Shown: piece by piece, positions 1 through 32,000 of the stretch
Position numbering within the stretch: position 1 is the stretch's first letter
Layout of the letters: every line of letters begins with the position of its first letter
Assembly (NCBI RefSeq): GCF_024205705.1
Contig: NZ_CP073115.1
Coordinates: 485,313 to 517,312 of the forward strand
Source of the DNA: Neisseria subflava
GTDB taxonomy: Bacteria > Pseudomonadota > Gammaproteobacteria > Burkholderiales > Neisseriaceae
Length of the DNA: 32,000 nt
Direction of reading: 5' to 3'
Translations under genes and position numbers: made by a program
Notes under the pieces: model-generated
Seen by the model: only the letters and a program-made list of their open reading frames with translations
What the model was told of the DNA's origin: nothing
The model's database searches: none

Positions 1-527
1 AGGATACTGATATTGGAAATACCGCCAATGTTGAGTACGGCGCGGGTTTCATTCGCATCTTGAAACAGCGCTTCGTGAAAGGCTGGAACGAGGGGTGCAC
101 CTTGGCCGTTGCAGGCAAGGTCGCGGCTGCGAAAGTCGCCGACAGTGAAAATGCCGGTCAGTTCAGCTAACAGGGAGAGGTTGACCAGTTGAATGCTGTA
201 ACCGTGTTCAGGCGCATGGCGGATGGTTTGTCCGTGGCAGCCGATCGCGGCAATGTCTTTGGCCGACAGGTTTTGTTCTGCCAATAGTTGTTGGACGGTT
301 TGGGCGTATAGGCGGCTGAGTGTTTGCGCCAGGATATTGCTTCTGTGCAATTCATTTTCGCCTATGTCTTGCAGTGCCAACAATTCTTGGCGCAGGCCGT
401 CTGAATAGGGTAGAAAGCTGTGGGCAACGGCTCGTTGCCATTGCTTGCCCTGCATTTGAATCAGTACGGCATCGGCACCGTCCATGCTGGTTCCTGACAT
501 GATGCCGATATAGTATTGGGGTTGCAT
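1..527 (-). CDS. anmK: Anhydro-N-acetylmuramic acid kinase, N-terminal ~175 codons (3' end beyond window edge)
   Basis: The minus-strand frame is open from the ATG at 525-527 to position 1. It is absent from the ORF track because no stop lies in the window. My translation starts MQPQYYIGIMSGTSMDGADAVLIQ and continues ...AAIGCHGQTIRH...GQGAPLVPAFH, with MSGTSxDGxD-type motifs typical of AnmK. Confidence 0.8.
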   Translation of the reverse strand, partial: MQPQYYIGIMSGTSMDGADAVLIQMQGKQWQRAVAHSFLPYSDGLRQELLALQDIGENELHRSNILAQTLSRLYAQTVQQLLAEQNLSAKDIAAIGCHGQTIRHAPEHGYSIQLVNLSLLAELTGIFTVGDFRSRDLACNGQGAPLVPAFHEALFQDANETRAVLNIGGISNISI

Positions 528-656
528 TTCGGTTACAGAAAGAGAAGGTAAAACGACATTTTAACGCCTTTTGACGTTTTTACGGGAATTTCGGCATTTA
601 ATGTAAATAGTTGGTGCAAGAAAGATTACAAAAAGGTTAAAATAACGCGACTCAAC

Positions 657-2255
657 ATGTTTTCCAAAAGGAAACTTTCCATGGCTCAAACTCAGTCGAG
701 TGCGAACTTGAAGCTGATTAATACGGTTTTTGCCGCTATGCTTGTGAGCATGGTCGGCTATTTTATTTATTGGGGTTTGGGTTATACCCACTACAACCAC
801 TCAGTCCTGTTTATCCTTGCTACCTTTTTCGGCGTCTTCATGGCGTTTAATGTGGGTGGTAATGATATTGCCAACTCTTTCGGTACAAGTGTCGGCTCCG
901 GCACATTGACCATTCCGCAAGCTTTGCTGATTGCGGCAGTATTTGAAGTCAGCGGCGCAGTGATTGCCGGCGGCGAGGTAACAGATACCATCCGTAAGGG
1001 TATTATCGATTTGAATGGCATGCATCTGGATCCGATGCAGTTTGTCTTTATTATGATGTCTGCGCTTTTGGCTGCGGCATTGTGGCTGCTTTTCGCATCA
1101 CGCAAAGGTCTGCCGGTTTCCACTACACATGCCATTATCGGCGGTATCGTCGGTAGTGCCTTGTGTATGGCGGCATTGAACGGTGTGGATTCCGTTGCGC
1201 TGATTCAATGGGACAAGTTGGGCGAAATTGCCTTGTCTTGGATTTTGTCTCCGGTATTGGGCGGTATCGTTTCCTATCTGTTGTTTTCACGAATTAAGAA
1301 AAACGTTTTGGACTACAACTCTTGGGCCGATAATACGCTCAAAGGCATCAAGCTGGAGAAGAAAGCCTATAAAGAAGAACACCGCCTGTTTTTTGAAGCC
1401 TTGAGTGAATCTGAAAAAGTCGAATACGCCACCAAAATGGCGCACGATGCCCAAATTTATGATGAGCCGGACTTTGATCCTGAAGAATTGCAGTCTGAGT
1501 ATTATCGCGGTCTGCACCGCTTTGACAGCCGTAAGGGCGAAGTAGATTCTTACAAAGCCCTGCACTCTTGGGTGCCGTTTATCGCTTCTGTCGGCGGCAT
1601 GATGATTGCGGCCATGTTGATTTTCAAAGGTCTGAAAAATCTGCATTTGGGCATGAGCAACGTCAACAGCTTCCTGACCATTTTCATGATCGGTGCGGCT
1701 ATTTGGATGGGTACGTTTGTATTTGCCAAAAGTTTAAAACGCAAAGATTTGGATAAATCGACTTTCCAAATGTTCTCATGGATGCAGGTATTTACCGCTT
1801 GCGGTTTCGCATTCAGCCATGGTGCGAACGATATTGCCAATGCGATTGGTCCGTTTGCCGCGATTATGGATGTGTTGCGTACCAACAGCATTACTGCCCA
1901 AAACGCCGTGCCGCCGATTGCCATGTTGACTTTCGGTATCGCTTTGATCGTCGGCTTATGGTTTGTCGGTAAAGAAGTGATTAAAACCGTAGGCACCAGC
2001 TTGGCAGAAATGCACCCCGCGTCAGGCTTCTCAGCAGAGCTTTCTGCCGCCGCCGTCGTGATGGCCGCATCATTTATGGGCTTGCCTGTTTCCAGTACCC
2101 ATATCTTGGTGGGTGCAGTTTTGGGTATCGGCTTGGTTAACCGCAATGCCAACTGGAAGTTGATGAAACCGATCGGCCTTGCTTGGGTTATTACCTTGCC
2201 TGCCGCTGCCGTTTTGTCTGTTGTCAGCTATTTGGTTTTACAAGCCGTGTTTTAA
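657..2255 (+). CDS. Inorganic phosphate transporter, PiT (PHO4) family
   Basis: 532-aa polytopic membrane ORF with a duplicated GxNDxANxxG motif (GGNDIANSFGTSVG near the N-terminus, HGANDIANAIGP in the second half) and a large central hydrophilic loop. An alternative start is the ATG at 681 (MAQTQ). Confidence 0.85.
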   Translation: MFSKRKLSMAQTQSSANLKLINTVFAAMLVSMVGYFIYWGLGYTHYNHSVLFILATFFGVFMAFNVGGNDIANSFGTSVGSGTLTIPQALLIAAVFEVSGAVIAGGEVTDTIRKGIIDLNGMHLDPMQFVFIMMSALLAAALWLLFASRKGLPVSTTHAIIGGIVGSALCMAALNGVDSVALIQWDKLGEIALSWILSPVLGGIVSYLLFSRIKKNVLDYNSWADNTLKGIKLEKKAYKEEHRLFFEALSESEKVEYATKMAHDAQIYDEPDFDPEELQSEYYRGLHRFDSRKGEVDSYKALHSWVPFIASVGGMMIAAMLIFKGLKNLHLGMSNVNSFLTIFMIGAAIWMGTFVFAKSLKRKDLDKSTFQMFSWMQVFTACGFAFSHGANDIANAIGPFAAIMDVLRTNSITAQNAVPPIAMLTFGIALIVGLWFVGKEVIKTVGTSLAEMHPASGFSAELSAAAVVMAASFMGLPVSSTHILVGAVLGIGLVNRNANWKLMKPIGLAWVITLPAAAVLSVVSYLVLQAVF

Positions 2256-2272
2256 TTGATTATTTTATTTCA

Positions 2273-2306
2273 AAAGGCCGTCTGAAAGATATTTCAGACG
2301 GCCTTT
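2273..2306 (+). terminator. Inverted DUS pair hairpin downstream of the PiT gene
   Basis: aaaggccgtctgaaa-gatat-tttcagacggccttt, a perfect stem 18 nt after the stop codon. Confidence 0.7.
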
Positions 2307-2389
2307 ACTTATGTTCATAAGAGGAGATTTTAGTTTGTTATGAACAGGCAAAGCTATTTTTAATCAGCCCACTATAAGGTTAAGACAGT

Positions 2390-2437
2390 AAAAAAGCCCC
2401 AATTCATCGACGTTAAAGATGTCGTATTGAATTGGGG
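2390..2437 (-). terminator. Rho-independent terminator of proQ
   Basis: 10-bp stem ccccaattca (2397-2406) / tgaattgggg (2428-2437). On the minus strand it is followed by a U6 run (A-run 2390-2395 on plus). Confidence 0.6.
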
Positions 2438-2479
2438 TCTCTATTTATTTAGTGCAAGCCTTATCAGGCCGTCTGAACA

Positions 2480-2917
2480 TTATTCGGCAGCTTTGTTGGT
2501 CTCCGCTTGTACAGGAGCCGCTTCTGTTTCAGCGGTAGCCTTAGCGGCTTGGCGTTCGGCTTGTGCAGCCAATGCCTGTTGAACGGCTGGGTGCTGTTGG
2601 GCGATGGTTTGTTCTTCTGCGCTGACTTCGCCTTTGAAGCGGTTGTTCAAGTCAAAACGTTTGCCGCCGCGAGCTAGGGCTTTCAGATAGCGCGGACGGC
2701 GGCAGTGGTTAGCCAGTACGCGTGCAATCAGTGCAGGGTCGTATTGGGGTAGGGCAGCAACCAAGTCTTGGTCGATGCCGACGGCTAACGGTTTGAATCG
2801 TTTGAATACATCATATTTGCCGTAAATGTGGTCGGCAATCATGTCTGTCTGTTTTTTCTTGCTCATGGTTTGGACGGCAGATTTCAGCGCAGCGCCCAAA
2901 GCGGTTTCTTGTGCCAT
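2480..2917 (-). CDS. proQ: ProQ/FinO-domain RNA chaperone (minimal Neisseria-type ProQ)
   Basis: 145-aa ORF. The segment KKKQTDMIADHIYGKYDVFKRFKPLAVGIDQDLVAALPQYDPALIARVLANHCRRPRYLKALARGGKRFDLN matches my memory of the meningococcal ProQ FinO domain. The C-terminal tail is Ala/Gln-rich. Confidence 0.8.
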   Translation of the reverse strand: MAQETALGAALKSAVQTMSKKKQTDMIADHIYGKYDVFKRFKPLAVGIDQDLVAALPQYDPALIARVLANHCRRPRYLKALARGGKRFDLNNRFKGEVSAEEQTIAQQHPAVQQALAAQAERQAAKATAETEAAPVQAETNKAAE

Positions 2918-3034
2918 TGCGGTTGTATTCCTCTAATATAAATCCGTATTTTCGTCATACGACAATAAGGTGCTATTGTAGTATAAAGACTGTGATTTGG
3001 CTAAATTTTTCTGAGAATATTCAGAAATAAACGG

Positions 3035-4135
3035 TTATTTTTCCAATTTGGCAATGTCCGGTGTATTAACCTGAACATCGGCATTTTGCGCACGATGGCG
3101 TAAGGCGTGATCGATCAAGACCAATGCCAGCATAGCTTCTGCAATCGGAGCGGCGCGTAATCCGACGCAGGGGTCGTGGCGGCCGTGTGTGGCAAGTTCG
3201 ACAGGGTTGCCTTCTATATCAATGCTGCGGCGCGGTGTGGTGATGGAACTGGTCGGTTTGATGGCAATATTCACATGAATGTTTTGTCCGGTGCTGATGC
3301 CGCCCAAGATGCCGCCTGAGTGGTTGGACAGGAAGCCTTGAGGCGTGAGCTCGTCGCCGTGCTCGCTGCCGCGTTGCGTTACGCTATCAAAACCTGCGCC
3401 GATTTCCACGCCTTTGACGGCGTTAATACCCATCATGGCATAGGCAATTTCTGCATCGAGGCGATCAAAAACCGGTTCGCCCAAGCCGACGGGGACGTTA
3501 GCCGCTTCGATATGAAGTTTTGAGCCGACAGAATCCAATGATTTGCGCACGCTGTCCATATAGTTTTCCAAGTCCTCAATTTGGCTTTGGTTGGCGGCAA
3601 AAAAAGGATTTTGGGAAATGTATTCGTAACCTTCAAACTGGATTTCTTTTTCGCCGACTTGGGTCACGTAGGCGGTAATTTCAGTACCGAATTTTTCTTT
3701 CAGCCATTTTTTAGCGACTGCTCCGGCAGCAACGCGGGCAGCGGTTTCGCGGGCGGAACTTCTACCGCCGCCGCGATAGTCGCGTGTACCGTATTTGTGC
3801 CAGTAGGTATAATCAGCATGTCCGGGACGAAAACTGGTGGCGATATTACCATAGTCTTTGCTACGTTGGTCGGTATTGCGGATCAGGAGGGCAATGGGTG
3901 TACCGGTGGTTTTGCCTTCGAATACGCCGGAGAGGATTTCGACTTGGTCGGTTTCGCGGCGTTGGGTAACGTGGCGGCTGGTGCCGGGTTTGCGGCGGTC
4001 AAGGTCAAATTGGATATCCGCTTCGCTCAATTCTAATCCGGGCGGGCAGCCGTCAATGATGCAGCCCAAGCCTGCGCCGTGGCTTTCGCCGAAAGTGGTA
4101 ACGGTAAAGATTTGTCCGAAGGTATTGCCTGCCAT
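3035..4135 (-). CDS. aroC: Chorismate synthase
   Basis: 366-aa ORF starting [20 protein letters not shown].. with [25 protein letters not shown] and GRHDPCV motifs characteristic of AroC. Confidence 0.95.
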
Positions 4136-4191
4136 AGGGATACTCTTTTGAAATTGGGTTTGGAAGTTTTTTGCTTATTTGGATAATTCTC

Positions 4192-4253
4192 AGGCCGTCT
4201 GAACAGATGTGAGAACGAAATCAAAGATTCTCGTTTCACCGTTCAGACGGCCT
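4192..4253 (-). terminator. Inverted DUS pair downstream of secA
   Basis: AGGCCGTCTGAA at 4192-4203 and its reverse complement at 4242-4253, between the secA stop (4268) and the aroC start (4135). Confidence 0.55.
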
Positions 4254-4267
4254 TTTGAGATGACTGC

Positions 4268-7021
4268 TTAGTTCAATTTACCGTGGCACTGTTTGTATTT
4301 CAGGCCGCTGCCGCAAGGGCAAGGATCGTTGCGGTGAACAATCAGGCCGTTTTGTGCAAGCGCTTCAGGGCTGAAGTCTGTGCCGTCCGGGTCGAACGCT
4401 TCGGTCACCAAATCGGTTTGCGATTGACCGAGCAATTCTTCCATATCAGGCGCATCGGAGTGGACGGTTTGAACATCGCTGACGCTTTGTGCGGCAGTGT
4501 GGTCGTATTCGCTGTTGCGCTCGATTTGAACGGCGGTCAGCAAAGCGGCAATGTTTTGTTTGATACCGCGCCACAGGTTTTCAAACATGGCGAAAGCTTC
4601 GCGTTTGTATTCCTGTTTTGGATTTTTCTGAGCATAGCTGCGCAGATGGATGCCTTGGCGTAGGTAGTCCATAGCAGCGAGGTGTTCGCGCCATTGGTTG
4701 TCGATAACTTGCAACATAACATTGCGTTCAAAGTCAGACATAGCCTGTTTGCCGACCAATTCGACTTTTTCAGCGTATTCGTCTTCGATGCGTTTGATGA
4801 GGCGTTCTTTAATGTCTTGGTTGTCCAAAGTGCTGTCTTCTTTCAGCCAGCCTTTAATATCGACATGGAGGCGGAAATCAGCGGCAAGTTGGTGCTCCAG
4901 TGCCGGAATGTCCCATTGCTCTTCCATGCTGTCAGGTGGGATGTGGTAATCAACCAAGTCGCTGACAACGTCGGCGCGGATTTCGCGGGTCAAATCGCTG
5001 ACGTCTTTGCTGGTCAGGATTTCGTTACGTTGATGGTAAATCACTTTACGTTGGTCATTGGCAACGTCATCGTATTCCAAAACTTGTTTACGCATATCGA
5101 AGTTGCGGCCTTCGACTTTACGTTGTGCGCCTTCGATTTGACGGGTCAGCAGGCCGTGTTCGATGGCAACGCCGCGCTCGGGTGCCAGGCGGTTGAGGAT
5201 GGCTGCGGCACGGTCGAGTGCAAACAGGCGCAACAATGGGTCTTCAAACGACAGATAGAAACGGCTGGAGCCGGGGTCGCCCTGACGGCCCGCGCGACCG
5301 CGCAATTGGTTGTCGATACGGCGGCTTTCATGGCGTTCTGTACCGATAATGTGCAAACCGCCTGCGGCCACAACTTGGTCGTGTTCGGCTTGCCAACCGC
5401 TTTCAAGGGCGGAAATTTGCGCTTGTTTTTGCTGTTCGCTCAAGGTTTCATCGGCACGGATGGCTTCGATTTGATGTTTGAGGTTGCCGCCCAAGACAAT
5501 ATCGGTACCGCGGCCTGCCATGTTAGTGGCAACGGTAATCGCGCCAACTTTACCGGCTTGGGCCACAATCAATGCCTCGCGCTCGTGTTCTTTGGCGTTC
5601 AGAACGTTATGCGGCAGACCTGCTTTATGTAATAAGTCAGAAACCAGTTCGGAGTTTTCGATGCTGGTGGTACCGACCAAAACCGGTTGGCCGTTTTTGT
5701 GGCATTCGGCAATGTCTTTGACAACGGCTTCAAATTTTTCTTCGGCTGAGCGGAAGATTTGGTCGTTGAAGTCTTTACGTTGTACCGGACGGTTGGTCGG
5801 GATGATGACGGTTTCGAGGTTGTAAATGCTTTGGAACTCGAAGGCTTCGGTGTCGGCCGTACCGGTCATGCCAGACAGTTTGCTGTACAGGCGGAAGTAG
5901 TTTTGGAAGGTAATAGATGCAAGCGTTTGGTTTTCGCGTTTGATTTCTACGCCTTCTTTGGCTTCAACGGCTTGGTGCAAGCCTTCGGACCAACGGCGGC
6001 CGGCCATCAGACGGCCTGTGAATTCGTCCACAATCACGATTTCACCGTCTTGAATGACGTAGTGTTGGTCTTTGTGGAACAGGGTGTGCGCACGTAATGC
6101 CGCCATGAGGTGGTGCATCAGGGAAATATTGGCGGCAGAGTAGAGCGAGTCGTTTTCCTGTAATAAGCCCATTTGGGTCAGGATTTGCTCGGCGTGTTCG
6201 TGACCGGCTTCGCTTAGTATAACTTGGTGTGCTTTTTCGTCCACCCAGTAATCGCCTTCGCCTTCTTCGGTTTCTTGGCGGATAAGGTGGGCCGGAACGG
6301 CATCCATCACGCGGTAGAGCTGGATGTTGTCATCTGCCTGGCCGGAAATAATCAGCGGCGTACGCGCTTCGTCGATCAGAATGGAGTCCACTTCGTCGAC
6401 AACGGCAAAGTTCAATTCGCGCTGAACTTTGTCGTATTGGTCGGTAACCATATTGTCGCGCAGGTAGTCGAAGCCGAATTCGTTGTTGGTACCGTAAGTA
6501 ATGTCGGCGCCGTAAGCGGTTTGGCGTTCGAAAGGTTGCAAATCGGCTATAATCACGCCGACGCTCAAGCCTAAGAAATTGTACAACGGCTCCATAATGC
6601 CTGCGTCACGGGAGGCGAGGTAGTCATTGACGGTAACGACGTGTACACCTTTTCCTGATAATGCATTCAGGTAAACGGCAAGGGTGGCCACCAATGTTTT
6701 ACCTTCACCGGTACGCATTTCGGCGATTTTGCCGTTGTGCAGGACCATACCGCCGATCAGTTGTACATCGAAGTGGCGCATGCCCAATACGCGGCGGGAT
6801 GCCTCGCGGCAGACGGCAAAGGCTTCAACCAAAATATCATCTAGCGTTTGTCCGTCAGCGAGGCGTTGTTTGAATTCGGCGGTTTTGGCCTGTAAATCTG
6901 CGTCGCTCAACGCTTTCATCTGTTCTTCGAGTGCATTGATTTTAGCAACGGATTTACGATATTGTTTCAGCAGGCGGTCGTTGCGGCTGCCGAAGATTTT
7001 CTTAGCAATGTTTGTCAGCAT
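4268..7021 (-). CDS. secA: Preprotein translocase ATPase SecA
   Basis: 917-aa ORF with [19 protein letters not shown].., the Walker A-type motif MRTGEGKTL, the DEAD-like motif [20 protein letters not shown], and the C-terminal zinc-finger tail [14 protein letters not shown]. Confidence 0.98.
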
Positions 7022-7174
7022 GAATAATTCCTGCGCCTTGATATAATAGTGGGCGAAATTGGGATTTTAACACAAGCGCTTGTATAACGCGGTAATGCTG
7101 TTTGAAATAAAGGCGGTTTTGCTGTATTTCAATTGTAATTGTTTGGTTAATTTACTGAGAGGCCGTCTGAAACT

Positions 7175-7597
7175 ATGGATTTAGCACAATTAGGCAAGCG
7201 CGATCATTTACTGGCGGGCTTGTTGCAACAATCGCAACAATGGCGGAAATTGGATGCAAAAGTCAAAACGGTTTTGCCGGCCAACCTGCATCCGCATTTT
7301 CAGACGGCCTGCGTAGAAGACGGAAGATTGGTTTTGCTTGCTGCCAACAATATGGCTGCTTCGCGTTTAAAAATGATCCTGCCTGCCATATTGCCTAAGT
7401 TGCAAGCATTGCATGACGGAATACGCGAAGTGGCGGTCAGGGTGGTCCCAAAACCGCCTCCTCAGCCGAAAACCAACAGCTTGCGATTGAGCGAGGCTGC
7501 TTTGGACAGCTTCGATGCAGCTGCGGCCAAATTGGAAGGTAAGCATCCCGAATTGGCAGCGGCATTGGCAGAATTGGTACGCAAGCACAGCCGCTAA
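7175..7597 (+). CDS. DUF721 (DciA-like) protein
   Basis: 140-aa ORF divergent from secA. Its size, position next to secA and the pattern ..HCQTACVEDGRLVLLAANNMAASRLK.. resemble DUF721 proteins. The call is from memory of the family, not a search. Confidence 0.45.
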   Translation: MDLAQLGKRDHLLAGLLQQSQQWRKLDAKVKTVLPANLHPHFQTACVEDGRLVLLAANNMAASRLKMILPAILPKLQALHDGIREVAVRVVPKPPPQPKTNSLRLSEAALDSFDAAAAKLEGKHPELAAALAELVRKHSR

Positions 7598-7888
7598 AAT
7601 CATGCTGAATGGGATTATGGTTAATAAATGTTAAAATTTATTTCATTTGACTGATAGCATCTAATACTAAAGAAATACGACCTAAACAGTAACTGTTTTC
7701 TTTTAGGTAAACTGATGTAAACTTGGCCTGAAATTTTGATTTCGTGTGAAGTTTGTAGCAAAATAACGCCTGAATTTCTTATCACTCTGCGTGAATAAGT
7801 TTAAGTTTGACATTTGCCTTTGTTAATATATTCGCGCGGGTTCTATTAATAGAATTTAACAAGACTCTCATCATTAGGAGATACATCA

Positions 7889-8467
7889 ATGAAAGCTTAT
7901 CTGGCTCTGATTTCCGCTGCCGTTATCGGCTTGGCTGCATGCTCTCAAGAAGCTGCAAAACCTGCTGAAGCACCTGCTGCTTCCGCTGCTTCTGAAGCTG
8001 CTCCTGCAGAAACTACTGCACCTGCCGATGCCGCTCCTGCCTCTGAAGCTGCTCCAGCCGATGCTGCCGCCGCTCCTGCTGCCGGCAACTGCGCAACTAC
8101 TGTTGAAGCCAACGACGCTATGCAGTTCAACACTAAAGAAATCCAAGTAAGCAAAGCTTGTAAAGAATTCACCATCACTTTGAAACACACCGGTACCCAA
8201 CCTAAAGAAAGCATGGGTCACAACATCGTCGTCGGTAAAGCCGAAGACATGGACGGTATTTTCAAAGACGGTGCCGGTGCTGCTGCAACTGACTACGTTA
8301 AACCTGACGACGCACGCGTTGTTGCTCACACCAAACTGGTTGGCGGCGGCGAAGAAGCTTCCCTGACTCTGGATCCTGCTAAATTGGCTGGCGGCGAATA
8401 CAAATTCGCTTGTACCTTCCCAGGTCACGGCGCTTTGATGAACGGTAAAGTTACTTTGGTTGACTAA
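7889..8467 (+). CDS. laz: Lipid-modified azurin (H.8 antigen domain fused to azurin)
   Basis: Contains a lipoprotein signal with lipobox (LAAC), then an Ala/Pro/Glu-rich imperfect pentapeptide region, then an azurin domain with the copper ligands in GHN..., [10 protein letters not shown]. The SD aggag lies 8 nt upstream. Confidence 0.95.
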
Positions 8468-8490
8468 TCCGTCTAAAGCTCGAAAACAGA

Positions 8491-8515
8491 CAGCCTGCCT
8501 TGCGCAGGCTGTTTT
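8491..8515 (+). terminator. Rho-independent terminator of laz
   Basis: cagcctgc-cttgc-gcaggctg followed by tttt. Confidence 0.7.
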
Positions 8516-8559
8516 GTTATAATCTGGAAACATTAATTTAAGAATAAAACCTCAAAACC

Positions 8560-9069
8560 ATGAATCCGTTTGAAACCAAAAGCGTTACTTTTGCCGAACC
8601 CATTGAAATGCTGTACGCCTGTCATGGCAAAGTGCGCCGTTTCTGCAGCCAGGTTGCCATGTTGTCGGACTATATTGCCGAAAACGGCTGCAATCAAATC
8701 GTTTTGCAAACCATCCGCCAGATTGCCCAATATTTTAATGTTGCCGCGCCATTACACCATGAAGATGAAGAAGAAAATTTCTTCCCGCTTCTATTGCAAT
8801 ATGCGCCGCAAGCTCAAGAAAGCGTTGACGAGCTTTTGCGCCAACATATCAGCCTGCACAACAACTGGGACGGCGTAGCGGCTGAATTTGCCAAGCTTGA
8901 AGCGGACAACGCCTATGTCCCCGATGCGGAAACGTTCAAACGCTTTGTCGCAGGATATGATGTTCATCTGGCGATTGAAGAGCCGCTGTTTGATATGGGC
9001 AAAACCTTTATCCCCAAAGAAAAACTGACCGAAATCGGCGAAATTATGGCCGCACGCCGCCGCAAATAA
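8560..9069 (+). CDS. Hemerythrin-like (HHE cation-binding) domain protein
   Basis: 169-aa ORF. The pattern [16 protein letters not shown] ... [16 protein letters not shown] ... LRQHISLH has His/Glu spacing typical of hemerythrin HHE domains. Confidence 0.5.
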
Positions 9070-9103
9070 GGCCGTCTGAAACAATCGTCTCAAGGAATAC
9101 ACT

Positions 9104-9724
9104 ATGCTGACCCCAAAAAGTTGCGATTTGTTCAATATCCCTTTTTTCCAGTTTTCCCAGCTTAAAAAATACCAGCCTGAAAGCATTCCGCAAATCAAGG
9201 CAGACTATAAAGAAAACTGGCAGGTATGGCAGCAGCTGATTCAGCAGGTTGCCGCTGAATTGGGTGCACCGTTCGCGCCGCCGCATATCGAACGCTGGTG
9301 TAACGGCTGGCAGGTACGCGCTCATTTCTTTGCCTATTTCAAATACGAACAATATAAAAATTCCGCAGCCATTTTATCGATTTTGCTGAATCGCCGCCGT
9401 TTGAGCGTCAGCTTGGACTGGCATTGCTATAAAGCAGATGTTTCTCCCATTGCGCTGCCTGATTACAACCGCTGGCTGGATAATTTTGATACTGAAAAAT
9501 ACGCTTCCTTCGATATGTGGCACGGCGCGGAAAGCGAATATGACGATTATCGTACCGTCGCCCAACAAAGCGACGGCGATAGAAAGCTTCGAGACGACAA
9601 AGATTTCTTCTGTATCGGGAAACACATCGAGCGTGATGATTTGGGTAAGCAGGATGTCGCGAAATGGATAGCGGAAACAGTGGAAGACTTACTGCCGCTG
9701 TATGAAGCTTGTCATGGAAAATAA
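9104..9724 (+). CDS. Hypothetical protein (conserved-looking, function unknown)
   Basis: 206-aa ORF with an ATG start, 34 nt after the upstream gene. I recognise no motif. Confidence 0.5.
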   Translation: MLTPKSCDLFNIPFFQFSQLKKYQPESIPQIKADYKENWQVWQQLIQQVAAELGAPFAPPHIERWCNGWQVRAHFFAYFKYEQYKNSAAILSILLNRRRLSVSLDWHCYKADVSPIALPDYNRWLDNFDTEKYASFDMWHGAESEYDDYRTVAQQSDGDRKLRDDKDFFCIGKHIERDDLGKQDVAKWIAETVEDLLPLYEACHGK

Positions 9725-9774
9725 CTCAGAATGCCGAAAGGCAGACTGCCTATTCAGTATCTTCAAATAAATCA

Positions 9775-9815
9775 AGGCCGTCTGAAAATTATCTTCAGAA
9801 CGTTTCAGACGGCCT
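9775..9815 (+). terminator. Inverted DUS pair hairpin
   Basis: AGGCCGTCTGAA at 9775-9786 and its reverse complement at 9804-9815. Confidence 0.6.
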
Positions 9816-9829
9816 GTTTCTCAAAGTGA

Positions 9830-10969
<1,140 letters not shown>

Positions 10970-11064
10970 AAAGGCCGTATAGGCTTTGAAAAACGATAGG
11001 GCGATATGATTCTTTTGCTCTTTTTGTTTTCGTTTAAGTTATCGATAATTGGACAAGGCAAAAT

Positions 11065-11820
11065 ATGATTACTCTGCCTTCTTTAAACGACCTTCCATCA
11101 AGGTGGAATGAAATCCGAGAGCAATTGGAAACTGACTTTCCCGCTACTCTCGAAGCCTTGCTGCACGAGTGTCTTACTGAACACGAAGCCAAGCAGTTCG
11201 AGCAGGATTTTATTGACTGTATTGGTTGTGCGCCTGAAGAATATGTCCGTATCCGCCGAGCTATCCGACTGTTGGAAACGCGTTATCCTGATAGCCCGAA
11301 CGAACTGACTGCGGCTACGGTTGCCACGCCGTTGGGCGAGATGTTGGCGGTGTTCGGCAGCAAGGGTTTGTGTCTGCTGGAATTTGTCGGGCAAAAACAT
11401 ATGGAACAGGAAATAATGGCTGTCCAAAAAGCTTTGCGCGGGCAGTTTATTTTCCAAGAAAATGAGCAAACGCAACTTTTGCGCCAAGAATTGGATTTAT
11501 ACTTTCAAGGCCGTCTGAAAGTTTTTGCGACGCATTTGGAAACGATAGGCACGGCCTTTCAGCAGCGGGTGTGGAAGGCACTGCTGACCATTCCTTACGG
11601 CGAAACGCGCAGCTACAAGGAGCAGGCGCAACAGTTGGGTAATCCCAAAGCCATTCGCGCCGTTGCCGCTGCAAACGGGCAGAACAAGGTGTCTATCCTG
11701 ATTCCCTGCCACCGCGTTATCGGCAGCGACGGCAAGCTGACCGGCTACGCAGGTGGTTTGAACCGCAAACAATCGTTGCTTGCCTTGGAGCGAGGCGAGG
11801 TTCAGACGGCCTTGTTTTGA
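11065..11820 (+). CDS. ogt: Methylated-DNA--protein-cysteine methyltransferase with N-terminal extension
   Basis: The C-terminal domain carries the active-site motif IPCHRVI plus ..YGETRSYKEQA..NPKAIRAVAAANGQN... The N-terminal ~80 aa resemble a partial AraC/Ada-type HTH. Confidence 0.85.
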   Translation: MITLPSLNDLPSRWNEIREQLETDFPATLEALLHECLTEHEAKQFEQDFIDCIGCAPEEYVRIRRAIRLLETRYPDSPNELTAATVATPLGEMLAVFGSKGLCLLEFVGQKHMEQEIMAVQKALRGQFIFQENEQTQLLRQELDLYFQGRLKVFATHLETIGTAFQQRVWKALLTIPYGETRSYKEQAQQLGNPKAIRAVAAANGQNKVSILIPCHRVIGSDGKLTGYAGGLNRKQSLLALERGEVQTALF

Positions 11821-11954
11821 GAGGATAAGAGGCTGCATTAGGGGCAGGCTTCGCACGCTGAAAAATTGAGTAGCAGAAGGTCGGTGGAAGCCCGACGAAA
11901 TCTGCATGGAGAAAAATGTTGGGCAACGCCCACGCTAGAAAAGAGAAATACGAC

Positions 11955-12950
11955 ATGAGCCTGAAAAACCGCCATTTTTTAAAACTTTTGGATTTTACGC
12001 CGGAAGAAATCACCACCTATCTCGACCTTGCCGCCGAATTGAAGGCCGCTAAAAAAGCAGGGCGCGAAGTGCAGCGGATGAAGGGAAAAAACATCGCCCT
12101 GATTTTCGAGAAAACATCGACCCGTACCCGTTGCGCGTTTGAAGTGGCCACACGCGACCAAGGGGCAGGGGTAACTTATCTGGAGCCGTCTGCCAGCCAA
12201 ATCGGGCATAAGGAAAGCATTAAGGATACGGCGCGTGTTTTAGGGCGGATGTTTGACGGTATCGAGTATCGCGGCTTTGGACAGAATGTAGTGGAAGAAC
12301 TGGCCAAATATGCAGACGTGCCTGTGTTCAACGGTTTGACCAATGAGTTCCACCCGACTCAAATGCTCGCTGATGCGCTGACGATGCGCGAGCATAGCTA
12401 CAAGCCTTTGAACCAAATTGCGTTTGCCTATGTCGGCGATGCGCGTTACAACATGGCCAATTCGTTGCTGGTGTTGGCTGCGAAACTGGGCATGGATGTG
12501 CGTATCGGTGCGCCGAAAAGTTTGTGGCCGTCTGAAAACATTATCGAGACGGTGCAGGCTGTTGCCAAAGAGACCGGTGGACGGATTCTGTTGACGGAGA
12601 ATGTGAAAGAAGCCGTGAAAGGCGTGGATTTTATCCATACCGATGTGTGGGTCAGCATGGGTGAGCCTAAAGAGGCTTGGCAGGAACGTATTGATTTGCT
12701 GAAAGGTTACCGCGTTACCCCAGAATTGATGGCAGCGGCGGAAAATCCGCAAGTCAAGTTTATGCATTGCCTGCCTGCTTTCCATAATCGCGAAACCAAA
12801 GTCGGCGAATGGATTTATGAGACATTCGGCCTGAATGGCGTGGAAGTAACGGAAGAAGTTTTTGAAAGCGAAGCCAGCATTGTGTTTGATCAGGCAGAAA
12901 ACCGGATGCATACGATTAAAGCGGTGATGGTAGCGGCATTGGGCGATTGA
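11955..12950 (+). CDS. argF: Ornithine carbamoyltransferase
   Basis: [17 protein letters not shown] and HCLPAF motifs. I prefer the internal ATG at 11955 ([14 protein letters not shown]...) over the ORF-track start at 11916. Confidence 0.93.
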
Positions 12951-12999
12951 GTTTTGTGCTCAACGCTGCTTACCGCTTCATTTAATAGAGATTAAATAA

Positions 13000-13032
13000 A
13001 GGCCGTCTGAAAGAAAGACTTTCAGACGGCCT
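13000..13032. terminator. Inverted DUS pair (argF terminator), abutted by the IS insertion
   Basis: aggccgtctgaa-agaaagac-ttcagacggcct. The last 5 nt, GGCCT, are repeated after the IS. Confidence 0.7.
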
Positions 13033-14250
13033 GAGACCTTTGCAAAATTCCCCAAAATCCCCTAAATTCCCACTAAGACATTTAGGGGATTTTCCATGAG
13101 CACCTTCTTCCAGCAAACCGCCCAAGCCATGATTGCCAAACACATCGACCGTTTCCCACTATTGAAGTTGGATCAGGTGATTGATTGGCAACCGATCGAA
13201 CAATACCTGAATCGTCAAAAAACCCGTTACCTTCGAGACCACCGCGGCCGTCCCGCCTATCCCCTGTTGTCCATGTTCAAAGCCGTCCTGCTCGGCCAAT
13301 GGCACAGCCTCTCCGATCCCGAACTCGAACACAGCCTCATCACCCGCATCGATTTCAACCTGTTTTGCCGTTTTGACGAACTGAGCATCCCCGATTACAG
13401 CACCTTATGCCGCTACCGCAACTGGCTGGCGCAAGACGACACCCTGTCCGAATTGCTGGAACTGATTAACCGCCAACTGACCGAAAAAAACCTAAAAATA
13501 GAGAAAGCATCCGCCGCCGTCATTGACGCCACCATTATTCAGACCGCCGGCAGCAAACAGCGTCAGGCCATAGAAGTCGATGAAGAAGGACAAGTCAGCG
13601 GACAAACCACACCGAGTAAAGACAGCGATGCCCGCTGGACAAAGAAAAACGGTTTATACAGACTCGGTTACAAACAACATACCCGCACCGATGAGGAAGG
13701 CTATATCGAGAAACTGCATATTACCCCCGCCAACGCCCATGAGTGCAAACAGTTGTCGCCTTTATTGGAAGGTCTGCCCGAAGGTACGACCGTCTATGCC
13801 GACAAAGGCTATGACAGTGAAGAAAACCGGCAACATCTGGAAGAGCATCGGCTGCTGGACGGCATTATGCGCAAAGCACACCGTAACCATCCGCTGACGG
13901 AAGCGCAAACCAAACGCAACCGGTATTTGTCGAAGACCCGTTATGTGGTCGAACAAAGCTTTGGTACGCTGCACCGTAAATTCCGCTATGCCCGGGCAGC
14001 CTATTTCGGGCTGGTTAAAGTAAGTGCACAAAGCCATCTGAAGGCGATGTGTTTGAACCTTTTGAAAGCCGCCAACAGGCTAAGTGCGCCTGTTGCCGCC
14101 TAAAAGGCGGCCGGATGCCTGATTAATCAGGTATCCAAGGAGGATTAAGAGGGTATTTGAGTAGAATCAGTGGATATTTGAAACAAAAACAGCCGAAAAC
14201 CTGTGTTTGGATTTCGGCTGTCGGAAAGAAAGGAATTTTGCAAAGGTCTC
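13033..14250 (+). mobile_element. IS5-family insertion sequence (IS1106-like), apparently intact
   Basis: Perfect 19-bp terminal inverted repeats GAGACCTTTGCAAAATTCC (13033-13051; reverse complement at 14232-14250). They are flanked by the direct repeat GGCCT (13028-13032 and 14251-14255). The element has a single transposase ORF. Confidence 0.9.
13096..14103 (+). CDS. IS5-family DDE transposase
   Basis: 335-aa ORF. The N-terminal region has the pattern ..GRPAYPLLSMFKAVLLGQWHSLSDPELE... The C-terminal DDE region has ..VYADKGYDSEENR.. and ..RYVVEQSFGTLHRKF... Confidence 0.9.
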   Translation: MSTFFQQTAQAMIAKHIDRFPLLKLDQVIDWQPIEQYLNRQKTRYLRDHRGRPAYPLLSMFKAVLLGQWHSLSDPELEHSLITRIDFNLFCRFDELSIPDYSTLCRYRNWLAQDDTLSELLELINRQLTEKNLKIEKASAAVIDATIIQTAGSKQRQAIEVDEEGQVSGQTTPSKDSDARWTKKNGLYRLGYKQHTRTDEEGYIEKLHITPANAHECKQLSPLLEGLPEGTTVYADKGYDSEENRQHLEEHRLLDGIMRKAHRNHPLTEAQTKRNRYLSKTRYVVEQSFGTLHRKFRYARAAYFGLVKVSAQSHLKAMCLNLLKAANRLSAPVAA

Positions 14251-14271
14251 GGCCTTGTTGTTTGATTGGGT

Positions 14272-15258
14272 TTATTGCCAAATCAGAACTTTGGGTTCGG
14301 GCGTTACTTGATAGCCTTCTTGGCGCAATAGTTCGATTAGGCCTTTTTCACTGGGTAAATGGGCAATGCCTACAGCAAAGAGGGTGCTTTGTTTGGCCGA
14401 TTGCTTGCGGATTTCAGGCAGCCATGCCAAGTTGCGGCGGATCAGGAGGTCGTTTTTCAGCCAATCGGACATGGCTTTGGCGTACTTGGTATCAACACGT
14501 TTGAGGGTGCGTTGTTCGGTTTCTTCCAAAAGTGGGATGAGTTCTTCAAAGCGGCCGTCTGAATAGGCTTGATGGAGTTTTTTGATATCTTCGGTTTCTT
14601 CTTTATTGGTTTTAATACTGGCTTTCAGAAAGTTGAGCATGGTTTCTTCAGGCTGGGCTTTGAAGATCGCGGTAACATCGTCCAAGCTTTCTAATGAACC
14701 ACGCGGCTTATTGATGTCGGCAGCCGCGTTGGTCAGTAACATATCTGCACCGGTTTCTGAGCTATACCCTTGGGGAAATGTACTGCCGGCAAAAATGAAT
14801 GCCGCCCACGGATGGAGCTTGTCGGCAATTTGGGCGATGGGGCGGCTTTCTTCATTTTGCGAATAGATTTCTTGTAAAAGACGGAAATCTGTTTTGCCAA
14901 GCTTGCGACTGAGCGGTTCGGTACTCATGATTTCTTTGAAGTATTTTTGATACATTTTTTTCGTTTCCGGACTGCTGTCTGGCAATGCGTCAACTTCTGT
15001 CGTCAGTTGGGCGGTGGATTGCAACAGTTTGACTGCATCGGGAGACAAGGTCTGATTGGTTCGTCCCATGTGGATGGTGCCGAGCAGGTAGGAATCGGGT
15101 TGGCCTTCTTTGCTGATTTTCCAAACATTGCTGGTCAGTTTAGGCTGATGCAAGTTAAGTTCGGCAGGTTTGCTTTCGGGTGAAGTCGCGGCGGGTTTGC
15201 AGGCGCCCAGGGTGAGGGCGGTCAATGGCACAAGCAGGCAGGCAAGCAGTTTTTTCAT
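14272..15258 (-). CDS. TraB/GumN family lipoprotein
   Basis: The internal ATG at 15258 gives MKKLLACLLVPLTALTLGAC (signal peptide plus lipobox), preceded by the SD aaggaaaa. The family motifs LLGTIHMG and AVGIAHLPSEKGLIELL are present. The longer 434-aa track ORF overlaps the upstream DUF1289 gene out of frame. Confidence 0.75.
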   Translation of the reverse strand: MKKLLACLLVPLTALTLGACKPAATSPESKPAELNLHQPKLTSNVWKISKEGQPDSYLLGTIHMGRTNQTLSPDAVKLLQSTAQLTTEVDALPDSSPETKKMYQKYFKEIMSTEPLSRKLGKTDFRLLQEIYSQNEESRPIAQIADKLHPWAAFIFAGSTFPQGYSSETGADMLLTNAAADINKPRGSLESLDDVTAIFKAQPEETMLNFLKASIKTNKEETEDIKKLHQAYSDGRFEELIPLLEETEQRTLKRVDTKYAKAMSDWLKNDLLIRRNLAWLPEIRKQSAKQSTLFAVGIAHLPSEKGLIELLRQEGYQVTPEPKVLIWQ

Positions 15259-15296
15259 GTTTTTCCTTATTGTGGTGTGCGGTAGGCAAGGGCAAT

Positions 15297-15542
15297 TTAG
15301 AAATCGAGCAGGTTTTGAACTGGATGTTCGTCCGTTTCGGTTTTTTCCAGTTTGCGGTTGCGAATTTTGGCCTTCCTGAGGGACAGAAGGTGCATGACTT
15401 GATGCTTTTGGCTGTCGGTCATCTGGAGCCAGTACAAGCGCTCTTCCCGGCTGCGCAGGCAGCCTTTGCAATAACCTTTGGCATTGGCTTCGCAGACACC
15501 TATACAGGGACTGGGGATGGGGAAAAAATCGGGTTGTTCCAT
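15297..15542 (-). CDS. DUF1289 (YdhL-like, Cys-rich) protein
   Basis: 81-aa ORF with SPCIGVCEANAKGYCKGCLRSREE, the CxxxC...CxxC signature of DUF1289. Confidence 0.75.
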   Translation of the reverse strand: MEQPDFFPIPSPCIGVCEANAKGYCKGCLRSREERLYWLQMTDSQKHQVMHLLSLRKAKIRNRKLEKTETDEHPVQNLLDF

Positions 15543-15671
15543 ATTTTAAAAGCGTTTGAGACAAGAGACCGGACAAACCAAAATTGCAGACTGCATTCGT
15601 ATTTGTCTACACACGATCGGTGTATCCAGCAGGGTTCCTAATATCCAATTGAGTTGATCATTTCAATAAGT

Positions 15672-15977
15672 TTATATCTGCCACCCTAGGCATAAAAAAC
15701 CTAAGAGAAACCATAAATATATCGCAGAAGAAGTCAGTACCTTCCCTATCGTCAGATTTTTCCAATAAAACCCAAGTAAGAACATTATAAAAATTAAAGG
15801 AATTCCAATATAAATATAATATTTAAGCGAACCTAATTCACTGAACACGTTTATAACAGAATAGAGACCGATAAATCCACCTGACCAAAAAATAATTATT
15901 GCCGGCCCTAAAAAAATAGCCGTTATTAAATGAGGGAGCAGTATGATTTTTATCCATTCTTTATATTTGTTGTTCAT
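15672..15977 (-). CDS. Small hydrophobic (3-4 TM) protein in an AT-rich islet, function unknown
   Basis: ATG at 15977 (MNNKYKEWIKIILLPHLITAIFLGPAIIIFW...). About 100 codons are open in very AT-rich DNA, where stop codons are frequent. I recognise no motif. Confidence 0.5.
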   Translation of the reverse strand: MNNKYKEWIKIILLPHLITAIFLGPAIIIFWSGGFIGLYSVINVFSELGSLKYYIYIGIPLIFIMFLLGFYWKNLTIGKVLTSSAIYLWFLLGFLCLGWQI

Positions 15978-16154
15978 TTTAATCTCAATTACTGCAATGG
16001 TATCGTATCCATTCAAATGGGGGAGCAAAGTGTACAGTAACGTCTCCAAGAACAATTACGGTATATTTGGCAGAATCATGTTTTAATACATATTTGGAGT
16101 TCCGCTATATTTTGATTTTCAGACGACCTATGTGTAGCCCCAACTATCTGCATT

Positions 16155-16487
16155 TTATGACTTAATCAGTTTACGCAAAGACTGATTGTTGTATTTGATA
16201 TCGGCAATCAGCTGGTCATATTGGTGCATTCTACGGAGCGAGCGGGTAATTAGATAGACCGAGAAAATAATCAAGCTGATGTTCATCAGACTGACCAGTA
16301 CGAGCAAAGGCCAAACATCAACGGCCTCGTACCATTTCGATGTCGCAATCAGCGCACTGAAAATAGACAAAGGGAGTGCGAAAACGGCAATGCCCGTACG
16401 CATGATAGCAAGTGCCGTGCGTTTTTCTGCAAGGAGAAGCTGTACTTGATTGATGCTGAGGATATCGTTTTGCTGTTCGGTAACCAT
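16155..16487 (-). CDS. DUF202 (YidH-like) membrane protein
   Basis: The internal ATG at 16487 gives MVTEQQNDILSINQVQLLLAEKRTALAIMRTGIAVFALPL. The N..LA.ERT.LA..RT motif is followed by two or three TM segments. Confidence 0.6.
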   Translation of the reverse strand: MVTEQQNDILSINQVQLLLAEKRTALAIMRTGIAVFALPLSIFSALIATSKWYEAVDVWPLLVLVSLMNISLIIFSVYLITRSLRRMHQYDQLIADIKYNNQSLRKLIKS

Positions 16488-16576
16488 AGGATACGCGCCT
16501 ATACAAATTAACTTTGAATTCTGATAAAGCGGAAAATATGGTTTTATGTTACCCGAAAGTATTGAAAATAAAAACA

Positions 16577-16606
16577 AAGGTCGTCTGAAAATTTTCAGAC
16601 GACCTT
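16577..16606. terminator. Inverted pair of variant DUS (AGGTCGTCTGAA), probable ancestral hemN terminator
   Basis: aaggtcgtctgaaa-at-tttcagacgacctt. It lies immediately left of the prophage. Confidence 0.5.
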
Positions 16607-16685
16607 ATATATTGCGTTCCATCAGGGGCGCATATTTTTAATTCTTGTAAAGCCCCTTAACTCTAGCCAGTGAAGGGGCTTAATC

Positions 16686-16916
16686 ATGTTTATTTTCTAT
16701 ACCGTCAATCCCGAACCCTTATCTTTCCCGAAAGCATACATCTTGAAAGTGTTCAGGGATAAAGACAACGAATCCCAATGCATCAAAACAGTTTGTTTCC
16801 CTATCCGCAATCCTACTTTGAAACAAAAAACCGAAAACGCCGCAAACGAATGCGGAAGACTTTTAGTAAGGGGATTGATGAATGAGGAATGCAACCGTGA
16901 AAGCCTTGGAAGATAA
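16686..16916 (+). CDS. Hypothetical small phage ORF upstream of and overlapping the Rep start
   Basis: 76-aa ORF with the SD-like gaagggg 7 nt upstream of the ATG. There is no recognisable motif. The region could instead be a non-coding origin or regulatory region. Confidence 0.25.
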   Translation: MFIFYTVNPEPLSFPKAYILKVFRDKDNESQCIKTVCFPIRNPTLKQKTENAANECGRLLVRGLMNEECNRESLGR

Positions 16917-18239
16917 AGCCGTGGCGGTGGTCGCGGATATGGCGGACGCGTCAGCGGACGGCAAGGCTGCGACAACCGCCGAAGGCTGCCCCCTAGGCTA
17001 ATAGGGGGGGAGCAAAATAAAACCCATAATCCGAAGGGTGCGGAAAAATCGGATAACCAAGACTTTGAGTTTGAATATTTCAGCCATTTCGTATCCGATG
17101 GAAAAGGCAAATTCATCGAAATACCTTTAAGACGTGGCAGGGATGACGGTGCATTTATTGACCAAATCACTTTTACAATTCATGAAGACAGTTTGCCTAA
17201 AGTAACAGGTAAAGGATTGGTGTCAGATACAGAATTTGTTGTGAAGTATAGCGAGCTTTTAGAAGAAATTTTAGGTTTTGGCATTACCCAAAAACTACCG
17301 TTTAAAGGCAAGTTTTTCTATAAAAGCTGTTACCAACTTGGTCCGGATAACGTCGAATATGGCAAGGTTCATTACGGCGGTCAGCGTGAAACAATGTTGG
17401 TTGAATTGAATGGTACAGGTTGTCAGGCTGCTATACCCGGTTGGGAAAACCGACTGTATGAGTTTTTAAGTAAGTGCATACGTCCAAAAATTACCCGTGT
17501 TGATGTGGCCCATGATTTTTTTAACGGCGAATACACACCCGATCAGGCATTACTTGATCATGACAACGGCCATTTTGACGTTCATAACATGAGGCCAAAA
17601 AGCGAATGCCGAGGTACTGCATGGCGCAATGATGACGGTAGCGGCAAAACCTTTTATGTAGGTAAACGCGGAAATTCTAAATTTACCCGTGTTTATGAGA
17701 AAGGAAAACAATTTGGCGATGTCAACAGTCCATGGGTCAGGTTTGAAACTGAATTTCGGGCAGGCGATATAGAAATCCCCTTAGATGTTTTGCTTTATCC
17801 CGGTTCGTATCTTGGTGGTGCTTACCCGATATGTTCGGCGATATTCAAAACAGAAGCTAAGCGGATGGATGCCAAGACAGAAACAGTAAATTTATCTTTC
17901 GATCACAAACTGTTCCATGCGCGTAATCAGGTTGGAAAAATGGTTAATTTCCTTCGCGATATAGGATGGGATGATACAAAAATCGTCGATGAACTTGTAA
18001 AAGGCATTGAAGGTTATCCCAAAGGTTTACAACCTGAACAATACGATTGTAGAGATCAGACACAAAAGATTCAGTATATCCACGAAGAGCAAAAAGCAAT
18101 TGATGATTTGAATATGCAAACATTACTTGATGATTTGCTTGATGAGAAAGAAACCGCATTTCCACAAGACAGGGAAAAACAACACATTAAAGACATCGAA
18201 CTCGAAGAGAAAATTATTTCAAATTTTTTAAACAAGTAA
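16882..18239 (+). CDS. Phage replication initiation protein (RstA/Rep_trans-like), reading frame interrupted at a C5 tract (16989-16993)
   Basis: The track ORF 17193-18239 starts at TTG, but its frame is open back to 16917 with no ATG/GTG/TTG. That upstream part encodes protein-like sequence, including GAFIDQITFTIHE, which resembles the IDWLxFT motif found near the N-terminus of RstA-type initiators. A 39-codon ORF with a good SD (aagggga-N7-ATG at 16882) ends at the TAA at 16999. One extra C, or a -1 slip in CCCCC, fuses the two into a protein of about 450 aa. Confidence 0.7.
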
Positions 18240-18251
18240 AGGAAATTCAAA

Positions 18252-18563
18252 ATGTTTGAGCAAAGCCAAGTAACCACGTATTCAGCAACCCTGTTGGGTG
18301 CAAAACAATTCAAAGGCGAAATTGACGGTAACAAAATCGATTCTTGCACAGTTTTGGTAGCCAGCCCCATGCCTTCAAACGGCAATTCCGTAGGTTTTAC
18401 CGCGGCAAGCATGAAGTTTGGCGATAGCCATAATTTCGACAAGCTGAAAAATCTTAAATTCCCATGCGCGGTTGATGTAACCGTCGCCATGGAATCAACA
18501 GGTAAAGGCCTAGTTCCTAAATTGCTTGATTTCCAAGTTAAAGGCTCAGCGCCCAAAGCCTAA
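18252..18563 (+). CDS. Phage protein, possibly the ssDNA-binding protein (assigned by position only)
   Basis: 103-aa soluble ORF directly after Rep, as in other inoviruses. I recognise no motif. Confidence 0.35.
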   Translation: MFEQSQVTTYSATLLGAKQFKGEIDGNKIDSCTVLVASPMPSNGNSVGFTAASMKFGDSHNFDKLKNLKFPCAVDVTVAMESTGKGLVPKLLDFQVKGSAPKA

Positions 18564-18576
18564 GAAAGGCTGAATC

Positions 18577-18780
18577 ATGAGTAAGTATCAGCAAAAATTT
18601 ATTGTTCAAGAACTCGAAAATCATGAATTCATCTATCCCGATCCATTCGGTGATATTGGTTTCACTCCTAATATTAAATCTGCCGGTCAATATGAAAGCT
18701 ATGAAGATGCTTTCAATTCGGCGATTGAAGAAATCGGCGGCGAATTTTTAATTTTCAGTTTTTATACAAAAGAAGACTAA
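18577..18780 (+). CDS. Hypothetical small acidic phage protein
   Basis: 67-aa ORF, tightly spaced after the preceding gene. Confidence 0.4.
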   Translation: MSKYQQKFIVQELENHEFIYPDPFGDIGFTPNIKSAGQYESYEDAFNSAIEEIGGEFLIFSFYTKED

Positions 18781-18865
18781 GTTTAAGAGGCTCGGCGGGC
18801 GGTCTCTAAAACCTTCACATAGCCCGCAAACACATTTTTTTAAACATTTCGTAAAGGAAAACATC

Positions 18866-19084
18866 ATGAAATTGATGAACACTTGCCGTAAATACGGCGC
18901 AAAACTGGCCGTTGTTGCCGCAGCTCCTCTGGCTTTGGCTACACAAGCCTATGCCGCTCTTGATGAAGGTGCAAAATCAGCCCTTGAAGCCGCAAAAACT
19001 GACGGCCTTGAAGCAGGATGGTTGGTAGTCGGCGTATTTGCCGCTTTGTTCGTTATTGCCATTGTTAAACGCTTATTGCGCTAA
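18866..19084 (+). CDS. Inovirus major coat protein (pVIII-like)
   Basis: 72 aa. It has a signal peptide ending AYA, an acidic amphipathic N-terminus (ALDEGAKSALEAAKTDGLEAG), a hydrophobic helix (WLVVGVFAALFVIAIV) and a basic C-terminus (KRLLR). The SD aaagga is upstream. Confidence 0.8.
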   Translation: MKLMNTCRKYGAKLAVVAAAPLALATQAYAALDEGAKSALEAAKTDGLEAGWLVVGVFAALFVIAIVKRLLR

Positions 19085-19096
19085 TAGGTAATTAAG

Positions 19097-19372
19097 ATGT
19101 ACTACCAAGTCGGGAATAAATGTCTTGAGCAAAGCCAAGCTGAAAACGTCTATTTCAGCTTGGTAGTACCTCAAATTAGCCAAGACGGCAAAATTATCAA
19201 ACCTGAGTACAACGGTACAGTATGGAAACTCAACGGACAGACGATTAAAGCCGATTTGCCCAAATGCGATCCAAGTGAAAATCTGAAAAGCGGTTTGGAT
19301 ACAGGATGGCTCTTGTTCGGCGTGATGGCTGCTGTGTATTTCGTATCCATTTTGAAAAGGGTTCTCAAATGA
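19097..19372 (+). CDS. Phage minor coat-like protein with C-terminal membrane anchor
   Basis: 91 aa. The C-terminus GWLLFGVMAAVYFVSILKRVLK parallels the coat protein TM-plus-basic tail. Confidence 0.5.
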   Translation: MYYQVGNKCLEQSQAENVYFSLVVPQISQDGKIIKPEYNGTVWKLNGQTIKADLPKCDPSENLKSGLDTGWLLFGVMAAVYFVSILKRVLK

Positions 19373-19440
19373 TGGATTACTATTTTTACTTGGGTCTGGC
19401 GGTACCTGTTTTGATAGGGGCTATTTTATTTAAGGATTGA
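19369..19440 (+). CDS. Unannotated 23-codon hydrophobic micro-ORF (pVII/pIX-like candidate)
   Basis: My own translation is MMDYYFYLGLAVPVLIGAILFKD. Its ATG overlaps the stop of the preceding gene (aATGa), suggesting translational coupling. It is below the ORF-track size cutoff. Confidence 0.35.
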   Translation: MMDYYFYLGLAVPVLIGAILFKD

Positions 19441-19499
19441 TACCCTATTCGGGTAATGTCAAAATCTAACTTTCAGCAATCATTACGAAAGTTAGTATT

Positions 19500-19820
19500 A
19501 TGTTTTATATTTCAGAAGAAGAATTGAGATTCAAAAAAGACACGAATCCAGATTATTTAAATGAAAAATTGTGTCATGTTTTTATGGCTGAAATGTTCAA
19601 ACTTAAAGAAATTTATCCAATTTCTGATTTTAAGAACATGGTAAAAAGTGCAGCTCAATATTTCTTAAATCGAACATATCTTGATGATATGTTAGTTTTT
19701 TTTGAAGATGGCTCTTTTTTAAAATTTCAGTTTTTAGAACATGGCTTTGAATGCAAAGAGTTCTATGATGGTCAAATTTCTACGGCTTATTATTATGGCC
19801 GTTATTCTATTAGGATTTAA
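19500..19820 (+). CDS. Hypothetical soluble protein in a strongly AT-rich segment (possible phage cargo/moron)
   Basis: 106 codons are open in DNA that is visibly the most AT-rich of the prophage. There is no signal peptide or TM segment. It is preceded by two hairpins (19441-19455, 19467-19494) and overlaps the start of the pIII-like gene. Confidence 0.45.
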   Translation: MFYISEEELRFKKDTNPDYLNEKLCHVFMAEMFKLKEIYPISDFKNMVKSAAQYFLNRTYLDDMLVFFEDGSFLKFQFLEHGFECKEFYDGQISTAYYYGRYSIRI

Positions 19821-26632: not shown

Positions 26633-27582
26633 TTAAATTGAAAAATCTTCCACGACCGGCGTGTACAGAATGCGGTCGACTACTTCTCTGGTCAGTTTCG
26701 GTGCAAACATCTGGATAAAGTCATACGCGTAACCGCGCAGGTAGGTATCCGAGCGTAAGGCTATCCAAGTGGGCGACGGTTCAAATAAGTGTGCCGCATC
26801 AATAAGCTGTAAATCTTGATCGACAACGGGATCGTACGCCATTTTAGCCATCAAACCAACGCCCAAGCCTAAGCGGACATACGTCTTCAGTACATCTGTA
26901 TCGGCAGCCGATAAGGCAACATCAGGTTGCTCAATATGCGCTTTATTAAATGTACGCGCGATGCTGCTGCCGGAATTAAAAGCAAATTCGTAAGTAACCA
27001 GTGGAAAAGAAGCCAAATCTTCAAGGCTTAAAGGATTGCGGCAGTCCAAAAGAGGGTGGTCGTGCGGAACAATGACGGCATGGTTCCATTCGTAGCAGGG
27101 CAGCTTGCCCAACTCAGGATGATCGTCAATGCGTTCAGTAATAATTGCCAAATCAGCTTCGCCGCTGCTGACCATTTGCGCAATGGCAGAGGGCTGCCTT
27201 GTTTGATGGTCAAATTGACCTTAGGGTAGTTTTTGACAAATTCCGCAACGATTTTGGGCAAAGCATAACGCGCCTGGGTATGCGTTGTCGCGATGGTCAG
27301 CGAACCGCTGTCATGATCGGTAAACTCGCTGCCGATATTTTTAATGTTTTGTACATCGCGCAAAATTCGTTCCGAAATTTCTAACACGGCTTTGCCTGGT
27401 TGCGAAACGGAAACCACACGCTTGCCGCTGCGGATAAAAATTTGGATACCCAATTCTTCTTCAAGTAGGCGGATTTGTTTGGAAATGCCGGGCTGGGATG
27501 TAAAAAGCGCATCGGCAGCCTCGGAGACATTCAGATTGTGCCGGTAAACTTCAAGGGCGTAACGTAATTGTTGCAGTTTCAT
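26633..27582 (-). pseudogene. cysB: LysR-family regulator CysB, split by a 1-nt frameshift (or an assembly indel)
   Basis: Two overlapping ORFs. The N-terminal one has MKLQQLRYALEV..HTH..IKQGSP and then runs out of frame. The C-terminal one has (SAIAQ)MVSSGEADLAIIT..LPCYEWNHAVIVP... The junction QGSP|SAIAQMV is restored by adding one C to the run at plus-strand GGG 27191-27193. Confidence 0.8.
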
Positions 27583-27883
27583 GGTAGCAGTACCGAATAC
27601 GTTGTTATTGTGGATTTTGTGCGACAAACGGCATGTAATTTAACATATTTTGCCCAGTTTTGCCCCGAGTTTTGAAAATGGTTGTTTTTAATGAAAATAT
27701 CTTTTAATGATATGAAAACAGGAAATTCAGGAAAGAAGAGGGAAAGGGGTTTTGTTGTTTTTGTACAACTTTAGGTAGGTGAATTGTCTGATTTTGCCCT
27801 AAATTAATGACACAAGATTGATTTTTCGGCATGATTAACTACTAGGAAGCAGGCACTTCATGATTGTTTGAAGGCATCGAGTA

Positions 27884-27913
27884 TTGACAGTTTGCCTTGC
27901 GCTTCTTTATAGT
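27884..27913 (+). promoter_or_regulatory. Putative sigma-70 promoter of rmpM
   Basis: TTGACA (27884-27889), 18-nt spacer, TATAGT (27908-27913), about 110 nt upstream of the ATG. Confidence 0.4.
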
Positions 27914-28024
27914 GCAACCTGATATATCCGATTTGCCGCTGTTTTGATACTGCGGCCTGTATATTGGTACTTTGCAGCGGTTGCTTTCCTAGTCCGCCGC
28001 ATAACAATTTGATGAGGGAATAAA

Positions 28025-28786
28025 ATGACCAAACAGCTGAAATTAAGCGCATTGTTCGTTGCCTTGGCTGCCTCTGGCACCGCAATGGCCAGCGAAGCGC
28101 ATACCAAACACGGTTACACCGTAAGCAGCCAATCTCAAGAAATCGTCCGTAACAACTACGGCGAATGCTGGAAAAACAGCTACTTCGACAAAGCTACCCA
28201 AGGCCGTGTTGAATGTGGTGATCGTGAAGCAGTTGCTCCTGTACAACAAGCTCCTGAGTATGTTGATGAAACTGTTTCCCTGTCTACTAAAACTCTGTTC
28301 GGCTTCGACAAAGACAACCTGCGTCCTGAAGCTCAAGAAAACTTGAACGCTTTGGCTCAACGCCTGAGCAACGAAAGCGTACAAACTGTACGTGTTGAAG
28401 GTCACACTGACTTCATGGGTTCTGAGCAATACAACCAAGATTTGTCTGAGCGTCGTGCTAACGTAGTAGCTAACTACTTGGTAGGTCGTGGCGTTGCTTC
28501 TAGCAAAATCTCTGCAGTAGGTCTGGGCGAATCTCAAGCTCGCATGACTGCTACTTGTGAAGCTGAAGTTGCTAAATTGGGCAAAAAAGTTTCTAAAGCT
28601 AAGAAACGTGCTGATCTTATCGCTTGTATCGAACCTGACCGTCGCGTTGATGTTAAAATCCGCAGCGTCGTTACTCGTCAAGTTGCTCCAGGCCAAACTA
28701 TCGAAGGTCAAGGCGAATTGCCTGCTACTGATGAAGGTTGGATCCCAGCTCCTTACAATGGCGTTCACGGTTACGCTAAACCTTAA
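28025..28786 (+). CDS. rmpM: OmpA-family periplasmic/outer-membrane protein RmpM (class 4 / PIII)
   Basis: [22 protein letters not shown]..., ..[25 protein letters not shown].., the OmpA-like motifs TLFGFDKD / [19 protein letters not shown], and [34 protein letters not shown]. All closely match my memory of meningococcal RmpM. Confidence 0.93.
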
Positions 28787-28800
28787 TCGGTTTGTGAAAA

Positions 28801-28830
28801 ATGCCCTGCAATATGCAGGGCATTTTTTTA
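28801..28830 (+). terminator. Rho-independent terminator of rmpM
   Basis: atgccctgca-ata-tgcagggcat followed by T7. Confidence 0.8.
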
Positions 28831-28873
28831 TGGTTTATATTGAAGAGTCGGGGAATTCATGATTCAAAATAAA

Positions 28874-28906
28874 AGGCCGTCTGAAAGACTTATTTTCAGA
28901 CGGCCT
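28874..28906. repeat. Inverted DUS pair
   Basis: aggccgtctgaa-agacttatt-ttcagacggcct, between rmpM and the convergent DUF4149 gene. Confidence 0.7.
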
Positions 28907-28920
28907 TTTATTAAGACAGA

Positions 28921-29349
28921 TTAGTTTGGCTTGGGCCATTTCCATACGCAAACAGCGGCGAGTATTGTACAAATCAAAAAGATGATACTGGACAAGCCGT
29001 GCCAAACGCCGAATGTTCCGCCAACTAGGGACAGCAGCCAGTTATCTAGTCCGTACTTGTGTGCCTCGATAACCGGCGTAACCAAAAGATGGTTGCAGGC
29101 TAAGAGTAGCCAAAGTACCAAGATCCACCAAGAAAGTGAGGCCAGTTGCCGTCTGAAAAAGGCATAGGCTGCGCCAAAAATAACTAAGCCACATAGTGCT
29201 GTAATCGCAAACAAAATGCCGGCAATTTCTCCTGCCTGCATTTTAGGTAAAAGACGGAATAGGATAGGGGCGGTAACATAGCCTGCGGTCAGCTGCATAC
29301 CGAGCCACATGGCGGCAGCGGTTTGGATAATTTTGTACGGTAGATTCAT
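28921..29349 (-). CDS. DUF4149-like four-TM membrane protein
   Basis: 142-aa ORF with four hydrophobic segments. The N-terminus WLGMQLTAGYVTAPILF resembles DUF4149. This is a family call from memory. Confidence 0.5.
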   Translation of the reverse strand: MNLPYKIIQTAAAMWLGMQLTAGYVTAPILFRLLPKMQAGEIAGILFAITALCGLVIFGAAYAFFRRQLASLSWWILVLWLLLACNHLLVTPVIEAHKYGLDNWLLSLVGGTFGVWHGLSSIIFLICTILAAVCVWKWPKPN

Positions 29350-29408
29350 TATGCTTCTCCTGGGAAGATTTCGTTTTCTTTGATTATGGTGTTTTTAGGT
29401 ACAACAAA

Positions 29409-29438
29409 AGGCCGTCTGAAAATGTTTTCAGACGGCCT
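29409..29438 (-). terminator. Inverted DUS pair downstream of greA
   Basis: aggccgtctgaa-aatgtt-ttcagacggcct, 10 nt after the greA stop. Confidence 0.7.
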
Positions 29439-29447
29439 TTTGTTTAT

Positions 29448-29924
29448 TTAAATATATTGCACGGCAATGATGTCATATTCACGCACGCCGCCGGGGGCTT
29501 GAACTTCTGCAACGTCGCCTTCTTCTTTGCCGATCAGGGCGCGGGCAATAGGGGAGCCAACGTAGATTTTGCGTTCTTTAATGTCTGCTTCATCTTCACC
29601 GACGATTTGGTAGGTAACTTGTTCTTCAGTTTCCAAATCTTCGAGTGTCACAGTTGTGCCAAACACGATTTTACCTTCAGCATGGATTTCAGCAGGGTTA
29701 ATGATGTGCGCCATAGAGAGTTTGTGTTCCAACTCGGCGATACGGCCTTCGATAAAGCCTTGACGTTCTTTGGCGGCTTCGTATTCTGCGTTTTCAGACA
29801 AGTCGCCGTGTGAGCGTGCTTCGGCGATGGCTTCAATGACTTCTGGGCGTGCTACGCTTTTCAGGTGTTGAAGTTCTTGTTTCAACAATTCTGCACCACG
29901 GACGGTCAAAGGGATTTTTTGCAT
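29448..29924 (-). CDS. greA: Transcription elongation factor GreA
   Basis: The internal ATG at 29924 gives [48 protein letters not shown], followed by the C-terminal FKBP-like domain. Confidence 0.93.
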
Positions 29925-29964
29925 TGAATTCTCCATGAAAGCATGATGATGCTTTTAAAATTTT

Positions 29965-30053
29965 ATCCGGCCACGAGCGGTAGCCGGATTGGAAATAAAA
30001 ATACAAGCCGCCAAAGCTTGGCGGCTTGATAAATAAGTAATGCCCGTATTCTA
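29965..30053 (-). promoter_or_regulatory. Putative greA promoter plus leader with two hairpins, the first terminator-like
   Basis: On the minus strand there is an extended -10 TGgTAGAAT (TAGAAT = 30048-30053). It is followed by a perfect 11-bp GC-rich stem (30004-30014 / 30018-30028) with the U-rich tail UAUUUUUAUUU, then a second 7-bp stem (29965-29971 / 29983-29989) before the greA SD. Confidence 0.4.
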
Positions 30054-30267
30054 CCAAATTCTGCCGAAACCGCAATGATTAAAACGGATTTTCAGTAAAG
30101 TGTTGTTTTCTGTCTATTTTGTTTTTTTTTCAGACGGCCTGAAAACTAAATATTGAAGTATTTCAAAGCTGCATGGGAAAAACAGTTTCTTAAATGAATA
30201 TTTTTAATTAAAATGTCTGATGCTAATTCGTAATAATTAGTCTGCTTTAACTATATAAAGAGAATAT

Positions 30268-31677
30268 ATGGAAACAAAACCAACTTCCCAAAATGAACAA
30301 CAGGCTAACCGCCGTTATTTGACTGTTTGGCGATGGCATTTTTATGCCGGACTTTTGGTTGCGCCGTTTTTAACCCTGCTCGCTGTTACAGGGTTGGGAA
30401 TGCTGCTATTTGCCAATATCACCGGTAAAGAAGGCGAACGCATACATGTTACGCCGCAGGCAGTGGTGCAGCCTTTGTCGGCTCAGGCTGAAGCTGCCAG
30501 ACAGTTTGTGAATCCGGAAACTGCCTCTGTGGTGCAATATATTGCGCCGCGCGCAGATGATATGGTTGCCGTATTTCGCGTAAACAATGACGATAAAGCC
30601 ACTATGGTTGCCGTTGATCCCTATACAGCAAAAGTTGTGAATACGATGCCGCGCGGGCAAGGCTGGTATCACACGATGGATGAAATTCACGGCGATATTA
30701 TGCTAGGGGCGACAGGTGACTACCTGTTGGAAACCGCTGCGTCGCTAACCATCATCATGATTGTGACCGGTATTTATTTGTGGTGGGTAAAACAGCGTAG
30801 TCTGAAGGCTGTTTTTTTGCCTAAAGCAGGCAAAGGTCGTTCTTGGTGGCGCAACCTGCACGGTGCATTTGGCTCTTGGGTTTCTTTGATTTTATTGCTG
30901 TTCTGTCTGTCAGGTATTGCTTGGGCAGGTATTTGGGGCGGTAAAGTGGTTCAGGCGTGGAGCCAATTTCCTGCGGGTAAATGGGGCGTGGAGCCTAATC
31001 CGGTATCTTCCGTACCAACCCATGGTGATGTGCTGAATGACGGTAAATCCAAAGAAGTGCCGTGGATTTTGGAGCTGACGCCTATGCCGGTTTCCGGTAC
31101 GACAATGGGTGAAAACGGCATTAATCCGAGTGAGCCGATGACGTTGGAGACGGTTGACCGCTTTGCGCGCGAAATTGGCTTTAAAGGTCGCTATCAGCTT
31201 AATTTGCCTAAGGGTGAGACCGGTGTATGGACGCTGTCGCAAGACTCAATGAGTTACGATATGATTAGTCCGACTGCGGATCATACGGTACACGTTGATC
31301 AATACAGTGGCAAAATCCTGGCTGATATTCATTTCGATGATTACAACTGGTTTGGTAAATTCATGGCGGCAAGTATTGCTTTGCATATGGGTACACTGGG
31401 CTGGTGGAGCGTATTGGCAAATGTCTTGTTCTGTCTGGCGATTATCTTTATCTGTGTCAGCGGCTGTGTGATGTGGTGGAAACGCCGTCCTTCGGAAGCG
31501 CGAGGGTTGGTTCCTCCTGCACAGAAAATCAAATTGCCGGTATGGTGGGCAATGGCTGTGCCACTTTTGATTTTGGCTGTGATTTTCCCAACGGCCATTG
31601 CCGCAATCGCTGTCATTTGGATTTTGGATACAATGTTGTTGTCGCGTATCCCAGCATTGGCAAGATGGTTTAAATAA
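30268..31677 (+). CDS. PepSY-associated TM-helix protein (PiuB-like iron-regulated membrane protein family)
   Basis: 469-aa ORF. The N-terminus WRWHFYAGLLVAPFLTLLAVTG and later motifs HG..G.WVSLILLLFCLSG and WWK.R are typical of PepSY_TM proteins. Confidence 0.75.
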   Translation: METKPTSQNEQQANRRYLTVWRWHFYAGLLVAPFLTLLAVTGLGMLLFANITGKEGERIHVTPQAVVQPLSAQAEAARQFVNPETASVVQYIAPRADDMVAVFRVNNDDKATMVAVDPYTAKVVNTMPRGQGWYHTMDEIHGDIMLGATGDYLLETAASLTIIMIVTGIYLWWVKQRSLKAVFLPKAGKGRSWWRNLHGAFGSWVSLILLLFCLSGIAWAGIWGGKVVQAWSQFPAGKWGVEPNPVSSVPTHGDVLNDGKSKEVPWILELTPMPVSGTTMGENGINPSEPMTLETVDRFAREIGFKGRYQLNLPKGETGVWTLSQDSMSYDMISPTADHTVHVDQYSGKILADIHFDDYNWFGKFMAASIALHMGTLGWWSVLANVLFCLAIIFICVSGCVMWWKRRPSEARGLVPPAQKIKLPVWWAMAVPLLILAVIFPTAIAAIAVIWILDTMLLSRIPALARWFK

Positions 31678-31694
31678 CCGCCCGATGTGATTAA

Positions 31695-31726
31695 AGGCCG
31701 TCTGAATCTTTTGTTTCAGATGGCCT
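31695..31726 (+). terminator. DUS pair hairpin (second arm degenerate)
   Basis: aggccgtctgaa-tcttttgt-ttcagaTggcct followed by tttt. Confidence 0.6.
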
Positions 31727-31847
31727 TTTGTATAAAGGTTAAAAGAGGTAGGGAGTTACGATTCTGTTTAAGTTTATATGTGAAATGGAGATGGTGGTTG
31801 GCTTGCAGGATTGTGTAAGAAAGACGAGGAGATATTGTATAAAAATA

Positions 31848-31877
31848 AAAAACCCACTTCATTGAAGTGGGTTTTTG
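31848..31877 (-). terminator. Rho-independent terminator of rplS
   Basis: aaaaacccacttc-attg-gaagtgggttttt, with a T-run on the minus strand after the stem. Confidence 0.75.
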
Positions 31878-31887
31878 ATGAAGGCTA

Positions 31888-32000
31888 TTAACCTTTGCGA
31901 GCAGGCAATTTTTCTTTAATGCGAGCTGCTTTACCGGTCAGGCCGCGCAAGTAGTACAGTTTGGCGCGACGTACGTCACCACGGCGTTTAACTTCGATTT
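31888..32000 (-). CDS. rplS: 50S ribosomal protein L19, C-terminal end (5' part beyond window)
   Basis: My minus-strand translation is ..[36 protein letters not shown], with the stop at 31888-31890. The [17 protein letters not shown] motif is the L19 C-terminus. Confidence 0.85.

Follow-up and report, generated by a model that had tools for sequence, protein, structure and literature searches.

In the DNA of a commensal Neisseria considered here, the rep gene of a prophage is split at a run of five C residues that can pair with a neighbouring run of seven G residues. The original prediction left three options for this arrangement, namely a stochastic ON/OFF switch by homopolymer slippage, a programmed -1 frameshift or an inactivating lesion, and the question is which of them the locus represents. 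The window referred to below is the whole 32-kb stretch of DNA that was analysed.

The host element is a filamentous prophage of the Nf type, and the bacterium that carries it is a commensal Neisseria from the subflava/flavescens group. Nf-type phages carry, in this order, rep, a small ssDNA-binding-like ORF, coat proteins, a Zot-like assembly protein and an IS110/Piv-type transposase (PMC7058167). The prophage in the window follows this module order of the Inoviridae:

18252-24073, plus strand: rest of the inovirus prophage, all ORFs open
within 18252-24073, plus strand: phrog_4994 protein, major coat protein (18866-19084), minor coat proteins and a 531-aa protein
21641-22819, plus strand: Zot-like assembly protein
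23117-24073, plus strand: IS110-type transposase

No copy of dRS3 (ATTCCC-N8-GGGAAT), the integration repeat of Nf-type phages, was found in the 32-kb window at up to one mismatch. At the 5' end of rep, the features are arranged as follows:

16686-16916, plus strand: small conserved ORF of 76 aa from the ORF list, upstream of rep and overlapping its start
16882-17001, plus strand: frame-A segment at the rep 5' end, with 39 codons counted from ATG 16882 and 34 counted from the conserved GTG 16897
16989-16993, plus strand: C tract, one base short of the in-frame C6 in an alignment with 10 close loci; this shortening is what splits rep
[quoted passage not shown]
16992-18239, plus strand: rep body in frame B, from PRLIGGEQ to the stop at 18237-18239, open throughout
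17193-18239, plus strand: the only ORF with a canonical start in the C5 allele (TTG, 348 aa)

A direct check of the sequence confirmed what had been read there at first, with CCCCC at 16989-16993, GGGGGGG at 17004-17010, the inverted repeat CCCCCTA/TAGGGGG forming a 7-bp stem around the 6-nt loop GGCTAA, and stops at 16999-17004 splitting the gene. In the C5 allele, the CT'AA of the loop supplies the TAA (16999-17001) that ends frame A, and a TAG comes next. The rep frame is open from 16917 to 18239 and, as had also been noticed, its first ATG, GTG or TTG is the TTG at 17193, with only ATC, ATA and ATT codons before it. The proposed 39-codon ORF from ATG 16882 exists, but gene callers and most relatives use GTG 16897, preceded by the SD sequence GAGGA (16885-16889), and ATG 16882 is restricted to a sub-lineage made of the window and the loci L027, L184, L197 and L206. 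A homologous 72-aa gene likewise overlaps the rep start in locus L167; the 76-aa ORF had no match in a PHROG search. The G7 tract is the sole G or C run of at least 6 in the 32 kb, in which G/C runs of at least 5 number six, and CCCCTAGGCTAANAGGGG occurs there once (0 expected from 100 shuffles).

By its sequence, the split gene is an RstA-type phage initiator of the Rep_trans family (PF02486), as had been proposed. The conceptually joined protein scored 131.2 bits with this Pfam family over residues 203-373, against a cut-off of 29.6. The motifs defined for Rep_trans are I RxD, II TxYxG, III YxK with the catalytic Tyr and IV WxRxE (PMC5714925), and all of them are present as ITRVD, TFYVG, VYEKGK and WVRFE. 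The four motifs, placed by alignment to RepSTK1 (4cij_A), and the N-terminal core lie as follows:

17490-17516, plus strand: motif I, ITRVDVAHD
17649-17663, plus strand: motif II, TFYVG
17691-17708, plus strand: motif III, VYEKGK, with the catalytic Tyr at 17694-17696
17733-17753, plus strand: motif IV, WVRFETE
17073-17090 (EYFSHF), 17121-17138 (IPLRRG) and 17151-17177 (AFIDQITFT), plus strand: invariant N-terminal core

The AFIDQITFT motif, rightly expected near the N-terminus, is part of this core, and columns P77, R79, G81 and D89 are invariant among 24 homologues. The invariant Asp of AFIDQ may correspond to the Asp of catalytic motif N', a metal ligand. PDB sequence and profile searches gave RepSTK1 as the sole match, in alignments that stop short of the N-terminal motif of Rep. 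The 348-aa product starting at TTG 17193 keeps the catalytic domain but is probably inactive, because the invariant N-terminal core is missing; this loss of function is deduced by homology or analogy. A look-up of the exact 348-aa product gave no record anywhere. Intact orthologues encode EGCPPRLIGGEQ from DNA with C6/G7, and the anticipated junction peptide CPPRLIGGEQ is found exactly in their protein. The comparison of tract length and N-terminal sequence among orthologues also agreed with the expectation that one added C yields a Rep of about 450 aa.

What the first reading had missed is the identity of the hairpin itself. For MOBT and Rep_trans enzymes, the sequence cut at the nic site is CT'AA, carried by the loop of a G/C-rich hairpin (PMC9371924). 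The loop GGCTAA of the window contains this CT'AA, and by analogy the nick is predicted between T16999 and A17000. The hairpin folds at -12.4 kcal/mol, with one of 200 shuffles equally stable, and its stem has 8 bp in the in-frame C6 allele versus 7 bp in the window. Among relatives, the conserved pattern is (C)n-TNNNCT'AANA-(G)m. A Rep_trans ORF lies on the same strand in 139 of 158 hairpin instances, starting between -53 and +240 nt from the hairpin end, and the hairpin was also found in 17/17 loci that had been detected by protein only and include the rep 5' end, as well as in L165-L168. Its DNA is invariant between reps that are only about 50% identical and whose flanks are unalignable. 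In Kingella/Alysiella-type loci and in N. meningitidis CP031326 the Rep start comes after the hairpin, and the hairpin is non-coding or inside another ORF in the Kingella, Alysiella and N. meningitidis types and beside the distant reps of L054, L080 and L142. The hairpin is associated with Rep_trans genes and is conserved as DNA whatever its coding status. No experimental mapping of a nick site or origin in any Neisseria phage was found in the searchable literature, and the hairpin motif strings did not occur in the literature searched.

Several known systems resemble this arrangement. The initiator of the staphylococcal plasmid pT181 belongs to the same family (Rep_trans, PF02486), and its GC-rich inverted repeat also has a 6-nt loop with CT'AA (AACCGGCTA-CTCTAA-TAGCCGGTT, compared with CCCCCCTA-GGCTAA-TAGGGGGG for the window). 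The fold shape is shared as well, with 9 bp and 6 nt in pT181 versus 8 bp and 6 nt in the Neisseria phage hairpin, and the pT181 origin (IR-II/ICRII, repC/repD) likewise lies inside the rep 5' coding region between flanking inverted repeats. We take the exact nick position in pT181 IR-II to be CT'AA. The peptide encoded by IR-II inside rep of the pT181 family is dispensable. On the other hand, the arms in the window are pure homopolymers and belong to a Gram-negative inovirus prophage, and pT181 is not known to switch its reading frame. In the same way, the MOBT origins of transfer (ICEBs1 NicK, ICESt3 RelSt3, Tn916 Orf20) combine a poly-C arm, a 9-11 nt loop with CT'AA and a poly-G arm beside the relaxase gene, and the sequences of ICEBs1 (ACCCCCCCACGCTAACAGGGGGGT) and ICESt3 (ACCCCCGATTTCTAATAGGGGGGT) have nearly the same architecture as the hairpin of the window. 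In these Firmicutes elements, however, the nick serves conjugative transfer and replication, and the hairpin is not reported as a translated, frame-setting tract.

Among filamentous phages, the ori(+) of CTXphi, on which RstA acts, has a long hairpin before the nick hairpin, as in the window, but this origin is intergenic, spans about 167 bp, needs HU, is nicked between G and T and has no homopolymer arms. The Rep of meningococcal MDAphi/Nf1-type phages (ORF1) is homologous (58% identity) and accompanied by a hairpin of the type (C)7TTGACTAACA(G)7; an MDA phage deleted for orf1 no longer makes the replicative form. In this type, tracts of C7-C11 were seen and the Rep ATG lies 37 nt downstream of the hairpin, so that tract length is without effect on the reading frame. 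Orthologous Reps with such a downstream start, which would have spoken against a split gene, are confined to other lineages such as the meningococcal type, the lineage of the window having no such start codon.

Further repeats flank the hairpin on both sides:

16917-16987, no strand assigned: long imperfect GC-rich hairpin (IR-I), directly 5' of the nick hairpin
17022-17039, no strand assigned: short inverted repeat ACCC-N10-GGGT, found by eye, centred about 31 bp 3' of the predicted nick
17036-17045, no strand assigned: degenerate second copy of the right arm, GGGTGCGGAA, matching 7/10 positions of GGGGGAGCAA

The sequence of IR-I is lineage-specific, while its structure and position are conserved. 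Since the lineages are too divergent to align, the upstream hairpin was assessed by fold z-scores against shuffles instead of a covariance model. The DNA from 16905 to 17015 folds at -32.3 kcal/mol (z = -5.07, 0/200 shuffles), and z was below -2 in 30 of 50 non-redundant loci, with a mean of -2.9 versus -0.2 and -0.3 in two control regions. A Rep specificity site, a minus-strand origin and a packaging signal are candidate roles for IR-I. On the other side, a second right-arm copy with at least 8/10 positions of GGGGGAGCAA was found 24-31 nt downstream in 8/25 lineages (shuffle frequency 0.026), the window reaching 7/10 only. Together with the repeat at 17022-17039, it is, with low confidence, a candidate Rep-binding site analogous to ICRIII of pT181.

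The lengths of the two tracts vary. Alleles with C5-13 and G5-9 were observed on otherwise identical backgrounds. The metagenomic locus L027 is identical to the window over 16624-18842 (about 2.2 kb) apart from its C6, with a rep body that is 100% identical. The gonococcal alleles L006 (G6), L075 (G7) and L068 (G8) are 100% identical over 1250 nt, as are L032 (G6) and L064 (G7). The changes between identical alleles go both ways, by expansion and contraction, in line with the slippage that had been suspected. C6/G7 is in frame, while C5, G5, G6, G8 and G9 are out of frame; 84 of the 114 classifiable relatives are in frame and the OFF alleles have lengths of -1, +1 and +2. In three collections, about 12-20% of the loci have an off-length allele, a count that homopolymer miscalls in public assemblies may inflate. 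A rough count gave no clear difference in OFF frequency between chromosomal and free-phage contigs. A second C5/G7 allele was present in an independent metagenome contig (38x, SPAdes) from a strain about 5% diverged. Between pairs of OFF alleles, dN/dS was 0.017-0.029 and 88-93% of the divergence was synonymous. Tract polymorphism on identical backgrounds is accompanied by purifying selection across OFF alleles, and the nearly pure synonymous divergence indicates that the OFF states are young and recurrent. Tracts that slip fast in Neisseria usually have at least 7 G/C; against this range the G7 of the window is borderline and C5/C6 fall below it.

A sister tract has been published in gonococci. 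The repeat (C)8TTATCTAACA(G)7 in the 'replication initiation factor' genes NGO_06135 and NGO_06695 was listed as phase-variable by Zelewska et al. 2016 (PMC5320596), and its lengths vary from strain to strain and also inside cultures, the latter as seen with Illumina and Ion Torrent; phage, hairpin and origin are not mentioned there. These genes are homologous Nf-type phage reps with the same Cn-10 nt-Gm design at the same position and a translational ON/OFF effect. They differ from the window in the loop variant TAGGCTAATA and in tract length, the window type having shorter tracts (C6/G7 in frame vs C6-11) and a commensal host. With the two-way tract changes and the synonymous OFF divergence, this precedent makes a stochastic ON/OFF state by slipped-strand mispairing the best fit of the three options, and the C5 shortening fits best as a hypermutable switch of the kind already reported in Neisseria, not as a recoding signal.

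We consider it probable, though well short of certain, that 16989-17010 is the origin nick hairpin of the Nf-type prophage and that contraction to C5 has turned Rep OFF in a young and probably reversible state. Rolling-circle replication would be started by the Rep_trans initiator, encoded by the same gene, which would bind at the origin, drive extrusion of the poly-C/poly-G stem and then cut the loop at CT'AA. In the lineage of the window, ribosomes translating rep from GTG 16897 or ATG 16882 would cross both hairpins, first the long upstream one and then that of the nick site, on their way to the conserved core, and the lengths of the homopolymer arms would therefore set the frame. The C5/G7 of the window would be a one-base contraction through slipped-strand mispairing, after which translation would halt at the loop TAA and leave the invariant N-terminal core without a preceding start codon. 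As written, Rep would be OFF and the prophage unable to make its replicative form by itself. The C5 state would be one member of a family of recurrent tract-length variants, probably able, by homology or analogy, to return to ON.

The alternative that survives best, albeit an unlikely one, is an artefact of sequencing or assembly, in which rep is in truth intact in the strain, with C6/G7, and base-calling or polishing dropped one C. The otherwise identical C6 allele of L027 favours it, as does the fact that the exact 348-aa product is on no record, and a second single-base deletion in the window breaks cysB, which is intact in five related genomes. This cysB lesion is however not the homopolymer indel that it had been taken for, but a 1-nt deletion in an AA dinucleotide (27189/27190), outside any homopolymer tract. 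All other genes in the 32 kb read through, including 45 other runs of at least 6 bases. The frequency of off-length alleles in three collections and the C5/G7 of the independent short-read assembly from a different strain also speak against an error.

Irreversible decay is rather improbable. Under this explanation the prophage is a dead remnant in which the frameshift came first among the inactivating lesions and the ON state is not regained. In other genomes, several chromosomal copies are indeed broken at the tracts or elsewhere (L005, L006, L007, L008, L013), and OFF prophages would be cheaper for the host. Yet all other phage ORFs in the window are open, the rep body is unchanged from its in-frame counterpart, and identical backgrounds show both directions of length change. 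The mostly synonymous divergence linking OFF alleles further means that the lineages have not been OFF long enough to decay.

Recoding is very improbable. Here the hairpin would stimulate a programmed -1 ribosomal frameshift, or slippage during transcription, on C CCC C, and full-length Rep would be made from C5. The P-site tRNA-Pro could re-pair perfectly one base back on CCCCC, and C5/G7 is common to two diverged strains in which rep is under strong purifying selection. Nevertheless, relatives are mostly in frame, the otherwise identical allele has C6, and the corrections needed by G6, G8, G9 and C5 are of opposite sign, so that no single recoding event supplies them all. The X XXY YYZ heptamer is absent from UGC CCC CUA, since re-pairing of the A-site CUA on CCU is impossible, the stem begins with the C tract on which slipping would occur and leaves no 5-9 nt spacer, and the hairpin is equally conserved where untranslated. 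There was no Rfam family match, the search yielding sub-threshold noise only. The programmed frameshift was thus not supported. Finally, it is scarcely credible that the conservation stems from a protein motif (PPRL-GG) or a regulatory structure in the mRNA and not from an origin element in the DNA: the lineage of the window does translate the hairpin as a conserved peptide, CPPRLIGGE, but the same DNA is kept in the 3' end of an upstream ORF, in intergenic DNA and 23-240 nt upstream of very distant Rep_trans genes, its third codon positions show zero variation, and it agrees with nic sites that were mapped by experiment for the same family of enzymes.

The origin nick hairpin with its slipping arms could do more than start replication. 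It is a tentative and rather doubtful proposal that it doubles as a built-in, replication-coupled switch. Each rolling-circle round would begin and finish inside the hairpin, and the replication of the phage itself would therefore drive arm slippage. Lineages that translate rep through the hairpin would keep spawning Rep-OFF genomes. With their working origin, these could undergo replication in trans and packaging, integrate as silent prophages (or cheaters) and later revert. If this is true, the arm lengths would act as a heritable memory, and the activity of the phage in populations of Neisseria would be set by it. Conversely, the 'switch' may be a by-product of the origin architecture rather than a selected device, because tract lengths also vary where the hairpin is non-coding.

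The published and unexplained 'phase-variable repeat' of the replication initiation factor genes of Neisseria would correspond to the pair of arms in the nick hairpin at the origin of filamentous prophages. Nf-type phages would gain a precise and testable origin, for which CT'AA is the predicted nick site. Where rep is read through the hairpin, as in the commensal type and in the gonococcal Nf4-like type, it would be switchable by tract length, whereas the meningococcal MDA-like type, with Rep starting downstream of the hairpin, would not. For annotation, a rep split at the hairpin should be treated as a tract-length variant of an intact gene and not as two genes.

In the window, the replication initiator gene (rep) of the Nf-type filamentous prophage is split between a short ORF and a longer open frame. 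The tracts, hairpin, short ORF and open frame of the original prediction were all recovered on sequence check, and are listed here with the other features of the region:

13096-14103: intact IS5-family (IS1106-like) transposase gene, between argF and the prophage-bearing region
16577-16606: perfect 13-bp inverted repeat AAGGTCGTCTGAAAATTTTCAGACGACCTT composed of two DNA-uptake-sequence-like motifs, then a T-run
16882-17004, forward strand: short ORF of 39 codons, from ATG 16882 to TAA TAG (16999-17004)
16917-18239, forward strand: open Rep frame, whose first ATG/GTG/TTG is TTG 17193
16917-16987: long imperfect GC-rich hairpin, directly 5' of the next element
16989-17010: hairpin with CCCCC (16989-16993) and GGGGGGG (17004-17010), a perfect 7-bp inverted repeat CCCCCTA/TAGGGGG around the 6-nt loop GGCTAA
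26633-27627, minus strand: cysB, split into 199-aa and 180-aa ORFs (GCAGAAGGGC to GCAGAGGGC)

The G7 tract is the sole G or C run of six or more in the 32-kb window, and the hairpin motif occurs once there and in 0 of 100 shuffles. As written, rep is predicted to be OFF because its sole canonical start, TTG 17193, falls 3' of the invariant P77, R79, G81, D89 block. When joined by one added C, the conceptual Rep matches Pfam Rep_trans (131 bits) and aligns to the RepSTK1 structure over motifs I-IV, with VYEKGK supplying the catalytic Tyr. At E ≤ 1e-5 there are 242 relatives, the top one being a 453-aa protein of 98% identity that heads a 1401-member cluster. Intact relatives carry the anticipated junction peptide (...AEGCPPRLIGGEQNKT...) and C6/G7 tracts in their DNA, and most start at a GTG equivalent to window 16897. 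The remaining prophage ORFs, among them coat proteins, a Zot-like assembly protein and an IS110-type transposase, are all open, and the flanking genes point to the N. subflava/flavescens group.

The hairpin DNA, CCCCCC(C)TAGGCTAANAGGGGGGG, was found unchanged in rep genes that are only ~50% identical (Kingella, Eikenella, Alysiella, Snodgrassella, N. shayeganii) and whose flanks are unalignable. Several of these lineages have their Rep start 60-90 nt 3' of the hairpin, the hairpin itself then occupying either intergenic DNA or the 3' end of another ORF. In N. meningitidis CP031326, a 404-aa Rep (MSEVEYFSHF...) has its ATG 37 nt past (C)7TTGACTAACA(G)7. A relaxed IMG/VR scan for C≥5-TNNNCTAANA-G≥5 gave at least 120 contigs, and a same-strand Rep_trans-like ORF, with its start at -53 to +240 nt relative to the hairpin, accompanied 139 of the 158 instances analysed, very distant reps included. 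The nic site of MOBT relaxases is also that of Rep_trans initiators: CT'AA (' marking the nick), placed in a hairpin loop closed by G/C-rich arms (PMC9371924), as in the oriT of ICEBs1 (ACCCCCCCACGCTAACAGGGGGGT) and ICESt3 (ACCCCCGATTTCTAATAGGGGGGT) (PMC10233336). The IR-II of the pT181 family (AACCGGCTACTCTAATAGCCGGTT) is located within staphylococcal rep genes and has the same fold shape as the window hairpin; in pT181 the origin is contained in rep coding sequence, and the stretch of peptide that it encodes is dispensable (PMC5703833). By sequence, architecture and position alike, the window element thus corresponds to an origin nick hairpin, and it is very probably the Rep_trans nick site, with the nick predicted between T16999 and A17000. 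The same C6-T...CTAA.A-G6 hairpin was also observed 5' of the Rep start at three loci (L054, L080, L142) encoding very distant Rep_trans-like proteins (287-342 aa, E 1e-10 to 1e-12 with the Neisseriaceae profile), 23 nt ahead of the ORF in L054; the range of the element thus goes well beyond Neisseriaceae phages.

Folded together, the two adjacent hairpins reach -32.3 kcal/mol (z = -5.07, 0/200 shuffles). Across 50 non-redundant loci, the 75 nt 5' of the nick hairpin gave a mean z of -2.9 (z < -2 in 30), versus -0.2 and -0.3 for two control regions. The sequence of the upstream hairpin is wholly different between lineages, but each ends 0-6 nt ahead of the C tract, and fold and placement are retained in non-coding contexts too. 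Rep specificity site, minus-strand origin and packaging signal are candidate roles for it. In 8 of 25 lineages (shuffle frequency 0.026) the right arm and its flank (GGGGGAGCAA) recur 24-31 nt 3' of the G tract, possibly as a Rep-binding site; the copy of the window (17004-17048 region) is degenerate. Besides the window, L010, L011, L017, L047 and L104 are listed with this second copy, which a short C-run often precedes, forming a third small inverted repeat. From this architecture, the first ~40 rep codons in the window lineage would be origin DNA whose translation is incidental.

The 16577-16606 repeat resembles a bidirectional terminator and lies immediately to the left of the phage rep module. 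The phage modules are mosaic: compared with L027, a C6/G7 rep locus, the rep module is identical to ~18842 and diverged beyond (18870-22424 compared). Another locus, L184, carries a prophage at the same chromosomal site as the IS110-transposase phage of the window; flanks and rep match at 94-95%, and structural genes in patches only (87%). In L206, a copy of the 5' end of the IS1106-like transposase gene adjoins the phage. Nf phages of pathogenic Neisseria integrate in dRS3; no dRS3 repeat (ATTCCC-N8-GGGAAT) was found in window 1-32000.

Tract length is variable. Among the first 68 loci with a TAGGCTAA-type loop plus the window, tracts were C6/G7 or C7/G7 in 60 and off-length in 9. Of 127 close reps, 84 are read through in frame, 9 have their own downstream start, 21 have no start codon ahead of the conserved core and 13 are unclassifiable. 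In the metagenome scan 47/62 had in-frame lengths, the rest being a spread of other lengths. The off-length alleles are recent, sitting in identical backgrounds: the window rep body and L027 share 100% identity over 1250 nt, with an extra C in L027 as the sole difference across 16624-18842, and gonococcal G6, G7 and G8 alleles are mutually identical, as are L032 (G6) and L064 (G7). Six TTATCTAACA-type reps (L078, L090, L111, L147, L154, L164) have in-frame C6/G7 lengths yet are out of frame, with 87 nt instead of 88 between hairpin and IPLRRG core, pointing to a further hot spot for 1-nt indels immediately 3' of the hairpin.

C5 is probably a genuine slipped OFF allele. That it is an assembly artefact is unlikely: cysB, which has lost 1 nt at 27189/27190, is a warning, but this deletion falls in an AA dinucleotide, outside any homopolymer and not in one as originally proposed, and an independent C5/G7 allele, on a 38x SPAdes contig of a strain ~5% diverged with its prophage at the same chromosomal site, indicates that the state occurs in nature. 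In four related genomes the extra A is present and cysB is a 316-aa gene; the split in the window reflects either true pseudogenization or an assembly indel. Simple decay of rep fits poorly with the in-frame allele of L027, otherwise identical, and with dN/dS: the window and the second C5/G7 allele differ by 52 synonymous and 7 non-synonymous changes (0.029), and values were 0.029 against a G6 and 0.017 against a G8 allele, so now-OFF lineages have been under purifying selection for most of their history. Programmed -1 frameshifting at the C5 tract, an option raised at the outset, fails on all three defining tests, since the site has neither heptamer nor spacer and relatives do not conserve the out-of-frame arrangement.

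Among the translational phase-variable loci of Zelewska et al. 2016 are two 'replication initiation factor' genes of the gonococcus that carry (C)8TTATCTAACA(G)7, with C6-11 and G5-8 in six genomes and within-culture variation by both Ion Torrent and Illumina, phage and origin being unmentioned (PMC5320596). This tract was found at the equivalent position in a gonococcal rep, and our literature search retrieved no paper connecting the gonococcal repeat with the nick hairpin. In the meningococcal Nf1-type phage MDA, rep deletion abolishes the replicative form and particle production. Reversibility of the OFF state at a useful rate is an evenly balanced matter. Tracts of C7 to C11 likewise occur where the hairpin is non-coding and their length has no effect on Rep; slippage is therefore a property of the hairpin itself.
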